Assembly (NCBI GenBank): GCA_041664585.1
Contig: JBAYKL010000001.1
Coordinates: 4,592-68,591, forward strand
Length of the DNA: 64,000 nt
Direction of reading: 5' to 3'
Origin: Minisyncoccota bacterium
GTDB taxonomy: Bacteria; Patescibacteriota; Minisyncoccia; Phycocordibacterales; GWA1-40-21
Shown here: positions 1 to 64,000 of the stretch, piece by piece
Position numbering within the stretch: position 1 is the stretch's first letter
Layout: the number at the start of each line of letters is the position of its first letter
The notes under the pieces: model-generated
Told to the model about the DNA's origin: nothing
What the model saw: the letters and a program-made list of their open reading frames with translations, nothing else
Databases searched by the model: none
Made by a program: the position numbers and the translations under genes

Positions 1-510
1 GAGGGTTTGTTAAAACACGAATCGCCAAAAGGAAGAATGAGAATAATTAAAGGAATTAAAGATACTACAGTAATAGATGACACATACAATTCTTCTCCTG
101 TGGCTTTGGAAGCGGCATTGGGTATATTAAAGGATATTGAAACTAAAGGTAGAAAAATTGCTGTCCTTGGGGATATGATGGAGCTTGGTAAACATTCTGT
201 AGAAGAACATTATGAAGCTGGTAAGAAAGCTGCTGAATCTTGTGATATTTTAATAACAGTAGGTATTAGATCTAGAAAAATGGTAGAAGGTGCTTTGGAT
301 TCAAAGATGAGTGAATTAAACATTTTCCAATTTGAAAATTCTTTAGAGGCGGGAAAGGCTTTACAAGATATTTTAAAGAAAGGAGATATTATTCTCATAA
401 AAGGTTCACAGTCTACTCGTATGGAACGTGCTGTGGAGGAAGTGATGGCAGAGCCAGAAAAGGCGAGTGAAATTTTGGTGAGGCAAGAAGAGGAGTGGAA
501 GAAGAGGTAA
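1..510 (+). CDS. murF: UDP-N-acetylmuramoyl-tripeptide--D-alanyl-D-alanine ligase, C-terminal part (5' end outside window)
   Basis: The open frame runs from window position 1. The translation matches the Mur ligase C-terminal domain (DDTYNSSP, ILIKGS-type motifs), and an intrinsic terminator follows. Confidence 0.7.
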   Translation, partial: EGLLKHESPKGRMRIIKGIKDTTVIDDTYNSSPVALEAALGILKDIETKGRKIAVLGDMMELGKHSVEEHYEAGKKAAESCDILITVGIRSRKMVEGALDSKMSELNIFQFENSLEAGKALQDILKKGDIILIKGSQSTRMERAVEEVMAEPEKASEILVRQEEEWKKR

Positions 511-512
511 AG

Positions 513-542
513 AAAAACCCGGTGTGATGCCGGGTTTTTTTG
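513..542. terminator. bidirectional rho-independent terminator
   Basis: GC hairpin cccggtgtgatgccggg with an A-run upstream and a T-run downstream. It sits between the convergent murF and the 549..965 gene. Confidence 0.8.
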
Positions 543-548
543 AGCGTG

Positions 549-965
549 TTATTTGTGAAGTATCTCCCCACGAAAAATCAATGCTCCGGTTTGTATTTTT
601 GATAGCTTGCCTCTTCCCGGAACCATTTCGGGCCATGATTTGTCGGCCCGGAACGTTCCACCAACAAGAACGTCCCAAACGAAGAGTGTTTTTTGGACTC
701 TTATTTTTAGGATGGTCAGGTTATTGGATGTTGAGATATTTTTCATTTCCAATCCTTCCATAAAACCTGATTCTTCCAGGGTTAAGTTTTGGAAACCACC
801 TGTGATGGAAACAGGGAAATGGAATCTTGCTTTTTTGATTACCGGGTTAGCGTGATTTCTGAGATACAGATCAAGTTCCGCTTGCGTCATGTGTTTCCAC
901 ACGTTGGTCACATTTTCAACCTTGTATTTTCTCATCAACCAGGAAATAAAATCTAGACTATTCAT
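549..965 (-). CDS. hypothetical protein (GC-rich, possibly foreign)
   Basis: ORF with an ATG at 965 preceded by a GAAAGG SD-like motif. The ORF track extends it to a TTG at 992. GC content is visibly higher than in neighbouring genes. No recognisable domain. Confidence 0.45.
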   Translation of the reverse strand: MNSLDFISWLMRKYKVENVTNVWKHMTQAELDLYLRNHANPVIKKARFHFPVSITGGFQNLTLEESGFMEGLEMKNISTSNNLTILKIRVQKTLFVWDVLVGGTFRADKSWPEMVPGRGKLSKIQTGALIFRGEILHK

Positions 966-987
966 TTTGGTAAACCTTTCAATTTTT

Positions 988-1008
988 CCCAAAGCATCAT
1001 GCTTTGGG
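988..1008. repeat. perfect 9-bp inverted repeat cccaaagca-tca-tgctttggg in a divergent intergenic region
   Basis: Read directly from the sequence. It lies between the divergent starts of the 549..965 gene and the aminotransferase. Confidence 0.6.
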
Positions 1009-1077
1009 TATTACAATTCCGTTATGACATTAACACGATATAATATGGATTGTCAATTATTTTAAATATAAATATTA

Positions 1078-2418
1078 ATGCAAAAAGATATTATTGATGA
1101 TAAAGTATATAATCATATGAGAAATGATATTGTATATGAAGGTGCTGATCAACTTACTTATGAAATAAGAGAGATAGTAAACGTTGCACAGAAAATTGAA
1201 AAAACCGGCATTAATATTTCTTGGGAAAATATTGGTGATCCTGTTGCTAAGGGAGAAAAGATTCCGCAATGGATTAAGGATATTGTCGCGGAAACTATCA
1301 AGGATGACGCTAGTTTTGCCTATTCTCCGACAAGGGGTTTATTGTCTACACGTGAATATATCGCCAAGGAAAGAAACCTTGAAGGCGGAATACAGATAAC
1401 TGCAGATAATATTTTATTTTTTAATGGTCTTGGTGATGCTATTTCAAAGGTTTACACATACCTTAATTCTAAGGCTAGAGTTATAGGTCCTAACCCAGCT
1501 TATTCTACTCATTCTTCTGCTGAAGCTGGTCATGCTGATTCTCCTCATATTACATATAAACTAGATCCAAATAACCACTGGTATCCAGATTTAAAAGATT
1601 TGAGAGAAAAGATTGAGACTAGCAAAGATATTAGTGGAATCTTAATAATAAATCCAGATAATCCAACAGGTATGGTTTATCCGGAAGAGGTTCTTAAGCA
1701 GATAATTGAGATAGCTCGTGAATTTAAATTGTTTATTATTTCTGACGAAATATATTCCAACCTTTGCTATGGTGGGATTCAACATAAAAAACTAGCTTCT
1801 GTAATAGGTGATGTACCTGGACTTGCAATGCGTGGAATATCAAAGGAATTCCCTTGGCCTGGTTCTAGGTGCGGTTGGGTAGAATTTTATAATTGCGATA
1901 AAGATGAAAGTTTTGCTCAATACGCGAAGACTCTTTTAGATGCAAAGATGTTAGAGGTTTGTTCTACAACTTTACCCCAAAAAGTTTTACCAAAAGTTAT
2001 GGGTGACCCAAGATATTATCCATATCTTATGGAACGTAATTCTGTATATCAAAAAAGATCTGAAGTTGCTTATAATATATTTTCAAAAATCCCAGAATTA
2101 ATTGTTCATAAACCAAATGGAGCTTTCTACATGACTGTTGTTTTTAAGGACGGTGTCTTGAATTCAGAACAAAAATTAGAACCGGCGAATACAGAAGCAG
2201 GAAGGATTGTAGAAGAGATATCTAAAACAGGTAAATTAGACAAAAGATTCGTATACCAGCTTTTGGCTTCTCGAGGTATCTGCGTTGTACCCCTTTCTTC
2301 TGGTTTTAATTCCAATCTTTACGGTTTTCGTATAACTTTGCTTGAACCAGATGAGAATACTTTTATTAAGATTATCGAAACCATTTCTGAGGCGGTAATC
2401 GAATATGTTTCTAGATAA
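1078..2418 (+). CDS. PLP-dependent aminotransferase class I/II (alanine/aromatic aminotransferase-like)
   Basis: 446 aa with the NPTG motif, the SKEF/SKGY-type PLP lysine region, and overall similarity to alanine aminotransferases. Confidence 0.75.
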   Translation: MQKDIIDDKVYNHMRNDIVYEGADQLTYEIREIVNVAQKIEKTGINISWENIGDPVAKGEKIPQWIKDIVAETIKDDASFAYSPTRGLLSTREYIAKERNLEGGIQITADNILFFNGLGDAISKVYTYLNSKARVIGPNPAYSTHSSAEAGHADSPHITYKLDPNNHWYPDLKDLREKIETSKDISGILIINPDNPTGMVYPEEVLKQIIEIAREFKLFIISDEIYSNLCYGGIQHKKLASVIGDVPGLAMRGISKEFPWPGSRCGWVEFYNCDKDESFAQYAKTLLDAKMLEVCSTTLPQKVLPKVMGDPRYYPYLMERNSVYQKRSEVAYNIFSKIPELIVHKPNGAFYMTVVFKDGVLNSEQKLEPANTEAGRIVEEISKTGKLDKRFVYQLLASRGICVVPLSSGFNSNLYGFRITLLEPDENTFIKIIETISEAVIEYVSR

Positions 2419-3620
2419 TGAAAATACAAAAGGAAAAATTAATCATAATACTTACGGTTTTAATAGATGTTCTTGGCATGGGGATTGTTATTCCTGTTAT
2501 GCCTTTTTATTTACAAAGCTTTGGTGCGTCACCTCTTACTATTACAATGCTTTTTTCTGTTTTTTCTTTATGTGCATTTTTAAGTTCGCCCATGCTTGGG
2601 GCTTTGTCTGACAAAGTAGGGAGAAGACCAGTTTTGCTAATAAGTATACTAAGTACAGCCATTGGTTGGTTTGTTTTTGCTTCCACAAATGTTTTGTGGA
2701 TTTTGTTTTTAGGAAGAATTATTGATGGGCTTGCTGCCGGTAATATTCCAACCGCTCAAAGTTATTTGTCTGACTTGTCTAAGACAGACAAAGAAAGATC
2801 AGCAAATCTTGGTATGATTGGTGCAATATTTGGTATTGGATTTATTGTTGGCCCAGCCATAGGAGCCGTTCTTGCTACTATTTCCACAGCTTTTCCTTTT
2901 TGGTTTGTTGGCGTGCTCGCGACAATCAATGTAATAGCCGCATATTTCTTTTTACCCGAGAGTCATCATAATAGGAATCATGATTTAAAAATTAGCTTAA
3001 ATCCAGTTCTCCCAATAGCCAGAGCCTTTAAGGACGAAAAACTTAACTCAAGATATTTAGCATGGTTTCTATATGGTATGGGGCTAGCTGCTCAACAAGC
3101 CATCTTTGCTTTATATCTAAATTATCGTTTTGGTTTTACAGCTGCTATTACTGGATATATTATGACAGCCATGGGTGTGGCTTTAGTTGTAAATCAAGGA
3201 TTTTTATTAAAAAACTTTTGGTTGAAGAAATTTAAAGAATCAACAATTGAAGTCTGGTTTTTCCTAGTAGCTGCTATTTCTTTTTTGATTTTGACTGTAC
3301 CAAGTTTTGTAATTTTTTCTATAGGTTTGATTATTATGATTACGACTCAGTCTGTTATTCGTGTAGTTATGTCTAGCAGAGCTGCTGGTATTGCCGGGCA
3401 TCAAAGAAGGGGAGAAGTAATGGGTATAATGTCGTCTGTACTTTCTGCCTCGATGGTTATTGGACCGCTTGTTGCAGGATTACTTTTTCAGACACATAAA
3501 TTGATGCCATTTATTTTTGCAGCGTTTTCTATTTTCTTAGCTTTTGTTGTTATGAAAAGAAGTCATAAAGAACCGGAGGATAAATATGAAGAATTGCCAT
3601 CTGTGCCTGAGGCGTTGTAA
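2418..3620 (+). CDS. MFS transporter
   Basis: 400 aa with about 12 predicted TM segments and the MFS signature G-x-L-S-D-K-V-G-R-R-P-V-L after TM2. It overlaps the upstream stop. Confidence 0.75.
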   Translation: MKIQKEKLIIILTVLIDVLGMGIVIPVMPFYLQSFGASPLTITMLFSVFSLCAFLSSPMLGALSDKVGRRPVLLISILSTAIGWFVFASTNVLWILFLGRIIDGLAAGNIPTAQSYLSDLSKTDKERSANLGMIGAIFGIGFIVGPAIGAVLATISTAFPFWFVGVLATINVIAAYFFLPESHHNRNHDLKISLNPVLPIARAFKDEKLNSRYLAWFLYGMGLAAQQAIFALYLNYRFGFTAAITGYIMTAMGVALVVNQGFLLKNFWLKKFKESTIEVWFFLVAAISFLILTVPSFVIFSIGLIIMITTQSVIRVVMSSRAAGIAGHQRRGEVMGIMSSVLSASMVIGPLVAGLLFQTHKLMPFIFAAFSIFLAFVVMKRSHKEPEDKYEELPSVPEAL

Positions 3621-3628
3621 ATAAAAAA

Positions 3629-3647
3629 CCAGCGAATTACTCGCTGG
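3629..3647. terminator. bidirectional terminator (strongest on minus strand for ndk)
   Basis: Hairpin ccagcgaattactcgctgg. The minus strand reads hairpin plus TTTTTTAT. Confidence 0.7.
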
Positions 3648-3665
3648 CTTTGGTGATCCTTAATC

Positions 3666-4070
3666 TTAGAAAAAGATCGATATTTCTCTCTTAGAAGATT
3701 TTTCGTCAAAAGAAGCGTGGACAGCATTTTCTCTGTTGTTTGTCCCGAACCTCTTTCGTATAGTACCCTCTTCGGCTTGAGCAGGGTTGGTGTTGCCATT
3801 AATTTTTCTTACAACTTGTATGGCATCTTCACCTTCAAGAATGAAAGCTAATGTCATACCTTTTGTCATGAAATTAATTAATGGTTCATAGAAATATTGA
3901 CCCTTATGCTCTTCATACAACTTCTCTGCTTGTTGCAAAGTCATCGGATGAAGTATTTTTCTTTTTACCATTTTTAAGCCGAGACTTTCATATATTTTGA
4001 TGATACGTATCCACGTATTATCATCTCTCCTCATCACGTCGTCTTTAATAAGAACTAAAGTTTGTTGCAC
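3666..4070 (-). CDS. ndk: nucleoside diphosphate kinase
   Basis: 134 aa. The LIKPD-like N-terminus, the NTNPAQAEEGTIR motif and the active-site His region are typical of NDK. Confidence 0.85.
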   Translation of the reverse strand: MQQTLVLIKDDVMRRDDNTWIRIIKIYESLGLKMVKRKILHPMTLQQAEKLYEEHKGQYFYEPLINFMTKGMTLAFILEGEDAIQVVRKINGNTNPAQAEEGTIRKRFGTNNRENAVHASFDEKSSKREISIFF

Positions 4071-4134
4071 TTTGCACCTCCATTTCTGTGAGGGATATTA
4101 CTATTTTTAAATAGAAATGTAAATGTTTTATGCC

Positions 4135-4163
4135 TTGCAAGCTTGCATTATATGATTTATAAT
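4135..4163 (+). promoter_or_regulatory. sigma-70-type promoter (TTGCAA-N17-TATAAT) overlapped by the 12-bp palindrome tgcaagcttgca
   Basis: The -35 box is at 4135-4140 and the -10 box at 4158-4163. The perfect palindrome at 4136-4147 covers the -35 box and the spacer. Confidence 0.55.
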
Positions 4164-4169
4164 CAGTAT

Positions 4170-4229
4170 ATGTTAATGAAAGTTAATTATATTAACAAGA
4201 TTTGGTGGACAGCTCACATAAGTGGGTAG
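4170..4229 (+). CDS. trpL: trp leader peptide (MLMKVNYINKIWWTAHISG) with tandem Trp codons
   Basis: 19-codon ORF starting 7 nt after the -10 box. The tandem TGG TGG codons are at 4203-4208. The stop codon overlaps the GTGGGT antiterminator element. Confidence 0.55.
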   Translation: MLMKVNYINKIWWTAHISG

Positions 4230-4294
4230 TCTTTTGTTGTATTAATTATCTCTAAAATAATAACAAATTATACCCACGAACAGTGGGTTTTTGT
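4222..4294 (+). promoter_or_regulatory. transcription attenuator with alternative antiterminator and terminator hairpins
   Basis: Three elements are present. GTGGGT at 4222-4227 and at 4284-4289, and ACCCAC at 4272-4277. The hairpin acccac-gaaca-gtgggt is followed by TTTTTGTATTTT. The upstream GTGGGT can pair with ACCCAC instead. Confidence 0.5.
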
Positions 4295-4406
4295 ATTTTA
4301 TAAAGTTAATCATGGAAAAGTTTATTTTTAAAAGTCATTGTAATGAGTTTTGGCGACAAAATATTTTTGTCGGTTTTTAGATTATTACTTATTAAATATA
4401 AATTAT

Positions 4407-5609
4407 ATGAAAACAAAAACATTAAAAAATTTACCAAATGAGAATGGATATTATGGAAAATTCGGAGGAAGCTTTATACCTCCACAATTAGTAGAACCGT
4501 TAAAAGAAATAGAGACGGAGTATTTGAGAGCAAAACACGATCCTGTTTTCCAGAGAGAGTATTTAGATTTACTGAAAAATTATGTTGGTAGGCCATCTCC
4601 ATTGTATTTTGCGAAAAATTTAACAGAAAAGTTGGGTGGAGCAAAAATATATCTTAAGCGCGAAGATTTGAATCATACTGGTGCTCATAAAATTAATCAT
4701 TGTATTGGAGAAGTTTTACTTGCAAAAAGAATGGGTAAGAAAAAAGTCCTTGCAGAAACAGGGGCTGGGCAACATGGTGTTGCATTAGCAACGGCCGCTG
4801 CTTTATTGGGGCTTGAGTGCGAAATACACATGGGTTCAATCGATATAAAAAAGGAACACCCTAATGTTATTCGTATGAAATTATTGGGGGCTAAGGTGGT
4901 TGAGGTTAGTACTGGTGGCAGATGTCTTAAGGACGCGGTTGATAGTGCCTTTGCTACGTTTATGAAAGAATACGAAACTACGTTCTTTGCTATCGGGTCT
5001 GTGGTTGGGCCTCATCCATATCCTATGATAGTTAGGGACTTTCAGTCTATTGTTGGTAGGGAAGCTAAGGAACAGATTTTGCTACAAGAAAAAAGATTAC
5101 CAGATTATATAATAGGTTGTGTCGGCGGCGGTTCTAATTCAATAGGACTATTTCATGAATTTCTAGATGATGATGTTAATCTTATCGGTGTAGAACCAGC
5201 TGGAAGAGGATCTGGTATTGGAGAACATGCAGCAACTATTACTTTTGGTACCGAAGGTGTGATTCATGGAATGAAAACAATTGTCTTGCAAAATAAAGAT
5301 GGTGAGCCAGATCCAGTCCACTCTATTGCTTCTGGATTAGATTATCCTGGAGTTGGACCCATTCATGCATATCTAAAGAGTATTGGAAGAGTTGAATACA
5401 CTTCTGCTTCAGATGACGAAACAATCAAAGCCTTCCTGGATTTATCAAAAATCGAAGGAATTATTCCGGCCCTTGAAAGTGCTCATGCAGTAGCATATGC
5501 AATTAAATTAGCCCCGACATTGAGTAAGGATAAAATAATAGTGGTTAATCTTTCTGGTAGAGGGGATAAGGATATCGATTATGTTGCTAAGTTATTAAAA
5601 ATAGAATAA
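4407..5609 (+). CDS. trpB: tryptophan synthase beta chain (TrpB1-type), orphan with no adjacent trpA
   Basis: The HTGAHKINH (PLP lysine) and GAGQHGVA motifs are present, with high similarity to E. coli TrpB. ATG at 4407 is the likely start. The ORF track's 4350 start is a TTG inside a hairpin. Confidence 0.85.
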
Positions 5610-5642
5610 GACTATTATTTAGTAATAAAAATATTATACAAA

Positions 5643-5666
5643 AACAGCCTATTGTGGCTGTTTTTG
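5643..5666 (+). terminator. rho-independent terminator after trpB
   Basis: Hairpin acagcctattgtggctgt followed by TTTTTG. Confidence 0.75.
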
Positions 5667-5776
5667 TATGTTGTAAAATGGTGATGTTACGGGGAATCTA
5701 ACTATATATTCTCAAAGCATTCCTTTTTTAAAATGGTATTTTTTACAGATATAGTGTATAATGGTACATATATATT

Positions 5777-6436
5777 ATGGAAAGCAAGAAAAACCTAAAA
5801 TCAGAACATTTGAAGTTTGCGGTGCTCGCGGTGGATGCCGTTTGTTTTAGAGTGAAAGAAGGCGTTTTAGAACTTCTTTTGGGAAAAATTGGTTCGGACA
5901 ATAATATCTATAAGGGCCAGTGGGCACATATTGGCGGTCTGATATATTCAGAAGAGACGGCAGATCAGTCTGTGGATAGGCTTTTGGGAGACAAGGGGGG
6001 AATAAAAAATATTCACCGGGAGCAACTATATACATTTAGCGATATTGACCGTGATCCGCGCGGGCGCGTGGTCTCTGTGGCTTATATTGCACTTACAAAC
6101 AATGATGATATTCAAAATAAAAATGACGCAGAGTTGGAAACAAAATGGTGTCCGCTGAGTAATTTACCCAAGCTAGCTTATGATCATAATGAGATCACTA
6201 AAGTGGCTGTGGAGAGATTAAGATCAAAAATCATTTATACAGATATAGCCAAATATTTTATGCCAACAGAATTCACATTGTCCGAATTGCAAAAAGTGTA
6301 TGAGGCTGTGCTGGGGGAGGGGATGGACAAGAGAAATTTTCGAAAAAGAATTATTTCCTTAAATTTACTTAAGAATACAAAAAAGACTGTGAAGAAAGGT
6401 GTGATGCGTCCTGCCACTCTGTATACTTTTAAATAA
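5777..6436 (+). CDS. nrtR: NrtR-family transcriptional regulator (degenerate Nudix domain plus C-terminal winged HTH)
   Basis: The N-terminal Nudix fold has a degenerate box (GGLIYSEETADQSVDRLLGDKGG). The C-terminus (FTLSELQKVYEAVLGEGMDKRNFRKRI) matches the NrtR DNA-binding domain. It sits directly upstream of the NAD salvage genes. Confidence 0.75.
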   Translation: MESKKNLKSEHLKFAVLAVDAVCFRVKEGVLELLLGKIGSDNNIYKGQWAHIGGLIYSEETADQSVDRLLGDKGGIKNIHREQLYTFSDIDRDPRGRVVSVAYIALTNNDDIQNKNDAELETKWCPLSNLPKLAYDHNEITKVAVERLRSKIIYTDIAKYFMPTEFTLSELQKVYEAVLGEGMDKRNFRKRIISLNLLKNTKKTVKKGVMRPATLYTFK

Positions 6437-6484
6437 TTTTATATTTCATAGGGTCATTCATTAGCTCTTAATAAGGGGTATATT

Positions 6485-6503
6485 TAGTGTATATTTGACA
6501 CTA
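6485..6503. promoter_or_regulatory. candidate NrtR operator 1 (TAGTGT-N7-ACACTA) overlapping a TTGACA -35 box
   Basis: Perfect half-site palindrome. TTGACA at 6495-6500 lies inside it, and a candidate -10 box TATATA sits about 18 bp downstream. Confidence 0.55.
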
Positions 6504-6526
6504 GTTATAAAAGTGTGGTCTATATA

Positions 6527-6545
6527 TAGTGTAGCATTGACACTA
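6527..6545. promoter_or_regulatory. candidate NrtR operator 2 (TAGTGT-N7-ACACTA) overlapping a second TTGACA -35 box
   Basis: Second perfect copy 42 bp after the first. TTGACA at 6537-6542 lies inside it. Confidence 0.55.
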
Positions 6546-6616
6546 GGTATCGTGTGGGTATATAGTGTATCTAGAACAATATCTAGTTCTTTAACAATAA
6601 AACACGAGGGGGAAAT

Positions 6617-7531
6617 ATGAAAAAGAAAATCGGGATCGTTGTTGGAAGGTTTCAGACGCCGTATCTCCACGAGGGGCACATACACCTTTTGGACACTGCA
6701 CAAACCTTGAGTGAGAGGACTCTAGTAGTCCTCGGAGTAAGTAGTGGGTCGCCGAGTATAAGCAACCCGATGGATTTTGAAACACGGGCAGCGATGCTCA
6801 AGTTTCAGTATCCTGACGTAATGGTTGTTCCTTTGAGGGACATATTCAGTGACAAGGTCTGGTCCGAGCGGCTGGACGCGCTGATTGAGGAGTATAGCGA
6901 TGGTGGCGAGATCACTTTGTTTGGTTCGCGGGATAGCTTCAAAAGTTTCTACAGCGGAAAGTACCCGTTTCAAGAAATCAAAGAGAAGGTTGTCTGTAAT
7001 GCAACCGAAATACGCCGGCAGGAAGCGGATGGTATTCGCAACTCACCAGACTTCAGACGCGGTGTCATGTACGCCGTTACAAAACAAGTGTATCCGATCT
7101 CATATCAAACGGTTGATGTGGTGATCAGACACACTCTGGAGAACAAGGTGATCGTCGGTCGGAAGCTGGGCGAAAGCGCTTGGCGATTTCCGGGAGGGTT
7201 TGTAGATCCGAAGGATCAAAGCCTAGAACTTGCGGCCAAACGAGAGGTGGGGGAAGAAGTCGGCGATGTTGAGATAGACGATGTGAAATACATAGGCTCA
7301 ATACGGGTTGATGATTATCGCTATCGTAAATCGCAACACAAGATTATGACCGCGCTTTTCACGGCTGCATATGTTTGCGGTTCGTTGGAAGCAGGAGATG
7401 ATCTTGAGGAGGTTCGCTGGCAGGACGTTGATGGGCTCATGAGTTGCCTCGTTGAGGTGCATAAACCTCTGGGCGAGGCGTATCTAAAACATATCGGAAA
7501 GTATGAAATAAACAACAGAAAGGAAAGCTAA
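6617..7531 (+). CDS. nadM: bifunctional NMN adenylyltransferase / ADP-ribose pyrophosphatase (NadM-Nudix)
   Basis: N-terminal cytidylyltransferase fold with GRFQTPYLHEGH (HxGH motif). C-terminal Nudix domain (WRFPGGFVDP...KREVGEEVG). SD AGGGGG lies 7 nt upstream. GC-rich. Confidence 0.8.
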   Translation: MKKKIGIVVGRFQTPYLHEGHIHLLDTAQTLSERTLVVLGVSSGSPSISNPMDFETRAAMLKFQYPDVMVVPLRDIFSDKVWSERLDALIEEYSDGGEITLFGSRDSFKSFYSGKYPFQEIKEKVVCNATEIRRQEADGIRNSPDFRRGVMYAVTKQVYPISYQTVDVVIRHTLENKVIVGRKLGESAWRFPGGFVDPKDQSLELAAKREVGEEVGDVEIDDVKYIGSIRVDDYRYRKSQHKIMTALFTAAYVCGSLEAGDDLEEVRWQDVDGLMSCLVEVHKPLGEAYLKHIGKYEINNRKES

Positions 7532-7533
7532 AC

Positions 7534-8919
7534 ATGAACATTCAGTCAAATATTCTTCTAATGACGGACAGCTACAAGGTAAGTCACTACAAGCAGTATC
7601 CAGCCAAGACAAATCGGGTTCTCTCGTTCTTTGAGAGCCGCGGCGGCAGATACGGTGGGGTTCTCTTCTTCGGTCTGCAGTATCTGATCAAGAAGTACCT
7701 CGAGGGCCAGGTGGTTACCGAGGAAAAGATTCAAGAAGCTAAGGAAGTCTTTCAGGCTCACTTTGGCAACCAGAGTCTTTTCAACGAAGCAGGCTGGCGC
7801 CATATTCTTCAAGAGCATGGTGGAAGACTGCCGATCGAGATCAAGGCGGTGCCTGAAGGAACACTGGTTCCGGTGTCGAACGTGCTGGTTACAGTTGTTA
7901 ATACTGATCCAGCAGTGCCGTGGCTTACGAATTACGTGGAGACTTTGCTGGTCCAGTTGTGGTATCCCACGACAGTGGCCACACAGAGCTACTTCATGCG
8001 ACAGACCATTCTGCAATACCTGGAAGAAACGGGAACGCCTGGAGATATAGACTTCAAGCTTCACGATTTCGGGTATCGCGGCAGCACGACGGTGGAGTCT
8101 GCTGGAATTGGTGGGGTGGCTCACCTGGTCAACTTCAAGGGCACAGACACGATTGAGTCACTCGTGGTCGCTAAGCGCTATTATGGCGAGGCGATGGCGG
8201 GTTTCTCGATTCCGGCGGCAGAGCACAGCACGATTACTTCTTGGGGTCGAAACCGCGAGGTAGACGCTTACGAGAATATGCTGACTCAGTATCCGGACGG
8301 GCCGGTGGCGGTGGTGAGCGACAGCTTTAACATCTTCGAGGCATGCGAAAAGCTTTGGGGTGGAAAGCTTCGGCAAAAGGTATTAGCGCGCAACGGCGTG
8401 CTAGTCATCCGGCCAGACAGCGGAGATCCACTTCAGGTTTTGCCCAAGGTGCTTGGCATCCTGGGTGAAAAATTTGGATACACCGTGAACCTGAAAGGGT
8501 ACAAGGTGCTAAGTCCGAAGGTTCGCTTGATTCAGGGTGATGGAATCAATTATGAGAGCGTTGGGGAGATCCTCGAAGCTCTCAAGCAGGCCGGATGGTC
8601 CGCTGATAACATCGCCTTTGGTTCGGGTGGCGGCCTGTTGCAGATGCTCAATCGCGATACGCAGAAGTTTGCTTTCAAGTGCTGCGCTATCGAGATCGAT
8701 GGTGTCTGGTCTGATGTCATGAAAGATCCGGTCACGGATAGTGGTAAACGCTCGAAGGCTGGTCGGCTTGCACTGGTCCTGGACGGCAAAACGTATCAAA
8801 CAGTGAAGGAGGATGAAATAGGAGTGAGAGCTGATCTTCTTATTCCGGTCTTTCGGAACGGGAAGCTCCTCGTGGATCAGAAGTTTGCGGATATCCGCAA
8901 ACGGGCTCTCGTCGGTTAG
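7534..8919 (+). CDS. nadV: nicotinamide phosphoribosyltransferase (NAMPT/NadV)
   Basis: 461 aa. The N-terminus NILLMTDSYKVSHYKQYP and overall length are typical of NAMPT. Strongly GC-rich relative to the window. Confidence 0.85.
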   Translation: MNIQSNILLMTDSYKVSHYKQYPAKTNRVLSFFESRGGRYGGVLFFGLQYLIKKYLEGQVVTEEKIQEAKEVFQAHFGNQSLFNEAGWRHILQEHGGRLPIEIKAVPEGTLVPVSNVLVTVVNTDPAVPWLTNYVETLLVQLWYPTTVATQSYFMRQTILQYLEETGTPGDIDFKLHDFGYRGSTTVESAGIGGVAHLVNFKGTDTIESLVVAKRYYGEAMAGFSIPAAEHSTITSWGRNREVDAYENMLTQYPDGPVAVVSDSFNIFEACEKLWGGKLRQKVLARNGVLVIRPDSGDPLQVLPKVLGILGEKFGYTVNLKGYKVLSPKVRLIQGDGINYESVGEILEALKQAGWSADNIAFGSGGGLLQMLNRDTQKFAFKCCAIEIDGVWSDVMKDPVTDSGKRSKAGRLALVLDGKTYQTVKEDEIGVRADLLIPVFRNGKLLVDQKFADIRKRALVG

Positions 8920-8939
8920 ATGGATGATGAGGGTAGCAA

Positions 8940-8975
8940 CAGGTGTCACGCAAGTGGCACCTGTTTTTTATTTTT
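8940..8975 (+). terminator. rho-independent terminator after nadV
   Basis: 10-bp stem caggtgtcac/gtggcacctg with loop gcaa, followed by TTTTTTATTTTTT. Confidence 0.85.
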
Positions 8976-9077
8976 TAATATTATTTATTAATTTCATAAA
9001 TGGTTAAATATATAAAAGAGTTAAGAACTGCTTATATTTTGTAAAATACAATAATAATGTTATATTAATTTCGCATT

Positions 9078-9149
9078 GGCCCCATCGTCTAACGGTTAGG
9101 ACGAAGCCTTCTCAAGGCTTAAATCGGAGTTCGATTCTCCGTGGGGTCA
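9078..9149 (+). tRNA. tRNA-Glu (anticodon CTC)
   Basis: A manual cloverleaf gives a 7-bp acceptor stem with one G-U pair, a D-arm gtct/ggac, an anticodon stem aagcc/ggctt with loop ttCTCaa, and a T-arm cggag-ttcgatt-ctccg. CCA is not encoded. Confidence 0.8.
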
Positions 9150-9160
9150 CCCGATAAAAA

Positions 9161-9188
9161 TACCAGAGTAATTCCCTGGTATTTTTTT
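9161..9188 (+). terminator. terminator after tRNA-Glu
   Basis: Hairpin taccagagtaattccctggta followed by TTTTTTT. Confidence 0.75.
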
Positions 9189-9242
9189 GTTGTGGGGGCT
9201 ACGGAGAATCGAATTTTACTCCTTGCTAGTATAAATAAAAAA

Positions 9243-9262
9243 GGTTGAGCCGGAGCTCAACC
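9243..9262 (-). terminator. terminator for the minus-strand small gene (overlaps its stop codon)
   Basis: Hairpin ggttgagccggagctcaacc. The minus strand then reads TTTTTT. Confidence 0.65.
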
Positions 9263-9442
9263 CTTAAGGCTTTCCATGAGTTTACGTTCGTTGTTTCTTT
9301 CTTCCTCTATTGCGGTTTCTATGTCTGATACAGTTACTCCGCAGGCGATTGCTGCCTCTGCCTTTGCTTTTTCTAAAGGTAGGCCATTGTCGCGACGAAG
9401 GTGTTTTACTTTCTGAAGTGCATTACAGAGCTTAGTATTCAC
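9257..9442 (-). CDS. small hypothetical protein (61 aa, possible HTH)
   Basis: ORF with an AAAGGA SD. A helical LEKAKAEAAIACGVTVSDIETAI segment resembles an HTH. No family assigned. Confidence 0.4.
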   Translation of the reverse strand: MNTKLCNALQKVKHLRRDNGLPLEKAKAEAAIACGVTVSDIETAIEEERNNERKLMESLKG

Positions 9443-9513
9443 TGTCTAATCCTTTACTGATAAAGTGTGCGAACCTTTTTAGAGATTAATTCAAAGGCTA
9501 TTTTTTGTCAATT

Positions 9514-9538
9514 AAAAAGCCGGACGGGTGTCCGGCTT
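9514..9538 (-). terminator. terminator for the 9537..9920 gene
   Basis: Hairpin aagccggacgggtgtccggctt. The minus strand is followed by a T-run. Confidence 0.7.
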
Positions 9539-9920
9539 AACGTGGTCTGCGGTGTCTTGGACAACCTCCGCCACCAAGTTGACATTGAGCACAGTTTTCT
9601 CTTTCTTCGTCGAGCCTTTTTTCTTCAGGCGTTCTAGTGTCAGAGTAAACTGGACTTTCTTCTGTTTGCGTTTGATTTTTATGACAGGAGAGTTTTATTT
9701 CTTCTTCAGTACCAATCCCTTTTTCGATAAGGGTTTGAATAATGAAGTCCACATTAACTTCTTCGTTCGGGAAGTTTTTTTCTAGGGGTAAAATATTATG
9801 AACTACAATGTGCCAAGCTCTCTGGCTTGCCATCTTCCTTTTTTCTTTACCCTCTATTTTTAAACTCTGAACAAATTTTTCTGTGAGGTCTAAAACTTCT
9901 TGTTTTGTAAGGTTTTCCAT
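9537..9920 (-). CDS. hypothetical protein with Cys-rich C-terminus
   Basis: The start is chosen at MENLT (GGAAAGGA SD). The C-terminus is CAQCQLGGGGCP. No family recognised. Confidence 0.45.
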   Translation of the reverse strand: MENLTKQEVLDLTEKFVQSLKIEGKEKRKMASQRAWHIVVHNILPLEKNFPNEEVNVDFIIQTLIEKGIGTEEEIKLSCHKNQTQTEESPVYSDTRTPEEKRLDEERENCAQCQLGGGGCPRHRRPR

Positions 9921-10005
9921 TACAGACTTCCTTTCCATGGGTTTGAAAGACCAACTAAATTCGAATACAATTATACCCCCATATATTAATTGTGTCAAGT
10001 AATTA

Positions 10006-10044
10006 AAACAGGTCGATTTTATTTAGTAAAATCGACCTGTTTTG
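10006..10044. terminator. bidirectional terminator (long perfect palindrome)
   Basis: aaaacaggtcgatttta...taaaatcgacctgtttt. Confidence 0.75.
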
Positions 10045-10057
10045 TATTGTATATTTT

Positions 10058-10507
10058 CTATTTAAACATCTCTTCCACAGCTTCCTTTACAAGTGCACCG
10101 TCAGCTTTCCCTTTAAGTTCTTTCATTACCATACCGATGAATTGCCCAAGCTTAGATTTATCTATTTCGCCTGCGTTAGCTTTTTTTTCTTCAACTACTT
10201 TCATAACTTCTTCTTTGCTCATCATTTGTGGTAAATATGTTTCGAGAACTCTTAGTTCTTTTTCTTCATCTTCTGCAAGTTCTGGTCTTCCTCCTTTCGT
10301 GAACTGTTCAATGGAATCTTTTCTTTGTTTTACAAGTCTGCGAATTATAGCTAAGGCTTCTTCATCACCAAGAAATTCGTCATTAGTTTTCTTTGCAACG
10401 ATTTCGTTCATAAAGGCTGCCAGTACTCCTCTAAGTACAGTGAGTTTAAAAGCATCTTTGCTAATCATTGCCTGTTTAATTTGTTCCTTTATTGTTGTGT
10501 GTATCAT
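10058..10507 (-). CDS. GatB/YqeY domain protein
   Basis: 149 aa with similarity to the YqeY family (helical, KEL-rich, GatB C-terminal-like). Confidence 0.7.
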   Translation of the reverse strand: MIHTTIKEQIKQAMISKDAFKLTVLRGVLAAFMNEIVAKKTNDEFLGDEEALAIIRRLVKQRKDSIEQFTKGGRPELAEDEEKELRVLETYLPQMMSKEEVMKVVEEKKANAGEIDKSKLGQFIGMVMKELKGKADGALVKEAVEEMFK

Positions 10508-10554
10508 AATGTATAAATATTATCATATTTTTAGAAACTTGGTATAATATTCAT

Positions 10555-11613
10555 ATGTCATCAACAATTATCTTAGGTATTTTGTTAGTAATAGTAACCT
10601 CATTACTTTTGTGGCTTGCTTTGTTCAAAAAGGCAGGAGAAGGTAAAAGAGGAGATGATATTGGTCTAAAGCTTATCCTCGAACAAATAAACGAGCTCAA
10701 TAGAACGGTAGATACTAAAATAGGGGAATCTTCTAAACAAATGCACGAATCTCTTAAACATCAGTCTAGTGAATCTTTTAATATTATTCGTGATATTACA
10801 GAAAAGCTTACAAGACTTGATGAGACAAATAAACAAGTTGTTTCTTTTGCAGATCAGCTTCAATCACTTCAGGATATTTTGAAAAATCCTAAACAAAGAG
10901 GAATTCTTGGAGAATATTATCTTGAAACTCTACTTAAAAATGTTTTACCTACAGGAAGTTATCAAATGCAATTTCCGTTTGCAGACGGCACAATTGTAGA
11001 CGCTGTTGTGTTTGTGAAAGATAAAATTATTCCTATAGACTCAAAATTTTCTCTCGAAAATTATAATCGTTTAGTAGAAGAAAAGAATCCAGCTGAGAAA
11101 GAGAGATTAGAGAAATTATTCAGAGATGATCTTAAAAAGAGAATTGATGAGACCTCAAAATATGTAAAGCCAGGTGAGGGGACTATGGACTTTGCTTTTA
11201 TGTTCATTCCCCACGAAGCAATATATTATGATCTTTTAGTTTCTCAAGTTGGAGCAGTAAAAGTAAATACTAGGGATTTAGTAGAGTATGCATTTAAAGA
11301 AAAGCATGTAATTATTGTCTCCCCAACTTCTTTTTTGGCATATCTACAAACCGTTCTTCAGGGGCTTAAGGCTATGCAAATAGAAGAATCAGCCAAGGAT
11401 ATTAAAAAGAATGTTGAGAATCTACAAAAACATCTGAGAAGCTATCAGGAATATCAAGAGAAGCTTGGTAATGCCCTCTCTACTACAGTAAGCCATTTTA
11501 ATAATTCAAATAAAGAATTTAAGAAGATAGATAAGGACGTGGTGAAGATTACGGGGATAGAGTCTGAGCTTGAAGTGCTAGAAATCGCAAAGCCAGAGAG
11601 GGAAGATGAGTAG
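10555..11613 (+). CDS. rmuC: DNA recombination protein RmuC
   Basis: N-terminal TM segment, a long coiled coil, and a C-terminal RmuC nuclease-like region. Confidence 0.7.
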   Translation: MSSTIILGILLVIVTSLLLWLALFKKAGEGKRGDDIGLKLILEQINELNRTVDTKIGESSKQMHESLKHQSSESFNIIRDITEKLTRLDETNKQVVSFADQLQSLQDILKNPKQRGILGEYYLETLLKNVLPTGSYQMQFPFADGTIVDAVVFVKDKIIPIDSKFSLENYNRLVEEKNPAEKERLEKLFRDDLKKRIDETSKYVKPGEGTMDFAFMFIPHEAIYYDLLVSQVGAVKVNTRDLVEYAFKEKHVIIVSPTSFLAYLQTVLQGLKAMQIEESAKDIKKNVENLQKHLRSYQEYQEKLGNALSTTVSHFNNSNKEFKKIDKDVVKITGIESELEVLEIAKPEREDE

Positions 11614-11647
11614 AAAGTAAATAATATTTAGTATATAGTATAAAAAT

Positions 11648-14600
11648 ATGAAAAATCAAAAACAATCCCAATATGACCACACAAAAATAGAAAAAAAGTG
11701 GCAAAAATATTGGACAGCAAAGAAAATTTACAAAACAACTGAAGATACTAAAAAAGAGAAACTATATGTTCTTGATATGTTTCCATATCCATCTGGTGTG
11801 GGTCTTCATGTGGGTCATCCTAGGGGCTATGTAGCTTCTGACGTTTACGCCCGTTTCAAAAGAATGAATGGCTTTAATGTACTTCACCCTATGGGTTACG
11901 ACGCTTTTGGTCTTCCTGCCGAACAATATGCTATTCAAAATAAAATACATCCTAAAAAAGCAGTTGAAGAAAATATTGAAACATTTAGAAAACAATTAGA
12001 TTTAATTGGTTTATCTTATGATTGGTCTCGTGTAGTAAACACAACTGATCCAAAATATTATAAATGGACACAGTGGATTTTTCTTAAGCTCTATGAATCT
12101 TGGTATAACAAAATAAGTAATAAAGCTGAACCCATTGAAAATCTTACAAAGTTTTTTGAGAAAGAAGGTAATCAAAATATTGATGCGGTTTGCGATTCTG
12201 ATATAAAAATATTTTCAGCTACAGAATGGAAATCTTTCAGTGATTTAGAAAAGCATAATATTTTAATGAAATATCGTTTAGCTTTCGAAGGTTTTTCAGA
12301 AGTTAATTGGTGTCCGGAAATGGGAACTGTTCTTGCGAATGATGAAATAATAGATGGACCAGATGGTAAACCAGTATCTGAAAGAGGCGGTTATCCCGTA
12401 GAGAAAAAAACATTGAGACAGTGGTTTTTGAGAATTACAGCCTATGCGGATAGACTTATAGAAGGATTAGATAGAGTAGATTGGTCTCAACACATAAAGG
12501 AAATACAAAAAAATTGGGTTGGAAAATCCATTGGTTCTGAAATAACTTTTGCTATAAAAGGTATGGAAGAAAAAATAAACGTGTTTACAACCAGAGCTGA
12601 TACTTTGTTTGGTGTTACTTACGTTGTTCTTGCTCCAGAGACTGATTTGGTAAAAAAGCTTTTATCAAAAATTTTAAATAGAAAAGAAGTAGAAAAATAT
12701 ATTGCGGACGTAAAACTTAAAACAGATGAGGATCGTATGAGTACTGTTAAAGAAAAAACGGGTGTGATACTCGAAGGTGTAAAAGCTATTAATCCTGCAA
12801 ATCAAGAAGAAGTACCAGTGTTCGTCGCGGATTACGTTCTAGCTACCTATGGTACGGGTATGGTAATGGCCGTACCTGCACATGATGACAGGGATTTTGC
12901 TTTTGCAAAGAAATATAATTTACCTATAAGAGAGGCTATCGTTCCAGAAAGAATAGACAAAAGAAACCCACCTGTTCCTGGTAAGAAAATTGTAGAAAGA
13001 AAAAATGTGCATGTGGTAGTTAAAAATCCAAAAACAGGAATGTATGTTGGTTTAAAATACAGAAAACACGATTGGACCACTTTCCCGATGGGTGGAATTG
13101 AAGAGGGAGAAAGTTTGATTGATTCTGCCAAGAGAGAATTACTTGAAGAGACTGGTTACAAAAATGTCACTGAGGGTGTTATTTTAGGTGGACAAGTTCG
13201 TGCGGAATATTTTGCTGCTCATAAGGATCAAAACAGAGTCTCTTATACAAATTTAGTGTATTTTGAGCTACTAGATGAAGAGAAAGAAAAAATTAGTGAT
13301 GAGGAAAATGAAGAACACGAAGTAATATGGCTTAGTGAAAAAGATATAAATTCAAGTTTGATGACTCACGCTGAAATGGATATTTGGCTTGATAGATTAA
13401 GCAAGGGGGATATTGCTTATACAGATAACGGTATTATGGTAAATTCCGGAGAATTTAACGGTTTAAATAATCTAGATGCAATAAAAAAGATTACAGATTT
13501 CGTTGGTGGAAAAATTGTTACTAAATACAAAATGCGTGATGCCGTATTTGCTCGTCAGAGATATTGGGGAGAACCCATTCCGTTAATACATAAAAAAGAT
13601 GGGACGATTTCTACTGTAAACGAAAACAAATTACCACTAGAGTTACCAAACGTTATCTCGTATGAACCTATTGGGAATGGTGAATCACCGCTTGCTGGTG
13701 TAAAAGATTGGGTAGAAAAAGGTTACGAAACAAATACAATGCCTGGTTGGGCAGGATCTTCCTGGTACTTCTTACGTTATATGGATCCACAGAATAAAAA
13801 AGGCTTTGTTGGAGAGAAAGCTTTAAAATATTGGAAACAGGTAGATATGTATGTAGGTGGTGCTGAGCATGCTACTGGGCATTTATTGTATTCAAGATTC
13901 TGGAATAAGTTTTTATTTGACTACGGGCTTGTTATTGAGGATGAACCATTCAAAGCTCTTAGGAATCAAGGAATGATACAAGGTTCTGATGGAAGAAGAA
14001 TGAGTAAGAGATGGGGGAACGTTGTAAACCCAGATGAGGTTGTAAAAAATGTCGGCGCAGATACTTTGAGAGTTTACGAATCATTTATGGGGCCTTTTGA
14101 GCAAGAAATTTCTTGGAGTACAGATAGTATGGTTGGATCAAGAAGATTCTTGGAAAGAGTATGGAAGCTTCAAGAAAAAGTAGTTGCAAATTTTGCAGAT
14201 TCAAGCGAAACAGAAGCACTTTTACACAAAACAATTAAAAAAGTTGGAGAAGATATAGATTCATTTAATGCAAACACAGCTATTTCTTCTATGATGATTT
14301 TGTTAAATCATTTAGATGGAATAGAGAGTATTAGCGAAGACTTATATTTGAATTACATAAAAATCCTTTCACCTTTTGCGCCACATATGTGTGAAGAAAT
14401 TTGGGCAAATTTGGAACAGAAGAAATCTATAGTATTAGCAGATTGGCCTAAGTATGATGAATCAAAAATAAAGTCTGCGAAGGTAAATATACCTGTGCAG
14501 ATAAACGGTAGAGTAAGAGCATCGCTTATTGTTGACACTGATCTTGACCAAACATTAGTAGAGAAGCTTGCTTTGGAAAATCCTGATGTTAAAAAATGGC

Positions 14601-14665
14601 TTGAAGGTAAAGAAATAAAGAAGAAAATATTTGTTAAAAACAAAATTTTGAACTTAGTAATTTAA
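11648..14665 (+). CDS. leuS: leucyl-tRNA synthetase with an inserted Nudix hydrolase domain
   Basis: HVGHPRGY (HIGH motif), the CP1 editing domain and KMSKRWGN (KMSKS motif) are all present. At 1005 aa it is about 150-200 aa longer than typical bacterial LeuRS. The insert at roughly nt 12945-13430 contains a perfect Nudix box GGIEEGESLIDSAKRELLEETGY. Confidence 0.9.
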   Translation: MKNQKQSQYDHTKIEKKWQKYWTAKKIYKTTEDTKKEKLYVLDMFPYPSGVGLHVGHPRGYVASDVYARFKRMNGFNVLHPMGYDAFGLPAEQYAIQNKIHPKKAVEENIETFRKQLDLIGLSYDWSRVVNTTDPKYYKWTQWIFLKLYESWYNKISNKAEPIENLTKFFEKEGNQNIDAVCDSDIKIFSATEWKSFSDLEKHNILMKYRLAFEGFSEVNWCPEMGTVLANDEIIDGPDGKPVSERGGYPVEKKTLRQWFLRITAYADRLIEGLDRVDWSQHIKEIQKNWVGKSIGSEITFAIKGMEEKINVFTTRADTLFGVTYVVLAPETDLVKKLLSKILNRKEVEKYIADVKLKTDEDRMSTVKEKTGVILEGVKAINPANQEEVPVFVADYVLATYGTGMVMAVPAHDDRDFAFAKKYNLPIREAIVPERIDKRNPPVPGKKIVERKNVHVVVKNPKTGMYVGLKYRKHDWTTFPMGGIEEGESLIDSAKRELLEETGYKNVTEGVILGGQVRAEYFAAHKDQNRVSYTNLVYFELLDEEKEKISDEENEEHEVIWLSEKDINSSLMTHAEMDIWLDRLSKGDIAYTDNGIMVNSGEFNGLNNLDAIKKITDFVGGKIVTKYKMRDAVFARQRYWGEPIPLIHKKDGTISTVNENKLPLELPNVISYEPIGNGESPLAGVKDWVEKGYETNTMPGWAGSSWYFLRYMDPQNKKGFVGEKALKYWKQVDMYVGGAEHATGHLLYSRFWNKFLFDYGLVIEDEPFKALRNQGMIQGSDGRRMSKRWGNVVNPDEVVKNVGADTLRVYESFMGPFEQEISWSTDSMVGSRRFLERVWKLQEKVVANFADSSETEALLHKTIKKVGEDIDSFNANTAISSMMILLNHLDGIESISEDLYLNYIKILSPFAPHMCEEIWANLEQKKSIVLADWPKYDESKIKSAKVNIPVQINGRVRASLIVDTDLDQTLVEKLALENPDVKKWLEGKEIKKKIFVKNKILNLVI

Positions 14666-14666
14666 T

Positions 14667-14704
14667 ACAACACGGCCGAGAGTTTAAACTCTCGGCCGTG
14701 TTGT
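14667..14704 (+). terminator. rho-independent terminator after leuS
   Basis: Perfect long palindrome acaacacggccgagagttt/aaactctcggccgtgttgt. Confidence 0.85.
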
Positions 14705-14814
14705 ATAATTATATATTATACAACAACACATTTGACTTTATTTCTAATGGGTGCTAATATCATTTCCATAAAGATATATCGTCAATATCAAGTTTTATTA
14801 ATAATTTTATTTGT

Positions 14815-15846
14815 ATGTCAACAACAAGTTTCAAACCAAAGCAGGTTTCTAAGAAATTACTCGGTGCGCTTCAAGAGAGATCAAAAGATGTCATTATAAG
14901 AAGATATGGTCTTGGAAAAGATCCTGAATTAATGACTCTCGATGCTATTGGTAAGATTTATGGTATTACAAGAGAAAGAGTAAGACAGATAGAAAATCAC
15001 GCTCTTAATGCAATTAGAAAATCTAAGAATTACACAGAAGAGAAAGCTGTTTTTGACGAAATAGAAAAGCTCATCCACAAACTTGGTGGAATAATTGTAG
15101 AACAAGATCTCCTAGATTTCGTATCAAAGGATGCGAATACACAAAGCCACATGAACTTTCTTCTTGTCGTTGGGCATCCATTCAAGAAAGTAAAAGAAGA
15201 TGAAGACTTTAAACACAGATGGCTTATAGACGAAACTCTTGCAGATAAAATCCACAATTCATTAAAGAAACTTTATGAATCTTTGAAAGACAATGAACTT
15301 GTTTCTGAACCAGAAATAATAAAAGCTTTCTTGGGTTATATCGAAGACGTTGCTGAACAATATAAAACAGAAGAAATCGCAAAGAGATGGCTCGGACTTT
15401 CTAAGAAGATAGGAAAGAATCCACTTGGTGAATGGGGTAAATCAGAATCTTCAAACATTAGCACAAAGGGTATGAGAGACTATGCGTATCTTGTTATAAG
15501 GAAACATGGTTCACCTATACACTTCAGAGAAGTTGCAAAAGCTATTACTACTGTATTTAACAAAAAAGCTCATGTTGCGACAACTCACAATGAACTTATA
15601 AAAGACCCAAGATTTGTACTTGTCGGAAGAGGCCTATATGCTCTTACAGAATGGGGTTATATGAATGGTGTTGTAAAAGATGTCATAAAGAAACTCATTG
15701 AAAAGAATGGTGCAATGACAAAAGCAGATGTTGTAGAAAAAGTGATGAAAGAAAGATATGTAAAAGAAAATACTATCATCATAAATCTTCAGAATAAGAA
15801 ATACTTTAAGAAAAACAAAGACGGAAAATACGAAATAGTGAAATAA
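14815..15846 (+). CDS. sigma-70 region-4 domain protein with C-terminal HARE-HTH (RNAP delta-subunit-like) domain
   Basis: Residues 20-70 (GLGKDPELMTLDAIGKIYGITRERVRQIENHALNAIRK) align with region 4.2 of the rpoD in this window. The C-terminus (GSPIHFREVAKAI...RFVLVGRGLYALTEWGY) fits the HARE-HTH pattern. Confidence 0.6.
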   Translation: MSTTSFKPKQVSKKLLGALQERSKDVIIRRYGLGKDPELMTLDAIGKIYGITRERVRQIENHALNAIRKSKNYTEEKAVFDEIEKLIHKLGGIIVEQDLLDFVSKDANTQSHMNFLLVVGHPFKKVKEDEDFKHRWLIDETLADKIHNSLKKLYESLKDNELVSEPEIIKAFLGYIEDVAEQYKTEEIAKRWLGLSKKIGKNPLGEWGKSESSNISTKGMRDYAYLVIRKHGSPIHFREVAKAITTVFNKKAHVATTHNELIKDPRFVLVGRGLYALTEWGYMNGVVKDVIKKLIEKNGAMTKADVVEKVMKERYVKENTIIINLQNKKYFKKNKDGKYEIVK

Positions 15847-15850
15847 CTTA

Positions 15851-15876
15851 AAAACCACCCAAATGGGTGGTTTTTA
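15851..15876 (+). terminator. rho-independent terminator
   Basis: Hairpin ccacccaaatgggtgg with a flanking A-run and T-run. Confidence 0.8.
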
Positions 15877-16664
15877 AGTTTATTTTAATAGTGTATAATT
15901 ATAGGGTGAAAGAATTTTTTAAGAAAAAATATACGAGTGTTGCTATAATACTTTTTGTTGTTTTTTTAATTTCAGGAATGTTTTTTTCTCCTACATATAA
16001 AAAAGTATTTCAAGCTGTTTATTCGAAGATTTCTCAATTTGCTACAGTGCTTTCCTCTACACTTGTGTTGCAAACAAATAATTTTAGAGCAACAAACAAT
16101 GAAAACGGTTTAGTTGTAAGTGATTTACTTACCAAAGCAGCTCAAATGAAAGCAGACGACATGGCTTTGAAAGAATACTTCTCTCATACTGGTCCACAAG
16201 GCGAAGAGCCTTGGCTCTGGTTTGATAAAGTAGGATATAAATATAATTATGCTGGAGAAAATCTTGCAGTGGACTACACAGAATCTTCTGATGTTACAGA
16301 AGGTTGGATCAATTCTGCAAAACACAAAGCAAATCTATTAAACAAAAATTTTACTGAAATAGGTATCGGTGTGGCAGACGGAATATTTGAAGGACACAAA
16401 ACAACTTTCGTTGTTCAGTTCTTTGCCAAACCACTTGCAGCTAATGAAGTCGTTCAGAAACAAGAAACATCTACTGTTACTAAGCTTTTATCATTAATAA
16501 AAGCTGAGACTCCAGTAAGCACAAGATCTGGACTATCTAAAGGAGAGGTTCTTGGTGTTGAGTCAGTAAATGTAAAATGGAATGATCAGAAAACGCTTAC
16601 TGTAATCGGAGTTATTACTCTAGTCATTTTGATTATATTTATATTTAGAAAAAAACATGAATAA
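15867..16664 (+). CDS. membrane-anchored CAP/SCP (PR-1-like) domain protein
   Basis: CAP domain motifs are present (HTGPQGE...AGENLA...GWINSAKH...EIGIGVA). There is an N-terminal TM segment and a C-terminal TM segment with a basic tail. The true start is probably downstream, near 15905, because the ORF-track start lies inside the terminator. Confidence 0.6.
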   Translation: MVFKFILIVYNYRVKEFFKKKYTSVAIILFVVFLISGMFFSPTYKKVFQAVYSKISQFATVLSSTLVLQTNNFRATNNENGLVVSDLLTKAAQMKADDMALKEYFSHTGPQGEEPWLWFDKVGYKYNYAGENLAVDYTESSDVTEGWINSAKHKANLLNKNFTEIGIGVADGIFEGHKTTFVVQFFAKPLAANEVVQKQETSTVTKLLSLIKAETPVSTRSGLSKGEVLGVESVNVKWNDQKTLTVIGVITLVILIIFIFRKKHE

Positions 16665-17424
16665 AAAGTCATCATTTTTTATTATAGCTCTATGTATTTC
16701 TTTTTTTCCATTTAATTCTTTTGCTCAAACAGCTTCCTCTACACCTGTAAAAATAAATGCGAGAATATTACCAACAATTTGGTACTCAACACTTTCTGTA
16801 AATGATGGAGATAGTATAAGGATCTACGCTGGTATACAAAATAACTCAGGAATTGATTTCTCTGGTACTGCAGTTTTTTATGTAGATAATGAAGAGATAT
16901 CAAAGAAGACTTTTGCTTCGAAAAAAGATAGTTTAAAAGATATTGATGTGAATTGGGTTGCAAATCCAGGTACACACAGTGTACAGGTAAAAGTTTCAAC
17001 CGATCTCTCTTCAAGCAAAGAACTGGTGTCTTATGAGAGTGATAAATCACGTATTAGTATTACACGTAAGGTTACCTTAGAAGAAGTAAAAGAAACCGCC
17101 TTAAATACTGCTTCTAATATAATAGACAAAGCAGATGAGCTAGCTTCTAGTTTAGCCCAAAAGATTGAGAGCTATAAGCAACCTATAGAATCTATTGGTA
17201 ATAATGTTAAGAGTACCGAATCTACATCAACGGCAAACAAGGGTCGTGTTTTGGGTGTTTCTACGAGCTCAATATCAGATTATAAAAGTTCCAGTACAAC
17301 AAAATCTATTTTAAATATGTTTTTAGACTTTTTAGCTTTTTTTGTTAGAAATTGGAAATGGACCATTCTTGGGATAGTAATTTTAATTGTTGTAATTAAA
17401 ATTAAGAAAAGTAGAGAAGAATAA
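16657..17424 (+). CDS. secreted protein with signal peptide and C-terminal TM anchor
   Basis: Signal peptide MNKKSSFFIIALCISFFPFNSFAQ. The C-terminus has TM segment ILGIVILIVVI followed by KIKKSREE. Confidence 0.55.
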   Translation: MNKKSSFFIIALCISFFPFNSFAQTASSTPVKINARILPTIWYSTLSVNDGDSIRIYAGIQNNSGIDFSGTAVFYVDNEEISKKTFASKKDSLKDIDVNWVANPGTHSVQVKVSTDLSSSKELVSYESDKSRISITRKVTLEEVKETALNTASNIIDKADELASSLAQKIESYKQPIESIGNNVKSTESTSTANKGRVLGVSTSSISDYKSSSTTKSILNMFLDFLAFFVRNWKWTILGIVILIVVIKIKKSREE

Positions 17425-17425
17425 T

Positions 17426-18520
17426 ATGCTCTCAAAATTATTTAAAATAATAAAAAAATACGAAAGAATTTGTTCTGCACTAGGCCTTGTCTCTGGTATT
17501 GTTCTTACCCCACTCGCTCTTACTCGTGTAGACCAACCAATTGAAAATGTTTGGATAGTAGCACACTTACTCATAGCTATTTTTGGTATTATGGTTTTAA
17601 ATTATCATGATAATAGAGTTGCAAAAGGTAGGTCTGCAGAAAAACATAATGAGATAATACATTTTTGGTTTTCTATACTTATACAATTTGCTTATGGTAA
17701 CCTTTTTACTACTTATATAGTGTTTTATTTTAGAAGCGCTGTTCTTTCTTTTGCTTGGCCATTTTTACTTTTGATTTTTACTTTACTTATTGGTAACGAA
17801 ATTTGGAAAAAACATTATCACATTCTTACGCTGCAACTAGCAACTCTTTTTCTTGCAGTATACATGTTTGTGATTTTTGGTTTACCAGTTCTTTTAAAAC
17901 GCATTGGAGATGACGTATTTCTTTGGTCTGGTGTTTACAGTTTACTTTTTATATTTATCTTCGCTTTAGTACTCTGGAGTTTTACAAAAGAAAAATTCAA
18001 AAAAAGTAAAAAGGGGTTAATTTTTAGTATTTTAGGTACATATCTCATAATGAATGGGATGTATTTTTTGAATATTATTCCCCCAATTCCTTTATCTTTG
18101 AAAACCGCTGGGGTATATCACGATCTTTCCAAGAATTCAGATGGTGATTATGTCGGGCACGAAGAAAACTATGATTGGAAGAAATATTTTGTGAAGTATC
18201 CCATTTTCCACAGAGTAGATGGTGAACCTGTTTATGTATTCGGAGCAGTTTTTTCTCCAGCAAAATTAAATACAAAGATATACCATAAATGGCAGTATTT
18301 TGATGAAGGTGAAAAGAAGTGGGAAGATTCAATGTTATTAGAAATATCAATTGTTGGTGGTAGGGAAGGCGGATACAGAATTTATTCTTCCAAAGAAGCT
18401 GTGTTTCCTGGGCTTTGGAGGGTTGATGTTCTTAATGTAAATAAACAAATTATAGGTAGGTTGAAATTCAAGATAGAGAATAGCGAATTAAAACAGAAAA
18501 TGGTTGAGGTTAAACTTTAG
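17426..18520 (+). CDS. integral membrane protein with C-terminal soluble domain
   Basis: About 6 TM segments followed by a roughly 130-aa hydrophilic domain. Confidence 0.5.
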   Translation: MLSKLFKIIKKYERICSALGLVSGIVLTPLALTRVDQPIENVWIVAHLLIAIFGIMVLNYHDNRVAKGRSAEKHNEIIHFWFSILIQFAYGNLFTTYIVFYFRSAVLSFAWPFLLLIFTLLIGNEIWKKHYHILTLQLATLFLAVYMFVIFGLPVLLKRIGDDVFLWSGVYSLLFIFIFALVLWSFTKEKFKKSKKGLIFSILGTYLIMNGMYFLNIIPPIPLSLKTAGVYHDLSKNSDGDYVGHEENYDWKKYFVKYPIFHRVDGEPVYVFGAVFSPAKLNTKIYHKWQYFDEGEKKWEDSMLLEISIVGGREGGYRIYSSKEAVFPGLWRVDVLNVNKQIIGRLKFKIENSELKQKMVEVKL

Positions 18521-18535
18521 TGGTATAATTTATTT

Positions 18536-19123
18536 ATGAAAACCAAAATCGTTATAACAGCAGTCATAATTATTTTCGCTTTAGTTGGTTTAAGTATTTC
18601 TTCTGTAATTAATTCTCCTCAAAACATAATCGCCTGTACTCAAGAGGCAAAAATCTGCCCAGATGGTAGCTCCGTTGGTAGGATTGGTCCAAGGTGTGAG
18701 TTTACTGAATGCCCAAAGACTGTAACACAAACGAATGTAATTAGTACTACTACTCAAAATACAAACGTCGTAATTCCTAATGTTTCTAAAAATACGAAGC
18801 TAAATAAAAAGGTAATAATCAGTGGTATTTCTATTACCCCAATTGAATTAATTTCTGATAGTAGATGCCCCGTTGACGTACAATGTGTTTGGGCCGGTAC
18901 GGTAGATATAAAGGTAAAAATAGAATTTGGAACAAGCGTTCAGGAATCCGTAATCAGTTTAGGAAATTCGGTTAAATTTTTAAATGTCGGTGTAGAATTA
19001 AAAAATGTTTTGCCACAACCATATGCTAGGGTCTCAATTAAACCAGAAAATTATTATTTTGAATTTAACGTCGTACCAGCAGAAGCTATAAAGAACAATA
19101 ATACAGAAAAACCAATTTTCTAA
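18536..19123 (+). CDS. secreted/anchored hypothetical protein
   Basis: N-terminal signal anchor and cysteine pairs (CTQEAKICPDG, CEFTECP). Confidence 0.5.
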   Translation: MKTKIVITAVIIIFALVGLSISSVINSPQNIIACTQEAKICPDGSSVGRIGPRCEFTECPKTVTQTNVISTTTQNTNVVIPNVSKNTKLNKKVIISGISITPIELISDSRCPVDVQCVWAGTVDIKVKIEFGTSVQESVISLGNSVKFLNVGVELKNVLPQPYARVSIKPENYYFEFNVVPAEAIKNNNTEKPIF

Positions 19124-19125
19124 AT

Positions 19126-19632
19126 ATGAAAAAGATTGTTGTTAATGATTTAATGCAGAAGAATTATGAGTATGAGCTCACTGCACCTCTCAGTAAGGAT
19201 TTTGATAAAGATTTTAAACCAGAACTATCACCTAAAGAAATGTTGGAGCTTGGTTGTTTCGGTGGAAAATACATGACTGATTGCAAAAAGGAATTTCCAA
19301 AAGATTGGTTTGCTAAAGCAAAGCTTTGTCATGAAAAACATGATGCGAAGTTAAATTATTTTGGAGTAAACGCTAGTCAACCACTTTCTGTTTGGAGGGA
19401 AAAGGGGTGGATAAATGAAGAATGTGATCCAAGAGGCTGGTTTCAGTGGTATTGCAGATATTATATGGGCAGAAGGTTACCAGAAGAAGACCACAAGCAA
19501 ATTATGAGGTGGAGAAATATCCGTCGCCACGCAGCTCAAATTCGTAAGAATTGTAGGGCGGGTGATATATATTGTAGGCCTAAACAAAGGCAATCTCTAC
19601 TGCACTGGGCATATGATAGTAGAAAAATGTGA
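19126..19632 (+). CDS. hypothetical cytoplasmic protein (Trp/Cys-rich conserved core)
   Basis: 168 aa with no signal peptide. The core is GWFQWYCRYYMGRR...RWRN. No family assigned. Confidence 0.45.
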   Translation: MKKIVVNDLMQKNYEYELTAPLSKDFDKDFKPELSPKEMLELGCFGGKYMTDCKKEFPKDWFAKAKLCHEKHDAKLNYFGVNASQPLSVWREKGWINEECDPRGWFQWYCRYYMGRRLPEEDHKQIMRWRNIRRHAAQIRKNCRAGDIYCRPKQRQSLLHWAYDSRKM

Positions 19633-19645
19633 TATAATTAACTAT

Positions 19646-20413
19646 ATGAAAAAGAAATTAATTATCGTACTTATATCTTTAATAATTATTTTGGTAATTG
19701 CTTTTGTTGTATACAAAGAAAAAACTGGAGATGCAACAATGAAGATATATTATGGTGATCCATTAAGCGCAACTTATACTATTGATGATGCAGAATATCT
19801 TTTGAGGGATGGTAAGTCAGAAATGGAAGCAGCACCTGGTTCCGCAGAAAAAATTACTACTGAAATTTTTGGTGAACCAGTTTCTGGAGATTTAAATGGA
19901 GATGGTATAGGGGACTACGCGATGTTCCTTGTTCAAAGAACTGGTGGCACAGGATCTTTTTACTTTGTAGTTTCTGCAATATCTAGAAAAGATGGAAAAG
20001 TAGCTGGTACTAATGCAGTATACCTAGGTGACAGAATTGCACCACAAAATATTCAAGTAAAGGACGGAGAAATAATTGCTAATTATGCTGACAGAAATGA
20101 AGGTGAGAGAATGAATGTTAAACCATCTCTTGGTGTATCAAAATACATAAAATTAGTAGATGGTGTTCTTAAAGACGTAAATGAAAAGGTGGAAGACGGT
20201 TTGGGTGATACAAGCGATAATCCAATGGTAAATTGTGACAGAATGAGCGGCATTTGGTATGGAGAAGAGGGAATTTGCGAGGCAAATCAGCTTTCATATG
20301 AAGAATGTATTGCTCAAGGTGGTCAATTCGACGGATGTGCTTCTGCCTGTAGACATAATCCAAAGGCTGAGGTTTGTATTATGGTGTGTGTTCAGACCTG
20401 TACTTTTAGATAG
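19646..20413 (+). CDS. membrane-anchored protein with Cys-rich C-terminal domain
   Basis: ATG at 19646 (MKKKLIIVLISL...) gives an N-terminal TM segment. The C-terminus carries about 10 Cys residues. Confidence 0.5.
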   Translation: MKKKLIIVLISLIIILVIAFVVYKEKTGDATMKIYYGDPLSATYTIDDAEYLLRDGKSEMEAAPGSAEKITTEIFGEPVSGDLNGDGIGDYAMFLVQRTGGTGSFYFVVSAISRKDGKVAGTNAVYLGDRIAPQNIQVKDGEIIANYADRNEGERMNVKPSLGVSKYIKLVDGVLKDVNEKVEDGLGDTSDNPMVNCDRMSGIWYGEEGICEANQLSYEECIAQGGQFDGCASACRHNPKAEVCIMVCVQTCTFR

Positions 20414-20432
20414 ATTTTAATATAATATTTCT

Positions 20433-20768
20433 ATGTCCGTAGAATTTGATCAAGAAAATAGTTTTGATAAAAAGTTTGAGAGAACTATTGCAAAGAAGAA
20501 GGGTTCCAAGATGAACGCCTTTTTAATCAAACATTATTTTGCTAAAAACGAAAAACAAGCGAATATGATTTTGCTTGGTGTTTCTTTGGTATCTCTTCTC
20601 CTCACTGCCGTTATCCTAAACGTCTCTGTGTTCGGAGGAAGCTTCTTTAACAAAAAGACGCTTAGCCCAAATGCTAAGATAATGCAAGAATACAAAGATC
20701 AGGGACTGTCCGGTAAAGCTCTGATGGATAAAATAAGAGAAGATAAAAAGACTGGTATATCAAAATAA
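20433..20768 (+). CDS. small membrane protein
   Basis: 111 aa with one TM segment. Confidence 0.4.
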   Translation: MSVEFDQENSFDKKFERTIAKKKGSKMNAFLIKHYFAKNEKQANMILLGVSLVSLLLTAVILNVSVFGGSFFNKKTLSPNAKIMQEYKDQGLSGKALMDKIREDKKTGISK

Positions 20769-20769
20769 T

Positions 20770-21318
20770 ATGAAAAATACAAAATACAAGAAAGGTTTTA
20801 CTCTTATTGAGCTTCTCGTTGTTATTTCTATCATCGGATTGCTTTCGAGTGTGGTTATGGCTGGGCTTGTGAGCGCCAGACAAAAAGCCAATGCTACAAA
20901 AATAGTTGCAGAAATGAATCAATTAAAGACTGCTTTTGAGCTATATAGGAATGATAAGGGAAAGTATCCAAATGAGGGTAACGGAGACTGCAAAAATTTA
21001 GCTGGTAATGGTAGTTGCTCTGGTAAAATTATTGATTATTTAAGATCTGAACTGGTTTCTGGCAGTTATATACCAGCGATACCTGGCATGTCAATTTATA
21101 GTGAATATTACTATTTAACTGGTTATTACGTATATGAACCCCTAGTTGATGAAGACGGTGTTGTTTTTGATACAAATTATTATTCATGTGGAGGAAAAAT
21201 GTTAAAATCTTACGCCATTTATTTTCAATATAATGAGATGACTTTGTCTTTCCCTAAGCTTAGTGCATGTAATGATTCGGGATGTCTTGATACAAATTAC
21301 TATTGTATAGGTCAGTAG
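20770..21318 (+). CDS. type IV pilin / pseudopilin (N-terminal methylation motif)
   Basis: KGFTLIELLVVISIIGLL is a class III signal peptide. C-terminal Cys pairs are present. Confidence 0.75.
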   Translation: MKNTKYKKGFTLIELLVVISIIGLLSSVVMAGLVSARQKANATKIVAEMNQLKTAFELYRNDKGKYPNEGNGDCKNLAGNGSCSGKIIDYLRSELVSGSYIPAIPGMSIYSEYYYLTGYYVYEPLVDEDGVVFDTNYYSCGGKMLKSYAIYFQYNEMTLSFPKLSACNDSGCLDTNYYCIGQ

Positions 21319-21342
21319 TTTAGGACTTAGGAGTAATTAGAT

Positions 21343-21371
21343 TTGACATTTATTATCTAATAGATTAGTAT
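21343..21371 (+). promoter_or_regulatory. candidate sigma-70 promoter TTGACA-N17-TAGTAT upstream of rpoB
   Basis: Sequence match only. It lies about 220 bp upstream of the rpoB ATG. Confidence 0.3.
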
Positions 21372-21592
21372 ATACAAAGCTTTTTATCGAATGAGTTGCG
21401 ACTGGGAAAGCACCAGTGTAAGTAAGAAAAAAATATCTTGCTTAAAAAAATAAGATAAACAAAATACAAAATATAAAAAACCTTAAGAGAAAGGGTCTTT
21501 TTGTTTTGTATATTTAAAATTGTCTTCTTTTTCTAAGTAAGTTGTTTAGTTAATTATTAGCTTTATTAGTTTATTTTTTAATAACAACAAAA

Positions 21593-24500
21593 ATGAAAAA
21601 AGCCGCAAACATTTTGATAGACGGAGTTACAGGGGGAAAGCTTGAAAAGAAATATTTCAGCAAGTTCAAAGAACCTCTAATAAAGACTCCAAACCTTGTC
21701 TGCCACCAAATGAAATCATACGAATGGTTTCTTAAAGATGGTCTCGCAGAAGTCTTCAAGGAGTTTTCTCCTATAAAAGACTATGCTGATAAGAAATTCG
21801 AATTGTCTTTCACTGACTTCGAAGTCTTGGCTCCTAAGAATGATGAAAATAGTGCAAAGGAGAAAAAGATTTCTTATGATGCTCAGCTTAAAGCAAAAGT
21901 TAAACTAAAGAACAAAACTCTTGGAACTGTAAAAGAACAGGAAGTATTCCTTTCTGATTTACCTTTGATGACAGATCACGGTACTTTTATTATAAACGGT
22001 ATTGAAAGAGTCATCGTTCCTCAGCTTGCTCGTTCATATGGTGTATTCTTTACTCTTAATGATGCAAAAGGTAAAAACTTCTTTGGTGCAAAGATTATTC
22101 CAGCAAGGGGTGCTTGGATAGAAGTAGAATCAGAATCTGACGGTGCTATATATGTCAAAATCGACAAGAAAAGAAAATTTGCGGTTTCTTCTCTTTTAAG
22201 AGTTTTGGATATAAAGACAGATAAAGACATTTTAGATCTATTTAAGAGTGATGAAGTTACTACAAAAGTAATGGAACTTACTCTTGCGAAAGACCATGCA
22301 AAAACTCAAGATGATTCTTTCCTAGAAATCTACAAGAAACTTAGAGATGGAGATTTGGCTTCTATAGAAAATGCCAAAGAATTTATAAAATCTATTTTCT
22401 CAAAAGAAAGATACGATATTTCAGGAGTTGGAAGATTTAAATTCAACAAGAGATTTAACTTATCAATGGATGAAAAGGTTTTAGAAAACAAAACTATTAC
22501 AGCAGAAGATGTTGTTTGTATAATCAAAAACATTGTTGCATTAAACAATGATCCAGAAGCTGTAGAAGATGATATCGATCACTTGGGCTCAAGAAGAGTT
22601 CGTTTCGTTGGTGAACTTATACAAGCTAAGGTAAGAGTTGGTATGGCTCAAATGAAGAGAAACGTTCAAGACAGAATGTCTACAATAGATCCAGATATTA
22701 CAACTCCAGTACAATTCATTTCTGCAAGACCGCTACAAGCTAGAATAAAAGAATTTTTCACAACCAACCAGTTGTCTCAGTTTATGCAACAGACAAACAT
22801 TCTTGAAGAAATTGAACACTTGAGAACTTTGTCAGCTCTCGGACCTGGAGGTCTTACAAGAGAAAGAGCTGGATTTGAAGTTAGAGACGTTCACCCTTCT
22901 CACTATGGAAGAGTTTGTCCTATTCACACACCAGAAGGTCAAAACATCGGTCTTATCTTAAGACTTTCAAACTACGCTAGGGTAAATGAATTTGGAATGA
23001 TCGAAACTCCTTATGCAAAAGTTGTAAAAGGTGTTGTTACAGCTGAAGTAAAATATTTCAATGCTTTAGAAGAAGAAGGTTTTAAGGTTGCTCACGGTGC
23101 TACTCACTATGATGAAAGCGGAAAGATTACTGATAAAGAAGTTGAGGTCCGTGTAAACGGTGTACCAACTCTTGTAAAAAGAGAAGACGTAGATCTTATA
23201 GACGTATCTGCAAACCAAGCTTTCTCTATAGCTCCATCTATGATTCCTTTCTTAAATCACGACGATGCAAACAGAGCTTTGATGGGATCAAACATGCAAA
23301 AGCAGGCTGTGCCTTGTATTATTCCAGAAGCTCCACTTGTTGCTACTGGTATTGAAGGAGAAGCTGCAAGATATACAGGAAGAGTTATATTTGCTGAAGA
23401 AGAGGGTATTGTTTCAAAAGTAGATTCATCAAAAATTGTTATTAAAGGTGCAAAGACTGGTAAAGATAAAGAATATAAACTTGTTGCATATTCAAGAACA
23501 AACGGTTTTACTCCTTTCCACCAGAGACCATCTGTAAATCTAGGACAGAAAGTTAAGAAGGGTGATTTACTTGCCGATACATCCTCATCTGTAAATGGTG
23601 AAATGGCTATTGGTCAAAACGCTCTTGTTGCTTTCATGACTTGGAGCGGTGCAAACTATGAAGACGCTATTGTCCTTTCAGAAAGACTCGTAAAAAATAG
23701 CAAATTCTCATCAATTCACATCGAAGAATTTATCGTAAACGTTCGTGATACAAAACTTGGACCAGAGGTTACAACACATGATATTCCAAACGTCGGTGAA
23801 GCTAAATTAAAGAACTTAGACGAAGACGGTATTGTAAGAGTTGGAGCGGAAGTTATGACAGGAGATATTCTTGTTGGTAAAATTACTCCAAAAGGTGAGA
23901 CTCAACTTACACCAGAAGAAAGACTTCTTAGATCTATTTTCGGTGAAAAGGCTCGTGATGTAAAAGATACTTCAAAGAGACTTGAAAGTGGAAAGAGAGG
24001 AAGAATTATTTCTGTAAAGGTTTTCTCAAGAGAAAATGGAGACAAGCTCGAATCAGGAATTATAAAGAGAATTCACATTGAAATTGCCCAACTTAGAAAC
24101 GTATCTGTTGGAGACAAACTTGCTGGAAGACACGGAAACAAAGGTGTTATTTCAAGAATATTACCAGTAGAAGATATGCCTTATATGGAAGATGGTACAC
24201 CGGTAGATATTATTCTTACACCACTTGGTGTTCCTTCACGTATGAACCTTGGACAGATTCTTGAGGTCCACTTGGGTATGGCTGCAAATACTTTGAACTA
24301 TCAGGCTGTTGTTCCACCATTTATGGGTGCTACAGACAAAGAGATAAAAGAAGAGCTCGTAAAAGCCGGATTCAATTCAGACGGTAAGATGAAATTGTTT
24401 GATGGAAGAAACGGACAAGCTTTTGAACAAAATATTTCTGTGGGTTATATGTATATCTTGAAGCTGCACCATGAAGTTGAAGACAAGATACACATGAGAT

Positions 24501-24814
24501 CTATCGGTCCTTACTCAATGATTACTCAACAGCCTTTGGGAGGTAGAGCACAAGGAGGAGGTCAGAGATTCGGAGAGATGGAGGTGTGGGCACTTCTTGG
24601 ATATGGAGCAGCTTATACACTAAGAGAAATGCTTACAATTAAATCAGACGATATAGTAGGTAGATCAGCAGCATTTGACTCTATAGTTAAAGGAGAAAGA
24701 ATCAAAGAGCCAAACTTGCCTGCATCATTCAATGTGTTACTAAATAGCTTGAGAGGTCTTGGACTTGATGTCGAACTCAAGAAAGAAAAGATAGAAGATG
24801 ATATAAAAGAATAA
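21593..24814 (+). CDS. rpoB: DNA-directed RNA polymerase subunit beta
   Basis: 1073 aa with conserved RpoB blocks (GEMEVWAL, the rifampicin region, NMQRQAVP). Confidence 0.95.
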   Translation: MKKAANILIDGVTGGKLEKKYFSKFKEPLIKTPNLVCHQMKSYEWFLKDGLAEVFKEFSPIKDYADKKFELSFTDFEVLAPKNDENSAKEKKISYDAQLKAKVKLKNKTLGTVKEQEVFLSDLPLMTDHGTFIINGIERVIVPQLARSYGVFFTLNDAKGKNFFGAKIIPARGAWIEVESESDGAIYVKIDKKRKFAVSSLLRVLDIKTDKDILDLFKSDEVTTKVMELTLAKDHAKTQDDSFLEIYKKLRDGDLASIENAKEFIKSIFSKERYDISGVGRFKFNKRFNLSMDEKVLENKTITAEDVVCIIKNIVALNNDPEAVEDDIDHLGSRRVRFVGELIQAKVRVGMAQMKRNVQDRMSTIDPDITTPVQFISARPLQARIKEFFTTNQLSQFMQQTNILEEIEHLRTLSALGPGGLTRERAGFEVRDVHPSHYGRVCPIHTPEGQNIGLILRLSNYARVNEFGMIETPYAKVVKGVVTAEVKYFNALEEEGFKVAHGATHYDESGKITDKEVEVRVNGVPTLVKREDVDLIDVSANQAFSIAPSMIPFLNHDDANRALMGSNMQKQAVPCIIPEAPLVATGIEGEAARYTGRVIFAEEEGIVSKVDSSKIVIKGAKTGKDKEYKLVAYSRTNGFTPFHQRPSVNLGQKVKKGDLLADTSSSVNGEMAIGQNALVAFMTWSGANYEDAIVLSERLVKNSKFSSIHIEEFIVNVRDTKLGPEVTTHDIPNVGEAKLKNLDEDGIVRVGAEVMTGDILVGKITPKGETQLTPEERLLRSIFGEKARDVKDTSKRLESGKRGRIISVKVFSRENGDKLESGIIKRIHIEIAQLRNVSVGDKLAGRHGNKGVISRILPVEDMPYMEDGTPVDIILTPLGVPSRMNLGQILEVHLGMAANTLNYQAVVPPFMGATDKEIKEELVKAGFNSDGKMKLFDGRNGQAFEQNISVGYMYILKLHHEVEDKIHMRSIGPYSMITQQPLGGRAQGGGQRFGEMEVWALLGYGAAYTLREMLTIKSDDIVGRSAAFDSIVKGERIKEPNLPASFNVLLNSLRGLGLDVELKKEKIEDDIKE

Positions 24815-24842
24815 TTTTTTCAAAATAATAAAACAAAAATAT

Positions 24843-27800
24843 ATGAAAAATACAAAATCATCACCATCAAAAGACCAAGATTTTAATTTAGTCTCAATAA
24901 AGATCGCTTCACCAGAAAGAATAGCTGAATGGTCAAGCGGAGAAGTTACAAAACCAGAAACAATAAACTACAGAACTCAGAGATCTGAGAGAGGTGGTTT
25001 ATTTGATGAAAAAATCTTTGGACCTGATAAAGATTATGAATGTTATTGTGGAAAATACAGAGGTATAAGATATAAAGGAATTGTTTGTGAAAAATGTGGA
25101 GTTGAAATTACAAGATCTATTGTAAGAAGAGAAAGAATGGGACACATAGAACTCTCTACACCAGTTTCTCACATCTGGTTCCTTAGAGGCACACCTTCAA
25201 GACTAGGTCTTGTACTTGGAATGACAGTTTCAGACCTTGAAAAGGTTATCTATTTCGCTGGATACATTGTTACAAAAACAATTGAATCAGAAAGAGAAAG
25301 AATTCTAAGAGAAATTGATCAAGAATTTAAGAATAAAGTAAAAACTGTTGCTGACGAAAAAACAAAAGAAGCTCTCAAAGAGCTTGCAACAAATGCAAAG
25401 AAAGAAGTTGAAAGTATCCAAGAAGGAAAAGTTTTGGATGAGGTATTGTTCCATAAATTCTCTATTAAATACGGAGCTATGTTTGAAGCTGGTATCGGTG
25501 GAGATGTGATCTATGAGATATTAAAGAAAGTTGATTTAGTAGAATTAGCAAAGAAACTTGATGCAAATCTCGAGAAGGCTAATTCAATGGATACTGATAA
25601 GATAAACAAGAGACTTAGCTTCATAAGAAGCATGATTGCTTCAAAAGTTCGCCCAGAATGGATGTTCCTTACAAGAATCCCTGTTATACCACCAGCACTT
25701 AGACCGATGGTTCCACTTGATGGAGGCAGATTTGCTACATCAGATGTAAATGATCTTTACAGAAGAGTAATCAACAGAAATAACAGACTTGTAAAGTTGA
25801 AAGAAATTTCTGCTCCAGATGTTATTCTTAGAAACGAAAAAAGAATTTTACAAGAAGCTATTGACGCTTTGATAGACAACTCTATCAGACATGGTAATTC
25901 TTTATTCTCAGCTCTTGGAAGTGCATCACAAAAGAGACCACTTAAATCTTTGGCTGATAATCTAAAAGGTAAAAGAGGTTTGTTTAGATCAAACCTTCTT
26001 GGTAAACGTGTAGACTATTCTGGTAGATCAGTTATCGTTGTTGGTCCAGATTTACACTTGGATCAGTGTGGATTACCAAAGCATATGGCACTAGAATTGT
26101 TCAGACCATTTGTTATTTCACAACTTCTTTCAAAAGAATTGGCATTTAACATAAGAGGTGCAGGTAAACTCATAGATGAAGGAGTCCCAGAAGTTTGGGC
26201 TATTCTTGAAAACGTTATCAAAGGAAAATATGTTCTTCTAAACAGAGCTCCTACTCTACACAGACTTGGTATTCAAGCTTTCCAACCTATCCTTATAGAA
26301 GGAAATGCTATTCAGGTTCACCCACTTGTTTGTACAGCTTTCAACGCTGACTTTGACGGAGACCAGATGGCTGTTCACGTGCCGCTTGGTGAAGAAGCAC
26401 AAGCAGAGGCTAGAGAAATAATGGCAGCTGACAAAAACATTCTTAAACCAGGAAATGGTGATCCAACAATTTCTGCAAAACTTTTGGACATTGTCCTAGG
26501 TTGTTACTGGATGACAAAAATAATTCCAGGCGAAAAAGGTGAAGGAAAATATTTCCAATCAACAAACGCGGCTATCATGGCTTATGATTTAGGGGTGATT
26601 AGTTTGAGAGCAAAGATTCATATTCTTCCATCAGAAAAAGAAAAGTATGCACAATTTGATATGAAGCTTTTTGAATCATCAGTCGGTAGATTGTTGTTAA
26701 ATACTGTTTTGCCAGCGTCATACCCATATGTAAATAAAGAAATTGATAAGAAAGCGATGTCAAAGATTATTGATGATCTTATTATCAAAAATGGTCCAGA
26801 AAAGGTTGCTCCTATATTAGACAAGATTAAAAACTTTGGATTCAAATATGCTACTTATTCAGGTGTTACTTGGGGTATAGATGATATTCAAATTCCAAAA
26901 GAAAAAGGCGCTATCGTTTCTGTTGCGAAAGGAAAATCTTTGGAAGTTATGGATCAATTCAACGAAGGTTTACTTACCGATGAAGAAAGAGTAAGAAAGA
27001 ATGTTGAAATATGGCAAGGTGCTAAAAGTGAATTAGAAAAACTTATTCCAGATACTTTAGATCACAACGGTTCTGTATACGATATGTGGAAGTCTGGCGC
27101 TAGAGGATCTCTAGGATCACTTACTCAAATGGTTGGTATGAAAGGTTTGATTCAGAATACAATGGGTGAAACTATTGAGTTCCCAGTAATTTCTTCTTCA
27201 AAGGAAGGTCTTACACCGATCGAATACTTCATTACAACTCACGGTTCAAGAAAAGGTCTTACTGATACTGCTTTGAACACTGCAAAAGCCGGATATCTTA
27301 CAAGAAGACTATTCGATGTTGCACAAGATATTATAATTACGGAAGTTGATTGTGGAACAAAAGATAAGATTGCAATCAATAAATTAAGTGGTGTTGAATC
27401 AGGTGCTTCAATTGCTAAAAATATTAGAGGTAGAGTTCTTGCAGAAGATGCTGTTATGAAAGATGGAACTGTATTGTTCAAAAAAGGTTCTCTTCTTACA
27501 AAAGACGATGCTCAGAAGATAGAACAATCTGATGTAGAAAATGTATTTGTTAGATCACCACTTACTTGTAAAACATTACACGGAATCTGTGCTCATTGTT
27601 ACGGTATGGATCTTGGTAAGAGTGTCATGGTAGATGTGGGTGAAGCTGTAGGTACTGTGGCTGCTCAAGCTATCGGTGAACCTGGTACACAGCTTACTAT
27701 GAGAACTTTCCACGCTGGAGGTACTGCTTCTGTTGGTGGAGATATCACACAAGGTTTGCCTAGAGTTGAAGAAATCTTTGAAAAGAGAAAGCCAAAGAAT

Positions 27801-28526
27801 CCTGCTGTCGTAGCTACTGTTTCTGGTCACGTTACATCTGTAAAAGATTTTGGAAAGGAAAAAATAATTACTGTTATTGCTGACATAGAAGACAAAGGTA
27901 AGGTAAAGAAAACTGGTGAAGTTGAATACGTATTTAATCCAAAGAGAATGGCTTTGGTAAGAGCCGGAGACAATATCAAGAAAGGTCAGTTACTTACAGA
28001 CGGTTCTGCAGATATCGATGAAATATTCGAATACGCTGGAAGAGAAAGAGCTATGGATTACATTATTACTGAGGTAAGCAAACCCTATGAACTTCAGGGA
28101 GAAGCTGTTGCTAGAAAACACATTGAGATTATTGTTAAACAAATGTTCTCAAAGAAAGTTATTACAGACAGAGCCGATTCAGATTATTGTGTCGGTGATA
28201 TTATTGATGAATTAGACTTAGTGATGGAAAATAAACTTGCTAAAGAAGCAGACAAGAGAGAAATCGAAGCTGAATCTCAGGTTATGGGTATTACAGAATC
28301 TTCACTTTCTAGAAGAAGCTTCCTTTCAGCTGCATCATTCCAACACACGGTAAGAATTCTTATAAACGCCTCTGTTAAAGGAAACAAAGATGATCTAAGA
28401 GGTCTAAAAGAAAATGTTATCATTGGTAGAATCATCCCTGCAGGTACAGGATTCGCAGGTAGCAAGAAACATAAAATGATTTCTGATGTTAAGGCTCAGT
28501 TTGAAGACGAAGATTACGGTTACTAA
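24843..28526 (+). CDS. rpoC: DNA-directed RNA polymerase subunit beta prime
   Basis: 1227 aa with an N-terminal zinc finger, the catalytic NADFDGD motif and the trigger loop. Confidence 0.95.
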   Translation: MKNTKSSPSKDQDFNLVSIKIASPERIAEWSSGEVTKPETINYRTQRSERGGLFDEKIFGPDKDYECYCGKYRGIRYKGIVCEKCGVEITRSIVRRERMGHIELSTPVSHIWFLRGTPSRLGLVLGMTVSDLEKVIYFAGYIVTKTIESERERILREIDQEFKNKVKTVADEKTKEALKELATNAKKEVESIQEGKVLDEVLFHKFSIKYGAMFEAGIGGDVIYEILKKVDLVELAKKLDANLEKANSMDTDKINKRLSFIRSMIASKVRPEWMFLTRIPVIPPALRPMVPLDGGRFATSDVNDLYRRVINRNNRLVKLKEISAPDVILRNEKRILQEAIDALIDNSIRHGNSLFSALGSASQKRPLKSLADNLKGKRGLFRSNLLGKRVDYSGRSVIVVGPDLHLDQCGLPKHMALELFRPFVISQLLSKELAFNIRGAGKLIDEGVPEVWAILENVIKGKYVLLNRAPTLHRLGIQAFQPILIEGNAIQVHPLVCTAFNADFDGDQMAVHVPLGEEAQAEAREIMAADKNILKPGNGDPTISAKLLDIVLGCYWMTKIIPGEKGEGKYFQSTNAAIMAYDLGVISLRAKIHILPSEKEKYAQFDMKLFESSVGRLLLNTVLPASYPYVNKEIDKKAMSKIIDDLIIKNGPEKVAPILDKIKNFGFKYATYSGVTWGIDDIQIPKEKGAIVSVAKGKSLEVMDQFNEGLLTDEERVRKNVEIWQGAKSELEKLIPDTLDHNGSVYDMWKSGARGSLGSLTQMVGMKGLIQNTMGETIEFPVISSSKEGLTPIEYFITTHGSRKGLTDTALNTAKAGYLTRRLFDVAQDIIITEVDCGTKDKIAINKLSGVESGASIAKNIRGRVLAEDAVMKDGTVLFKKGSLLTKDDAQKIEQSDVENVFVRSPLTCKTLHGICAHCYGMDLGKSVMVDVGEAVGTVAAQAIGEPGTQLTMRTFHAGGTASVGGDITQGLPRVEEIFEKRKPKNPAVVATVSGHVTSVKDFGKEKIITVIADIEDKGKVKKTGEVEYVFNPKRMALVRAGDNIKKGQLLTDGSADIDEIFEYAGRERAMDYIITEVSKPYELQGEAVARKHIEIIVKQMFSKKVITDRADSDYCVGDIIDELDLVMENKLAKEADKREIEAESQVMGITESSLSRRSFLSAASFQHTVRILINASVKGNKDDLRGLKENVIIGRIIPAGTGFAGSKKHKMISDVKAQFEDEDYGY

Positions 28527-28558
28527 GTAATGTTGGTAGGTGAACAAAAACAAAAAAT

Positions 28559-30295
28559 ATGTCATCTTCCGTAGATAAAATAAAAGAAAGATTAAGCATA
28601 GAAGAGGTTGTCGGCTCATATCTCAAACTCGAGAAAGCCGGCAACAATTTCAAAGCAAGGTGTCCTTTTCATAATGAAAAAACGCCGTCTTTCTTTGTGT
28701 CTCCGGACAGAGGTTCATACTATTGTTTTGGTTGTGGAAACAAAGGAGATATTTTTTCATTCGTTCAAGAATTTGAAGGAATCGATTTTGTAGGTTCTTT
28801 AAAAATTCTTGCTGAAAGAGCGGGGGTAGAATTAGAAAAGAATCCAGCTAAAATCACAGATAAAAAGGAAAGATTGTATATGTTGCTTGATGCGACCACG
28901 ACTTTTCTTCAAAAGAATCTTCTTGCAGAAGATATTCCGCTTGAATATTTAAAGAATAGGGGACTCACAGAAAAAACAATTAAGGATTGGCGTATTGGAT
29001 ATGTTCGTGATGAATGGAGATCTATATATGAGCATCTTAAATCAAAAGGTTTTACAGATGATGAAATGCAAAGGGCTGGAGTCATAAAGACAGAAGGTCA
29101 AAATACATATGATAGATTTCGTGGAAGGATAATGTTTCCAATATTTGATAGTGCTGGTAGGGCGATAGCATTTTCTGGAAGAATACTTCATGATGATGGT
29201 AAATCTGCTAAATACTTGAATAGTCCACAGACAGAAGTATTTGATAAGTCAAAAACTTTGTATGGATACAACTATGCAAAACAAGCTATAAGAAAATTTG
29301 ATTTCTCAATCTTAGTTGAAGGTCAAATGGATCTCCTTATGTGTCACCAAAGTGGTTTTTCAAACGCCGTAGCTTCTTCTGGTACAGCTCTTACCTCACA
29401 ACACCTCTCTCTTCTTAAGAGAATTTCAAATAGAATAATAATGTCTTTTGATTCTGATAATGCTGGAGCAAAGGCTGCAGAAAGAGGTTGGATGTTAGGA
29501 CTTGCTTCTGGTATGGAAGTGAAAGTTGCAGCTATACCAAAAGGATATGATCCAGCTGACCTTATCTTGAAAGATAAAGAAGAATTCAAAAAGGTCCTAA
29601 AAGATGCAGTTCATATTATTGAATTTTTGTTAGATAGAGTGATTTTAGAAAATACAGATGAAAGAAAAATCGGTCTGGCAGTAAAAAATAAAGTCCTACC
29701 ATTTCTTTCTTTGTTAGATAGCAGTATGGAAAAATCACACTATGTGACAAAAATAAGTAATAAGACTGGTATAAAAGAAGACGCAATTTGGGAAGACTTA
29801 AAGAAAGTAAAGATAGATGATGACTATGTGGTTAAGGAAGAAGTTCACGAAGAGAAAGAAGAAATAAAGACTGGAATGCTAAGAAGCGGATCAGTAGAAA
29901 GAAGCTTGGCATCGATAATAGCCCTCATTGAATCTTCAAAAGACCAGATAACAAACCCAGAAGAATTGAGACAAAAAGTTAAGGACTCCGTTGGAGAAGA
30001 AAAGTATAGAGAATTTAGTGAAGAGTTGGAAAGTTTGAAAGGAGAACTTTCATTCGAAGCTGAAAGTTATTACGGAGGGTTAGAAAAAGAAAAATTTAAT
30101 AAAGAAGTTGAATATATCTTGCTAAATCTGCAAGAAGAAATATTAAAAAAGGAATTATCATCACATATGGTTGAGTTGAAGAAGGCAGAAGCACAGAAAG
30201 ATACGGAAAAGGCCACTTCAATACTCAAAAGATGTAATGATATAACAAAACTTTTAAACAATATAAAAAACGAAAAGAATAAAAAAATCAAATAA
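28559..30295 (+). CDS. dnaG: DNA primase
   Basis: Zinc-binding CPFHNEKTPSF...CFGCG motif and a TOPRIM domain (EGQMD, DSDNAG). Confidence 0.9.
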   Translation: MSSSVDKIKERLSIEEVVGSYLKLEKAGNNFKARCPFHNEKTPSFFVSPDRGSYYCFGCGNKGDIFSFVQEFEGIDFVGSLKILAERAGVELEKNPAKITDKKERLYMLLDATTTFLQKNLLAEDIPLEYLKNRGLTEKTIKDWRIGYVRDEWRSIYEHLKSKGFTDDEMQRAGVIKTEGQNTYDRFRGRIMFPIFDSAGRAIAFSGRILHDDGKSAKYLNSPQTEVFDKSKTLYGYNYAKQAIRKFDFSILVEGQMDLLMCHQSGFSNAVASSGTALTSQHLSLLKRISNRIIMSFDSDNAGAKAAERGWMLGLASGMEVKVAAIPKGYDPADLILKDKEEFKKVLKDAVHIIEFLLDRVILENTDERKIGLAVKNKVLPFLSLLDSSMEKSHYVTKISNKTGIKEDAIWEDLKKVKIDDDYVVKEEVHEEKEEIKTGMLRSGSVERSLASIIALIESSKDQITNPEELRQKVKDSVGEEKYREFSEELESLKGELSFEAESYYGGLEKEKFNKEVEYILLNLQEEILKKELSSHMVELKKAEAQKDTEKATSILKRCNDITKLLNNIKNEKNKKIK

Positions 30296-30322
30296 TTTAT
30301 TAAACTAATCTTTTATAAAAAA

Positions 30323-31534
30323 ATGGCGAAAAAAATAACAAAAAAAACAAAAATAAAAAAGGTTGTGAAATCTAAACCTATCAAAAAGCCTGTAAAAAAG
30401 GTGGTTGCTAAACCTGTGAAGAAATCTGCCACAGTAAAGGTTCCAAGAATTTCTGCAAAATCAAAGGAATTTGATATTAAGGCAGAAAGACTTCTCGTCA
30501 AAGGTAGAGAAAGAGGTTTCGTTACTTATGACGAGATTTTGAAGGAATTTCCAAAGATTGAAGAAGATATTGTTTTCTTGGACGATCTTTATTCTAAGTT
30601 TGCTACTGGAGGTATAGATATTCTTGAAGTCGGAGGCATTCTTGGTTTTGATGAAGAACAGGTTAAGAAATATACATATTCTGGTAAGTCTGCAGATGCA
30701 AATTACGACTCCATACAGATATATTTGAAAGAAATTGGTCAGTATCCTCTTATTACTGCAACTATGGAAAAAGATCTAGCTAGAAAGATATTGGCTGGAG
30801 ATGTAGAAGCTAAAAATCTTTTGGCAAAAGCAAACCTAAGACTTGTTGTCTCTATCGCAAAGAAATATGTTGGAAGAAGTGCAGACCTTACTCTCTTAGA
30901 CTTAATTCAAGAAGGAAACCTCGGTTTATTTAAGGCTGTAGATAAATTTGATTGGACAAAAGGTTTTAAGTTCTCAACATATGCTACTTGGTGGATTAGA
31001 CAAGCTATCACCAGAGCCCTTGCTGATCAATCTAGAACAATTCGTGTCCCAGTACACATGGTTGAAACTATCGCTAAGTATAAACAAGTTTACAGAAGAC
31101 TCTCACAAGACCTAGGTAGAGAACCTTTGCCAGATGAGATTGCTATTGAAATGGATATCGAAGTTGAAAAGGTTTACATGATTGAAAAGATTGATCAAGA
31201 TACTGTTTCTCTTGAAGCCCCTGTTGGAGATGACGGTGATGACGGTAAATCTACTTTGGGAGATTTCGTAGCAGACGACAAAATACTTTCTCCTGCAGAT
31301 GAATCATCAAGAAGAATCCTTTCAGATCAAGTAAAAGAAATTCTTGCAGACCTTTCTCTAAAGGAAAGAAAAATTCTTGAAATGAGACATGGGCTTGTAG
31401 ATGGTATCACTCACACTCTTGAAGAAGTTGGAAAAGAATTCGGTGTTACAAGAGAGAGAATAAGACAAATTGAAGCTAAGGCTCATGAGAAGATAAGACA
31501 GCATGAGAAGATAAGTAAGCTTCAGAGTTATTAA
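30323..31534 (+). CDS. rpoD: RNA polymerase sigma factor RpoD (sigma-70) with Lys-rich N-terminal tail
   Basis: Regions 1.2 to 4.2 are present ([29 protein letters not shown]). Confidence 0.9.
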
Positions 31535-31543
31535 AAAAATAAA

Positions 31544-31592
31544 AGACCAGAGGTCAAGATGTAGAAATCTTTTCCTGCTGGTCTTTTTGGTT
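31544..31592. terminator. terminator between convergent rpoD and pilin
   Basis: Long imperfect hairpin gaccag...ctggtc followed by TTTTTGG. Confidence 0.65.
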
Positions 31593-31600
31593 TGTGGTCG

Positions 31601-32053
31601 TTACTGGATAACACTCGAGCGTCTCTCGACCGTATTTTCATCAACGGTTTCTGTGTACCCACCCCCGTCAATATCTTTTGATGTACGCAGATGTATGGTT
31701 GCTGTAACCAAGCCGTTTTTGGTACTAAAGCTTAGAGACATGCCACCGTCGCCAGCATCCGTAATTATTTCAAACTTTGAATAAACAACCCGCGCATCAT
31801 TTGAGGGTATACATACCCAAGATGGTGTAATCTCGTATGGGCTTAGGCTGTTTCCATTTTTTACCCAGTACCTGTAACAGTTCGGCGCCGTGGACATAAA
31901 ACGGACTATATTGCCGATACTTTCTTTAGGCGGTTTTGATTGAGCTTTATTATAGGCATCGAGTATTGCCGGTATCCCGATGGCTGCAAGAAGCCCAATA
32001 ATTGCCACGACAATCATTACTTCAACTAATGTGAATCCACTTTTTTTGCTCAT
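31601..32053 (-). CDS. type IV pilin-like protein
   Basis: ATG at 32053 is preceded by an AAGGAGAGG SD. The N-terminus MSKKSGFTLVEVMIVVAIIGLLAAI is a prepilin signal. The gene body is GC-rich. Confidence 0.75.
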   Translation of the reverse strand: MSKKSGFTLVEVMIVVAIIGLLAAIGIPAILDAYNKAQSKPPKESIGNIVRFMSTAPNCYRYWVKNGNSLSPYEITPSWVCIPSNDARVVYSKFEIITDAGDGGMSLSFSTKNGLVTATIHLRTSKDIDGGGYTETVDENTVERRSSVIQ

Positions 32054-32220
32054 TTCTTTCCTCTCCTTTTCAAGGTTACTTTCTTGTTTGTTGTTCGATT
32101 TGTACAACCTACAAAATTCTATCTAATATACTAAAACATAATAAAACAAAAGTCAATTGGGCTCAGATTTAGTTTAAATTTAATATTTGTTAAAAAAATG
32201 TCTATGCTATAATTAACCAC

Positions 32221-32937
32221 ATGAATTTAAAACAACTTATTTTTTTAGACACAGAAACCACAGGAAATGACATAACAAAAGATAGATTGTCTCAGGTTTG
32301 TTATAGATTTGATGGCGTTGTTTGTAATGAATATTTCAAGCCACCAGTACCCATGTCTGTAAAAGCTATGAGTATTACTCATATAACAAATAAGATGTTG
32401 GTTGATAAGCCAGCTTTTATTGGTAGTTTGATGCACAATTCCTTAGAAGAACTACTTAAGGATAATATTCTCGTAGCTCACAATGCGAAATTTGATATTG
32501 GCATGTTAGAAAATGAAGGTCTATCTATACCAAAATTCATTTGTACTCTTCGTGTGGCTAGATATTTAGATAATAGTAATTTAATTCCAGAATATGGGCT
32601 GCAATTTTTAAGATATTTTCTTGATTTAGATGTTGAAGGTTCTGCTCACGATGCAGAGGGAGATGTAAATGTTCTCTGTGCTGTATTTGATAGATTATTT
32701 CAAAAAATAAAAGAGCTTGAAGGAAGTGAAGAAAAAGCTATTGAGAAGATGATTGATATTTCTAAGACTCCAACCATTTTCAATAAATTTAATTTTGGAA
32801 AGCACAAAGACAAAACAGTAGAAGAAGTTTTAAAAAATGACAGAAGATATCTTGAATGGCTTCTAAATACAAAGTTAGAAAACGAACAGAACGACGAAGA
32901 TTGGGTATATACTTTGAAGTATTATTTGAGCAAATAG
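32221..32937 (+). CDS. DnaQ-family 3'-5' exonuclease with C-terminal DUF3820-like domain
   Basis: Exo I (LDTETTG), Exo II (VAHNAKFD) and Exo III (HDAEGD) motifs are present. The C-terminal FGKHKDKTVEEV...YLEWLL segment is DUF3820-like. Confidence 0.75.
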   Translation: MNLKQLIFLDTETTGNDITKDRLSQVCYRFDGVVCNEYFKPPVPMSVKAMSITHITNKMLVDKPAFIGSLMHNSLEELLKDNILVAHNAKFDIGMLENEGLSIPKFICTLRVARYLDNSNLIPEYGLQFLRYFLDLDVEGSAHDAEGDVNVLCAVFDRLFQKIKELEGSEEKAIEKMIDISKTPTIFNKFNFGKHKDKTVEEVLKNDRRYLEWLLNTKLENEQNDEDWVYTLKYYLSK

Positions 32938-32944
32938 AATTAAT

Positions 32945-33217
32945 ATGGATTTGAGCGAATTAAGAAATGAAATAGATCAAATAGATAGGGAATTTTTGAG
33001 TATTTTATCAAAAAGAATGAAGTTGATACCGAAGGTTGCTGAATACAAGAAAAAGAATAGTATTAAAAGATATCAACCTGAACGTGAGAAAGAGGTGATT
33101 AAATTAAGAAGAGAGTTGGCAAAAGAACTGAATATTAGCTCGGATCTTGTGGAATCTATTTTTAAGGAAATTATAAAAGATGCTCATAAGATAGAGGAGC
33201 AAATAATGGGAGAATAA
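32945..33217 (+). CDS. chorismate mutase (AroQ class, stand-alone)
   Basis: 90 aa with the LRNEIDQIDREFLSILSKRM N-terminus typical of AroQ. Confidence 0.75.
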   Translation: MDLSELRNEIDQIDREFLSILSKRMKLIPKVAEYKKKNSIKRYQPEREKEVIKLRRELAKELNISSDLVESIFKEIIKDAHKIEEQIMGE

Positions 33218-33219
33218 AC

Positions 33220-34872
33220 ATGAAAATATGCATTATTGGCGGTAGCGGAAATTTCGGGCAATTTTTTACAAAAATATTTAGTGATAACAAACACGAAGTA
33301 TTTTCTATAGGAAGGGCAAATATTAAAAAAATAAAAAACTACGTAGAACAAAGCGATGTAGTAGTTATTTCTGTACCAAATGAAGCAATTAAAACTTACA
33401 CAGATATATTAGGTAAGATTGTTAATCAAAAACAACTTGTCATAGATATTTCATCTGTTATGAGTAGTAACTTAACTGCTATAAAGAAACTCAAGTGCCA
33501 GTCTGTTTTTTTGCATCCTCTTTTTGCTCCAAATATTAAAAAAGGAAAAGCTTTTAAATATGTCTTAGCACCAGTAAATTTAAAGAATAGAAAATTGCTT
33601 AAGGAATTTCTAAACATTTTGGAAAATAACGGATCCGTAATAAAAGAGACCTCTGTCGAAAATCATGAAAAAATGATGGCCTATGTTCAAGCATTATCAC
33701 ATTTTAACAGTATTCTATTAACTAAAGTTTTGGCTAATTCTGATTTAGACGCTAAAGAAATCGAGGAATTTTCTACAACCTTCTTTCGTTTAAGTTTCGA
33801 TGCATCCTCTAGGATTTTTGCACAGAAATCTGAAATTTATGCAGATATACAATTTAATAATAGTTATTTTTTAGATGTCATTGAAGATTATGAAGAAAAT
33901 CTTAGAGAAATTAAGAAAATCATAATTGATAAAGATTATTTAGAATATCAAAAAGTATTTGATAAAATAATAAAAAAACTTTCACCGTTACTAAAAGAAT
34001 CATTTGACGAGAGTCAGTCTTTAATTAAAAATCTTTCGGATAATTTTAAAAGGGTTGGTTACCTTGGACCAGAAGGCAGTTATTCTGAAATGGCCGCTGA
34101 ATTTTTAATGTCATACGAAAAACTTGTACCATCAGAGACAATCGCAGACATAATAAGTAAGGTAAACAATGGCGAATTGGATTTTGGTGTCCTACCAATA
34201 GAGAATTCAATACAAGGAAGTATTATAGAAACAGTTGATGGATTATATAAAAATAAATTATTTATCCAACAAGAATTAGTCGTACCAATTAAACATTGCG
34301 TGGCTGGTTTAGTGTCTAAAATAGTTCCTGAAAAAATTGAAATTGTGATGTCACATCCTCAAGCCTTGGGACAATGTTCAGAGTATATAAATAAACATTT
34401 TCCTAATGCTAAAAGAATGATTATAAATAGTACTGCACAAGCTTTTAAAAAGATTATAGATGAAAGTCTATCTAACGCCGTAGCTATTGGTAATAAAACT
34501 GCCGCTCTTAAATATAATTTAAAGATATTTGATGAAGATATCCAGGATGTAGAAAATAATGAAACCAAATTCGTATTAGTTAAAAAAACCTTTAATATAA
34601 ATTCAAAAGGCCAAGTGTCTAGTTTTGTCATTGTTCCTAAGAAGGACAGATCCGGTCTTCTTTTTGATATTCTGGGATATTTTAAAGAAAATAATATTAA
34701 TTTAAACAAAATCGAATCAAGACCGCTAAAGTCTGGCCTCGGTAAATATATATTTCATATTGATATACAGGGTAATTTTAAAGATAAAAATGTAGAGCGA
34801 GCTATTAGCGGAATTAAAAAGGAAAGCGAGGTAATATTTTTAGGTAGCTATAATCAAGAGAGATATAAGTAA
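33220..34872 (+). CDS. fused prephenate dehydrogenase (TyrA) / prephenate dehydratase (PheA) with ACT domain
   Basis: The N-terminus has a Rossmann motif IIGGSGNFG and a TyrA-like domain. The middle has the PDT start LGPEGSYSE. The C-terminal ACT domain carries the ESRP motif. Confidence 0.7.
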   Translation: MKICIIGGSGNFGQFFTKIFSDNKHEVFSIGRANIKKIKNYVEQSDVVVISVPNEAIKTYTDILGKIVNQKQLVIDISSVMSSNLTAIKKLKCQSVFLHPLFAPNIKKGKAFKYVLAPVNLKNRKLLKEFLNILENNGSVIKETSVENHEKMMAYVQALSHFNSILLTKVLANSDLDAKEIEEFSTTFFRLSFDASSRIFAQKSEIYADIQFNNSYFLDVIEDYEENLREIKKIIIDKDYLEYQKVFDKIIKKLSPLLKESFDESQSLIKNLSDNFKRVGYLGPEGSYSEMAAEFLMSYEKLVPSETIADIISKVNNGELDFGVLPIENSIQGSIIETVDGLYKNKLFIQQELVVPIKHCVAGLVSKIVPEKIEIVMSHPQALGQCSEYINKHFPNAKRMIINSTAQAFKKIIDESLSNAVAIGNKTAALKYNLKIFDEDIQDVENNETKFVLVKKTFNINSKGQVSSFVIVPKKDRSGLLFDILGYFKENNINLNKIESRPLKSGLGKYIFHIDIQGNFKDKNVERAISGIKKESEVIFLGSYNQERYK

Positions 34873-34898
34873 GAATTTACTTATGTTATAATTTATCT

Positions 34899-37800
34899 GT
34901 GAATTTCGAACAGAGATATAAAGAGCTTAACAAACAACAAAAACAAGCTGTCGATACTATCGATGGTCCACTTCTTGTTGTTGCTGGTCCTGGTTCTGGC
35001 AAAACAGAAATCTTGAGCTTAAGAGTCGGTAAAATCTTACAAGAATCACAGATTTTGGCTTCTAATATTCTTTGCCTTACCTTTACCGAAGCTGCATCTC
35101 TCAACATGAGAAATCGTTTAGCTAAACTCATTGGCCAAGAAGGATATCGTGTAGCCATCCACACCTTTCATAATTTTTGTGTAGAAATAATACAAAAATA
35201 TCCAGAGTATTTTTATAGCGGAGCATATTTTTCTCCAGCAAATGAACTTACCCAAATTCAGATATTACAAGAAATCTTTGAAAAGCTTCCACACAAAAAT
35301 CCACTTAGCTCTGTTCATCCAGAACAGGGTTTTGTATATCTGAAAGATTCTTTATATTTAATAGGCAACTTGAAAAAAGCTGGTATTGAGCCAGATGAAT
35401 TTAAGAAGATATTAAATCATAATAAAAAGCTCATAACAGAAATAAATGAGATTATTCAGAATATTTTTACAGATAAAATATCAAAAGAAACAATAACAAA
35501 GGCTTTCACAGGATTAGAGAAACTAAAAAAGCTTTCAGATAAATCTATAAAAGATTTCCCTAAGATGTTATTTAAAAATCTTGCTGAGTCTACATACGAA
35601 TCCTTAAAAAAAGCTACAGAAGAAGCAGATGAGCTTAGCAAGACAAATTCACTTACTGCATGGAAAGGAGACTTTCTTAAAAAAGATGACGAAAATAATA
35701 ACATTCTAAAAGATACTGTTTATACAGAAAAGCTTTTGGCTTTTGCTGAAATTTACGAAAATCATAGAAAGTCCATGCTTGAAAAAGGATACTATGATTT
35801 TGATGATATGATTCTCGATTGTAAAACTGCTTTACAACAAAATCCTGCACTCAGGTATGAGATCCAAGAACAATATCAATATATTCTTGTAGATGAATTT
35901 CAGGATACAAACGGGGCTCAAATGGAACTACTTCAGCTTATTACCGATGCACCAGTAAATGAAGGTAAGCCAAATATAATGGCTGTAGGAGATGATGATC
36001 AGGCTGTATATAAATTCCAAGGAGCAGAACTTTCTAATATTCTTAATTTCCAAAAGATTTTTAAAGATGTAAAAGTTGTGACGATGACCCAGAATTATCG
36101 TTCCACTCAAGACATTCTTGATATAGCAAGAGAAATGATTATAAAAGGTGAAGAAAGATTAGAAAATCTTTTCCCGGAAATTGAAAAGAATCTTGTTGCT
36201 TCAAATCCAAATATTAAGAAAGGGGATATTAAACATAAAGAATTTGCGACTAATGCTTACGAATATCATTTCATTGCAAAGGAAATAAGGAAAAGAATTG
36301 ATAACGGAGAAAATCCAGAAGAGATTGCTGTTATAGCAAGAAAGCATTTTCAACTTGAAGAAATTGTTGCGTATTTGAAAGGTGAAAAAATAGATGTTAG
36401 GTACGAAAGAGAACAAAATGTTTTTAAGGAGCCTCATATAGCCCAGATAATTACGATATCTAAGTTCCTTACCTCTCTTACAAATAAACATAAAGATGAA
36501 GCAGATGAATATTTGCCAGAAATACTTAGTTTTCCATTCTGGAATCTTAAGAGGGAAGATGTATGGAAGATTTCTCTATCTGCAAGAAGAGGAGAAAATG
36601 AAAAGAATTGGATTGAAGTAATGCTTGAATCAGAAAATCATAAAATAAAAGACGTTGCTAATTTCTTGATAGAGCTAGGTGTAAGATCCGAGAATGAACC
36701 ATTAGAAAAGATACTGGATTCAATCGTTGGTTCTCACATTTCTCTCTCGGAAGAAAGCGAAGATGCTGATCTAGAAAATCTACCACAAATAGATGGAAAT
36801 TTTATAAGCCCTTTCAAAGGTTTCTATTTCAGTAAAGAAAAATTCGAACATTCAAAAGCAGAATATCTATCTTTCCTTTCATCACTTAGAGTTTTTGTGA
36901 ATGCGCTTAGAGAATATAAAAGTGGAGAAGTTCTTTCTATAAAAGATCTTGTGGAGTTTGTAGAATTACATGAAAAAAATGAAATCCCATTAAATGATCA
37001 AAGCCCATTTTCAAGATTAAAAGGTGCTGTAAATTTGATGACAGCACATGGAGCAAAGGGTTTAGAATTTGAGACCGTATTTGTACTTTCTTGTCAGGAT
37101 GATATTTGGGCTGGTAGAGGTAATAGTTCAAAACTAGTATCTCCCTCGAACCTACCAATAGGGCCTTCTGGAGACACTGAAGATGACAAACTAAGGCTGT
37201 TTTACGTGGCTATAACGCGCGCCAAGAGGCATTTATACCTCACTTCGTATCAAACCAAAGAAAATGGAAAAGAGGCCAAAAAATTGCGTTTTCTTGTGTC
37301 TGAGAAGGACGCAGAAAGCCATGAAAAACAGGCCCTAAAAACCCTATATATTCCGGAACAAGCAAGTAAAGATGAAGATGCTCCGGAGCCGCATGAAGTA
37401 CTCACGGCTTCTTGGCTCGACTACAGGACCACACCTTTCATAGGTACAGAAAAGAAAATTTTAGAAACTTTGGTAGAGGAATATAAAATGCCGGTTACTC
37501 ATTTAAATAACTTTTTGAATATAGAAAAAGGGGGACCACAGTATTTCTTAGAACAAAACTTGCTTAGATTTCCTCAGTCAAAAACTGCTTCTGGATCATA
37601 TGGTACAGCAATACACAGAACATTAGAAAAATTTATTTTATCTTTCAAAAAAGAAGGTAAACTTTCTCCAAAAAAAGAAGTCCTTGAGTGGTTTATCATC
37701 TTCCTAAAAAAAGAAAGACTTGCTCCAGAAGATTTTAAACAATATTCAGAAAGAGGACTTGAAGCTCTTGAAGCTTTCTTGGATAAGAAACAAGAAACTT

Positions 37801-38291
37801 TCAATCAAAAAGATATCGTTGAGTTTAATTTTAGAGATCAGGGAGTTGTGGTAGATGGTGCGGAATTAAATGGAAAGATAGATAGGATTGTGATATTGGA
37901 GGACGGAGAGCTTGAGGTTCATGATTATAAGACCGGTAAGCCTTTAGAAGATTGGGAAGATAATACTGATTCGTACAAAAAGACAAAATCATATGAATAC
38001 GAAAGACAACTTACTTTCTATAAATTACTTGTAGAAAATTCCAGGGAATTTGGTGGAAAGAAAAAAGTAACAAAAGGGGTTTTAGATTTTGTTGAACCAA
38101 AAAGAGAGAGTGGTCAGATAATCACACTTGATATGATTATTACAGAAGAAAAAACAGAGAGGCTTAGAAATCTGGTAAGAGTAGTATATAAGAAGATTAA
38201 AGATTTAGATTTCCCAGATATTAGTAAATATTCTAAAGATTTAAATGGTATAAAAGATTTTGAGGAAGATTTGTTGGCTGGGAAGATATAA
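34899..38291 (+). CDS. UvrD/PcrA-family helicase fused to a C-terminal RecB-like PD-(D/E)xK nuclease domain (AddA-like)
   Basis: Walker A motif AGPGSGKTE and UvrD helicase motifs. The C-terminus has GKIDRIVILEDGELEVHDYKTGK, which matches nuclease motif III. Confidence 0.8.
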   Translation: MNFEQRYKELNKQQKQAVDTIDGPLLVVAGPGSGKTEILSLRVGKILQESQILASNILCLTFTEAASLNMRNRLAKLIGQEGYRVAIHTFHNFCVEIIQKYPEYFYSGAYFSPANELTQIQILQEIFEKLPHKNPLSSVHPEQGFVYLKDSLYLIGNLKKAGIEPDEFKKILNHNKKLITEINEIIQNIFTDKISKETITKAFTGLEKLKKLSDKSIKDFPKMLFKNLAESTYESLKKATEEADELSKTNSLTAWKGDFLKKDDENNNILKDTVYTEKLLAFAEIYENHRKSMLEKGYYDFDDMILDCKTALQQNPALRYEIQEQYQYILVDEFQDTNGAQMELLQLITDAPVNEGKPNIMAVGDDDQAVYKFQGAELSNILNFQKIFKDVKVVTMTQNYRSTQDILDIAREMIIKGEERLENLFPEIEKNLVASNPNIKKGDIKHKEFATNAYEYHFIAKEIRKRIDNGENPEEIAVIARKHFQLEEIVAYLKGEKIDVRYEREQNVFKEPHIAQIITISKFLTSLTNKHKDEADEYLPEILSFPFWNLKREDVWKISLSARRGENEKNWIEVMLESENHKIKDVANFLIELGVRSENEPLEKILDSIVGSHISLSEESEDADLENLPQIDGNFISPFKGFYFSKEKFEHSKAEYLSFLSSLRVFVNALREYKSGEVLSIKDLVEFVELHEKNEIPLNDQSPFSRLKGAVNLMTAHGAKGLEFETVFVLSCQDDIWAGRGNSSKLVSPSNLPIGPSGDTEDDKLRLFYVAITRAKRHLYLTSYQTKENGKEAKKLRFLVSEKDAESHEKQALKTLYIPEQASKDEDAPEPHEVLTASWLDYRTTPFIGTEKKILETLVEEYKMPVTHLNNFLNIEKGGPQYFLEQNLLRFPQSKTASGSYGTAIHRTLEKFILSFKKEGKLSPKKEVLEWFIIFLKKERLAPEDFKQYSERGLEALEAFLDKKQETFNQKDIVEFNFRDQGVVVDGAELNGKIDRIVILEDGELEVHDYKTGKPLEDWEDNTDSYKKTKSYEYERQLTFYKLLVENSREFGGKKKVTKGVLDFVEPKRESGQIITLDMIITEEKTERLRNLVRVVYKKIKDLDFPDISKYSKDLNGIKDFEEDLLAGKI

Positions 38292-38292
38292 T

Positions 38293-38327
38293 AAAAAAAC
38301 CACTCACATAATTTGAGTGGTTTTTTT
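38293..38327. terminator. bidirectional terminator
   Basis: Hairpin ccactcacataatttgagtgg with a flanking A-run and T-run. Confidence 0.85.
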
Positions 38328-38334
38328 ATATTGA

Positions 38335-39153
38335 TTACTTTTTCAACAATATATCTATAACTGTTTTCATTGCCTCTACTGGTAACGCACCATTTGTTGT
38401 AACTCTTTTTTTATCACTACTTACATTTATAAGTGGTTTACCATCTCTATCAACAATATTATTACTTATAACGAAATCATTTATTTCTTTTACTGTATTG
38501 TCTTTGATAGCTGAGGTTAAAATCATTACAGTATATGGAGTTCCATTTACACCTATTCTTAGACCATCTTTTTGTTGGTCAGTAACAATGGAAGTCATTT
38601 TGCCACTAGAAAGACAGGTATTAAATTTCGTAACATCAAGACCTACATTTTTTGCAAATACTGGGAGTTTAGTAGCATCAAGAGAATCATTTCCTTCTGT
38701 CTCTGAATATATCATATCTAACATTGCCCAAAAAGATTTATTTCCACCAATTTCAGCCGCACATTCTGTCGCTTCGGCTTCTTTTATTGCTTTTTTATGA
38801 AAAGTTAGTGGAAAATGTCTGTATACCCAAGCTACTTTACCATCTTTACCATATGTATCTATCAAGCTATGCATAGTTACATGGAATCTCTTACAGAAGG
38901 GACATTCAGTATCTGAATATTCAACAATCTTTATTTCTGCATTTGGATTACCAAGAATGTGTTCGTCTGCACTTATTGCTTTTGGTGCAGCACCTGTAGC
39001 AGGAGCTGTTTTTGCTGGAGTGTTTGCTTTGTTGTTCGCAACTGCGCCGCCATTATCTTTGTTGGTAAAATAAATTGCTCCCGCAATTACGAAACCAGCC
39101 AATAGGATGGCTCCGGGGACATAGTATACACTTTGTTCTTGTTTATTAGACAT
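38335..39153 (-). CDS. DsbA-like thiol:disulfide oxidoreductase, membrane anchored
   Basis: N-terminal TM segment and a thioredoxin fold with a CPFC active site. Confidence 0.75.
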   Translation of the reverse strand: MSNKQEQSVYYVPGAILLAGFVIAGAIYFTNKDNGGAVANNKANTPAKTAPATGAAPKAISADEHILGNPNAEIKIVEYSDTECPFCKRFHVTMHSLIDTYGKDGKVAWVYRHFPLTFHKKAIKEAEATECAAEIGGNKSFWAMLDMIYSETEGNDSLDATKLPVFAKNVGLDVTKFNTCLSSGKMTSIVTDQQKDGLRIGVNGTPYTVMILTSAIKDNTVKEINDFVISNNIVDRDGKPLINVSSDKKRVTTNGALPVEAMKTVIDILLKK

Positions 39154-39215
39154 TTGTTATTTTAATTAAACTATTAATGTGGGATAATTATATCATAATA
39201 ATTTAAAACACAAGT

Positions 39216-40019
39216 ATGCATATTTTTGATTCAATCATTTTAGGAATAGTCCAAGGTCTAACAGAATTTTTACCAATATCTTCTTCTGGACATTTGATAA
39301 TTGCTAGAGATATTTTAGGTTGGAATAGTTCAAATAGTCTCTCTTTTGATGCCGTACTTCAATTGGCTACAGCTCTAGCTTTAGTTGTTTATTTCTGGAA
39401 AGATATACTTAGACTTATAAAAACATTCTTTGCTTTAGTTTTCAGAAAGACAGTAGAACACAAAGATACAGTTTTAATTTTTGCAATTATTATCGGTACT
39501 ATCCCAGCACTTATACTAGGATTACTCTTAGAAAAATACATGGAAACTATTTTCCGAAGTGCAGGGCTTGTTGCTTTGATTTTGATTATCGGAAGTATTG
39601 TAATGTATTTTGCAGAAAAACTAGCGAAACAAAATAATAATTTAAATATTAAAAAAGGATTTTGGATTGGGTGTTTCCAGTGTCTTGCACTGGTCCCTGG
39701 TTTTTCTCGTTCTGGTGCAACTATTTCTGGAGGATTATTTTTAGGATTAAATAGAGAAGATGCTGCTAGATTCAGCTTCTTACTCTCAATACCTATAATA
39801 TTAGGATCAGGACTAAAGAAATTATTGGATTTGTTCCAATCTGGCTTTGTTTTGGATTCTGGTATAAGTTTACTGGTTGCTTCCGTCACGGCTTTTGTAG
39901 TCGGTATTTTGGCTATAGGCTTTTTGATGAAATATCTAAAAAAACATTCTCTCAATATATTCATCTGGTATAGGGTTATACTGGCCATCTTTGTTTTAGC
40001 CTTTATATACTTAGTCTAA
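39216..40019 (+). CDS. uppP: undecaprenyl-diphosphatase
   Basis: GLTEFLPISSSGHL motif and 8 TM segments. Confidence 0.85.
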   Translation: MHIFDSIILGIVQGLTEFLPISSSGHLIIARDILGWNSSNSLSFDAVLQLATALALVVYFWKDILRLIKTFFALVFRKTVEHKDTVLIFAIIIGTIPALILGLLLEKYMETIFRSAGLVALILIIGSIVMYFAEKLAKQNNNLNIKKGFWIGCFQCLALVPGFSRSGATISGGLFLGLNREDAARFSFLLSIPIILGSGLKKLLDLFQSGFVLDSGISLLVASVTAFVVGILAIGFLMKYLKKHSLNIFIWYRVILAIFVLAFIYLV

Positions 40020-40063
40020 AAAAGACTTGCGAAAAATCTTGTTTTCGTGTAATATATTGGCTT

Positions 40064-40381
40064 ATGGAATTCGCAGTAATAAAAACAGGAGGAAAACAAT
40101 ACAAAGTTTCAAAAGGTGACACCCTAAAGGTGGAAAAGCTTATTGGAACATATAAGGAAGGCGATAAAATCGTTTTTGATAAAGTATTACTTGTCGACAA
40201 CGGCAAAGATACAACTATCGGAATGCCTTTCATAGATGGTGCCTCAGTTGAAGCTACTCTAGTAAAATCAGCTAAAAGACCTACAGTTACAGTCATCCAC
40301 TACAAACAAAAGAGCAGATACTTCAAGAAAAATGGTCACAGACAGCCTTACTTCGAAGTCAAAATAGATTCAATTAAATAA
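40064..40381 (+). CDS. rplU: 50S ribosomal protein L21
   Basis: The FAVIKTGGKQYKV motif is typical of L21. Confidence 0.85.
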   Translation: MEFAVIKTGGKQYKVSKGDTLKVEKLIGTYKEGDKIVFDKVLLVDNGKDTTIGMPFIDGASVEATLVKSAKRPTVTVIHYKQKSRYFKKNGHRQPYFEVKIDSIK

Positions 40382-40387
40382 TTTTAA

Positions 40388-40425
40388 AGTCCCCGAGAAT
40401 AAACATCTCGGGGACTTTTCTTTTA
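40388..40425 (+). terminator. rho-independent terminator after rplU
   Basis: Hairpin agtccccgagaataaacatctcggggact followed by a T-run. Confidence 0.85.
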
Positions 40426-40469
40426 TGTGATATGATTAGTTTAATTATTAAAATTAATAGAAAAAACAA

Positions 40470-42131
40470 ATGAAGAAAAGAGCCCATAAGTATATCTTTG
40501 TAATCGGAGGTGTTATGTCAGGAGTCGGTAAAGGTATCACTACTTCGTCTATTGGGGCCCTTCTTCAAGCAAAAGGTTTTGGTGTAAATCTATTAAAAGT
40601 TGATCCATATTTAAATGTAGACGCGGGAACAATGAATCCTACTGAACACGGAGAAGTTTTTGTATTAAATTCTGGACTTGAGACAGATCAAGATATGGGA
40701 AATTATGAAAGATTTTTAAATCGCGATCTTACAGGAGACGACTATATTACTTCTGGTATGGTTTACAAACATGTTATAGAAGCAGAAAGAGCCCTTAAGT
40801 ACGGTGGTCATTGTGTTGAAGCTATTCCACATATAAGAGATGAAATAATTCATAGATTTGAAAAGTCAGCGAAAGTAAATAAATCAGATATTACGGTTGT
40901 AGAAATCGGTGGAACAATTGGCGACTATCAAAACATTATGTTTATAGAAGCTGCTCGTGTAATGAAGGTAAGGTATCCAAATGATGTTGCTTTTGTGATG
41001 GTCAGCTTTATGCCTATACCTCATACTCTTGGTGAGATGAAATCCAAGCCAACTCAAAATGCTTTGAGACAACTTAATTCATACGGAGTAAATGCAGATA
41101 TTATCATCGCAAGAAGCGAAACTCCTATGGATCACAAGAGAAAAGAAAAGATTGCTGTATCTTGTAGTTTACCAGTAGAAAATATTATATCTGCACCGGA
41201 CATAGAAAGTGTTTTTGACGTTCCAATAAATTTTGAGAAGGATAATATAAGCAAAATACTTTTGAAGCTTCTACACTTGAGAGAAAAGAAAAATACACCA
41301 GGTATAGGAGAATGGATTAAGTTTGCTAATAGTGTAAAGAATACAAAAGATACAGTAGACATAGCCATTGTCGGAAAGTATTTCAATACCGGAGACTTTG
41401 TTCTTACAGATGCATATGTTTCTGTGCTTGAAGCTATAAAATACTCTGCATATAAGCTAGGTAGAAAAGCAAAAATACATACTGTAAATTCTAGAGACTT
41501 TGAGAAGGCTGATTTGAAGGCTTCTGATTTTAAAACATTAGACAAATATGATGGAATCATTGTCCCTGGAGGTTTTGGAGAATCTGGGATAGAAGGGAAG
41601 CTTGCTGTTATAAAATATGCTAGAGAAAAAAAGATTCCTTATTTTGGACTTTGTTATGGTATGCAACTTATGGTCATAGAATATGCAAGAAATGTTCTTG
41701 GACTTAAAGATGCAAACACCGCTGAAATAAATATAAATTCAAATTCTCTTGTTATAGACATAATGCCTGATCAAAAGAAAAAGCTTGAAGAATTAAATTA
41801 TGGTGGAAGTATGAGGCTCGGTTCATATAACGCGCATATTGAAAAAGGTACAGTAGCTTATGAAGCTTACAAACAAGAAATAGTTCAAGAAAGACATAGA
41901 CATAGATATGAAGTAAATCCTGAATTTATAAAAAAGATTACAGATGCGGGACTAGTATTTTCTGGTAAATCTCCAAATGGTGTTCTTATGGAAATAGCAG
42001 AATTACCTAAAAAGGTTCACCCGTTTTTCTTGGGTACACAATTCCATCCAGAATTTTTGGCTAGACCACTTGCTCCACATCCACTTTTTACGGAGTTTAT
42101 AAGGGAGGCGATAAAGAGAAGGAATAAATAG
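40470..42131 (+). CDS. pyrG: CTP synthase
   Basis: 553 aa with an N-terminal synthetase domain and a GATase domain containing GLCYGMQ. Confidence 0.95.
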   Translation: MKKRAHKYIFVIGGVMSGVGKGITTSSIGALLQAKGFGVNLLKVDPYLNVDAGTMNPTEHGEVFVLNSGLETDQDMGNYERFLNRDLTGDDYITSGMVYKHVIEAERALKYGGHCVEAIPHIRDEIIHRFEKSAKVNKSDITVVEIGGTIGDYQNIMFIEAARVMKVRYPNDVAFVMVSFMPIPHTLGEMKSKPTQNALRQLNSYGVNADIIIARSETPMDHKRKEKIAVSCSLPVENIISAPDIESVFDVPINFEKDNISKILLKLLHLREKKNTPGIGEWIKFANSVKNTKDTVDIAIVGKYFNTGDFVLTDAYVSVLEAIKYSAYKLGRKAKIHTVNSRDFEKADLKASDFKTLDKYDGIIVPGGFGESGIEGKLAVIKYAREKKIPYFGLCYGMQLMVIEYARNVLGLKDANTAEININSNSLVIDIMPDQKKKLEELNYGGSMRLGSYNAHIEKGTVAYEAYKQEIVQERHRHRYEVNPEFIKKITDAGLVFSGKSPNGVLMEIAELPKKVHPFFLGTQFHPEFLARPLAPHPLFTEFIREAIKRRNK

Positions 42132-42136
42132 AAAAT

Positions 42137-42748
42137 ATGATTTTAGATTATATAGATAATATTATTATAGATGTTAAATCACCCCCTGTAGATAACTTAC
42201 ATGCAATAAAATATTTACAGGATGGAATAATTTTTTTAGCAAATTATACTAAGCAATTAGAAGATTCTGTTATGGCTAAAAAACTAAATCCGGAATTTTA
42301 CAAAGATTTTTCTGGTGCAGAAAGTAATTTATTAGCTAACATATATAACTGGTTCGCTGTTTCAATAATTAGTTATTTACGTTCAATTGCGACTCTAGAT
42401 TACATGGGTAAAAATAATGTTAGCATAAATAATCTAAGTAATTTTAAAGGGGAATTAAAAGAATATACTTGTGAATATATTAAAAAAGTTGTACCAGAAA
42501 TATATGAATGGAGAAATAAAGTCGGTGGACATTTTGCTATAACAGATCCTAAAGACGACAGCCCTTCAACCTTAGAAGCTAGTTTTTTTAATAATATCTC
42601 TTTTGAAAAAGGGCGTTCTTATGCCGGGTCATTAAAATGGGGAGAATCTAAATTACCGAAGTGGTCTCTTGTTAAAGAGTTTGAAGAAAAACTAGTCCCA
42701 AGATATTGGCCAAACATTACTTGTGGTGACGATGGTGACAAAAAATAA
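42137..42748 (+). CDS. hypothetical protein with a possible HEPN-like Rx4-6H motif
   Basis: 203 aa with an RNKVGGH motif. No signal peptide. Tightly linked downstream of pyrG. Confidence 0.4.
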   Translation: MILDYIDNIIIDVKSPPVDNLHAIKYLQDGIIFLANYTKQLEDSVMAKKLNPEFYKDFSGAESNLLANIYNWFAVSIISYLRSIATLDYMGKNNVSINNLSNFKGELKEYTCEYIKKVVPEIYEWRNKVGGHFAITDPKDDSPSTLEASFFNNISFEKGRSYAGSLKWGESKLPKWSLVKEFEEKLVPRYWPNITCGDDGDKK

Positions 42749-42749
42749 T

Positions 42750-43370
42750 TTATCTCCTATTCCTCAACGCATTTTTAATAGTCTCTGGATCAGAATATTC
42801 CAATTCTGCACCAGTAGAAAGTCCGCGTCCTAGCTCATCTACTTTAATATTATATTTTTCTGTAAGAGGGGAAAGAGCTTTTTTCAAATATTCTGCTGTA
42901 TATTCTCCTTCTGAATTAGCATCAAGGCCAAGTATTATTTCCTTAAGACCTTTCTCTGCGTTTCTACTTACAAAAGAGATTAATTCTTTAAGCCTAATTT
43001 TCGTCTCTGGGCTTTTGTCTAATATTGGTATTAAGCCGCCCAAAACAAAATATCTACCATCAAATGAATGGCTTTTTTCTATATTTTCCAAATCAACATC
43101 TTGGCCGACGATCATAAGCTGAGATATATCTCTATGAGAATCAGAGCAAATATTACAAATATTATTTGTACCGTTTTCGTGTTTAGCGAAATATCTTTTA
43201 CACTCCTGACACATTTCTATTTCACTTCTTAATTCAGAAATTTCTTTTTTAAATTCTTCTATATATCCAGAATGTCTGGTAATGAGAAAATATACAAACC
43301 TTCTGGCTTGTTTGGGACCAATACCAGGGAAGTCTGAAAATATTTTTATTAATCTATCAATTGAGTTCAT
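42750..43370 (-). CDS. recR: recombination protein RecR
   Basis: C4 zinc finger (CQECKRYF...CNICSD) and a Toprim domain. Confidence 0.85.
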   Translation of the reverse strand: MNSIDRLIKIFSDFPGIGPKQARRFVYFLITRHSGYIEEFKKEISELRSEIEMCQECKRYFAKHENGTNNICNICSDSHRDISQLMIVGQDVDLENIEKSHSFDGRYFVLGGLIPILDKSPETKIRLKELISFVSRNAEKGLKEIILGLDANSEGEYTAEYLKKALSPLTEKYNIKVDELGRGLSTGAELEYSDPETIKNALRNRR

Positions 43371-43375
43371 AAATT

Positions 43376-44752
43376 TTAGAATCCTCCATCTCCATTAAAT
43401 TCCCCAAAATCATTTTTGTCCATAGAAAGGAAAGAAGATTTGTCTGCGTCGAAGTATAGTTCTACTTTACCAGTAGGTCCGTTTCTGTGCTTTTCAATCA
43501 TTATTTCAGTGATTTGTTTCTTACCTGCGCCATCGTCATTTTGTTCTCTGTGGATGAACATAACAACATCGGCATCCTGCTCAATAGAACCAGAATCTCT
43601 AAGGTCAGAAAGTCTTGGTTTACCTCCTCTTTGTTCCACCGCACGAGAAAGCTGTGAAAGAGCAATGACAGGAATATCAAATTCTTTTGCTAATTGTTTG
43701 AGAGATCTGGAAATTTCAGTGATTTGTTGCACTATGTTGTCATTATTCTTGCTTTGTACTGGAGTCATAAGCTGTAAGTAGTCGATGACAACAAGTCCAA
43801 GCTTCTTTTCATGTTTTAATCTTCTTACAACAGAACGAATCTTAAGAATATTATTTGCTGCTTGATCATCTATGAAAATTGGAGCTTTTGAAAGTGGCTC
43901 AAGACAAGAGCGAATTTTTTCAAATTCTGTATCAAGAGTAAGCTTACCCGTCCTTAATTTCCATGCATCAACTTTTGATTCAGCAGAGAGCATTCTGTCT
44001 ACGAGTTGTTGGGTGCTCATTTCAAGAGAGAAGATAGCTGTAGGAATATTGTGTCTTATGGCAGCGTTTCTTACAAAGTCTAATGCAAGGGAAGTCTTAC
44101 CAACAGATGGTCTAGCTGCGAGAATAATAAGGTCTGAGTTTTGAAAACCAGAAAGTTTATTATCAAGATCTTTGAAACCAGAAGGTACCCCACGAATTTC
44201 TCCTTGAGTTTTGTGTAGTCTATCAAGTCTATCCATTGCTTCTCCAAGAACATCTTTCATCTCTACAAATTTTCCTGAAAGATTTGTACTTGTGACCTCG
44301 TACATCTTCTTCTCTGCTTTGTCTAGAAGTTCTGGAAGTTCATGGGTCTCATCATATCCGAGACCAGCGATATGCTCAGCCGCCTCTATCAAGCGTCTCA
44401 TCGTATGCTTTTTGTTTACTATATCTCCATAGTGTTCAGCGTTTGAAGAAGAAGGTACAGAATTTGCAAGTTCTGTAAGATATGACATTCCACCAATTCT
44501 ATCTAGTTCATTTCTTTCTTTTAGGAAAGAGGAAATTGTAAGTAAATCAATCGGCTCTCTACGGTTATAAAGTTCTGCCATCGCAGAAAAAATAGTTTTG
44601 TGCTTTTCTACATAGAAAGCTTCCTGACGAATCATATCCATTATTTCAGGAAGTGCTTCAGGACGAAGCATAATAGAACCGATAAGGGCTCTTTCAGAAT
44701 CAATATTCTGAGGTGGGATTCTTATATTCATCTTTTTATAATCTCCGGACAT
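43376..44752 (-). CDS. dnaB: replicative DNA helicase
   Basis: N-terminal DnaB domain, Walker A motif ARPSVGKTS and RecA-like motifs. No intein. Confidence 0.9.
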   Translation of the reverse strand: MSGDYKKMNIRIPPQNIDSERALIGSIMLRPEALPEIMDMIRQEAFYVEKHKTIFSAMAELYNRREPIDLLTISSFLKERNELDRIGGMSYLTELANSVPSSSNAEHYGDIVNKKHTMRRLIEAAEHIAGLGYDETHELPELLDKAEKKMYEVTSTNLSGKFVEMKDVLGEAMDRLDRLHKTQGEIRGVPSGFKDLDNKLSGFQNSDLIILAARPSVGKTSLALDFVRNAAIRHNIPTAIFSLEMSTQQLVDRMLSAESKVDAWKLRTGKLTLDTEFEKIRSCLEPLSKAPIFIDDQAANNILKIRSVVRRLKHEKKLGLVVIDYLQLMTPVQSKNNDNIVQQITEISRSLKQLAKEFDIPVIALSQLSRAVEQRGGKPRLSDLRDSGSIEQDADVVMFIHREQNDDGAGKKQITEIMIEKHRNGPTGKVELYFDADKSSFLSMDKNDFGEFNGDGGF

Positions 44753-44835
44753 AAAGGCATTTTATCATTAAAATTTATAAAGCCGCAATAGATAAAAAGC
44801 GTATAAAATGTGAGTAATTTGTGGAGAAGTGAAAA

Positions 44836-44858
44836 GGGCGTTCGCAAAGCGAACGCCC
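44836..44858 (-). terminator. terminator downstream of cysS
   Basis: Hairpin gggcgttcgcaaagcgaacgccc. The minus strand then reads TTTTC. Confidence 0.75.
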
Positions 44859-44864
44859 CCATTC

Positions 44865-46301
44865 TTATATTTTCTTAATTTCTATCCCTTCCGCCGTATC
44901 CTTTACTTCATATCCCAATTCCTTTATTTTATCTCTCAATTCATCAGATTTTGCCCAGTCTTTGCCTTTTCTAGCTTGAGTTCTCTCGTCTACGAGTCTC
45001 TGTACTTCATCTGGTATTTTATCTGCTTTTGTTTCTTTTGTATTATTTTTAAACTCCAGACCTAACACCTCATCAAAATCATACACAGTAGCCAATTTAT
45101 CTTCTTTAGAAATTTCAGACTTCAACATTTCATTTAATACAGCAAGAGCTTGAGACATATTGAGATCGTCATTTATTGCTAACATAAATCTATCTCTCCA
45201 TTCTGTATTTACCTTACCAACTTTAGTTCCAAGATTTGAAATTTTTGAATATAAATTATCTAAGCCTTGTTTGGCAGAGGCGATATTTTCACCCCATTCC
45301 ATTGGCTTTCTGTAATGTGTAGAGAAGGTTGCAAAACGATATACGAGTGGGGAAGAGCCTTTTTCTATAAAGGTATTATTTAGAGTAATTTTGTCACCAG
45401 AACTCTTTGCCATCTTTTTACCATCGCTCATATTAAGAAAGCCTCCGTGAATCCAGAAATTAACCCATGGTTTTTTATCTGTCGCAGCTTCAGTTTGTGC
45501 TATTTCATTTGTATGATGAAGACTTATAGCGTCAGTAGCTCCACAATGTATATCAAATTGTTCACCCAAGTATTTCACACTCATAGCAGAACATTCTATG
45601 TGCCAACCAGGGAAGCCAACACCCCAAGGGCTTTGCCATTCCATTTGTCTTTTTTCTTCTGGTTTTGAGAATTTCCAAAGCGCGAAATCAGTAGGATTTC
45701 TTTTCTCATCATTTATTTCTACACGAGCACCTTCTCTAAGAGCTTCAAGATTTTGACCAGAGAGTTTTGTGTAGTCAGATACTTTTGATGTATCGAAATA
45801 TATTCCGTCTGTTGTTTTGTAGGTAAAACCTTTTTTTTCTAAGGTTTGTATCATTTCGATCTGCTCTTTTATGTTGTCAGTTGCCTTACAAAAAGTATTT
45901 GGGAAAATAATATTAAGATTTTTGATATCTTCCTTAAAGATTTTTGTGTAGAAATCAGCAATTTCCCAAGCGGTTTTACCTGTTTTTTGTGCCTCTCTTT
46001 CTACCTTATCCTCACCCATATCTCTATCATTTGTAAGGTGTCCGACATCAGTAATATTCATTATATGATTTACTTTGTATCCGTTTTTCTGTAATACACG
46101 CTTAAGAACATCTTCAAAAACATATGTTCGAAGATTGCCTAAGTGTGGATACCCGTATACAGTAGGTCCACAAGTGTACATTCCTACATAACCTTTTTTA
46201 ATACTTCTAAATTCTTCTTTTGTTCTTGAGAGGGTGTTGTAGAGAAATATTGTTTTGTTTTCTGTTTTTTTAAAAAGTTTTGAGAACATATTTATAGCCA
46301 T
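44865..46301 (-). CDS. cysS: cysteinyl-tRNA synthetase
   Basis: HLGN (HIGH-class) motif, Zn-binding Cys residues, and KMAKSSGD (KMSKS motif). Confidence 0.9.
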   Translation of the reverse strand: MAINMFSKLFKKTENKTIFLYNTLSRTKEEFRSIKKGYVGMYTCGPTVYGYPHLGNLRTYVFEDVLKRVLQKNGYKVNHIMNITDVGHLTNDRDMGEDKVEREAQKTGKTAWEIADFYTKIFKEDIKNLNIIFPNTFCKATDNIKEQIEMIQTLEKKGFTYKTTDGIYFDTSKVSDYTKLSGQNLEALREGARVEINDEKRNPTDFALWKFSKPEEKRQMEWQSPWGVGFPGWHIECSAMSVKYLGEQFDIHCGATDAISLHHTNEIAQTEAATDKKPWVNFWIHGGFLNMSDGKKMAKSSGDKITLNNTFIEKGSSPLVYRFATFSTHYRKPMEWGENIASAKQGLDNLYSKISNLGTKVGKVNTEWRDRFMLAINDDLNMSQALAVLNEMLKSEISKEDKLATVYDFDEVLGLEFKNNTKETKADKIPDEVQRLVDERTQARKGKDWAKSDELRDKIKELGYEVKDTAEGIEIKKI

Positions 46302-47209
46302 TTTTTAATCTTTGCAAAAATAAATAACGCGATCATCGCACACAATTCAACGGAAACAATTATGCCCCAGTCATTATTTGAACCAATAAGCGGTGTACCA
46401 GATGTATTCATTTGGAATAGACCCGTGATGATAGTAAAAGGAAGAGCAAGAAAAGCGATGATAGTAAGAGTCTTCATGATCTCGTTCTGTTTAGTGTTTA
46501 ATAGGGAGTCGTTTGTGCCACGAATTTCTTTCAAGAATTCCGTGCTTTGTGTTAGAAGATCTTGAATTCTATAATATTCGTTTAAAATTTTATCGCAATT
46601 TTCTTTGAAATTAGCATCGAATATCTTTTCTCCAGCTTCTGCTAGGCTTTCTAAGATTTGTTGATGAGTTTTTGTTGTGTGATTCAAGTGTAAAAGATCT
46701 TTGTTTATTTTTGAAATAGAAAAGACCATTTCTTTTTCTTTTCCTTCAAAAACCTTTCCTTTGATATCTTTAATAGCATCATTAATTGCATCCACTTCGT
46801 CACCGATGTTTTTATATAATTCTTTTATTATGTAATACAAAACATATCCAGCATGGTCTTCCATCAAATGCTTATCCAAAATAGTGTTAACCTCAAAGAG
46901 TTTTTCAAATCTTTCTAATGCATCAATATTTTCATATCTTGTAGTGATTATAAATTCTTTCCCTACAACAAAATCTATTTCCTGATCAATATCATCCTTG
47001 GCACTTGAATGATTTAAGGCAGGGAAGTGCATTACTAAGTATAGATAATTTGGTTGTGCAACGATCTTTTCTTTATATGTAGGTAGGTGTAAATCTCTTA
47101 CAACAGATGGATCTAAAGAATATTCTTGCATCAAACCCTGTAGCTCTTCTCTCTGTGGGGTTTCTGCATCTATCCAAGTAATTGTTTTGTTTGTGTATCT
47201 TTTAATCAT
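46292..47209 (-). CDS. corA: CorA-family divalent cation transporter
   Basis: Cytoplasmic N-terminal domain, two C-terminal TM segments and a GMN-like FQMN motif. It overlaps the cysS start by 10 nt. Confidence 0.7.
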   Translation of the reverse strand: MIKRYTNKTITWIDAETPQREELQGLMQEYSLDPSVVRDLHLPTYKEKIVAQPNYLYLVMHFPALNHSSAKDDIDQEIDFVVGKEFIITTRYENIDALERFEKLFEVNTILDKHLMEDHAGYVLYYIIKELYKNIGDEVDAINDAIKDIKGKVFEGKEKEMVFSISKINKDLLHLNHTTKTHQQILESLAEAGEKIFDANFKENCDKILNEYYRIQDLLTQSTEFLKEIRGTNDSLLNTKQNEIMKTLTIIAFLALPFTIITGLFQMNTSGTPLIGSNNDWGIIVSVELCAMIALFIFAKIKKWL

Positions 47210-47296
47210 TTTAAAGACGTATTAATTTAATATTACTAAAATTATACCTTTTTAGTGAGATGATAACAAGGAATACTTCTACCCTAGTAAAATAGT

Positions 47297-47326
47297 TTGA
47301 CAATAAATATTGCACTGTGTTATAAT
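47297..47326 (+). promoter_or_regulatory. near-consensus sigma-70 promoter TTGACA-N18-TGnTATAAT
   Basis: The -35 box TTGACA is at 47297-47302 and an extended -10 box TGTTATAAT at 47318-47326. An AAGGAGGTG SD follows. Confidence 0.65.
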
Positions 47327-47342
47327 ATAAAAGGAGGTGGAA

Positions 47343-47633
47343 ATGATTAAAATCAATAATTCAAATGGAGAATCAATTACAGTAGAAACTGAAAAGATTC
47401 TCAGATTTATTAGGGATGATAAAAACAGTGATTTTTTTGTAGATAACGCCTTGTTAAACTATTCTTTTAGCGAGGTTGGTTTATTGACAACAGAAATCAC
47501 TACAAGCGAAAATACTATAATTTTAAATCACGGACTTGGAGTACAGATTTCCTGTTTTGGTCCGGAGTATGAAATTTTTAGGTTAGTTTTCGCTATCTTG
47601 ATAATAAGAGAAAAAAACTTAAGCTTAATATAG
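47343..47633 (+). CDS. small hypothetical protein (96 aa) under a strong promoter and SD
   Basis: ATG at 47343 lies 4 nt after AAGGAGGTGG. No family recognised. Confidence 0.55.
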   Translation: MIKINNSNGESITVETEKILRFIRDDKNSDFFVDNALLNYSFSEVGLLTTEITTSENTIILNHGLGVQISCFGPEYEIFRLVFAILIIREKNLSLI

Positions 47634-47645
47634 GATCTCGGTAAC

Positions 47646-47674
47646 TGCCAACACTTAATGTGTTGGCTTTTTTA
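47646..47674 (+). terminator. rho-independent terminator
   Basis: Hairpin gccaacacttaatgtgttggc followed by TTTTTT. Confidence 0.85.
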
Positions 47675-47704
47675 AATTGACCTTATATCCAATCTTTGAG
47701 ATAA

Positions 47705-48952
47705 TTGTCTGTAATGAATAAAAATAAATTAATATTCGGCAAGTTTTTAGTAATTTTCTCCGTAATTATATTGATATCTTTTGGTGTTGGAGTATATTTC
47801 GGTAGTTCCTTTATTTCAAAAACTAATGAAAAAATTGTTTTTGTAAGTAACTCAACAAATTCAGATACATCTACAAGTTCTGTAAATCTCAAACCTTTCT
47901 GGGATGCTTGGAAAATTCTAGATAACAAATTTGTACCTACGGTAAAAGCTTCTAAGGTTATAGATAACCAAGAGAAAGTTTGGGGTGCTATAAAAGGTTT
48001 AGCCTCACAATACGGCGATCCATACACAGTATTTATGCCACCAGAAGATAGCAAAATGTTTGAGAGTGACATAAGCGGAAATTTTGAAGGTGTTGGTATG
48101 GAAATTGGTATGAAGGATAACCAAATGGTTGTTGTTTCTCCTCTAAAGGGTACACCGGCATACAATGCTGGAGTAAAAGCAGGTGATTTTATTCTTTCAA
48201 TCGATGATGTAAAGACAGATAGTATGGCTGTAGATAATGCAGTAAAACTTATACGTGGTAAAGCTAACACTCAAGTAAGTATTAAATTTGCTAGAGAAGG
48301 AAAGACGGAACCTTTTGTTATAAAAATCACAAGAGGAATAATAAATGTACCAACACTTGAAACAGAAAAGAAAGGAGATATTTTTGTAATAAAACTTTAT
48401 AACTTCTATGCTCCAGCTTCAAACGCCTTCAGAGGTGCACTTAGAGAATTTATAGAATCAGGAACACATAAACTTATATTAGATTTACGTGGTAACCCAG
48501 GAGGATATCTTGAATCGGCTGTGGATATGTCCAGTTTCTTTTTGCCAGTAGGTAAAGTTGTTGTAAGTGAATCATTTGGAGGTAAACAAAATGATGTGAT
48601 TTATAGAAGTAAGGGCTATGATATTTTCAACGATACACTTAGGATGGTAATTCTTGTAGATGGAGGTTCGGCTTCAGCTTCAGAAATTCTTGCTGGTGCA
48701 TTAAAAGAACAAGGTGTTGCAAAACTTGTGGGAACAAAAACTTTTGGTAAAGGTTCAGTACAAGAGCTTATCAAACTCACACCAGACACTTCACTTAAGG
48801 TAACAATAGCAAAGTGGCTTACACCGAAAGGTAATTCTATTTCAGAAGGAGGTCTTACTCCAGATTATGAAGTAAAATTTACAGCTAAGGATCTAACAGA
48901 CAAAAAAGATTCACAAATGGAGAAGGCTGTAGAAGTGGTTAATGGTTTGTAA
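47705..48952 (+). CDS. ctpA: carboxyl-terminal processing protease (S41, PDZ domain)
   Basis: N-terminal TM segment, a PDZ domain (GVGMEIG...GVKAGD) and the S41 catalytic motifs LRGNPGG and KTFGKGSVQ. Confidence 0.85.
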   Translation: MSVMNKNKLIFGKFLVIFSVIILISFGVGVYFGSSFISKTNEKIVFVSNSTNSDTSTSSVNLKPFWDAWKILDNKFVPTVKASKVIDNQEKVWGAIKGLASQYGDPYTVFMPPEDSKMFESDISGNFEGVGMEIGMKDNQMVVVSPLKGTPAYNAGVKAGDFILSIDDVKTDSMAVDNAVKLIRGKANTQVSIKFAREGKTEPFVIKITRGIINVPTLETEKKGDIFVIKLYNFYAPASNAFRGALREFIESGTHKLILDLRGNPGGYLESAVDMSSFFLPVGKVVVSESFGGKQNDVIYRSKGYDIFNDTLRMVILVDGGSASASEILAGALKEQGVAKLVGTKTFGKGSVQELIKLTPDTSLKVTIAKWLTPKGNSISEGGLTPDYEVKFTAKDLTDKKDSQMEKAVEVVNGL

Positions 48953-48960
48953 ATAAAAAA

Positions 48961-48981
48961 CCGCACCTTTATGGGGTGCGG
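48961..48981. terminator. bidirectional terminator overlapping the stop codon of the minus-strand gene
   Basis: Hairpin ccgcacctttatggggtgcgg. The minus strand then reads TTTTTTTATTT. Confidence 0.75.
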
Positions 48982-49316
48982 TTTGTCCATACTTTTTTGT
49001 ACGGATCAATTCCTTGTGCTTCGGAACGACCGTCACAATCAGGGCAAATATTGTTCACGAGATGTCTTAATTGCGTCACCGCCATACACATTTTACAACG
49101 TTTAGCGTGATCGTTTTGAAGCATACAGTCGTCATCACAATAGGCATTTCCGCCCCAACGAGATTCAATATGAGCTTCGATTGGTCTATAAGGAAATATA
49201 GAACGTGCCTCGAGCTTATTTCTCATCTGTCGGACAAGAACTTTGATCTTTTTGCCATCATTATCAATCTGTTCCTCAAACAAAGGAGAAACAGTAGCTT
49301 CTACTTGAGTGGTCAT
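48969..49316 (-). CDS. Cys-rich putative zinc-ribbon protein
   Basis: 115 aa with clustered Cys (CDDDC...CKMC...CPDCDG). Confidence 0.45.
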   Translation of the reverse strand: MTTQVEATVSPLFEEQIDNDGKKIKVLVRQMRNKLEARSIFPYRPIEAHIESRWGGNAYCDDDCMLQNDHAKRCKMCMAVTQLRHLVNNICPDCDGRSEAQGIDPYKKVWTNRTP

Positions 49317-49437
49317 TTTGTTATCTCCTTTCTTGGTTTTTAGTTAACATCAATGAACTATTGTATATAAAGAATATCTACCTTTTATTAAGCTGTCAAG
49401 CCTATCATAAATTCACGACTTATATTATGATTAATTT

Positions 49438-49884
49438 ATGAAAATAATACTTTTAAAGGATGTAAAGAAAGTTGGAAGAAAATTTGAAGTCAAAAATGTA
49501 GCTGACGGTCTTGCTATAAATAAACTTATTCCTATGGGAATGGCTATTCAGGCTACAGAAGGGAATATAAAAGGTTTACAAGAAAAGATTAAGATAGGAG
49601 AAAACAATTCTGCTCAAATAGAGGACTCCATAAAAAAAGCTATCGCTTCGCTTAAGGATGGTAAAGTTGTAATCACAGGGAAGACAAATGACAAAGGACA
49701 TCTATTTGCTGGAGTTCATAAAGCTCAAATTATTGAAGAATTCAAAAAAGTAACAGGTGTAGAAATTTCTGAAGATTCTATCAAACTAGAAAAACCTCTT
49801 AAGGAAGTTGGGGAACATAAAATAAAAATCACTCTCGGTGACAAAGTTTTTGAGTTTGTGGTGGAAATAAAAGGAACCAAATAA
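49438..49884 (+). CDS. rplI: 50S ribosomal protein L9
   Basis: The MKIILLKDVKKVG N-terminus is typical of L9. Confidence 0.85.
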   Translation: MKIILLKDVKKVGRKFEVKNVADGLAINKLIPMGMAIQATEGNIKGLQEKIKIGENNSAQIEDSIKKAIASLKDGKVVITGKTNDKGHLFAGVHKAQIIEEFKKVTGVEISEDSIKLEKPLKEVGEHKIKITLGDKVFEFVVEIKGTK

Positions 49885-49895
49885 CATATATAATT

Positions 49896-49927
49896 AAAAA
49901 CAACGGACTTTCGCCCGTTGTTTTTTA
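49896..49927. terminator. bidirectional terminator between rplI and rpmA
   Basis: Hairpin caacggactttcgcccgttg with an A-run and T-run. Confidence 0.85.
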
Positions 49928-49935
49928 TTATATCC

Positions 49936-50208
49936 TTATATTACGTTTACAAGATTTCTTCTAGAAGTTCTTGAGTCAAAGTTTGTCTTTCTCTTTGTTG
50001 TAAATTCTACTTTACCATCAGTAAGAGCAAAAAGAGTATGGTCTTTACCCACACCAACATTCTTACCAGCAATAGTGGTTCTGCCTTTTTGTCTCAATAT
50101 TACATTTCCTGTTTTTACAGATTCGTTGTGGTTTACTTTCACACCAAGGTATCTTGGATTGGAATCTCTACCGTTTTTCGATGAACCTGCTGCTTTTTTA
50201 TGTGCCAT
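49936..50208 (-). CDS. rpmA: 50S ribosomal protein L27
   Basis: The [25 protein letters not shown]-terminus is typical of L27. Confidence 0.9.
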
Positions 50209-50269
50209 ATTATTTTTTTAAAATTTAATATCCCTTTTTACGGGGATTCTGATACAATTACACTTACAA

Positions 50270-50746
50270 ATGAGTATAAATGATTTATCAGGAAAAATCA
50301 AGTCCTTTTACCTTAAAAGAAAGGACTATTTTTATAGCCAGGAAAAAGGCTTCAAAATCAGTACCGACCTGTTTATCGTCATCTTGGTCTGCCTAGTAGC
50401 CACGGCATCCTTTGGTTTAGGTAAACTTTCTGCCTTAGAAAAGAAGAAGACCCCGATCCAGGTACTTAAGGTCCAAGATGAATTATTGGCTGGGGTAGTA
50501 GGGAAGACAGAGCCTTCTTTTAAAGCCGAAAACAGCCCAACAGTAAATAATAATCTTGCTACAGCTTTAGACTCACAAACAAGCAAAGGACTTGTCCTAG
50601 CCTCAAAATCAGGCAAAAAATACTACTTTCCGTGGTGTTCTGGAGTAGACAGAATCAAAGAAGAAAACAAAGTTTGGTTCTCTTCTGTTGAAGACGCTAA
50701 GAAAGCTGGTTTAACCCCAGCTTCTGGTTGCACTGGTTTAAAATAG
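50270..50746 (+). CDS. membrane-anchored hypothetical protein
   Basis: One TM segment and a C-terminal YYFPWCSG...SGCTG Cys motif. Confidence 0.45.
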   Translation: MSINDLSGKIKSFYLKRKDYFYSQEKGFKISTDLFIVILVCLVATASFGLGKLSALEKKKTPIQVLKVQDELLAGVVGKTEPSFKAENSPTVNNNLATALDSQTSKGLVLASKSGKKYYFPWCSGVDRIKEENKVWFSSVEDAKKAGLTPASGCTGLK

Positions 50747-50974
50747 ATGGTATTGTCTAAAATAGAATTTGTCAAAAGAAAGGACTTTGAAGTGGCTAAA
50801 TTAAAATGTATCGGAGTTGGAACTTCTATAATTGTGGCGTCTATTGTTTCTGGTCCAAAACCAGCTGCTATAAAAAGTGCTGACGATCTATTAAAGGACG
50901 TCATGCGAAATTTTAAGAGTAAGTGTTTTTTAAAAGCTACGAGATCCAAAAAGTTTAACCCAGGATGGAGATAA
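50747..50974 (+). CDS. small hypothetical protein (75 aa)
   Basis: Start overlaps the upstream stop (TAGATG). A competing antisense ORF exists. Confidence 0.3.
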   Translation: MVLSKIEFVKRKDFEVAKLKCIGVGTSIIVASIVSGPKPAAIKSADDLLKDVMRNFKSKCFLKATRSKKFNPGWR

Positions 50975-50975
50975 G

Positions 50976-51200
50976 ATGAGTAAATTATCAAGGGCAGAAG
51001 AAGATGGAATAGCTTTAGCGGATGTTGTTATGAGGTTTGCTCATAGAACATACAATGCTCCTAGGGGTAGAAAAATTGTTCAAACCTGCATTAGCAGACT
51101 TACGGGTAGAATTGATGAAATTCAACCTAAAAAAGCAACTCCGGCTTACAAAAAAGCCAGGTATAGAAAGAAAAAGAAGAAAAAAACGTTAAAGAGATGA
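50976..51200 (+). CDS. small basic hypothetical protein (74 aa, poly-Lys tail)
   Basis: ORF followed 15 nt later by a strong terminator. Confidence 0.35.
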   Translation: MSKLSRAEEDGIALADVVMRFAHRTYNAPRGRKIVQTCISRLTGRIDEIQPKKATPAYKKARYRKKKKKKTLKR

Positions 51201-51215
51201 AGAACGTGTGATTTT

Positions 51216-51246
51216 GGGCGCAACTTAGTTGCGCCCTTTCTTTTTG
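51216..51246 (+). terminator. rho-independent terminator
   Basis: Hairpin gggcgcaacttagttgcgccc followed by TTTCTTTTT. Confidence 0.8.
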
Positions 51247-51421
51247 CCAGAAAACCTCTGAAAATTTACACCACAAAATAGGGGATTAAGCAAGGTAAAA
51301 GTGGCTCAACCAAGCCGTATTAAAGAGTTTGACTATTGACGAAACGTGTTGTAAAAGCTTGACTTTATAAAACAGGTATGATAGTATATATAGGAAATCA
51401 GAGGCAACTCTGATTTTAATT

Positions 51422-51910
51422 ATGATAGAAATATTAACGACGTCTTTCTTCATCTTTTCTTCAATATACGGAGGCCCGGTTAATACTAGCGACGTAAAAG
51501 TTTCTAGCAACGTACCGCAGATAAAAGCCCCAGTAGTTGAGAAAACAGAAACCGAAGTTCCAAATAACATTGGTTTAGAGAAGAAGGTCAGAGAATTTTT
51601 CAAGAACGATCCTTTGCTTGTAGATATTTCAAGATGTGAATCTCACTTCAGACAATATGATACAGATGGAGAATCGCTCAGAGGTAAGGTAAATAGTTCA
51701 GATATAGGCTTGATGCAGATAAATGAATATTATCATGCAGACACAGCAAAAAAACTTGGTATGGACATTCACACTGTAGAAGGAAACCTAGCTTATGCTA
51801 AGTATCTCTACAACAAGGAAGGTGCACAACCATGGAAATCTTCTTCAAAGTGTTGGGCTACAAATGTAGCAAGTACACCTAGAACAGGAGAATTGGCAGT
51901 TAACATCTAA
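51422..51910 (+). CDS. lytic transglycosylase-like (SLT/lysozyme-like domain) protein
   Basis: Hydrophobic N-terminus. Catalytic-type CESHF glutamate context, SSDIGLMQIN, and an AYAKYLY motif. Confidence 0.5.
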   Translation: MIEILTTSFFIFSSIYGGPVNTSDVKVSSNVPQIKAPVVEKTETEVPNNIGLEKKVREFFKNDPLLVDISRCESHFRQYDTDGESLRGKVNSSDIGLMQINEYYHADTAKKLGMDIHTVEGNLAYAKYLYNKEGAQPWKSSSKCWATNVASTPRTGELAVNI

Positions 51911-51936
51911 CAGCCAAAACAAATTATAAATAAATA

Positions 51937-52028
51937 CAAAAGGCGGGTTTGCGAAAGCGAGCTCGCCTTTTGTATTTATAAGATATAAAAAAGCCCAAGC
52001 CGCAGGTGTACAGACCTGGGGCTTGGGC
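51937..52028. terminator. two consecutive hairpin terminators (convergent transcription units)
   Basis: Hairpin 1 at 51937-51974 (aaaaggcg...cgcctttt followed by TTTTG) serves the plus-strand gene. Hairpin 2 at 51993-52028 (gcccaagc...gcttgggc) has a T-run on the minus strand. Confidence 0.7.
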
Positions 52029-52077
52029 TGAAGGTTTTGATTCATTGGCGATTCCTACAAACGCCGCGCGGCCTTAT

Positions 52078-52122
52078 TCATTTCTTTGCCGTAAGACGAC
52101 GAATTTTTCGTTTATACGCCAT
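52078..52122 (-). CDS. 14-codon micro-ORF MAYKRKIRRLTAKK with consensus SD
   Basis: An AAAGGAGG SD lies 6 nt before the ATG at 52122. It is followed on the minus strand by hairpin 2 plus a T-run. Confidence 0.4.
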   Translation of the reverse strand: MAYKRKIRRLTAKK

Positions 52123-52149
52123 TTTTACCTCCTTTCATCTAAAAAAGAA

Positions 52150-52446
52150 TTATAATTCACCGTCTGGTTTGCCTCGATCATCAATACAATCCAGACATTT
52201 TAATATCTTTTTGTCCCGCCTACTGTTAGATATTAGGATAATGATAACAACAAGAGCCACAGCAACAACGACTAGGGGAATTAATGTTACAGCTGCATTA
52301 ACATCTTCGTGGTTAAGCTCTTTGTTTTTCATTCTTGCGGTGATGAACGACTGAGCCAGACTTAAGGAAAACAATACTGCAAGTGATGCAAAAATTAACC
52401 ATCTCAGAAATATTCTTACCCTCGTAACTACATCCAGTGTTTTCAT
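52150..52446 (-). CDS. small two-TM membrane protein
   Basis: 98 aa with two hydrophobic helices and a C-terminal CLDCIDD motif. Confidence 0.45.
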   Translation of the reverse strand: MKTLDVVTRVRIFLRWLIFASLAVLFSLSLAQSFITARMKNKELNHEDVNAAVTLIPLVVVAVALVVIIILISNSRRDKKILKCLDCIDDRGKPDGEL

Positions 52447-52536
52447 TATTTTAACCCTTTCTTTTATAACTTAAAGAACAACCTGTATTAGAGGATATTA
52501 AACCATAATTGATTACTTAATACAATATCTAATAAA

Positions 52537-52570
52537 AAACCCCACCAAGCCGAAACTTAGGTGAGGGTTT
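52537..52570 (-). terminator. terminator after the 52590..52790 gene
   Basis: Hairpin aaaccccacc...ggtgagggttt. The minus strand then reads TTTTTATT. Confidence 0.65.
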
Positions 52571-52589
52571 AGTTGATCGGTGGCCGAAT

Positions 52590-52790
52590 TTACCTCCTTA
52601 CAACCTTGAATTTGAAATCTGTATCAAGAAAGATTCCATTAATCTTGTCAGCAATTTGACTTGGTGTCATATTCCTAAACAAGAGATGCCAAGCTTTATG
52701 CTGTCTTTCTTCAATAATGGATATATTGAATGATTCCTCAGAGCCTCCACGCGAACGCGGTTTCCTATGATGGCGGTTTTTAAATTTCAT
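52590..52790 (-). CDS. small basic hypothetical protein (66 aa)
   Basis: GGAGG SD and a terminator downstream. The N-terminus KNRHHRKPRSRGG is highly basic. Confidence 0.5.
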   Translation of the reverse strand: MKFKNRHHRKPRSRGGSEESFNISIIEERQHKAWHLLFRNMTPSQIADKINGIFLDTDFKFKVVRR

Positions 52791-52977
52791 CTAATACCTC
52801 CATCGCATCTTTTTTTGCTTCCATAGGCAGAACCTTTCGATTAATTTATTAGCCAGAAAGAACTATACTAATATTAAATCATGACCGGTTATTTAATACA
52901 AGATGCAGGGAAGTATGAATAGTTTTGATTGACAAAGACCCTTTTTGTACTAATCTTATATCAGATAAGGAGAAACT

Positions 52978-53469
52978 ATGACTAATGCAGTGCTAGTTTT
53001 ATATACGAGACTCAACCCTATAAATAGGCAACTCGAAGTGCTCTTTGCAAAAAAACACGCTGAAGCGAAAGTTGGTGCTGGTAAACTCAATGGCTACGGT
53101 GGTTGTATTGATCCAGGGGAAACTCCAGCTCAAGCAGCTATAAGAGAAACCAGTGAAGAAGCTGGTGAAAATTTCTTGGTACTTGAAAAAGATCTCAAAG
53201 CTAGAGGTATAATAACTTTCTATGATCATGAGATAAGACCAAAATGGAAAGTGTATATCTTTGTCTGCGACAGGTTCAGTGGCGAACCGAAGGAGTCCAA
53301 AGAGATGCTTGATCCCAAGTGGTTTGATGCAGATCAAATTCCTAAGCTCGATATACTACCAGCAGACAAACTATTCATGCCAAAGATTCTATCTGGCAAA
53401 ACCGTTCATAACGGATGGGTTATCTTCAAAAGGAACTTCAGCGGTGTTAGGGGATATGGTGGTTTTTAA
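52978..53469 (+). CDS. Nudix hydrolase (MutT-like)
   Basis: Perfect Nudix box GGCIDPGETPAQAAIRETSEEAG. AAGGAG SD. Confidence 0.8.
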   Translation: MTNAVLVLYTRLNPINRQLEVLFAKKHAEAKVGAGKLNGYGGCIDPGETPAQAAIRETSEEAGENFLVLEKDLKARGIITFYDHEIRPKWKVYIFVCDRFSGEPKESKEMLDPKWFDADQIPKLDILPADKLFMPKILSGKTVHNGWVIFKRNFSGVRGYGGF

Positions 53470-53487
53470 TAAAACCACGTCACCAAG

Positions 53488-53519
53488 TCGGTCTTATTTA
53501 AAAGTAAGACCGATTTTTT
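53488..53519 (+). terminator. rho-independent terminator
   Basis: Hairpin tcggtctta-tttaaaag-taagaccga followed by TTTTTT. Confidence 0.8.
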
Positions 53520-53834
53520 ATTACATAAAGAAAAATACGCGATTCTGTTTTAGCCAAAACTGGCAGAGAGAATGTGAGGGGAATTAAGGCTTTGTTATTA
53601 TATATGTGTCGCACAATATATCTTTTGCCTGATATATATCTCAAATATGGCTTAAATAACAACAAAGGCACTTCCCCGGGTATTTTTAGAAAATTCTTAG
53701 TATTACTATAAAAATGTAGAAATATTTATTTATATAATAATTTATCTCAAAAAATATTTCTGAAAAGTTTTCTCTCCCCTCTAGACTAGATCAGTGTCAT
53801 AAATTTTTAAATTAGTCATTTTTCACTTTTTAGC

Positions 53835-53859
53835 AAAAAAGGCCTTTTCGGCCTTTTTT
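53835..53859. terminator. bidirectional terminator
   Basis: aaaaggcc-ttttc-ggcctttt. Confidence 0.7.
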
Positions 53860-53884
53860 GTGTTTTTAACGATCTCTATAAATA

Positions 53885-54145
53885 TTATCCCAAATTCATA
53901 GCAGCCAAACCTTCTTGTATAAGCCTCCAAAGGACTCCGACAACAAACTTGTCCCATACAAAGATCACAGGAGCAGCCAAGTAATTGTTCCAGAAGGTTT
54001 TTATAAAACCCCAAACATACTGTAAATTAGTTTGAACACTGTCTGACTCAATTATATCTTTTATATTAAAACCAAAATATCCTAGAACGATAAGAGCAAT
54101 TACTACTACAACCACCATCTTTATTAAACCTTTATTTTTTTGCAT
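53885..54145 (-). CDS. small membrane protein
   Basis: 86 aa with two TM helices. Confidence 0.45.
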   Translation of the reverse strand: MQKNKGLIKMVVVVVIALIVLGYFGFNIKDIIESDSVQTNLQYVWGFIKTFWNNYLAAPVIFVWDKFVVGVLWRLIQEGLAAMNLG

Positions 54146-54213
54146 AAATTTTATTAAAATAAATTAATCTAAAAGCTTTAATAATTATACCACAAAAAAT
54201 ACTCTGCAAATGT

Positions 54214-55485
54214 TTACAAGTATGTCATTGGGTCCAAATATCCTTTAGGATCTGCTATAGGCATTGTGTACGTTCCTTTGCATACCTTACTCTTCATACT
54301 ACTGATCTTTACACCCTGAGTAGCATAGAGGCTCAAATGTAAGTGTGGACCAGTACTATATCCGGTATTTCCAGAGTATGCGATGGTGTCTCCAGTATAT
54401 ACTCTATCTCCTGCCTTAACTTTTATTAAAGAAAGGTGCCCATATAAAGTAGAAAGACCATTATCGTGTTTTATGAGAATCCATTTACCATACGATGCAG
54501 CAGAACAAACCGTATCTGTGTCTCCAGTGCCTTCAATAGTTCCAGAAAGTGCGGCCTTTACTTTTGTACCGACAGAAGCTCTAAAGTCCACGCCGTTGTG
54601 ACTTCCAGATGTATAAAGTCTTCCAGAGTCAGATGTGACTCCAAACTTTTGAGTTATATAAACATTGTCTAGTGGATATGCAAGTATACCTTTTCCTGCT
54701 TTTGGAATACTCTTGGGATCAATAGCGAGTCTTAGATCAGATTCAAATTGAGTAAGTTCTTTATTAAAAGCATCGGCTAAAGCCTGCTTTGAGGCAAGAA
54801 GTTTTTTGTAGTCGGACTCTTTATTCTTAGTTTGGGCTAAAAGCTGGGTTTTTGATTTTTTATTTATCTCTAATATAGCTTTCTGATCTTCTAGGTCAGA
54901 TTTTAATGCGACTAACTTTTTTCTTTTACTTTCTGCATCACCCTTATCTACCTCAAGACCTGTCTTTATAATCTTAGTCTCTGATACCTTTTGTCTTATG
55001 CTATTTTGAATTCTAAGTAAACTTTCTGTACTCATCCAAAACTGAGAAAGATTACTACTAGATATTAAATTTTCTATAATAGATGTTTGATCTATTTCAT
55101 TTATCTCTCTTATGGTTTGTCCTATGACTTTACTATTAAGATTAATATCCTTTTCTTTACCAACTATCTCAAATCCGAGTCTTTGTATTTCAAGTTCTGT
55201 TGTCTTGATATTATTCTCAGTAAGCTTAATATCTAAAAGATTTTTTTTCTCTGTAGCTTCTATGGTTTTAAGCGCCTTTGAAAGTGAATCGACTTCCCCA
55301 CCAATAGTTTTTAATTGAGCTTGATATTCAGCTATTTCTTTCTCAAGCTGAAGTTTACTCTTAGTTGTACTGTCTATTTTTGCTTTTATCTCGTCTATTG
55401 ACTGTCCTAAAGATACGTTTCCTAATAACATAAAAGTAATGAATACAAAAAGAGATATTCTTACTGTTTTGTTATATATACTCAT
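54214..55485 (-). CDS. M23 family metallopeptidase with N-terminal coiled coil (EnvC/LytM-like)
   Basis: Signal peptide, a long coiled coil, and a C-terminal HNGVDF...HLHLSLY M23 motif. Confidence 0.85.
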   Translation of the reverse strand: MSIYNKTVRISLFVFITFMLLGNVSLGQSIDEIKAKIDSTTKSKLQLEKEIAEYQAQLKTIGGEVDSLSKALKTIEATEKKNLLDIKLTENNIKTTELEIQRLGFEIVGKEKDINLNSKVIGQTIREINEIDQTSIIENLISSSNLSQFWMSTESLLRIQNSIRQKVSETKIIKTGLEVDKGDAESKRKKLVALKSDLEDQKAILEINKKSKTQLLAQTKNKESDYKKLLASKQALADAFNKELTQFESDLRLAIDPKSIPKAGKGILAYPLDNVYITQKFGVTSDSGRLYTSGSHNGVDFRASVGTKVKAALSGTIEGTGDTDTVCSAASYGKWILIKHDNGLSTLYGHLSLIKVKAGDRVYTGDTIAYSGNTGYSTGPHLHLSLYATQGVKISSMKSKVCKGTYTMPIADPKGYLDPMTYL

Positions 55486-55486
55486 C

Positions 55487-56839
55487 TTATTTTAATAACA
55501 ATTCTATAGCTATACTTATTCTTGAGAGGGTTTCTGCTTTACCTAATGTACCACAGAGAGTAAACGGATCTGGAGATTTTTCTTTACCAGAGAGGGAAAC
55601 ACGGAGTGGCCAAAGCACGTTCCCCTTCCCTTTCTCTTCAGCAATTTTCCAGATAGCTTCTTTTGTACTTTCTGAAGAAAAATTACTTTCGTCCATTTTT
55701 TCAAATATTTCTGATACAAGTTTAAGGTTTTCTGCAGCTTCCTGTGTTGTGCCACCCTTTTTCCAAACTATCATCTCTTTATCCAAAATCGGTTTCTCAA
55801 AGAAATATTGAATATCGCCATCCTTAAGCATTTGGTCTACATCAGACCAAACATTAATTCTTTCTAAAATGATTGGGGTTATTTTTTTAATAATTTCATC
55901 ATTTTGATATCCAGAATTTTTGATTAGTCTATTTGTAATTTCTTCTTGGACTTTTTCTATTGGAAGTTTCTTAAGATATTCTTTGTTATACCAGAGTAAT
56001 TTTTGTGGATTAAATATAGCCCCGGCCTTTTGGACCTTAGATATATCAAATTTTTCAATTAATTCATCGAGTGAAAAAACTTCTTCTTCTGTTCCAGGAT
56101 TCCAACCCAAAAAAGCAATGAAGTTTAACATAGCCTCTGGTAGATATCCCATTTTTTCATAATATTCTACAGATACCATTTCACCATGTTTTCTTTTTGA
56201 AAGTTTTTCTCTCGTCTCAGATAGAATAAGGGGCATGTGCCCGTAAACTGGTCTTGGTTTTTCTCCTATAGCCTCCCATATTAAAATCTGCCTAGGAGTA
56301 TTTGAAAGGTGCTCTTCTGCACGAATAACATGTGTGATCCCCATGGTAATATCGTCAACAACATTTGAAAGGTGGAAGATTGGTTCATCTAAGCTTTTGG
56401 CGATAATGAAATCTCCAAGATCTGTTGTATCAAAAACAACATCTCCTTTTATTAAGTCGTTGAAAGCAATTTTTTTATTTGGATTTTTGAATCTAATAAC
56501 TTCTGCTCTTTGTCCTTCTTCTTTTACCTCCTCCTTTGAAACATAGGCATGCCCATTTTCTATGAGCTTCTCTATATACTTTCTGTGTACAGAAAAATAA
56601 TCTGACTGTAGTAATGTGTCATCAAATTTTAAACCAAGCCATTCGAAGGCTTTGACTATACCTTCGGTATATTCCTTTTTTGATCTTTCTAAATCAGTAT
56701 CTTCAATTCTTAAAATTATTTTACCTTTATTTTGCCTTGCGTATAAATAATTAAAAAGAGCAGTCCTAGCTCCACCAATGTGAAGGAAGCCGGTAGGGCT
56801 CGGTGCGAATCTTAAAACCATTTGTTCATTATTCTTCAT
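55487..56839 (-). CDS. gltX: glutamyl-tRNA synthetase
   Basis: PSPTGFLHIGGART (HIGH motif) and KLSKR (KMSKS motif). Confidence 0.9.
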   Translation of the reverse strand: MKNNEQMVLRFAPSPTGFLHIGGARTALFNYLYARQNKGKIILRIEDTDLERSKKEYTEGIVKAFEWLGLKFDDTLLQSDYFSVHRKYIEKLIENGHAYVSKEEVKEEGQRAEVIRFKNPNKKIAFNDLIKGDVVFDTTDLGDFIIAKSLDEPIFHLSNVVDDITMGITHVIRAEEHLSNTPRQILIWEAIGEKPRPVYGHMPLILSETREKLSKRKHGEMVSVEYYEKMGYLPEAMLNFIAFLGWNPGTEEEVFSLDELIEKFDISKVQKAGAIFNPQKLLWYNKEYLKKLPIEKVQEEITNRLIKNSGYQNDEIIKKITPIILERINVWSDVDQMLKDGDIQYFFEKPILDKEMIVWKKGGTTQEAAENLKLVSEIFEKMDESNFSSESTKEAIWKIAEEKGKGNVLWPLRVSLSGKEKSPDPFTLCGTLGKAETLSRISIAIELLLK

Positions 56840-57956
56840 GTTGTATTCCTATTTTAATTATTTCTTCTGCAATTATTTTTGCTGAATCGGCCTTAACAAA
56901 CTCTTTTGCTCCCAATGACATTTTTTCTGCGATCTTTGGATTTGTCATTATTCTTTCAACTTCTGACAAAAGAATGTTTGCTGATAGATTTGCTTCCTCT
57001 ATAACTGTACAAGCTCCTGATCTCGCATAATTATATGCATTTTCTCTTTGGTGGTCACCGTTTGAATCTGTGATTGGAATAATGATGCTTGGTATACCCC
57101 AGTTTGCTATTTCAAATATAGTTGAACCCGCTCTCGATACTACAAGGCTCGCAGCACCAGCGGCCATACTCATATTTAGATTATCCATATAATCATATGG
57201 TCTATATCTAGTCTTATAATGGCTATCTGCAAGAACCACACTGGCCGTTCTTGAAATTTCCTCAATGTTTAATTTCCCAGTCTGATGCACGACATAATAT
57301 TTCTCTACGAGCTGAGGAAGAATATTCAATATTTGTTCATTTATAAGCCTTGAACCAAGAGAGCCACCAAGTATAAAAACGACAGGAAGATCTTCAGCCA
57401 TATTAAGAAACTCTTTTGAGGCAGATTTTGTTGGTTGAAGAATTGCCTTTCTTACTGGATTTCCAGTATAAGCAACCTTCTTAGAATTAAAATATTTAAC
57501 TGTCTCAGGATATGACACGGCTATTCTTTGAGCAAATTTGGCTGACCAAGTGTTTGTTCTACCAGGCACACTATCAGACTCATGTATCATCACAGGAATT
57601 TTTAATAACCTTGCAGCAACTAATATTGGGAAACTTGTGTAAGCTCCTTTACTGAAAATTACATCTGGATATAAACTAAAGAGTTTCTTAGTTGCAGAAA
57701 TTATTCCAAAGAAGGTTCTAAATAAATCTGGAATATTCTTAAGAGAAAAATATCTTCTTACTTTTCCTGCGGAGATTTTTATAAAAGTAATATTGTTTTC
57801 TAAAAGTGCTTCTGCATCGTATGGAGAATCAGACATAAAGAAAAGCTCTACGGGCAAAAGCTTTTCTTCTCTTACTTGTCTATTTATTTCTTCTGCAATT
57901 GCTATAAGCGGATAAAAATGTCCACCAGATCCTCCTCCTGTTAATAATATTTTCAT
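56829..57956 (-). CDS. murG: undecaprenyldiphospho-muramoylpentapeptide beta-N-acetylglucosaminyltransferase
   Basis: GGGSGGHFYP N-terminal motif and GT28 fold. Confidence 0.85.
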   Translation of the reverse strand: MKILLTGGGSGGHFYPLIAIAEEINRQVREEKLLPVELFFMSDSPYDAEALLENNITFIKISAGKVRRYFSLKNIPDLFRTFFGIISATKKLFSLYPDVIFSKGAYTSFPILVAARLLKIPVMIHESDSVPGRTNTWSAKFAQRIAVSYPETVKYFNSKKVAYTGNPVRKAILQPTKSASKEFLNMAEDLPVVFILGGSLGSRLINEQILNILPQLVEKYYVVHQTGKLNIEEISRTASVVLADSHYKTRYRPYDYMDNLNMSMAAGAASLVVSRAGSTIFEIANWGIPSIIIPITDSNGDHQRENAYNYARSGACTVIEEANLSANILLSEVERIMTNPKIAEKMSLGAKEFVKADSAKIIAEEIIKIGIQHEE

Positions 57957-59066
57957 TTATTTTTTATTTTTATTAAATTTTGATACATTCAGAATAATAC
58001 CAATTTCTGAAAGTGTAATAAGCATTGCTGTACCTCCCTGACTAAAAAAAGCAAGCGGAACCCCAGAAATCGGTACAATACTAAGCATCGAGCCAATATT
58101 CATAAAAGACCTCGATATTATAAGTATAACAATTCCAACCACTAAAAGTCCACCAAAATTATCTGGTGATCGTATAGCTATTCTAAAAGCCCTGAATACC
58201 AGGAACAGGAAGAATAATATAACAAAAACACACCCAATAAATCCCATCTCTTCTCCCAAAACAGCAAAAATAGAATCGCTGATAGACTCTGGTAAAAATT
58301 TAAATTTTTGTATCCCCTGTCCAAGTCCCCTACCGAATATTTGTCCAGACCCAACAGCAATTAAAGATTGTTGTATTTGATATCCAGAAGTTAAAGAATT
58401 TGCCTCTGGGTTTAAAAAAGAAAGTATTCTATCCTTTACATAAGGTTTAGCAAAAGCGATTATCGCAATAAAAGCAATTCCTGCAGCAATAAGTAAAAGT
58501 GTATGTCTGATCTTTCCCCCAGCAGAAATAAACATTATTACCCCAATTAAACCCAAGAAAAATAAAGAATCTATGTCTGGCTGCAATATTATAGGGATAC
58601 TACAAATACTTAGTAAAATAACTAGTGGTAAAAGACCGTATCTAAATTGTTTAATTCTATCCTTATAAAGCGCTAGCCATGCCCCCCAATAAATAATAAA
58701 ACCAATATTTAATATTTCTATAGGCTGAAATGTTGTAAGTCCAAACAAATTAATCCACCTTGTAGAACCATTCAAAGTCATCCCAACACCTGGAATAAAA
58801 ACAAAACACATTATAGCTACTGATCCTAAGAATATACCAAGAGAGAATTTTTTAAATAGTTTGTAATTTATATGGGAAAATATAAAACAAGAAATTAAAC
58901 CCAAAAGCAATCCAAAAAAAGCTTGCTTAAAAGTTACAACAGTAAACTGTGCAGCATTTTTTGCAAGAATACCCATTGATGCAGAAATAAAAACAGTAAA
59001 ACCAAAAAATAATAAGAACAATACAGTTATTAAAAAAGTTCTATCTACTTTAAGTGTCTTAGACAT
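57957..59066 (-). CDS. ftsW: SEDS-family peptidoglycan glycosyltransferase (FtsW/RodA)
   Basis: 10 TM segments. Sits between mraY and murG. Confidence 0.8.
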   Translation of the reverse strand: MSKTLKVDRTFLITVLFLLFFGFTVFISASMGILAKNAAQFTVVTFKQAFFGLLLGLISCFIFSHINYKLFKKFSLGIFLGSVAIMCFVFIPGVGMTLNGSTRWINLFGLTTFQPIEILNIGFIIYWGAWLALYKDRIKQFRYGLLPLVILLSICSIPIILQPDIDSLFFLGLIGVIMFISAGGKIRHTLLLIAAGIAFIAIIAFAKPYVKDRILSFLNPEANSLTSGYQIQQSLIAVGSGQIFGRGLGQGIQKFKFLPESISDSIFAVLGEEMGFIGCVFVILFFLFLVFRAFRIAIRSPDNFGGLLVVGIVILIISRSFMNIGSMLSIVPISGVPLAFFSQGGTAMLITLSEIGIILNVSKFNKNKK

Positions 59067-60140
59067 TTATATTATCGCCAATATTAAACCGAAAATAGCA
59101 CAAACAATACTTACAACCCAATATCTCATCGAAACCTTATAAGCCGGCCAACCAATTGCCTCAAAATGATGATGCACTGGAGCAACAAGAAAAAGTTTCT
59201 TTTTCCTAAGCTTCTTTGAAAGCATTTGAAATATCACCGAAAAAGTTGTAATCACAAGTGGCAATGCAATTATAGGAAGAACAGCTACACCACGACCACC
59301 AACCATTGAATCTGTCATAAAAGCAACAATAGCTAAAGTAATAGTAAGAGCCATACTTCCTGTCTCGGACATATAAAATCTTGCTGGAGGAATATTAAAC
59401 CAAAGGAAAGCAAGAATTGCTCCAACGATAACAACACAGAAGGCTGCAAGGTCTATTTGATTTTGGAAGAAAGCGATACCTGCATAAGCAGTAAAAGCAG
59501 AAGCGAAAACTCCTCCGGCAAGCCCATCTATACCATCTATAACACCACCGGAATAAATAAATAAAATTACACCAACAAAAATTGGAATAAAAAATAATCC
59601 AAGATTTAAGTTTAAAATAAAAGGAAAATTAATAGTATTTACTTCAAGTTTAAAATAAAACCAAAGAGAAATTAGGAAAGAAATAATCCCAACTAAAATT
59701 AATCTCTTGCTTAATGAAAGCCCACCAGCATGTTTAGTATTTTCGCTTCCACGTATTTCCAAAAGATCATCTACTAATCCAACAATAGCTCCGAATATTA
59801 ATGTGAAAAAAGGAATCCAAGTTTGATTTCTGCTTAAATAATCAAACTTATCCATCACGCTTGTATTAAATATTTCTCCAAAAATCCAAAAACCCAGCGT
59901 AGTAATAATTACTGATGACCAAATTATTATTCCACCCATTCTTGGTGTACCAATTTCTTTACCTTGATGTAAACTATTAAAAATAGGTGTTCCACCACCA
60001 TCTACAGAAGAAACCGTCTTGGCCTTCTTCTTCCACATTTTATGTTTATACAAAAAATTTGTAAGAATAGGTGTTGTTAAAATACCAATCACGAAAGAAA
60101 CAACCGCAGGAAGTATTACTTTTATTATATTTATAGCCAT
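59067..60140 (-). CDS. mraY: phospho-N-acetylmuramoyl-pentapeptide-transferase
   Basis: MraY motifs (DDxxD, VGLVDD). Confidence 0.85.
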   Translation of the reverse strand: MAINIIKVILPAVVSFVIGILTTPILTNFLYKHKMWKKKAKTVSSVDGGGTPIFNSLHQGKEIGTPRMGGIIIWSSVIITTLGFWIFGEIFNTSVMDKFDYLSRNQTWIPFFTLIFGAIVGLVDDLLEIRGSENTKHAGGLSLSKRLILVGIISFLISLWFYFKLEVNTINFPFILNLNLGLFFIPIFVGVILFIYSGGVIDGIDGLAGGVFASAFTAYAGIAFFQNQIDLAAFCVVIVGAILAFLWFNIPPARFYMSETGSMALTITLAIVAFMTDSMVGGRGVAVLPIIALPLVITTFSVIFQMLSKKLRKKKLFLVAPVHHHFEAIGWPAYKVSMRYWVVSIVCAIFGLILAII

Positions 60141-60187
60141 ATTGATATGTATTATATAACTTCTAATAAACGAAAGAAAGCCTAAAT

Positions 60188-61150
60188 TTATTCTGATAGC
60201 TTTTGCAAAGTTAACTTTGCAAGACTTTCAACATCTTCAAATCTACCTTCTTGAGTAGAACCTAGCACAACAATAGCTATCGGATGTGATATTCCAGCGT
60301 CTGTGATTATCGCTAAATTACCGCCGGCTAAATCAGTAAAACCTGTTTTTGAGCCTATTAACGTAGGTATTTCATTTAGTGATATATTTGTATTTTTTGC
60401 TGGATGTCTAATATTACTTTCAGAGATAAAGACGGAGTTTTCTTTGGCGGTAGCATAGATCATTTCTGGATCATTTAATATAATATATGAGAGCAGTTTA
60501 CCCATATCATATGCTGAGCTATATGCTCCAGAAATAGCTGGGTTTATATCAAGTCCGGTTTCATTTAAAAACATTGTATCTTTTAAACCAATCTCTTTCG
60601 TTTTTTCATTCATTAAAGAAATAGTATTTTTACCATCAATTTCTTTATATCTATCCAAAGCTTTAGCTAAAGCGTGCATACCATCATTTGAAGAAGTAAC
60701 TAGCGTAAAATCAAGAAGATCTTTCAGCTTCCATTTTTCTCCTACAAGTAATCCACTGTCCCCTTCTTGTCTGATAGACTCCTCATCAATATCTATTATT
60801 GTAGTTGCTAGCATATTACTTTTGATGACAAGCCCGGCCATTATCTTTGTAACAGAAGCTAAAGGAAGTTTCTCTCTTTCGTTTTTTGAGAAAATAACTT
60901 TATTTTCTTTTACATCATATACGTAATATGATTTTGCAATTATTTCTGACAAAACTAACTCATAATTAAATGGTTGTTTTTTTGTATCAATATTTACACC
61001 TTTTACTACTTCTGGAATAGAAGAGTGATTTAGAGAAATTATAAAAATAAAAAATAAAACAACCGCTATTAAAATAGTGGAGTTTATTCTCTTGTTTTTT
61101 CTAAGTAAACTATAGAGCTTCGCTGTTTTTATTTTCTTCAATTTCTTCAT
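60188..61150 (-). CDS. D-alanyl-D-alanine carboxypeptidase (S11, PBP5-like)
   Basis: SxxK (ASVTK), SxN (SSND) and KTG (SKTGFT) motifs. Confidence 0.75.
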   Translation of the reverse strand: MKKLKKIKTAKLYSLLRKNKRINSTILIAVVLFFIFIISLNHSSIPEVVKGVNIDTKKQPFNYELVLSEIIAKSYYVYDVKENKVIFSKNEREKLPLASVTKIMAGLVIKSNMLATTIIDIDEESIRQEGDSGLLVGEKWKLKDLLDFTLVTSSNDGMHALAKALDRYKEIDGKNTISLMNEKTKEIGLKDTMFLNETGLDINPAISGAYSSAYDMGKLLSYIILNDPEMIYATAKENSVFISESNIRHPAKNTNISLNEIPTLIGSKTGFTDLAGGNLAIITDAGISHPIAIVVLGSTQEGRFEDVESLAKLTLQKLSE

Positions 61151-61742
61151 TTTGATTTTCTGTTTTTACTTCATCTGCTTCCTTTGGTAGTTCAGCATTT
61201 TTAAAGTCTTCAATGGCTTTCTTGGCCTCAGCAAATTCTGGCATATCTTCTATTTTTGAAATACCCATATATGAAAGAAGCTCAAAACTTGGTTTGTATA
61301 AGAAGCTTCTCTGATCCTTAGGATTTGTTACTTTTTCTATAAGTCCACGAATCATCAAATTTCTTAATATGAAAGTAGATTGAACTCCGCGAATATAATC
61401 CACTTCCGCACGAGATATTGGTCCCTGGTAAATAATAATAGAAAGTGTTTCGAGCCCTGCCTTACCAAGATCTTTTACAAGCTCTTCTTTTGTAAGTCTT
61501 TCTATTATTTCTGAAGCATCTTTACTTGTCCCAAGAGTTACTTCGTCTTCCTTTCTTACGATTATTATTCCCCTATCGGAAATTTTTGTTTCCAAACTAT
61601 TTAGTGCGACAGAGATTTCCTCTTCAGTTTTACTAAAAATCTGAGTTAACTTTTTTATTGTTACCGGTTCACCCTTCCAAAAAAGTACCGCTTCTATTTG
61701 TTTTTCTAAATTATTTGTTTCCATTGTTTTTATATTATCCAT
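61110..61742 (-). CDS. scpB: segregation and condensation protein B
   Basis: ScpB wHTH repeats (EAVLFWKGEPVTIKKL). Confidence 0.75.
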   Translation of the reverse strand: MDNIKTMETNNLEKQIEAVLFWKGEPVTIKKLTQIFSKTEEEISVALNSLETKISDRGIIIVRKEDEVTLGTSKDASEIIERLTKEELVKDLGKAGLETLSIIIYQGPISRAEVDYIRGVQSTFILRNLMIRGLIEKVTNPKDQRSFLYKPSFELLSYMGISKIEDMPEFAEAKKAIEDFKNAELPKEADEVKTENQNEEIEENKNSEAL

Positions 61743-62466
61743 ATATCGGTGTACCTACTTGTTTGCTTTCCATCCTTATATCATCAAACTTATTTTCTTG
61801 TGACACCTCTATTATACCTTGTTTTACGAGCTCTAGCATAGCCAGAAAGCTCACTATTACATTTACTTTCTCTACCCTACCCATACCAGAAAATTCTTTG
61901 AAACTCATCTTTAGATGATTTTTAACCCTTTCCGTAAGAGAATTTATTGTTTCTTCTAAACTTATCACTTTTATAATCTTCACTTGTGGTTTCTTTTCAA
62001 ACTTTGGAAGATTTTTGATTACATCAAAAATAGATTTAGCAAAATTCTCTTTATTCATATCGTCACTAGGAGAAAATACTGGTTCAAATTTTCTGGTATT
62101 GGGATAGAAAATCATTTCTTTTCCAAAACCATTCTTCACATGTAAGCTAAGTTCTTTTATTTTTTTGTAAATCTTAAGCTTAAGTTCTAAATCTTTCATG
62201 TCTGTTTTTTCTTCTTCGGTAAGATTTAATGTAGGTAAAAGAGACTTAGATTTAATTAAAAGAAGCGTTGAAGCAATGACAATAAAGTCAGAAGCATCCT
62301 TAATTGGAAAAGTTTCTCTGTTTTGTAAGTGAGATATGAAATCATCTGCTACTTTTGCAAGTGAAATATCATTTACAAGAAGTTTCCTTTTTTCGATAAG
62401 AGAAAGGAGTAAGTCCAATGGACCCTCAAATACTTCGGTTTTGATTTTAAAATTATCTTCAGGCAT
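61735..62466 (-). CDS. scpA: segregation and condensation protein A
   Basis: FEGPLDLLLSLIEKRKL N-terminal motif. Confidence 0.8.
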   Translation of the reverse strand: MPEDNFKIKTEVFEGPLDLLLSLIEKRKLLVNDISLAKVADDFISHLQNRETFPIKDASDFIVIASTLLLIKSKSLLPTLNLTEEEKTDMKDLELKLKIYKKIKELSLHVKNGFGKEMIFYPNTRKFEPVFSPSDDMNKENFAKSIFDVIKNLPKFEKKPQVKIIKVISLEETINSLTERVKNHLKMSFKEFSGMGRVEKVNVIVSFLAMLELVKQGIIEVSQENKFDDIRMESKQVGTPIYG

Positions 62467-62919
62467 TTACTGATTTTTTAATATTTTATCCACAATCTTT
62501 TGTCTATCTTCAACAGAAAGTTCTGGACCCAATTGAGTAGAAATATATCCGACATATTTATCGAAATATATTTTGTCATTTGCCCACATTTCAACAAATT
62601 TTTCATCAAGACCGTGTATCGGATATAATTTTATATGAACATGGTTTACCCCTAGACCCTCCATAACAATAGCGACTCTTCTTACGTTCAATCCTTTCTC
62701 AAGTATTTTTACAACTTTCTTTGTAGCGAGCATAAGATCAGTGTATGCTATATCTGGCATATCTGTAGCATCACTATCAAAATGGTCTTTTGTAATTACT
62801 AAAGTTACACCCTCAGTATTAGGATTTAAGTCCATAATTGCTAGATGTTTATCATCTTCCCAAATTTTTACACTTGGTATTTTCCCTTTTACAATTTTAC
62901 AAAAAATACAGTCTTCCAT
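62467..62919 (-). CDS. HIT-family (histidine triad-like) nucleotide hydrolase/transferase
   Basis: N-terminal CIFCKI segment and a histidine-triad-like NHVHIKLYP segment. Confidence 0.6.
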   Translation of the reverse strand: MEDCIFCKIVKGKIPSVKIWEDDKHLAIMDLNPNTEGVTLVITKDHFDSDATDMPDIAYTDLMLATKKVVKILEKGLNVRRVAIVMEGLGVNHVHIKLYPIHGLDEKFVEMWANDKIYFDKYVGYISTQLGPELSVEDRQKIVDKILKNQ

Positions 62920-62967
62920 AATGTTTTAAGATGTTTTTATTATATCACTTAATTATTATAATGAAGT

Positions 62968-64000
62968 TTAATAACTACCCTCCACATCCTCTAATCTCTC
63001 ATCGATTCTATTCATATCTCTTGGGAACATTGTAGCCTGACGAATGTTTGGTAAGTTTAGGAATTGCATTGTGATTCTTTCTGCTCCAAAAGCGAAACCT
63101 CCTTCTGGTGGAACTCCGTATTTGAAAGCTTGTAAGAACATGGAAATATTTTTTGGATCAAGTCCCCAGATTTTAACATGTTCCTCAAGTTGTTTAAAAT
63201 CATTTATACGTCTTCCACCACTCAAAAGCTCACGTCCTCTACAAATCAAGTCTACACCTTCATTGAATTCTGGATCCTTTGCATCAGGATATACATAAAA
63301 TGGCTTTTTTCTAGTTGGGAAACCATAAACAAACACGAAATCTGATCCTGTTTCTTTTTTAAATATTTCACATATTTCAACTTCGTCTTGTGAAGAAAGA
63401 TCTTTGTCTCCTCTGTTGTCTCTACCGTAAACCTCGAATATTTTTTGTTGTGATTCTCTCAAAGAAATAACTGGGGTCTTTTCAATCATCTTTGGAAGTT
63501 CAACTCCTAGTAATTTTAATTGCTCCGCATTTCTTTTTTGTATTTGTTCCAAAATATATCTGATAGTCTTTTCTGCCATATCTTTTACATCAGTCCAAGA
63601 ATCAATAAAAGCCATCTCAGCATCAAGAGACACTATTTCCGTAATGTGTCTTGTGGTTACGCTTGGTTCAGCACGAAAGATTTTGTTCACAGAGAAGCAT
63701 CTTTCAAATGCGCTCATGACGATCTGCTTATATAACTGAGGAGATTGTGTTAGATATGCTGACTTGTCAAAATAAGCTATCTTAAAGACTTCCGCGCCAC
63801 CCTCAGCTGTTGCAGGAACAATACATGGTGCTTGGAATTCGAAAAAGTTTTCACTTTTCATTACTTCTCTGAAACTATCAATTACTGTTTCCTCAATTTT
63901 GAATACTGCCTGAATTTTAGGATGCCTAAAAGTCAAAGCTCTATTATCTAGCTCAGTGGTAAGATCAAGATTGAATCCATCAACAGACATATCAAAAGGT
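62968..64000 (-). CDS. aspS: class IIb aspartyl/asparaginyl-tRNA synthetase, C-terminal catalytic domain (N-terminus outside window)
   Basis: Motif 2 and motif 3 (FGAERITMQFLNLPNIRQATMFPRD). The ORF is open to the window end. Confidence 0.8.
   Translation of the reverse strand, partial: PFDMSVDGFNLDLTTELDNRALTFRHPKIQAVFKIEETVIDSFREVMKSENFFEFQAPCIVPATAEGGAEVFKIAYFDKSAYLTQSPQLYKQIVMSAFERCFSVNKIFRAEPSVTTRHITEIVSLDAEMAFIDSWTDVKDMAEKTIRYILEQIQKRNAEQLKLLGVELPKMIEKTPVISLRESQQKIFEVYGRDNRGDKDLSSQDEVEICEIFKKETGSDFVFVYGFPTRKKPFYVYPDAKDPEFNEGVDLICRGRELLSGGRRINDFKQLEEHVKIWGLDPKNISMFLQAFKYGVPPEGGFAFGAERITMQFLNLPNIRQATMFPRDMNRIDERLEDVEGSY

Follow-up and report, generated by a model that had tools for sequence, protein, structure and literature searches.

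We found here that the trpB gene of a CPR/Patescibacteria genome (Paceibacterota/Nomurabacteria-like) is preceded by a leader whose overall organisation is probably that of a classic Trp attenuator extended by a second module. The first stage is, with little doubt, a ribosome-mediated trp-type attenuator, and thus a known kind of switch in a new lineage. What is new is the second module: a conserved upstream open reading frame (uORF2) followed by a terminator-like hairpin (hairpin 2), which together form a previously undescribed layer and which carry a conserved peptide that is unexplained. The odds that this second stage works as a Trp-codon-dependent terminator mask are in our judgement about even. 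The arrangement is beyond chance, as seen from the excess of terminator-like sites, the fold z-score of the leader and its recurrence with compensatory changes in relatives. Throughout, the window refers to the whole stretch of DNA that was analysed, 64 kb in length, and positions are counted from its first nucleotide. The regulated gene and its downstream terminator are as follows.

4407–5609, plus strand: trpB, 400 amino acids, canonical tryptophan synthase beta subunit (Pfam PALP and NCBIfam TIGR00263)
5636–5669, no strand assigned: bidirectional intrinsic terminator downstream of trpB, a 14-bp stem with T-runs (terminator scan)

The gene runs from an ATG at 4407 to 5609, and its assignment to the TrpB1 type in a preliminary description of this DNA is confirmed by TIGR00263, which scores 571 bits against an equivalog cutoff of 392 (NCBIfam); the TrpB2-like model TIGR01415 reaches only 187.8 bits, its cutoff being 518.85. 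The closest TrpB loci belong to Paceibacterota/Nomurabacteria MAGs (75–90% identity). The further claim that no other trp genes lie nearby stands for the 64-kb window, where no trpA, trpC, trpD or trpE was detected, a result owed mainly to scanning every sizeable ORF with Pfam. Searches with E. coli TrpA, TrpC, TrpD and TrpE were likewise negative in the window and in every leader-bearing locus, but the same search detected no trpA in 55 ordinary loci either, such that it may have been insensitive or those trpB genes may also be alone. TrpB looks like a last-step enzyme for the salvage of indole to tryptophan, and it is reasonable to infer from the gene content that a lone trpB serves to scavenge indole plus serine, as had been suggested. 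A comparable situation is the trpRBA indole salvage system of Chlamydia trachomatis, which retains trpA and uses the TrpR repressor (PMC9378776, PMC4042155). In both cases a reduced genome retains just the final step or steps of the pathway, presumably converting external indole to tryptophan, and expression is tied to Trp supply. They differ in that neither trpA nor TrpR was found in the window analysed here, and in that control appears to be by attenuation.

The promoter elements lie well upstream of the gene.

4135–4140, plus strand: -35 hexamer TTGCAA, with a 17-nt spacer (direct reading and scan)
4158–4163, plus strand: -10 hexamer TATAAT, 6 nt upstream of the leader ATG (direct reading and scan)

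This TTGCAA-N17-TATAAT promoter was part of the preliminary description, and its boxes are kept in relatives: a TTGCAA/TTGACA-like box with the 17-nt spacer is retained, and TATAAT-N6-ATG/GTG is found again in nearly all related loci. The weight of the promoter evidence rests on this conservation, because the hexamers alone are not above chance (9 observed versus 9.3 expected in a hexamer scan). Transcription is predicted to begin about 6–7 nt past TATAAT, so that the leader mRNA would begin at or next to the AUG and would be leaderless. This part of the original proposal is supported both by the conserved spacing from the -10 box to the ATG and by other genes of the same genome. The TATAAT-N6-start arrangement also precedes the genes at 10555, 18536, 32221 and 34899 of the window, an exact TATAAT lies 5–8 nt upstream of the start in 4/44 genes versus 0.5% of all ATG triplets, and only 8/44 genes have a Shine-Dalgarno-like motif. 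Judged from these sequences, the putative leaderless start is a conserved feature and typical for this genome.

Downstream of the promoter lie a short leader ORF and the segments that make up the alternative hairpins of the first stage.

4170–4229, plus strand: leader ORF 1, encoding MLMKVNYINKIWWTAHISG and a stop, 19 codons, ATG at 4170 and TAG at 4227–4229
4207–4217, plus strand: segment 1 (GGACAGCTCAC), the 5′ arm of the 1:2 hairpin, beginning within the second Trp codon (folding and covariation)
4222–4232, plus strand: segment 2 (GTGGGTAGTCT), overlapping the stop codon, with segment 1 or segment 3 as its partner
4233–4267, plus strand: central AU-rich hairpin inside the antiterminator, 4233–4240 with 4260–4267 (fold)
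4271–4277, plus strand: segment 3 (TACCCAC), pairing with segment 2 (antiterminator) or segment 4 (terminator)
4283–4299, plus strand: segment 4 (GTGGGT) and the U-run TTTTGTATTTT, forming intrinsic terminator 1 with segment 3

The 19-codon ORF with two consecutive Trp codons that had originally drawn attention to this locus is conserved in relatives, as are the codons: TGG TGG lies at 4203–4208, six codons upstream of the stop, and the counterpart ORFs carry WW (or a single W) 6–8 codons ahead of theirs. The first GTGGGT (4222–4227) overlaps the stop codon by one base, and ACCCAC (4272–4277) can pair either with it or with the second GTGGGT (4283–4288); these alternatives, already proposed, are upheld by sequence, folding and covariation. 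Two details required correction. ACCCAC is present but lies 44 nt, rather than 43 nt, from the first GTGGGT, and the U-run is present but its length had been misstated, the tail being TTTTGTATTTT at 4289–4299 and the last T of the stem having been counted twice. The 1:2 hairpin (4207–4217 with 4222–4232) and the central hairpin had not been listed in the earlier reading; a hairpin similar to the latter occurs in the stalled-ribosome folds of the relatives.

A scan of positions 3600–6000 detected 7 terminator-like sites versus 1.3 expected, those in the leader being at 4212–4227, 4272–4288 and 4354–4372. The leader folds with z = -2.5, and its minimum-free-energy structure contains 1:2, the central hairpin and 3:4. 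The stem of terminator 1 is short (5–6 bp, 4 G-C). The Rfam model for the E. coli-type leader (Trp_leader, RF00513) matches 4197–4296 with 23.3 bits (E = 0.029), which falls below the gathering threshold of 41 bits and is therefore no gathering-level match; the model nevertheless registers correctly, both at the terminator and at the UGG UGG codons.

The attenuator recurs among related Patescibacteria/CPR loci with at least nine different core sequences. Co-transcriptional folding yielded 1:2, 2:3 and 3:4 with nucleotides in common in 20/20 leader-bearing loci, 2:3 sharing 5–10 nt with 1:2 and 5–8 nt with 3:4. For alignment, a covariance model was built from 11 close leaders, MAFFT of all leaders having misaligned the distant sequences; a search at E <= 0.0005 gave a clean 28-sequence alignment, and one at E <= 10 gave many spurious, reverse-strand matches. 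The 1:2 and 3:4 helices are together 94.9% paired in this alignment, with 7 pairs changed on both sides (slid controls, 33–49%), but the alignment is fitted to these two helices and the sequences are related, such that shuffle controls overstate the significance. Individually, 93.6% of cells are paired in 1:2, with two-sided changes in 3 pairs, and 97.1% in 3:4, where 4/5 pairs show compensatory changes. The antiterminator 2:3 played no part in fitting the model. It reaches 96.4% pairing and shows 3 compensatory pairs, compared to 34–56% pairing in slid controls. In folding under two ribosome positions, a footprint mask (-15 to +12 nt, a size assumed from E. coli) placed at the Trp codons abolished the terminator, and placed at the stop restored it, in 16/19 loci including the window. 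The terminator persists in the thermodynamic fold despite a stalled ribosome in the other three (L015, L016 and L023), where the switch would therefore have to be kinetic. Both checks had been proposed in the preliminary description, and both came out in its favour: the alternatives form as predicted in most loci, the Trp codons (WW or a single W) are kept, and all three helices show compensatory changes. Taken together, the covariation in relatives and the ribosome-mask folding strongly support the core reading of an E. coli trpL-type, ribosome-mediated attenuator ahead of trpB.

In the mechanism that we envisage for this first stage, the 19-codon leader would be translated by a ribosome on the leaderless mRNA. 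When charged tRNA-Trp is low, the ribosome would stall at UGG UGG (4203–4208) and cover segment 1, leaving segment 2 (4222–4232) free to pair with segment 3 (4271–4277); this 2:3 antiterminator would block the 3:4 terminator, and RNA polymerase would read on. When Trp is plentiful, the ribosome would reach the stop codon inside segment 2, and 3:4 with its U-run would form; the same outcome would follow if no ribosome were present, via formation of 1:2. Transcription would then end near 4290–4299. The direction of the Trp response and the two termination events of the full scheme, at terminator 1 and at hairpin 2, are predictions. The resemblance to E. coli trpL extends to the short leader ORF, which has two neighbouring Trp codons close to its end, the four segments with 1:2, 2:3 and 3:4 alternatives, the stop codon within segment 2, and the G+C-rich terminator followed by a U-run. 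There are also clear differences: the locus scores 23.3 bits where the RF00513 threshold is 41, the leader mRNA appears leaderless and is without a Shine-Dalgarno sequence, a single trpB is controlled instead of trpEDCBA, a second uORF and hairpin module is added, and the host belongs to the CPR.

Between terminator 1 and trpB, the preliminary description had listed only a further 115 nt. This stretch is no plain spacer; uORF2 and hairpin 2, which had been overlooked, lie there.

4312–4380, plus strand: second uORF (uORF2), conserved, whose single Trp codon (codon 14, 4351–4353) is invariant
4354–4378, plus strand: hairpin 2 (CGACAAAA-TAT-TTTTGTCG, 4354–4372) and GTTTTT, terminator-like, its 5′ arm starting at the Arg codon after the Trp codon

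The peptide consensus is M-x-K-F-I-F-K-x-H-C-T-E-F-W-R. Each of 48 loci carries a single copy of the motif, always upstream of trpB, with no copies elsewhere, and 28/28 matches in metagenomes lie upstream of trpB-like starts; the Trp codon is codon 14 in 46/48 loci. The codon alignment contains synonymous third-position changes, and the synonymous share of codon differences is 36% in the uORF2 frame, compared to 3.5% and 17% in the two alternative frames. RNA structure inside the ORF was considered as the source of this conservation and rejected, the variation being synonymous-biased in one frame only. The conserved block comprises the 10–12 residues before the Trp, and residues after W-R are variable, as are the length of the ORF (15–27 codons) and the position of its stop (codon 16 to >30). 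In most relatives the stop comes just 1–4 codons past the Trp codon; in the window uORF2 runs through the hairpin. The possibility that uORF2 is a regular N-terminal extension of TrpB was rejected, since it is in frame and open in 3/~20 loci, roughly as expected by chance.

RNAalifold returned no consensus structure for the uORF2 region, because variable loop lengths misalign the 3′ arm, and hairpin 2 was therefore assessed locus by locus against random-window controls. A hairpin at the UGG-CGN codons was seen in 31/37 distinct loci versus 13% of control windows, and a hairpin with a U-rich tail in 27/37 versus 2.7%. The 5′ arm is built from the end of the Trp codon and the Arg codon behind it. 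We found no alternative antiterminator structure for this stage. In the second stage as we picture it, transcripts that read through terminator 1 would meet uORF2 and hairpin 2 as a second checkpoint, where a ribosome held at the uORF2 Trp codon would mask the 5′ arm of hairpin 2 and the polymerase would continue into trpB; with no ribosome at this codon, hairpin 2 (4354–4372 and GTTTTT) would form and, as predicted from its terminator-like features, terminate transcription. Masking of hairpin 2 would also result from a ribosome positioned at the uORF2 stop or from one that translates straight through, so the Trp dependence is not obvious. Precedents for single-hairpin, translation-coupled attenuation are pyrBI and pyrE of E. 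coli, which respond to the pausing of polymerase when UTP is low. As there, the second stage has one hairpin, and read-through would need a ribosome on its 5′ arm as the polymerase reaches the U-run. The signal here would instead be ribosome dwell at one Trp codon, and the uORF2 peptide, unlike pyrL, is conserved. A simple codon-counting attenuator leaves this peptide conservation unexplained.

It is possible, if somewhat doubtful, that uORF2 encodes a ribosome arrest peptide: nascent F-I-F-K-x-H-C-T-E-F-W-R would halt the ribosome on the Trp codon or beside it, and the halted ribosome would control hairpin 2. Such stalling might be triggered by a small molecule (free Trp, indole or serine) or might reflect an unusually strong response to the supply of tRNA-Trp. 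Consistent with this idea, amino-acid conservation of uORF2 spans clades in which leader 1 is not conserved (identity of the pre-Trp residues between distant clades is ~0.5 for uORF2 and ~0.1 for leader 1), the bias to synonymous changes is confined to its frame, the position of the Trp codon is fixed, and the 10–12 conserved residues would sit in the exit tunnel while Trp is decoded, the C-terminal part being variable. Also in its favour, the leader peptides, uORF2 included, matched no family in Pfam or NCBIfam; the uORF2 peptide is not, however, known to resemble TnaC or other known arrest peptides. Moreover, the UGG-CGN part of the conservation is explained by hairpin 2, and a sensor of free Trp would imply induction by Trp, which is the wrong way for a biosynthetic gene. 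TnaC, in which Asp and Pro residues are conserved, stalls at its stop codon and exerts its effect on Rho-dependent termination. The two are alike in that a short uORF lies upstream of a gene of Trp/indole metabolism and encodes a conserved peptide with a conserved Trp. However, uORF2 has no sequence similarity to TnaC and no conserved Asp or Pro after the Trp; its C-terminus and stop vary, and it is followed by an intrinsic-terminator-like structure. We would suggest only tentatively that uORF2 represents a new family of arrest peptides, which in this analysis occurs only upstream of trpB and in mostly CPR-labelled loci, and that it forms a two-sensor cascade with the WW attenuator.

A less likely reading is that hairpin 2 is not a conditional terminator but has another role, such as in stabilisation, processing or pausing, and that uORF2 acts through translation by loading ribosomes for trpB. 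A proper U-run is lacking in about a quarter of the loci, and four distant loci (L015, L020, L021 and L023) keep uORF2 without hairpin 2. In addition, trpB has no Shine-Dalgarno sequence before its start, the stop of uORF2 and the ATG of trpB overlap in one locus (L005), and uORF2 is in frame with trpB without a stop in three (L007, L015 and L023). Against ribosome loading, the gap from the uORF2 stop to trpB is 12–52 nt in most loci, too distant for tight coupling. Against a role other than termination, the tails hold 5.9 T per 10 nt versus 3.1 in controls, a twofold enrichment, and the invariant Trp codon sits exactly at the foot of the stem, as a Trp sensor would need.

The preliminary description also noted a perfect palindrome over the -35 box and proposed that it is the operator of a TrpR-like repressor, providing a second layer of control. 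The 12-nt palindrome TGCAAGCTTGCA is indeed present at 4136–4147; its role as an operator is very improbable. In favour of the idea, a sister clade (L010, L011 and L013) pairs a TrpR/YerC-like gene with GTACTAGTAC-type repeats (CTAG operators) in the trpB promoter; a TrpR-like gene is also found in L089, and GTACTAGTAC-type repeats in L016 and L022. The palindrome, however, is without the CTAG core of those operator-like repeats. The window contains 18 perfect 12-nt palindromes, which is not above chance, and this one arises from a local CTTGCA repeat, TTGCAA being self-complementary. No close relative retains it, although the -35 and -10 boxes are retained, and tblastn with a TrpR-like protein found no match in the 64-kb window.

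In Firmicutes, trp genes use T-boxes or TRAP. A reading of the leader by such a factor rather than by the ribosome (a T-box with uncharged tRNA, a TRAP-like protein as in the control of Firmicutes trp genes (PMC3064811), or a riboswitch), with the short ORFs incidental, is scarcely credible and was rejected: an Rfam search of 3900–4600 at E <= 10 matched only Trp_leader and no T-box or riboswitch, direct reading of 4164–4300 found no TRAP-type series of ~9–11 (G/U)AG repeats with 2–3 nt spacing, and the ORFs, the Trp codons and the position of the stop relative to segment 2 are kept across sequence-diverse loci.

Returning to the attenuator with its second module, the nearest parallels for its peptides are in Streptomyces, where leaderless Trp leader peptides precede trpE (TrpL1, MFAHSTRNWWWTAHPAAH) and trpS (TrpL2, MMTRTCTQLWRAA, with a single Trp) (PMC8079986); candidate trp attenuators have been described in actinobacteria (PMC1262725). 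Leaderless transcription of a leader peptide, as predicted here, and control of one monocistronic Trp-related gene are common to both. The string WWTAH is shared by leader 1 and TrpL1, and TrpL2 (…TCTQLWRAA) resembles uORF2 (…HCTEFWR…) in that its one Trp comes after C-T-x-x and before Arg. These similarities are short, RNA pairing dictates part of them, and they are described here as a likeness. The two peptides serve two genes in Streptomyces, whereas here both types stand in tandem before one gene, and the base composition and hairpin sequences differ.

The CPR/Patescibacteria are uncultured bacteria with tiny genomes, and their regulatory capacity is thought to be small; our literature search found no description of leader-peptide attenuation among them. 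With ~70 nt and 15 conserved residues, uORF2 is a compact candidate for either one-codon Trp sensing or a new arrest peptide, and it is open to cell-free study without culturing the host. The sister clade, which has a TrpR-like repressor and a leader of another kind, makes it possible to compare naturally occurring regulatory designs for trpB. More broadly, a full kinetic transcription-translation switch appears to have been retained by selection across several CPR lineages, and to operate via leaderless translation. The locus points to tryptophan, or to indole from hosts or neighbours, as a closely monitored nutrient in these organisms.

The orphan trpB is preceded by a leader-peptide trp attenuator (stage 1) and, between terminator 1 and the gene, by a second module consisting of an upstream ORF and a hairpin (uORF2 and hairpin 2; stage 2). 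Direct sequence reading of 3900-5700 confirmed the presence of every element listed in the preliminary description, namely the promoter, palindrome, tandem-Trp ORF, GTGGGT/ACCCAC elements and trpB:

Features of the trpB leader region
4135-4140, + strand: -35 hexamer TTGCAA, 17-nt spacer to the -10 hexamer (direct reading and scan)
4136-4147: palindrome TGCAAGCTTGCA (direct reading)
4158-4163, + strand: -10 hexamer TATAAT (direct reading and scan)
4170-4229, + strand: leader ORF 1 (leader 1), ATG 4170 to TAG 4227-4229, product MLMKVNYINKIWWTAHISG, UGG UGG at 4203-4208
4222-4227: first GTGGGT, overlapping the leader 1 stop codon
4272-4277: ACCCAC (direct reading)
4283-4288: second GTGGGT, followed by TTTTGTATTTT
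4312-4380, + strand: uORF2, between terminator 1 and trpB
4354-4372: hairpin 2, starting at the UGG-CGN codons, CGACAAAA-TAT-TTTTGTCG then GTTTTT
4407-5609, + strand: trpB

A terminator scan of 3600-6000 returned seven hairpin-plus-T-run sites (1.3 expected), three of which fall in the leader (4212-4227, 4272-4288 and 4354-4372). The unconstrained fold of 4165-4300 contains three hairpins (z = -2.5): one pairing 4207-4217 with 4222-4232, which was absent from the initial list, a central AU-rich one and the terminator. An Rfam search of the leader region found no T-box or riboswitch, and the Trp_leader model matched in the correct register at 23.3 bits (E = 0.029), below its threshold of 41.

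The evidence for stage 1 is comparative. All relatives carry upstream of trpB a short ORF with WW (a single W in some) 6-8 codons before the stop, followed by hairpins and a U-run. Per-locus co-transcriptional folding recovered three helices between four segments (1:2, the 2:3 antiterminator and the 3:4 terminator) in 20/20 loci, segment 2 being common to 1:2 and 2:3 and segment 3 to 2:3 and 3:4. The pairing core of the window and its close relatives is GUGGG/CCCAC; among the other trpB-bearing loci compared (L-numbers) it is GCGGG/CCCGU in L009, AGCGG/CCGCU in L016, AAGCGG/CCGCUU in L017, CGGG/CCCCG in L018 and L020, GGCGG/CCGCC in L019, UCGGGUGG/CCGUCCCGA in L021 and GGGUAG/CUACCC in L023. 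At the level of sequence, several independent solutions to one architecture argue strongly for an attenuator. A covariance model built on 11 close sequences gave an alignment of 28. Pairing is 94.9% over the 1:2 and 3:4 helices, where seven pairs changed on both sides (slid controls, 33-49%), and 96.4% over the 2:3 antiterminator, a helix that played no part in fitting the model and has three compensatory pairs (slid controls, 34-56%); the aligned sequences share kinship, and shuffle counts are therefore not probabilities. When the ribosome was represented as a mask reaching 15 nt to the upstream side and 12 nt to the downstream side of the A-site codon, placing it at the Trp codons eliminated the terminator in 16 of 19 loci and placing it at the stop codon brought the terminator back. 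The three exceptions have terminators far stronger than their antiterminators, and there the switch would need a kinetic explanation. Folding under two ribosome positions and aligning the leader across relatives had both been proposed as checks, and both uphold the attenuator: the Trp codons are kept and the helices show compensatory change. The 5′ end of the 1:2 hairpin lies inside the second UGG codon, such that a ribosome awaiting tRNA-Trp necessarily opens the hairpin, and the C-terminal part of the peptide (WWTAHISG) looks conserved because its codons are the hairpin. Stage 1 belongs with the leader-peptide trp attenuators in mechanism and in every defining feature open to test, lying outside Rfam RF00513 by score, and the main interpretation first offered for this region is correct in view of the shared architecture, covariation and ribosome-mask folding.

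Leader 1 was also described as leaderless, which agrees with our data. The six-base spacing from -10 box to start codon is kept in nearly all relatives (TATAAT/TACAAT-N6-ATG or GTG), and other window genes are alike: a Shine-Dalgarno-like motif precedes only 8 of 44, and an exact TATAAT lies 6-7 nt before the start of four (10555, 18536, 32221 and 34899) versus 0.5% of all ATG triplets. These features indicate that leaderless initiation is normal for this organism, and leaderless and Shine-Dalgarno-less initiation seems to be the rule in the window genome. There is precedent in Streptomyces, for which leaderless Trp leader peptides have been described (PMC8079986). Two loci have ATA where others have ATG, at leader 1 in L003 (~5750) and at uORF2 in L024 (~5900); the triplet may act as a near-cognate start, mark a decaying copy or stem from an assembly error.

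The preliminary description correctly placed trpB downstream of the terminator, but the gap between them is not empty and carries stage 2. The first 15 codons of uORF2 are conserved in 19 of 25 TrpB-derived loci. A degenerate DNA pattern for the peptide retrieved 28 metagenome contigs, all with the match upstream of a trpB-like start, and a peptide regular expression gave a single match in each of 48 loci and none elsewhere (~1 Mb, six frames). The Trp codon is invariant and, except in two loci, is codon 14. When only loci retrieved through TrpB are counted, a restriction which avoids search-pattern bias, the synonymous share of differing codons is 36% in the uORF2 frame versus 3.5% and 17% in the other two. 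Variation at third positions is double that at first or second positions, and identity of the residues before Trp between distant clades is ~0.5, compared with ~0.1 in leader 1. Together, these observations show selection on the uORF2 peptide, which matches no Pfam or NCBIfam family. In L089 (reverse strand, ~833), uORF2 with three extra N-terminal codons precedes trpB without leader 1, showing that the module can stand alone; the same contig carries a TrpR-like gene and trpS. The stop codon of uORF2 and the trpB ATG overlap in L005 (ATATGA). No stop separates uORF2 from trpB in L007, L015 and L023, where the two share a frame, and TrpB would thereby gain an N-terminal extension. Four Sphaerochaeta trpB loci (L050, L056, L061 and L073) have small ORFs 120-190 nt upstream that end in …LRWRR* or …SISWRR*; each has a single Trp followed by Arg, and these recurrent ORFs may represent another single-Trp leader family.

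A hairpin at the UGG-CGN position is found in 31 of 37 distinct loci versus 13% of random windows, and 27 of the 37 pass a stricter terminator rule versus 2.7% of controls. Tails are U-rich (5.9 T per 10 nt versus 3.1 in controls), and the third base of the Arg codon covaries with its stem partner. In the simplest model, the 5′ arm of hairpin 2 would be hidden while a ribosome waits at the single Trp codon, allowing the polymerase to read into trpB. Stage 1 most likely operates as in E. coli trpL, and a second checkpoint in series with the first would make the response sharper. However, the hairpin would equally be masked by a ribosome at the nearby stop or, as in the window, by one that translates through it, and the conserved peptide is left unexplained. 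These two weak points make an arrest peptide the main rival: the uORF2 chain might set how long the ribosome stays at the Trp codon, perhaps on sensing a ligand, an idea that we regard as tentative and rather unlikely. A repressor acting through the palindrome over the -35 box, as originally envisaged, is rejected: the window holds 18 such perfect 12-nt palindromes, as expected of chance, this one is kept by none of the relatives though both promoter boxes are, and a query with a TrpR-like protein finds nothing in the window. A strong minus-strand promoter-like site (4147-4176; TTAACA-N18-TATAAT, 11/12 matches), interleaved with the leader promoter and directed at ndk (3666-4070), would hold the palindrome in its start region.

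A sister Nomurabacteria clade (e.g. L011 3897-7191) is built differently. Its loci L010, L011 and L013 have trpS and a 96-aa TrpR/YerC-like gene just upstream. These three and L025, whose contig ends before the upstream genes, share GTACTAGTAC-type promoter repeats and a different WW leader, MNTRNKINKNNENKLKLWWSAKASVFALFC (…KLWWSAKASVFALFC), followed by one terminator and then trpB, with uORF2 absent. A repressor layer therefore exists in the group, with no evidence for one at the window. Operator-like repeats occur together with both leader modules in L016 and L022.

The gene product is a canonical TrpB1 (TIGR00263, 571 bits, cutoff 392). As initially stated, it has no trp neighbours: neither Pfam scans of every sizeable ORF nor tblastn searches with E. 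coli TrpA, TrpC, TrpD and TrpE detected a further trp gene anywhere in the 64 kb, or within ~6 kb of trpB in any leader-bearing relative. Nor did tblastn with E. coli TrpA find trpA within ~6 kb in the 55 closest non-CPR loci (L026-L080), reflecting either an insensitive search or a TrpB branch that is commonly stand-alone outside the CPR as well. The closest TrpB-encoding loci (75-90% identity) are from MAGs labelled Candidatus Paceibacterota, Nomurabacteria and other Patescibacteria. Four loci with the same leader architecture (L018, L019, L022 and L024) bear Gammaproteobacteria, Pseudomonadales or Legionella labels, and could be mis-binned CPR contigs or a real occurrence outside the CPR. 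The window (30-40% G+C) encodes a small-genome housekeeping set (rpoB, rpoC, primase, sigma factor, DnaB, several tRNA synthetases and cell-wall genes). A chorismate-mutase-like small ORF (32946-33217), recognised from sequence alone, is followed by a fused prephenate dehydrogenase/prephenate dehydratase/ACT protein (33220-34872), and the stretch upstream of ndk (1078-3620 for the genes concerned) encodes an aminotransferase and an MFS transporter. Together with the lone trpB, these genes suggest an aromatic amino acid pathway of which just the final steps have been retained. The NUDIX-rich neighbourhood directly downstream of trpB has the look of an NAD salvage cluster, made up of an NrtR-like ADP-ribose-responsive repressor (5777-6436), an adenylyltransferase-NUDIX fusion (6617-7531) and a nicotinamide phosphoribosyltransferase (7534-8919). 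A further NUDIX protein lies at 52978-53469, and the leucyl-tRNA synthetase (11648-14665, 1005 aa) has, in an unusual combination, a NUDIX domain inserted at residues 451-574, just past the editing domain.

In style, the closest systems described so far are the leaderless leader peptides of Streptomyces (PMC8079986). TrpL1 (MFAHSTRNWWWTAHPAAH) has the string WWTAH in common with leader 1, and the single-Trp TrpL2 before trpS (MMTRTCTQLWRAA) resembles uORF2 (HCTEFWR) (PMC8079986); the likeness may reflect either descent or convergence forced by RNA pairing. Our literature searches turned up no study of attenuation, or of trpB, in CPR bacteria. What is new here is a classic attenuator in a lineage from which no such system had been reported, its apparently leaderless translation, and a conserved second uORF-and-hairpin module. 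To a specialist the classic part is unsurprising; the second module and the CPR context are the surprise.

Follow-up and report, generated by a model that had tools for sequence, protein, structure and literature searches.

A probable module for nicotinamide salvage and ADP-ribose recycling in a Paceibacteria-type CPR bacterium, with predicted NrtR operators and a surplus of GC-rich codons

The question raised by this locus is whether a conspicuously GC-rich block of NAD genes belongs to the lineage of its host, a Paceibacteria-type CPR bacterium (annotated Ca. Paceibacterota), or entered it as a foreign island. The window, that is, the whole analysed stretch of 64,000 nucleotides, has a GC content of 0.50–0.52 at 7–9 kb when counted in 1-kb windows, against 0.28–0.41 elsewhere. 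The step lies in nadM and nadV, as a sequence-only reading of this DNA had reported: GC3 is 0.388 for nrtR, 0.531 for nadM and 0.608 for nadV, compared with a background of 0.255 ± 0.052 (49 ORFs) or, with independent ORF calling, 0.261 ± 0.056 (52 ORFs). Relative to the latter, the z values are 2.3, 4.8 and 6.2, respectively. All other ORFs in the window stay at or below 0.43, and the core genes rpoB and rpoC stand at 0.23–0.25. The excess stems from codon choice, without a contribution from amino-acid content (NadV has a GC of 0.525, and would have 0.383 under host codon usage). The sequence of the cassette and its junctions is 100% identical in three independent assemblies, which rules out an assembly chimera.

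The cassette (5777–8975) consists of three consecutive and intact ORFs on the plus strand, followed by a terminator and a tRNA gene:

5777–6436, plus strand: nrtR, 219 aa, repressor of the NrtR family; N-terminal Nudix-like domain (non-catalytic), C-terminal winged helix
6617–7531, plus strand: nadM-Nudix, 304 aa, short form, predicted bifunctional NMN adenylyltransferase and ADP-ribose pyrophosphatase-type Nudix
7534–8919, plus strand: nadV, 461 aa, nicotinamide phosphoribosyltransferase
8938–8975, plus strand: predicted intrinsic terminator at the end of the nadM-nadV transcript, with a 12-bp stem (8938–8965) of which 6 pairs are G-C, a GCAA loop and a T-run
9077–9152: tRNA-Glu, anticodon CUC

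The identities first proposed for the three genes are borne out by Pfam, NCBIfam, catalytic motifs and fold, and the strong terminator is present some 100–110 bp before tRNA-Glu. A tRNA 3' fragment lies nearby, on the far side. NadV is the clearest case: it carries the Pfam domains NAMPT_N and NAPRTase, scores 630 bits against NCBIfam PRK09198 (cutoff 405), and is matched over its full length by human NAMPT (E = 3e-160), with which it shares the catalytic signature stretches KLHDFGYRG, NFKGTDT, RPDSG, QGDG and GSGGG. The nrtR product matches Pfam NrtR_WHD (81.9 bits) and NUDIX (33.4 bits), and its Nudix box is degenerate (RL-x2-DK in place of RE-x2-EE), in agreement with the inactive Nudix domain expected earlier. 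The NadM protein has the Pfam domains CTP_transf_like and NUDIX and matches the PDB sequences 2QJT and 2QJO; the motifs GRFQ...HxGH, ATxxR and RE-x2-EE-x-G are invariant in 30 homologues, while its Nudix box is non-canonical (G-x5-D-x8-RE). In a fold search with its AlphaFold model (pLDDT 88.9), the six best matches were solved NadM-Nudix enzymes, with 2QJT, 2R5W and 2QJO matching the full length. Both NrtR (133 against 400) and NadM (58 against about 400) score well short of the curated equivalog cutoffs of NCBIfam; they are divergent subfamily members.

These shortfalls leave some room for other functions, namely that the regulator senses a sugar (as AraR does) or NAD (as NdnR does), or that the 304-aa protein is a mere Nudix hydrolase. 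The top PDB match of the regulator is indeed Bacteroides AraR (5BS6, 142 bits) ahead of the Shewanella oneidensis protein SoNrtR (3GZ5, 95 bits), NCBI labels the 304-aa protein as a Nudix hydrolase, most of its homologues are named just "NUDIX domain-containing protein", and their N-terminal domain is often missed by Pfam. However, that domain carries the invariant GRFQ, HxGH and ATxxR motifs, and the model of the whole protein best matches solved NadM-Nudix folds. As for the regulator, its gene adjoins nadM-nadV in every CPR locus and operators lie on the nadM promoter. Alignments to its PDB matches place an Arg at the position of SoNrtR Arg98, a contact of ADP-ribose that is Gly89 in the arabinose-sensing AraR (PMC4666351), although a counterpart of SoNrtR Arg41 is not obvious. 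Taken together, these points make a different function for either protein very improbable.

The control region shows an orderly layout, with the following elements:

5727–5755, plus strand: weak predicted sigma-70-like promoter candidate for nrtR (TTTAAA, 17-nt spacer, TATAGT; 9 of 12 consensus matches)
5751–5771, unstranded: degenerate operator-like site upstream of nrtR, ATAGTGTATAATGGTACATAT, left half-site intact, right half diverged
6484–6504, unstranded: predicted operator 1, perfect palindrome TAGTGT-N7-ACACTA, core 6485–6503
6526–6546, unstranded: predicted operator 2, perfect palindrome, core 6527–6545, right arm holding the -35 box TTGACA
6537–6566, plus strand: predicted nadM-nadV promoter (TTGACA, 18-nt spacer, TATAGT; 11 of 12 consensus matches)
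6562–6582, unstranded: predicted operator 3, ATAGTGTATCTAGAACAATAT, one core mismatch, left arm overlapping the -10 box
6587–6596, plus strand: conserved element of the 5' leader, TTCTTTAACA, some 10 nt before the Shine-Dalgarno sequence
6606–6612: Shine-Dalgarno sequence, GAGGGGG

The nadM-nadV promoter is the best of the region and is embedded in operators 2 and 3, an architecture that is kept in an alignment of relatives. Operator 2 is retained in nine of these (L006, L007, L008, L010, L011, L016, L166, L168 and L169), and the variant right arm of operator 3, ACAATAT, in five (L005, L006, L008, L010 and L011). Two exact copies of the palindrome stand in the window, where chance alone predicts 0.01, and among 170 loci scanned the exact motif is restricted to those with the cassette, which fits NrtR-type repression. 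The GT-N7-AC core is the hallmark of the NrtR family, and the operators match it (PMC2330246). The site upstream of nrtR has at least 3 mismatches relative to the full palindrome and was missed by the palindrome search; good sites occur at the equivalent position in L007, L008 and L016, the one in L008 being an exact match. Autoregulation of nrtR is possible but would be weak. The leader element is kept as TC(C/T)TTTAACA in both operator clades, and a search of it for a consensus RNA structure or an Rfam family found neither.

A close characterised counterpart of this arrangement is in Synechocystis sp. PCC 6803, where, in vitro, ADP-ribose frees NrtR (Slr1690) from its site at nadM-nadV (Rodionov et al. 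2008, PMC2330246). Common to both are an NrtR-family repressor, a nadM(-Nudix)-nadV operon, a GT-N7-AC palindrome upstream of nadM and the chemistry of salvage II. In the present locus, however, nrtR is directly upstream of the operon rather than beside nadE, the -35 and -10 boxes lie within a set of three tandem sites, neither nadA nor nadE is visible as a target, and the host is a CPR bacterium. NadM here belongs to a short subfamily (~300 aa) that shares only about 20% identity with the solved enzymes. With those of Francisella tularensis (2QJT, 2R5W) and Synechocystis (2QJO) it shares the NMNAT-then-Nudix order, HxGH, ATxxR and the catalytic RE-x2-EE, but it has 304 instead of 340–350 residues, a two-residue insertion in the GRFQ-HxGH loop, its own form of Nudix box, and a domain orientation that in the model is different or uncertain (global rmsd ~16 Å, pTM 0.56). 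The regulator resembles NrtR of S. oneidensis (3GZ5, 3GZ6, 3GZ8) in family, domain architecture, tandem operators before a nadV operon and the Arg98 equivalent, while the target there is prs-nadV. AraR of Bacteroides thetaiotaomicron is nevertheless its closest solved sequence relative (E = 1.6e-40 over the full length) and has the same NrtR-family fold with a winged helix-turn-helix, but AraR senses L-arabinose and controls sugar genes (PMC4666351), whereas the context here is exclusively NAD salvage. The two nicotinamide-to-NAD steps are also found in NadV (+ NMNAT) modules of large Vibrio, Synechococcus and Ralstonia phages. Such phage modules counter NAD-depleting defence. Their NadV is 50–55% identical to that of the present locus, whose genes are chromosomal and under predicted NrtR control, with phage genes absent nearby.

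A check proposed earlier was whether the nearest relatives are phages or Proteobacteria; the searches speak against this. The nearest named relatives of NadV (64–80% identity) are almost all CPR, identity outside the CPR reaching at most 55% in phages and about 53% in Proteobacteria, and the closest relatives of NadM and NrtR are other CPR bacteria too. The order nrtR-nadM-nadV recurs in about 20 CPR loci, each with different neighbours, and the trees of the three genes largely agree (Mantel r = 0.78; 0 of 2000 permutations as high). In one relative whose genome is complete, pnuC and a nadR-like gene also adjoin the cassette; no further NAD gene was found in the ~84 kb inspected around the present locus.

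A recent phage or proteobacterial island beside tRNA-Glu, still at the GC content of its donor, would suit several observations: the large step in GC and GC3 is limited to nadM-nadV, the GC1, GC2 and GC3 of nadV fit a gene at equilibrium in a genome with about 53% GC and show no sign of amelioration, a tRNA gene adjoins with a tRNA 3' fragment close by, and NadV is common in large phages. Against this, CPR relatives are 65–80% identical, and the cassette with its operators is common property of those ~20 CPR loci. No integrase or transposase was found near the cassette in the ~84 kb, and flanking repeats are not significant. The cassette lies 5', not 3', of the tRNA gene, and the fragment is on the far side. 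The adjacency to tRNA-Glu pointed out earlier is real, but it is not conserved among relatives. Both the phage or proteobacterial origin and the tRNA-integrated form of the island were therefore rejected; this reading is largely refuted already and its probability is close to negligible. The block is typical of its own lineage, and the GC3 surplus is its sole unusual feature.

The surplus itself is not private to this genome. With the background of each relative computed from at most 20 kb, nadV exceeds the GC3 of its host in 19 of 19 CPR loci (p = 4e-6) and nadM does so in 16 of 17, whereas nrtR is level with its host (mean offset 0.00); in non-CPR controls the median offset is 0.06. Expressed as logit offsets, the clade medians are 0.01 (nrtR), 0.42 (nadM) and 0.90 (nadV), compared with +0.59, +1.17 and +1.48 in the window, so that all three genes are about 0.6 above what is typical, the offset of nrtR being the largest among 16 loci. 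The GC-richness thus probably consists of two layers, a clade-wide surplus graded by gene and a roughly uniform extra of +0.6 on the three genes here. Being clade-wide, the excess is not the mark of a one-off acquisition. What survives of the earlier proposal of horizontal acquisition is a weaker form, transfer from a CPR relative, which is compatible with the data. The extra +0.6 suggests a relatively recent arrival of the cassette from another CPR lineage, one with a GC content near 40%, a reading for which the GC3 of nrtR (z = 2.3) is the main evidence. The closest NadV is 80% identical. An empty site for the cassette was looked for and not found.

A single process might instead account for the whole effect. 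If nadM-nadV, with or without nrtR, had been swapped repeatedly from GC-richer CPR donors, the genes would be young in nearly all hosts and the excess would need no gene-specific force. L009 joins a clade-B NrtR to a clade-A-like NadV, and the ratio of between- to within-clade distances (A/B) is 1.2 for NadV compared with 2.0 for NrtR, a much weaker separation for NadV; between the sister cassettes L042 and L170, identity is 86% for NadV and 71% for NrtR, the GC-rich block of L170 extends into a neighbouring HD-domain gene, and cassette neighbours differ in every locus. The mixed clades of L009 and the block of L170 point to a possible contribution to the surplus from nadV being replaced repeatedly among CPR lineages. 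Under random exchange, however, offsets should regress to the mean and turn negative in GC-rich hosts, whereas only upward shifts are seen, in all 19 loci and even in such hosts (L011, 0.66 to 0.83; L168, 0.64 to 0.81; L009, 0.60 to 0.72). In addition, nadV GC3 follows that of the host (slope 0.77), four-fold sites are close to saturation between sister cassettes, as they are between the present cassette and its closest relative, and the gene trees agree broadly. Replacement as the full explanation is accordingly unlikely.

Pure vertical inheritance under a hypothetical gene-specific force towards GC, such as selection on synonymous sites or mRNA, or GC-biased gene conversion, with no transfer into the lineage, would explain why logit offsets are roughly constant over host GC3 values of 0.26–0.66 and graded nrtR < nadM < nadV. 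The GC step also coincides exactly with the start of the predicted NrtR-controlled transcription unit, the excess is spread evenly over the length of each gene and over the codon families, and the offset is absent in non-CPR controls. But nrtR is raised here as well, and a constant force does not account for three genes standing ~0.6 logit above the clade medians, which suggests an additional transfer within the CPR. The low GC3 of the highly expressed rpoB and rpoC shows that ordinary translational selection is not the cause. Inheritance without any transfer is thus quite unlikely, and the two-layered account remains the preferred one.

The locus as a whole is likely to be a nicotinamide-salvage and ADP-ribose-recycling module typical of Paceibacteria-type CPR, made up of nrtR followed by the two-gene operon nadM-nadV. 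By analogy with characterised relatives, NadV would convert nicotinamide and PRPP to NMN, the N-terminal domain of NadM would adenylylate NMN to NAD, and its C-terminal Nudix domain would split ADP-ribose, the other product of NAD cleavage, into AMP and ribose-5-phosphate; the pathway logic proposed at the outset, from nicotinamide via NMN to NAD with ADP-ribose hydrolysis, stands. An NrtR dimer would bind the three palindromes enclosing the nadM promoter and, since the -35 and -10 boxes lie inside two of these, would occlude it when bound, until a signal of NAD breakdown, most probably ADP-ribose, frees the repressor. With such a module, a tiny, cofactor-poor bacterium could remake its NAD from nicotinamide, governed by a repressor of the type that senses ADP-ribose.

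The nicotinamide-salvage cassette consists of three consecutive genes on the forward strand, followed by a terminator and a tRNA gene.

Genes and flanking features of the cassette
5777–6436, + strand: nrtR, 219 aa; Pfam NUDIX (residues 18–139) and NrtR_WHD (160–218)
6617–7531, + strand: nadM-Nudix, 304 aa; cytidylyltransferase-like domain, then Nudix domain (Pfam)
7534–8919, + strand: nadV, 461 aa; NAMPT_N and NAPRTase (Pfam); PRK09198
8938–8965: 12-bp stem of a terminator, followed by a T-run, ~100 bp before tRNA-Glu
9077–9152: tRNA-Glu, anticodon CUC

Domains, motifs and folds agree with the names given to the three genes in the sequence-only reading (NrtR, NadM-Nudix, NadV), and the strong terminator it placed shortly before tRNA-Glu is present. 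NadV belongs to the curated family PRK09198 (NCBIfam, 629.9 bits, cutoff 405), scores 140 and 194 bits for the Pfam domains NAMPT_N and NAPRTase, and aligns end to end with a solved NAMPT (6TAC, E = 3e-160). The stretches KLHDFGYRG, NFKGTDT, RPDSG, QGDG and GSGGG are identical between the two. In human NAMPT the catalytic and specificity residues are His247, Asp219 (nicotinamide specificity), Arg311/Asp313 and the GSGGG loop; the five stretches identical in NadV carry them.

NadM carries both motifs of an NMN adenylyltransferase, GRFQ...HxGH (here GRFQTPYLHEGH) and (S/N)ATxxR (here NATEIR), with R11, Q13, H18, G20, H21 and R133 invariant among 30 homologues. The Pfam CTP_transf_like domain scores 28 bits (cutoff 21), and a sequence search matches PDB entry 2QJT at E = 1.5e-12. 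The core of its Nudix domain, REVGEEVG, contains the catalytic RE-x2-EE; R209, E210, E213 and E214 are invariant, as is the RE-x2-EE-x-G core (30/30 homologues), and upstream of the core the Nudix box is non-canonical (G194-x5-D200-x8-RE). The six best Foldseek matches in the PDB for the AlphaFold model (pLDDT 88.9) are to 2QJT, 2R5W and 2QJO (~345 aligned columns, E 1e-16 to 1e-19). These are structures of the bifunctional NadM-Nudix from Francisella and from Synechocystis, matched over the full length, although their domain orientation is not reproduced by the model (rmsd ~16 Å). Against the NCBIfam PRK05379 models the best score is 58 bits, below the equivalog cutoff of 409. Homologues of similar size (~295–305 aa) are 48–60% identical in CPR bacteria, with Bacteroidota next at 41–45%. 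Its sequence places the 304-aa protein in a distinct subfamily of short, divergent NadM-Nudix proteins common to CPR and Bacteroidota. The motifs of NadV, NadM and the Nudix domain would provide the proposed pathway from nicotinamide to NAD, with recycling of ADP-ribose.

The regulator has the architecture of the NrtR family, an N-terminal degenerate (non-catalytic) Nudix-like domain and a C-terminal winged helix (NrtR_WHD, 81.9 bits, cutoff 27). Its Nudix box, GGLIYSEETADQSVDRLLGDKGGI, reads RL-x2-DK where RE-x2-EE is expected, as befits a probably inactive domain, which the sequence-only reading had taken it to be. The score against NCBIfam NF050029 (ADPR-responsive repressor) is 132.6 bits, short of the equivalog cutoff of 400, and the 219-aa protein belongs to the NrtR family but does not rank as an equivalog of its characterised members. 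Its best PDB match, and closest solved relative, is the arabinose-sensing family member AraR of Bacteroides (142 bits), with Shewanella NrtR behind at 95 bits. In SoNrtR, Arg98 contacts ADP-ribose, and the corresponding residue of AraR is Gly89 (PMC4666351). Unlike AraR, the regulator here aligns an Arg with SoNrtR Arg98, which makes ADP-ribose a plausible effector. The Arg95/Arg86 equivalent is also kept in alignments (PMC4666351); an equivalent of SoNrtR Arg41 is not evident in the alignment.

Two further Nudix domains bring the number in the window to four. One is a stand-alone hydrolase (52978–53469, 163 aa, Pfam NUDIX E = 1.7e-13). The other (residues 451–574, ~12998–13369, Pfam NUDIX E = 5e-14) is inserted right after the CP1 editing domain of leucyl-tRNA synthetase (LeuRS, 11648–14665, 1005 aa), and its Nudix box, GGIEEGESLIDSAKRELLEETGY, matches the canonical form perfectly. 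This architecture is unusual among aminoacyl-tRNA synthetases. Relatives of this LeuRS at 60–67% identity probably share the insert, since the alignment spans the full length. Elsewhere in the window, two proteins encoded on the minus strand (20770–21318 and 31601–32107) carry N-terminal methylation motifs like those of type IV pilins; of their genes, the second has a somewhat raised GC3 (0.41).

The 180-bp spacer between nrtR and nadM contains several predicted regulatory sites.

Predicted regulatory sites
5751–5771: degenerate operator-like site upstream of nrtR
6485–6503: operator 1, perfect, TAGTGT-N7-ACACTA, in the spacer
6527–6545: operator 2, perfect, TAGTGT-N7-ACACTA, in the spacer
6563–6581: operator 3, one mismatch, in the spacer
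Overlapping operators 2 and 3: best sigma-70-type promoter of the region, TTGACA, 18-nt spacer, TATAGT (11/12 consensus matches)
6587–6596: leader element TC(C/T)TTTAACA, ~10 nt upstream of the nadM Shine-Dalgarno sequence

Operators of the NrtR family are 21-bp palindromes upstream of NAD metabolism genes, with a GT-N7-AC core as their hallmark (PMC2330246), and the predicted operators here carry this core. The exact palindrome is found twice in the window, where 0.01 occurrences are expected by chance. Across 170 loci it is restricted to CPR loci bearing the cassette, always upstream of nadM or nrtR; the operator sites recur before nadM in relatives, and 157 other loci have none. A second CPR clade has a variant site, TTAGTGTA-N5-TACACTTA, and certain relatives have a good site at the position of the degenerate one upstream of nrtR. 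Operator 2 contains the predicted −35 box in its right arm, and operator 3 the −10 box in its left arm, so that bound NrtR would occlude the nadM promoter. This layout aligns column by column with six other loci (L005, L006, L008, L010, L011 and L016). The leader element is conserved upstream of nadM in both operator clades (L005, L006, L008, L010, L015, L020 and others). A riboswitch or structured leader ahead of nadM was also considered, and is rejected, as no Rfam family matches even at E ≤ 1 and 15 leaders yield no consensus structure. The closest described analogue of the cassette is the NrtR/nadM-nadV system of Synechocystis (PMC2330246). Searches of the accessible literature found no paper linking NrtR or NadV/NadM to CPR bacteria, nor anything specific about their NAD salvage or about nadV genes rich in GC.

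In base composition the cassette stands out strongly. GC content per 1-kb window is 0.50–0.52 across 7–9 kb and 0.28–0.41 everywhere else, in agreement with the earlier description of nadM and nadV as GC-rich in AT-rich surroundings. GC3 is 0.388 for nrtR, 0.531 for nadM and 0.608 for nadV, relative to a background of 0.255 ± 0.052 (49 ORFs of the window) or, with independent ORF calling, 0.261 ± 0.056 (52 ORFs); z scores relative to the latter set are 2.3, 4.8 and 6.2. The step up in GC3 coincides with the start of the NrtR-controlled transcription unit. The excess is uniform along each gene, and G-ending and C-ending codons are raised in every codon family. With host codon usage, the same NadV protein would be encoded at a GC of 0.383, as compared with 0.525 observed, so the excess sits in codon choice and amino-acid composition is ruled out as its source. 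Translational selection is rejected, as rpoB and rpoC have GC3 values of only 0.23–0.25, and G- and C-ending codons are both raised. An assembly chimera is excluded because the cassette and both junctions are 100% identical in three other assemblies.

Several local observations touch on this composition. Two minus-strand ORFs within nadV (7558–8124, 188 aa; 8509–8949, 146 aa) most likely arise from the local GC-richness, since stop codons become rarer there. The adjacent tRNA-Glu(CUC) reads GAG, a codon that makes up 20% of Glu codons in the background, 56% in nadM and 61% in nadV; another cassette locus, L042, also has a tRNA-Glu(CUC) (14202–14278), 2.8 kb downstream of its nadV. The pairing of this tRNA with GAG-rich genes may be coincidence.

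The sequence-only reading took the GC-richness as a sign of horizontal acquisition, in the form of an island beside tRNA-Glu, and proposed to check whether its nearest relatives are phages or Proteobacteria. The relatives point elsewhere. The host is annotated by NCBI as Candidatus Paceibacterota, and the closest NadV proteins bearing a name (64–80% identity) are almost all from CPR groups (Parcubacteria, Magasanikbacteria, Kaiserbacteria, Campbellbacteria and others), so that the nearest homologues lie in the host's own phylum and not in a foreign lineage. Identity to NadV is 61% in Bacteroidota (Arcicella), 55–57% in Acidobacteria, ~53% in Proteobacteria and at most 55% in phages, and with CPR proteins at 65–80%, a phage or proteobacterial origin is rejected. 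Some contigs with a CPR-type cassette have other labels (L005, a ‘Nitrospira sp.’ MAG; L073, a ‘Cytophagales’ MAG; L013, L015, L020 and L021, ‘uncultured Gammaproteobacteria’ MAGs), likely due to mis-binning or coarse automatic taxonomy; L005, L015 and L020 also have CPR-type operators.

Nor does the setting resemble a tRNA-linked island. The gene order nrtR-nadM-nadV is found again in about 20 CPR loci, with different neighbours in each and a mobility gene adjoining the cassette in none; no neighbourhood is shared with the sister cassette L166. In ~84 kb of annotated window and flanks there is no integrase or transposase, and no other NAD gene. The cassette lies on the 5' side of tRNA-Glu, rather than 3' of it with att site and integrase as an island would. 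The tRNA is rejected as an integration site, as relatives have no tRNA adjacency save one distant case, the cassette is 5', and the tRNA fragment described below lies beyond it. The direct repeats flanking the cassette (5613/8979 and 5664/9032) are not significant and are rejected as an insertion scar: among pairs of control intergenic regions 9% score as high or higher, and among shuffled sequences 14% do. Metagenome contigs anchored on LeuRS are too distant for an empty-site test (best LeuRS 67% identical), with only the LeuRS-sigma70 synteny kept, plus RmuC in contig L110. In summary, the cassette is read from its sequence as a nicotinamide-salvage and ADP-ribose-recycling operon under an NrtR-type repressor, native to the phylum. 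Functionally the module is ordinary and well understood, combining NrtR with salvage pathway II.

On the side of tRNA-Glu opposite the cassette there is a tRNA 3'-end fragment, TTCGATTCTCCGTAGCCCCCAC (9190–9213, minus strand), comprising the T-loop and the 3' strands of T-stem and acceptor, and including 13 nt that copy the tRNA-Glu T-arm without mismatch in inverted orientation. The bidirectional terminator that follows is common to the fragment and tRNA-Glu. The fragment looks like what is left of a convergent tRNA gene, or else like a former att site. Two independent short-read Logan contigs with the cassette (L002 and L003) share their right end at window position 9113, within tRNA-Glu; the shared end probably marks where the assembly graph branches, at a tRNA sequence common to several organisms, and not a biological boundary.

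The one unusual result is that the GC3 surplus of nadV and nadM is clade-wide. In all 19 CPR loci compared, nadV has a higher GC3 than its neighbouring genes (mean +0.21, Wilcoxon p = 4e-6), and nadM does in 16 of 17 (mean +0.11), with no excess for nrtR (mean 0.00, p = 0.89). The deviating composition of the two genes in the window would fit an island, but it is shared by all 19 CPR carriers and is therefore not diagnostic of a recent one. GC3 of nadV tracks that of the host (slope 0.77, r = 0.73), and the median offset from host GC3 on the logit scale is +0.90 for nadV (fairly constant, IQR 0.62–1.06), +0.42 for nadM and +0.01 for nrtR. No such offset is seen in 12 control loci (median logit 0.06), which include ten non-CPR loci and a CPR nadV that has neither nadM nor nrtR beside it. 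The trees of NrtR, NadM and NadV are broadly congruent (Mantel r = 0.78, reached by 0 of 2000 permutations), and four-fold sites are almost saturated between the window and its closest relative (0.34 identical, 0.26 expected at random). Simple recency therefore cannot explain a disequilibrium seen in nadV but not in nrtR.

Exchange of nadV among CPR lineages does occur, as indicated by three observations. In locus L009, NrtR (8261–8899) belongs to CPR cassette clade B, NadV (10001–11371) to clade A, and NadM is equidistant from both; apparently nadV was replaced from another CPR lineage, independently of its regulator. Clades A and B are far less separated in NadV than in NrtR. Thirdly, the complete genome of a Ca. 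Campbellbacteria (L170, CP064977.1) has an NAD cluster (6552–11404) of pnuC, nadR-like, nrtR, nadM and nadV genes, with GC3 values of 0.35, 0.32, 0.31, 0.71 and 0.88, and the GC-rich block takes in an adjacent, convergent HD-domain gene (0.74), the housekeeping genes of the locus being at 0.35–0.41. All three would also suit exchange as the sole cause of the surplus, in the form of directional serial replacement. However, the offset is upward even in the hosts richest in GC, where random exchange would give regression to the mean. One tentative reading, rated rather less likely than not, takes the persistent, host-tracking surplus of about +0.9 in nadV and +0.4 in nadM across CPR of the Paceibacteria type, beside a fully equilibrated nrtR, as the product of a directional, gene-specific force acting over long evolutionary times. 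Such a force could be GC-biased gene conversion, linked to the genes' frequent exchange among lineages, or selection on synonymous sites or on the NrtR-repressed mRNA; directional serial replacement is a further candidate cause of the surplus.

On top of the clade-wide trait, the window cassette carries an extra displacement. Its logit offsets are +0.59 for nrtR (the largest in the set), +1.17 for nadM (tied largest) and +1.48 for nadV (second largest), placing all three genes about 0.6 logit above the clade medians. A uniform residual is what would be expected of a cassette equilibrated in a host with GC3 of ~0.39, such as the Parcubacteria locus L006 (~40% GC; cassette GC3 0.39, 0.57 and 0.54). 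It is therefore likely, though on evidence as modest as a z of 2.3 for nrtR, that the whole cassette was transferred comparatively recently from another CPR lineage. Of the earlier proposal of horizontal acquisition, a weaker form with a source within the CPR survives, and a phage or proteobacterial island beside a tRNA is not supported.

The cassette illustrates how CPR bacteria of the Paceibacteria type, which are poor in cofactors, gain NAD and control its supply. In public annotation, most NadM homologues of the short NadM-Nudix subfamily are labelled only ‘NUDIX domain-containing protein’, and NAD-salvage capacity is for this reason probably under-called in CPR and some Bacteroidota. There is also a caution for composition-based detection of transfer, as the GC signal here belongs to two genes throughout the clade and does not mark a recent foreign origin; a gene-specific force, if true, would lead standard methods to call horizontal transfer in each genome. 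If the surplus is maintained by biased gene conversion or selection, the cassette would be a clean natural case of non-neutral synonymous-site evolution in reduced genomes.

Follow-up and report, generated by a model that had tools for sequence, protein, structure and literature searches.

The spacer between nrtR and nadM in the window (the whole stretch of DNA that was analysed, 64 kb in length) contains copies of a short palindrome, the arms of which overlap promoter-like hexamers. The question raised by this locus is whether the palindromes are operators of the regulator encoded beside them, repeated segments of a promoter, or elements that act as RNA. The initial annotation proposed an NrtR operator pair laid across tandem promoters, with a degenerate third copy upstream of nrtR and autoregulation of that gene.

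Genes of the locus and the palindromes upstream of nadM

Pfam searches indicate an N-terminal Nudix-like domain and a C-terminal winged-helix DNA-binding domain in the product of nrtR, with bit scores of 33.4 for NUDIX (cutoff 21.1) and 81.9 for NrtR_WHD (cutoff 27), and the protein aligned over its full length to 5bs6 and 3gz5, two solved structures of the NrtR family. A protein from a Candidatus Paceibacterota MAG shows 100% identity to it. The Nudix box, as read in the translation, is degenerate (G-x5-E-x7-RLLGDK), containing RLLGDK instead of REUxEE and lacking the catalytic glutamates of the latter; in the translated nadM-Nudix product, the catalytic REVGEEVG motif is intact. The regulator has NAD genes as its neighbours, nrtR being located 180 bp upstream of nadM-nadV. 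The start of nadV lies 2 nt past the stop of nadM, so these two genes can be assigned to the same operon, which is closed by an intrinsic terminator; a second hairpin (5636-5669) is situated between an upstream trpB-like gene and nrtR, and, given the terminator and this hairpin, nrtR and nadM-nadV appear to constitute two short transcription units.

Table 1. Features of the nrtR-nadM-nadV locus, with positions counted from the first letter of the window; matrix scores of the operators are somewhat circular (see text).
Feature	Position	Strand	Basis
Decayed operator-like sequence TAGTGT-ATAATGG-TACATA over the nrtR -10 box	5752..5770	.	left arm perfect, four right-arm mismatches
nrtR, Nudix-related transcriptional regulator, 219 aa	5777..6436	+	Pfam NrtR_WHD 3.8e-23, NUDIX 5.2e-08
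Predicted operator O1, distal, TAGTGTATATTTGACACTA, perfect palindrome	6485..6503	.	sequence and pattern search; matrix 23.3 bits
Possible upstream promoter P1: TTGACA in O1, 20-nt spacer, TATATA (6521-6526) beside O2	6495..6526	+	comparative
Predicted operator O2, TAGTGTAGCATTGACACTA, perfect palindrome, -35 box in right arm	6527..6545	.	pattern search; matrix 20.7 bits
-35 hexamer TTGACA of the main nadM promoter P2 (predicted)	6537..6542	+	promoter scan; invariant in relatives
-10 hexamer TATAGT of P2 (predicted)	6561..6566	+	promoter scan; overlaps O3 left arm (TATAGTGT)
Predicted operator O3, proximal, TAGTGTATCTAGAACAATA, one mismatch	6563..6581	.	pattern search; matrix 19.4 bits
Shine-Dalgarno sequence GAGGGGG of nadM	6606..6612	+	read in sequence; aligned AAGGAG-type block in relatives
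nadM-Nudix, NMN adenylyltransferase and Nudix hydrolase fusion	6617..7531	+	Pfam CTP_transf_like 2.7e-06, NUDIX 2.5e-14
nadV, nicotinamide phosphoribosyltransferase	7534..8919	+	Pfam NAMPT_N 3e-41, NAPRTase 5.3e-57
Intrinsic terminator closing the nadM-nadV operon	8938..8965	+	terminator scan: 12-bp stem, then TTTTATTTTT

Inspection of the sequence and a pattern search confirmed the two palindromes described initially: O1 and O2 are both TAGTGT-N7-ACACTA, 19 bp long, with a start-to-start distance of 42 bp, and each contains TTGACA (6495-6500 and 6537-6542, respectively). The TAGTGT at 6563-6568, taken at first for a lone half-site, proved to be the left arm of a full third site, O3, of the form TAGTGT-N7-ACAATA; the supposed operator pair is a triplet instead, and O3, which lies over the -10 box and the probable start of transcription, is its most conserved feature. 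All three sites fit the formula TAGTGT-N7-ACA(C/A)TA and agree with the published rule for NrtR operators, a palindrome of about 21 bp with a GT-N7-AC core; the reported NrtR sites are 21-bp palindromes with this core that overlap promoters (PMC2330246). The matrix profile indicates that the symmetry continues into the flanking A/T positions (TATA...TATA). The distance between O1 and O2 corresponds to four helical turns and that between O2 and O3 (36 bp) to 3.4 turns, so not all NrtR dimers would be placed on one face of the helix.

The motif is rare in the window. The exact TAGTGT-N7-ACACTA sequence is found in two copies, versus 0.007 expected from base composition (64 kb, 35% G+C), and, while the window contains 47 perfect palindromes of the 6-N7-6 type, only three half-site sequences recur, TAGTGT among these. 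The sole further match in a mismatch-tolerant pattern search of the window, with two mismatches, is at 41330, inside a long ORF. A scan of the window with a position matrix, which was built from sites picked for their likeness to the pattern and, hence, gives somewhat circular scores, placed only O1-O3 above the shuffle level (mean shuffle maximum 10.4 bits). Two candidates for more regulon members within the 64 kb, at 22039 (11.5 bits) and 41330 (10.7 bits), were rejected, both being located inside long ORFs and scoring at shuffle level. Taken with the conservation and the protein-DNA fit described below, the rarity of the motif makes it almost certain that the three palindromes are bound by the neighbouring predicted repressor NrtR.

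Conservation in other nrtR loci and the architecture of the promoter

A homologue search followed by retrieval of the loci yielded eleven distinct related loci, in which NrtR is 63-75% identical to that of the window; a search of the genome collection with the single NrtR protein gave six loci, and the closest homologue, P0002 (82% identical), stands outside the locus comparison. Ten relatives share the gene order nrtR, sites, nadM, nadV, and in the remaining locus, L089, nadV comes first. Both O2 (TAGTGT-N4-TTGACACTA) and O3 (TATAGTGT-N7-ACAaTA) are present in all eleven relatives, 34-36 bp apart, and O1 in seven, 41-42 bp upstream of O2. The alignment of these regions (A2) contains invariant columns at the half-sites and hexamers, while the 7-nt spacers, the flanks and the DNA between the sites drift; such a combination of invariant half-sites and drifting spacers is the footprint that protein binding would be expected to leave. 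Eight relatives have ACAATA as the right arm of O3, two have ACAGTA and one has the consensus ACACTA; the deviation from consensus is conserved at this site, which would cover the transcription start.

The best promoter found by the promoter scan of the region, P2, has the structure TTGACA-18-TATAGT and matches the consensus at 11 of 12 positions; an alternative -10 hexamer, TATATA (6559-6564), leaves a spacer of 16 nt. Its near-consensus hexamers are those of a sigma-70-type promoter, and the O2-O3 distance of 34-36 bp places TTGACA 16-18 nt from TATAGT in each of the eleven relatives. The -35 box of P2, a promoter predicted by consensus only, lies under O2 and the -10 box under O3, and transcription is predicted to start at about 6571-6575, within the O3 spacer. 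The upstream TTGACA, inside O1, is followed by TATATA after 20 nt and by TATAGT after 24 nt, outside the 16-18-nt spacers of sigma-70-type promoters, and P1 was not reported by the promoter scan. A TTGACA 30-32 bp before O2 is, nevertheless, kept in ten of the eleven relatives, among them L096, L001 and L002, which lack the O1 palindrome, and in the relatives the spacer between it and a TATATA-like hexamer is always 18-20 nt. P1 is, on these comparisons, a possible second upstream promoter, weak or non-canonical. The earlier assignment of a -10 box 16-18 bp after each TTGACA thus stands for the second hexamer (16 nt to TATATA, 18 nt to TATAGT) and fails for the first; likewise, of the tandem promoters, the downstream one is canonical and conserved in 11/11 relatives, and what can be retained of the upstream one is its TTGACA with the longer spacer.

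The overlap of the arms with promoter-like hexamers means that their conservation could partly reflect promoter function, and the repeats might be merely a tandem duplication of a promoter segment that has no protein-binding role or is bound by some other factor. The O1/O2 pair does form a direct repeat of 30 nt with 83% identity, reaching past the palindrome (repeat family D2). A simple tandem-repeat array was rejected, as Tandem Repeats Finder reported none and the direct repeat, although real, leaves the conservation in unrelated genomes unexplained. In the relatives, however, the invariant columns include positions outside any promoter hexamer, namely GTGT of the left arm and CTA of the right arm. 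Beyond the relatives, a survey of 93 non-redundant nrtR loci from very diverse bacteria (471 kb, G+C content 29-70%) revealed 101 sites with at most one mismatch, versus 1.0 expected from shuffles; 86 of them are located between 200 bp upstream and 400 bp downstream of nrtR, a density of 1.5/kb versus 0.036/kb elsewhere. The motif adjoins nrtR in 52 of the 93 loci, which are unrelated and diverse in G+C content, have other neighbours and share no common promoter context; in distant loci, nadA, a nadB-like flavoprotein gene, pnuC and a Nudix gene are among the genes that follow the sites. The palindrome, in addition, matches the DNA that an identical recognition helix contacts in a solved crystal (see below), and a promoter duplication is, in the light of these data, a very improbable explanation. 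The motif bound by NrtR, in the reading preferred here, is both conserved and rare: O2 and O3 occur in all relatives, most of the sites in the 93 loci adjoin nrtR, and the window contains no other site above the shuffle level.

The palindromes could also be considered as RNA hairpins belonging to a terminator, an attenuator or a riboswitch-like leader between nrtR and nadM, since every one of them is able to form a 6-bp hairpin and a small terminator-like hairpin directly follows nrtR in relatives. The folding of the region 6437-6616 as RNA is, however, unremarkable (z = -0.94; an equal or better fold in 34 of 200 shuffles), and an Rfam search found no family in the nrtR-nadM region, the sole match in the window being a tRNA; an RNA element was rejected on these grounds. 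Moreover, the predicted start lies inside O3, and O1 and O2 would hence remain untranscribed from P2, while the variation of the 7-nt loops next to stems that are invariant, with no compensatory change, is the pattern of protein binding. An RNA function of the palindromes, consequently, seems hardly credible, and the sites are treated below as operators on DNA.

The degenerate copy upstream of nrtR is present as first described, and the -10 box of nrtR (TATAAT, 5757-5762) lies within it, but the autoregulation that had been suggested on its basis is unsupported. The copy scores -3.7 bits with the matrix, below chance on the same somewhat circular scale that gives 19-23 bits for O1-O3 and a mean shuffle maximum of 10.4 bits, and was rejected as an operator in this genome. 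At the equivalent position upstream of nrtR, two relatives have perfect sites (22 bp before ATG in L002 and 25 bp in L089), and L095 and L096 have symmetrical sites with two mismatches; in all four loci the -10 box is placed within the spacer of the site. Locus L001 possesses the same decayed sequence (TTGTGTATAATGGCCATAC). We take the copy in the window to be the relic of an ancestral operator for autoregulation by NrtR, a mode of control that appears doubtful in this genome and would probably be weak.

Fit of NrtR to its predicted operators and effector

The closest solved structures to NrtR are BtAraR of Bacteroides thetaiotaomicron (5bs6, E = 1.6e-40) and then Shewanella NrtR (3gz5, 5.4e-26). 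In the crystal of BtAraR with DNA, GTGT is read by four residues of the recognition helix (Lys179, Arg180, Asn181 and Lys184) and one of the wing (Arg205); the crystallised DNA is AAGTGT-N7-ACACCC, and the dimer spans 25 bp (PMC4666351). Mapping through the alignment indicates that K185, R186, N187, K190 and R211 of NrtR are identical to these base-reading residues, the sole differing position among the DNA contacts being Lys204 of BtAraR, replaced by Met210; the helix DKRNFRK is invariant across 43 NrtR homologues. Because the base-reading residues are identical, the predicted specificity of NrtR fits the GTGT-N7-ACAC core found beside nrtR. Should NrtR dimers likewise span 25 bp, those on O2 and O3 would jointly cover the two hexamers and the transcription start of P2.

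The location of the operators across the nadM promoter and repression by occlusion, as proposed at the outset, are therefore strongly supported, at the level of prediction, by the identities of the genes, the motif rule, the footprint in relatives, the link across the 93 loci and the recognition helix.

L-Arabinose was considered as the effector, BtAraR being the best PDB match, and was rejected, as the arabinose contact Arg34 of BtAraR is missing (Ile38 in NrtR) and the nucleotide-phosphate residues are kept. In Shewanella NrtR, ADP-ribose is contacted by Tyr10, Phe15, Arg41, Asn43, Lys76 and Arg98, and in BtAraR Asn43, Lys76 and Arg98 are replaced by Phe36, Leu67 and Gly89, which fill the nucleotide pocket (PMC4666351). 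NrtR of the window keeps Asn42, Lys73 and Arg95, corresponding to the phosphate contacts N43, K76 and R98. Within the clade, Lys73 and Arg95 do not vary; Arg92 and His137, which contact ribose, are retained as well. In a pairwise alignment, three of the five mappable Shewanella contacts are thus conserved, with Arg41 replaced by Ser40 and Phe15 by Leu12, and the Arg41/Ser40 mismatch is situated in a loop with an indel. These residues suggest that the effector is likely to be ADP-ribose or a close nucleotide-ribose relative.

One serious alternative among those considered leaves the operators and the repressor as described and assigns NrtR a different effector, such as NAD acting as a co-repressor, another nucleotide or a sugar. 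The known effectors of the family comprise ADP-ribose, NAD and L-arabinose, and Corynebacterium glutamicum NdnR answers to NAD and not to ADP-ribose (PMC4666351); BtAraR, the arabinose sensor, is, furthermore, a closer overall match to NrtR than the ADP-ribose-binding Shewanella protein is, and two of the five mappable contacts are unconserved in the pairwise alignment. Against this, the phosphate-contacting N42, K73 and R95, lost in BtAraR, are present, the arabinose-binding arginine of BtAraR is an isoleucine, and the operon salvages the other product of NAD cleavage and encodes NadM with a fused Nudix domain; this arrangement is also that of Synechocystis, for which ADP-ribose has been proven to be the effector. 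A different effector is, accordingly, unlikely, yet to be taken seriously.

Proposed mechanism and comparison with known NrtR systems

The binding, the repression, the transcription start and the part of ADP-ribose as effector that we infer here combine into a simple scheme. NrtR dimers would bind O1, O2 and O3 in the 180-bp nrtR-nadM spacer, over the sigma-70-type promoter of nadM-nadV. The right arm of O2 contains the predicted -35 box and the left arm of O3 overlaps the predicted -10 box, while the remainder of O3 would lie over the transcription start; with the hexamers and the start covered in this way, bound NrtR would exclude RNA polymerase. O1 would add a third dimer, which may serve cooperative binding or cover the weak upstream promoter. 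In the established logic of NrtR regulation, cleavage of NAD gives nicotinamide and ADP-ribose, and ADP-ribose lifts repression (PMC2330246). Here, consumption of NAD would cause ADP-ribose to build up and to bind the Nudix-like domain of NrtR, the affinity of the latter for DNA would fall, and the operon would be transcribed. NadV and the adenylyltransferase half of NadM would then remake NAD from nicotinamide, and the Nudix half of NadM would destroy ADP-ribose, resetting the switch; this half presumably removes the inducer, by analogy with the related Synechocystis NadM, which has an ADP-ribose pyrophosphatase Nudix domain. Considered as a whole, the explanation that NrtR represses nadM-nadV by promoter occlusion and is probably released by ADP-ribose is very probable.

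A broader reading, which is tentative and rather doubtful at present, is that Paceibacterota and related CPR bacteria may keep a fixed module of three operators, where three dimers would silence two overlapping promoters, P1 (with a spacer of 19-20 nt) and P2, and ADP-ribose would act as a graded, cooperative switch. In such a module, the half-sites would be fused to the promoter hexamers (TTGACA|CTA and TA|TAGTGT) and O3 would be deliberately sub-consensus; in CPR cells with very few regulators, this might be the switch on the only NAD route of host-dependent cells. If true, the module would be among the first experimentally tractable sets of transcription factor, operator and ligand for CPR. 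Transcriptional regulation in CPR bacteria is almost unstudied, and the locus offers a precise regulon prediction in one of them, comprising a regulator, three predicted operators, a promoter and a probable ligand. It suggests that nicotinamide salvage in such reduced cells is adjusted to the consumption of NAD, a point that bears on their dependence on hosts for cofactors. Reconstitution in vitro, or the construction of an ADP-ribose-responsive part, appears possible because the operator and the recognition helix match a solved complex.

The system belongs to the NrtR type described by Rodionov et al. in 2008 (PMC2330246), of which it is a clean but ordinary example of a known design. NrtR of Synechocystis sp. 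PCC 6803 (Slr1690) is a member of the same family with the same nadM-Nudix and nadV target (PMC2330246); it is also similar, as judged from the published description of the motif, in its palindromic promoter operator with a GT-N7-AC core, binding to which is relieved by ADP-ribose (PMC2330246). In Synechocystis, however, nrtR is located beside nadE and the regulator has nadA and nadE as further targets, whereas in the window nrtR lies directly upstream of nadM-nadV; the uncultivated Paceibacterota (CPR) host and the three sites in one promoter are also differences. Shewanella oneidensis NrtR (SO1979; PDB codes 3GZ5, 3GZ6 and 3GZ8) likewise has multiple sites on one NAD-salvage promoter, that of prs-nadV, where both sites were shown to be bound (two shifted complexes), and its effector is ADP-ribose. 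The phosphate contacts N43, K76 and R98 of this protein, as indicated above, have counterparts here, but its recognition helix is QGKSFRRR versus DKRNFRKR in the window, and its target is prs-nadV versus nadM-nadV. The NrtR DNA motifs and DNA-contacting residues are known to differ among lineages (PMC4666351), in agreement with this difference in the helix.

BtAraR (BT0354; PDB codes 5BS6, 5DD4, 5DDG and 5DEQ) has identical base-reading residues, the same GTGT-N7-ACAC core and tandem operators in one promoter, which are 42 nt apart in some species; unlike the protein studied here, it is a sensor of L-arabinose that controls sugar-utilisation genes, and the residues of its pocket are F36, L67 and G89 versus N, K and R. 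Mycobacterium smegmatis NrtR (MSMEG_3198) is also a Nudix-related repressor released by ADP-ribose, and it binds, between nrtR and the NAD genes, a palindrome whose arms are 7 nt apart (PMC6800001), but its motif is GTTTTCGA-N7-TCGAAAAC and it controls nrtR and nadABC, that is, de novo synthesis rather than salvage (PMC6800001); the mycobacterial gene is autoregulated (PMC6800001), whereas autoregulation is doubtful here, the site upstream of nrtR having decayed. The regulation of nadM-nadV (Synechocystis), the tandem sites (Shewanella) and the GTGT-N7-ACAC core (the BtAraR complex) are, consequently, already known, and specialists in NAD regulation will find the locus unsurprising, as it repeats the Synechocystis nadM-nadV case. 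Among the papers searched, none links NrtR, nadM or nadV to Patescibacteria. What is new here, relative to the known systems, is the host lineage and the well-resolved architecture of three predicted sites, the half-sites of which are fused to the promoter hexamers.

Start of nrtR and the nrtR–nadM junction

The nrtR mRNA is probably leaderless or near-leaderless, since only 14 nt separate the end of its TATAAT -10 box from the ATG at 5777 and no Shine–Dalgarno sequence precedes this ATG (window 5750–5779). The geometry is the same in the relatives' loci L002, L089 and L096, where the -10 box of nrtR lies within the operator spacer, 22–25 bp 5' of the ATG. In L001, L002, L087, L089, L095 and L096, the interval between the nrtR stop codon and the first operator contains a clear small intrinsic terminator, the loop of which holds the conserved TTGACA in L001. 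The counterpart in the window is a weak CUCUU-AAUA-AGGGG hairpin, so transcription of nrtR could conceivably run on into nadM to some extent.

Promoter-proximal operator and nadM leader

The right arm of O3, the promoter-proximal predicted NrtR operator, departs from the consensus ACACTA in 10 of the 11 relatives (L001–L096), reading ACAATA in eight and ACAGTA in two; the recurrence of this departure at one and the same position suggests that selection either favours weaker binding there or acts on the sequence transcribed first. The 5' UTR of nadM may begin with a hairpin, formed by pairing of AGAAC with GTTCT, which is identical in L002 and L096 and inconsistently retained in other relatives; a yTTTAACA motif of the same UTR is kept in most relatives (alignment A2 of the nrtR–nadM spacers).

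Neighbouring genes and other nrtR loci

Just 3' of the nadV terminator lies a tRNA-Glu(CUC) gene, the sole tRNA or Rfam match within the 64-kb window. Upstream of nrtR, there is a stand-alone PALP-family gene resembling tryptophan synthase beta (trpB); no trpA was evident among the ORFs listed for window 3000–11000.

Coordinates of the features discussed (L-numbers, nrtR loci of other genomes)
Sequence	Feature	Coordinates	Remark
Window	PALP-family gene	4350–5609	
Window	nrtR -10 box	5757–5762	
Window	Post-nrtR hairpin	6464–6479	
Window	nadM 5' UTR segment with possible hairpin	6573–6597	AGAAC 6573–6577, GTTCT 6586–6590
Window	O3 right arm	6576–6581	
Window	yTTTAACA motif	6590–6596	
Window	tRNA-Glu(CUC)	9077–9152	
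L013	PP2C_2 gene	1216–2082	Pfam match
L016	PP2C_2 gene	4384–5310	Pfam match
L033	PP2C_2 gene	1032–1895	Pfam match
L017	PP2C_2 gene	1202–2062	Judged by similarity to the others
L035	Post-operator ORF	4217–5431	
L051	Post-operator ORF	4225–5430	
L056	Post-operator ORF	1285–2421	
L089	Rearranged operon	3667–6666	

In locus L089 the operon is rearranged, with nadV first, followed by separate Nudix and cytidylyltransferase-like genes; it carries only two operators, both near-perfect, and a perfect autoregulatory site precedes nrtR. The distant loci L035, L051 and L056 contain ORFs of approximately 380–400 aa immediately 3' of the operator, and a Pfam scan of those in L035 and L056 returned no match; the post-operator ORF of similar size in L085 is NadA. 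Several distant nrtR loci (40–50% identity) have a PP2C_2-family protein phosphatase gene, instead of a NAD enzyme gene, after TAGTGT-N7-ACACTA; to our knowledge, a link between NrtR-type regulators and PP2C genes has not been described.
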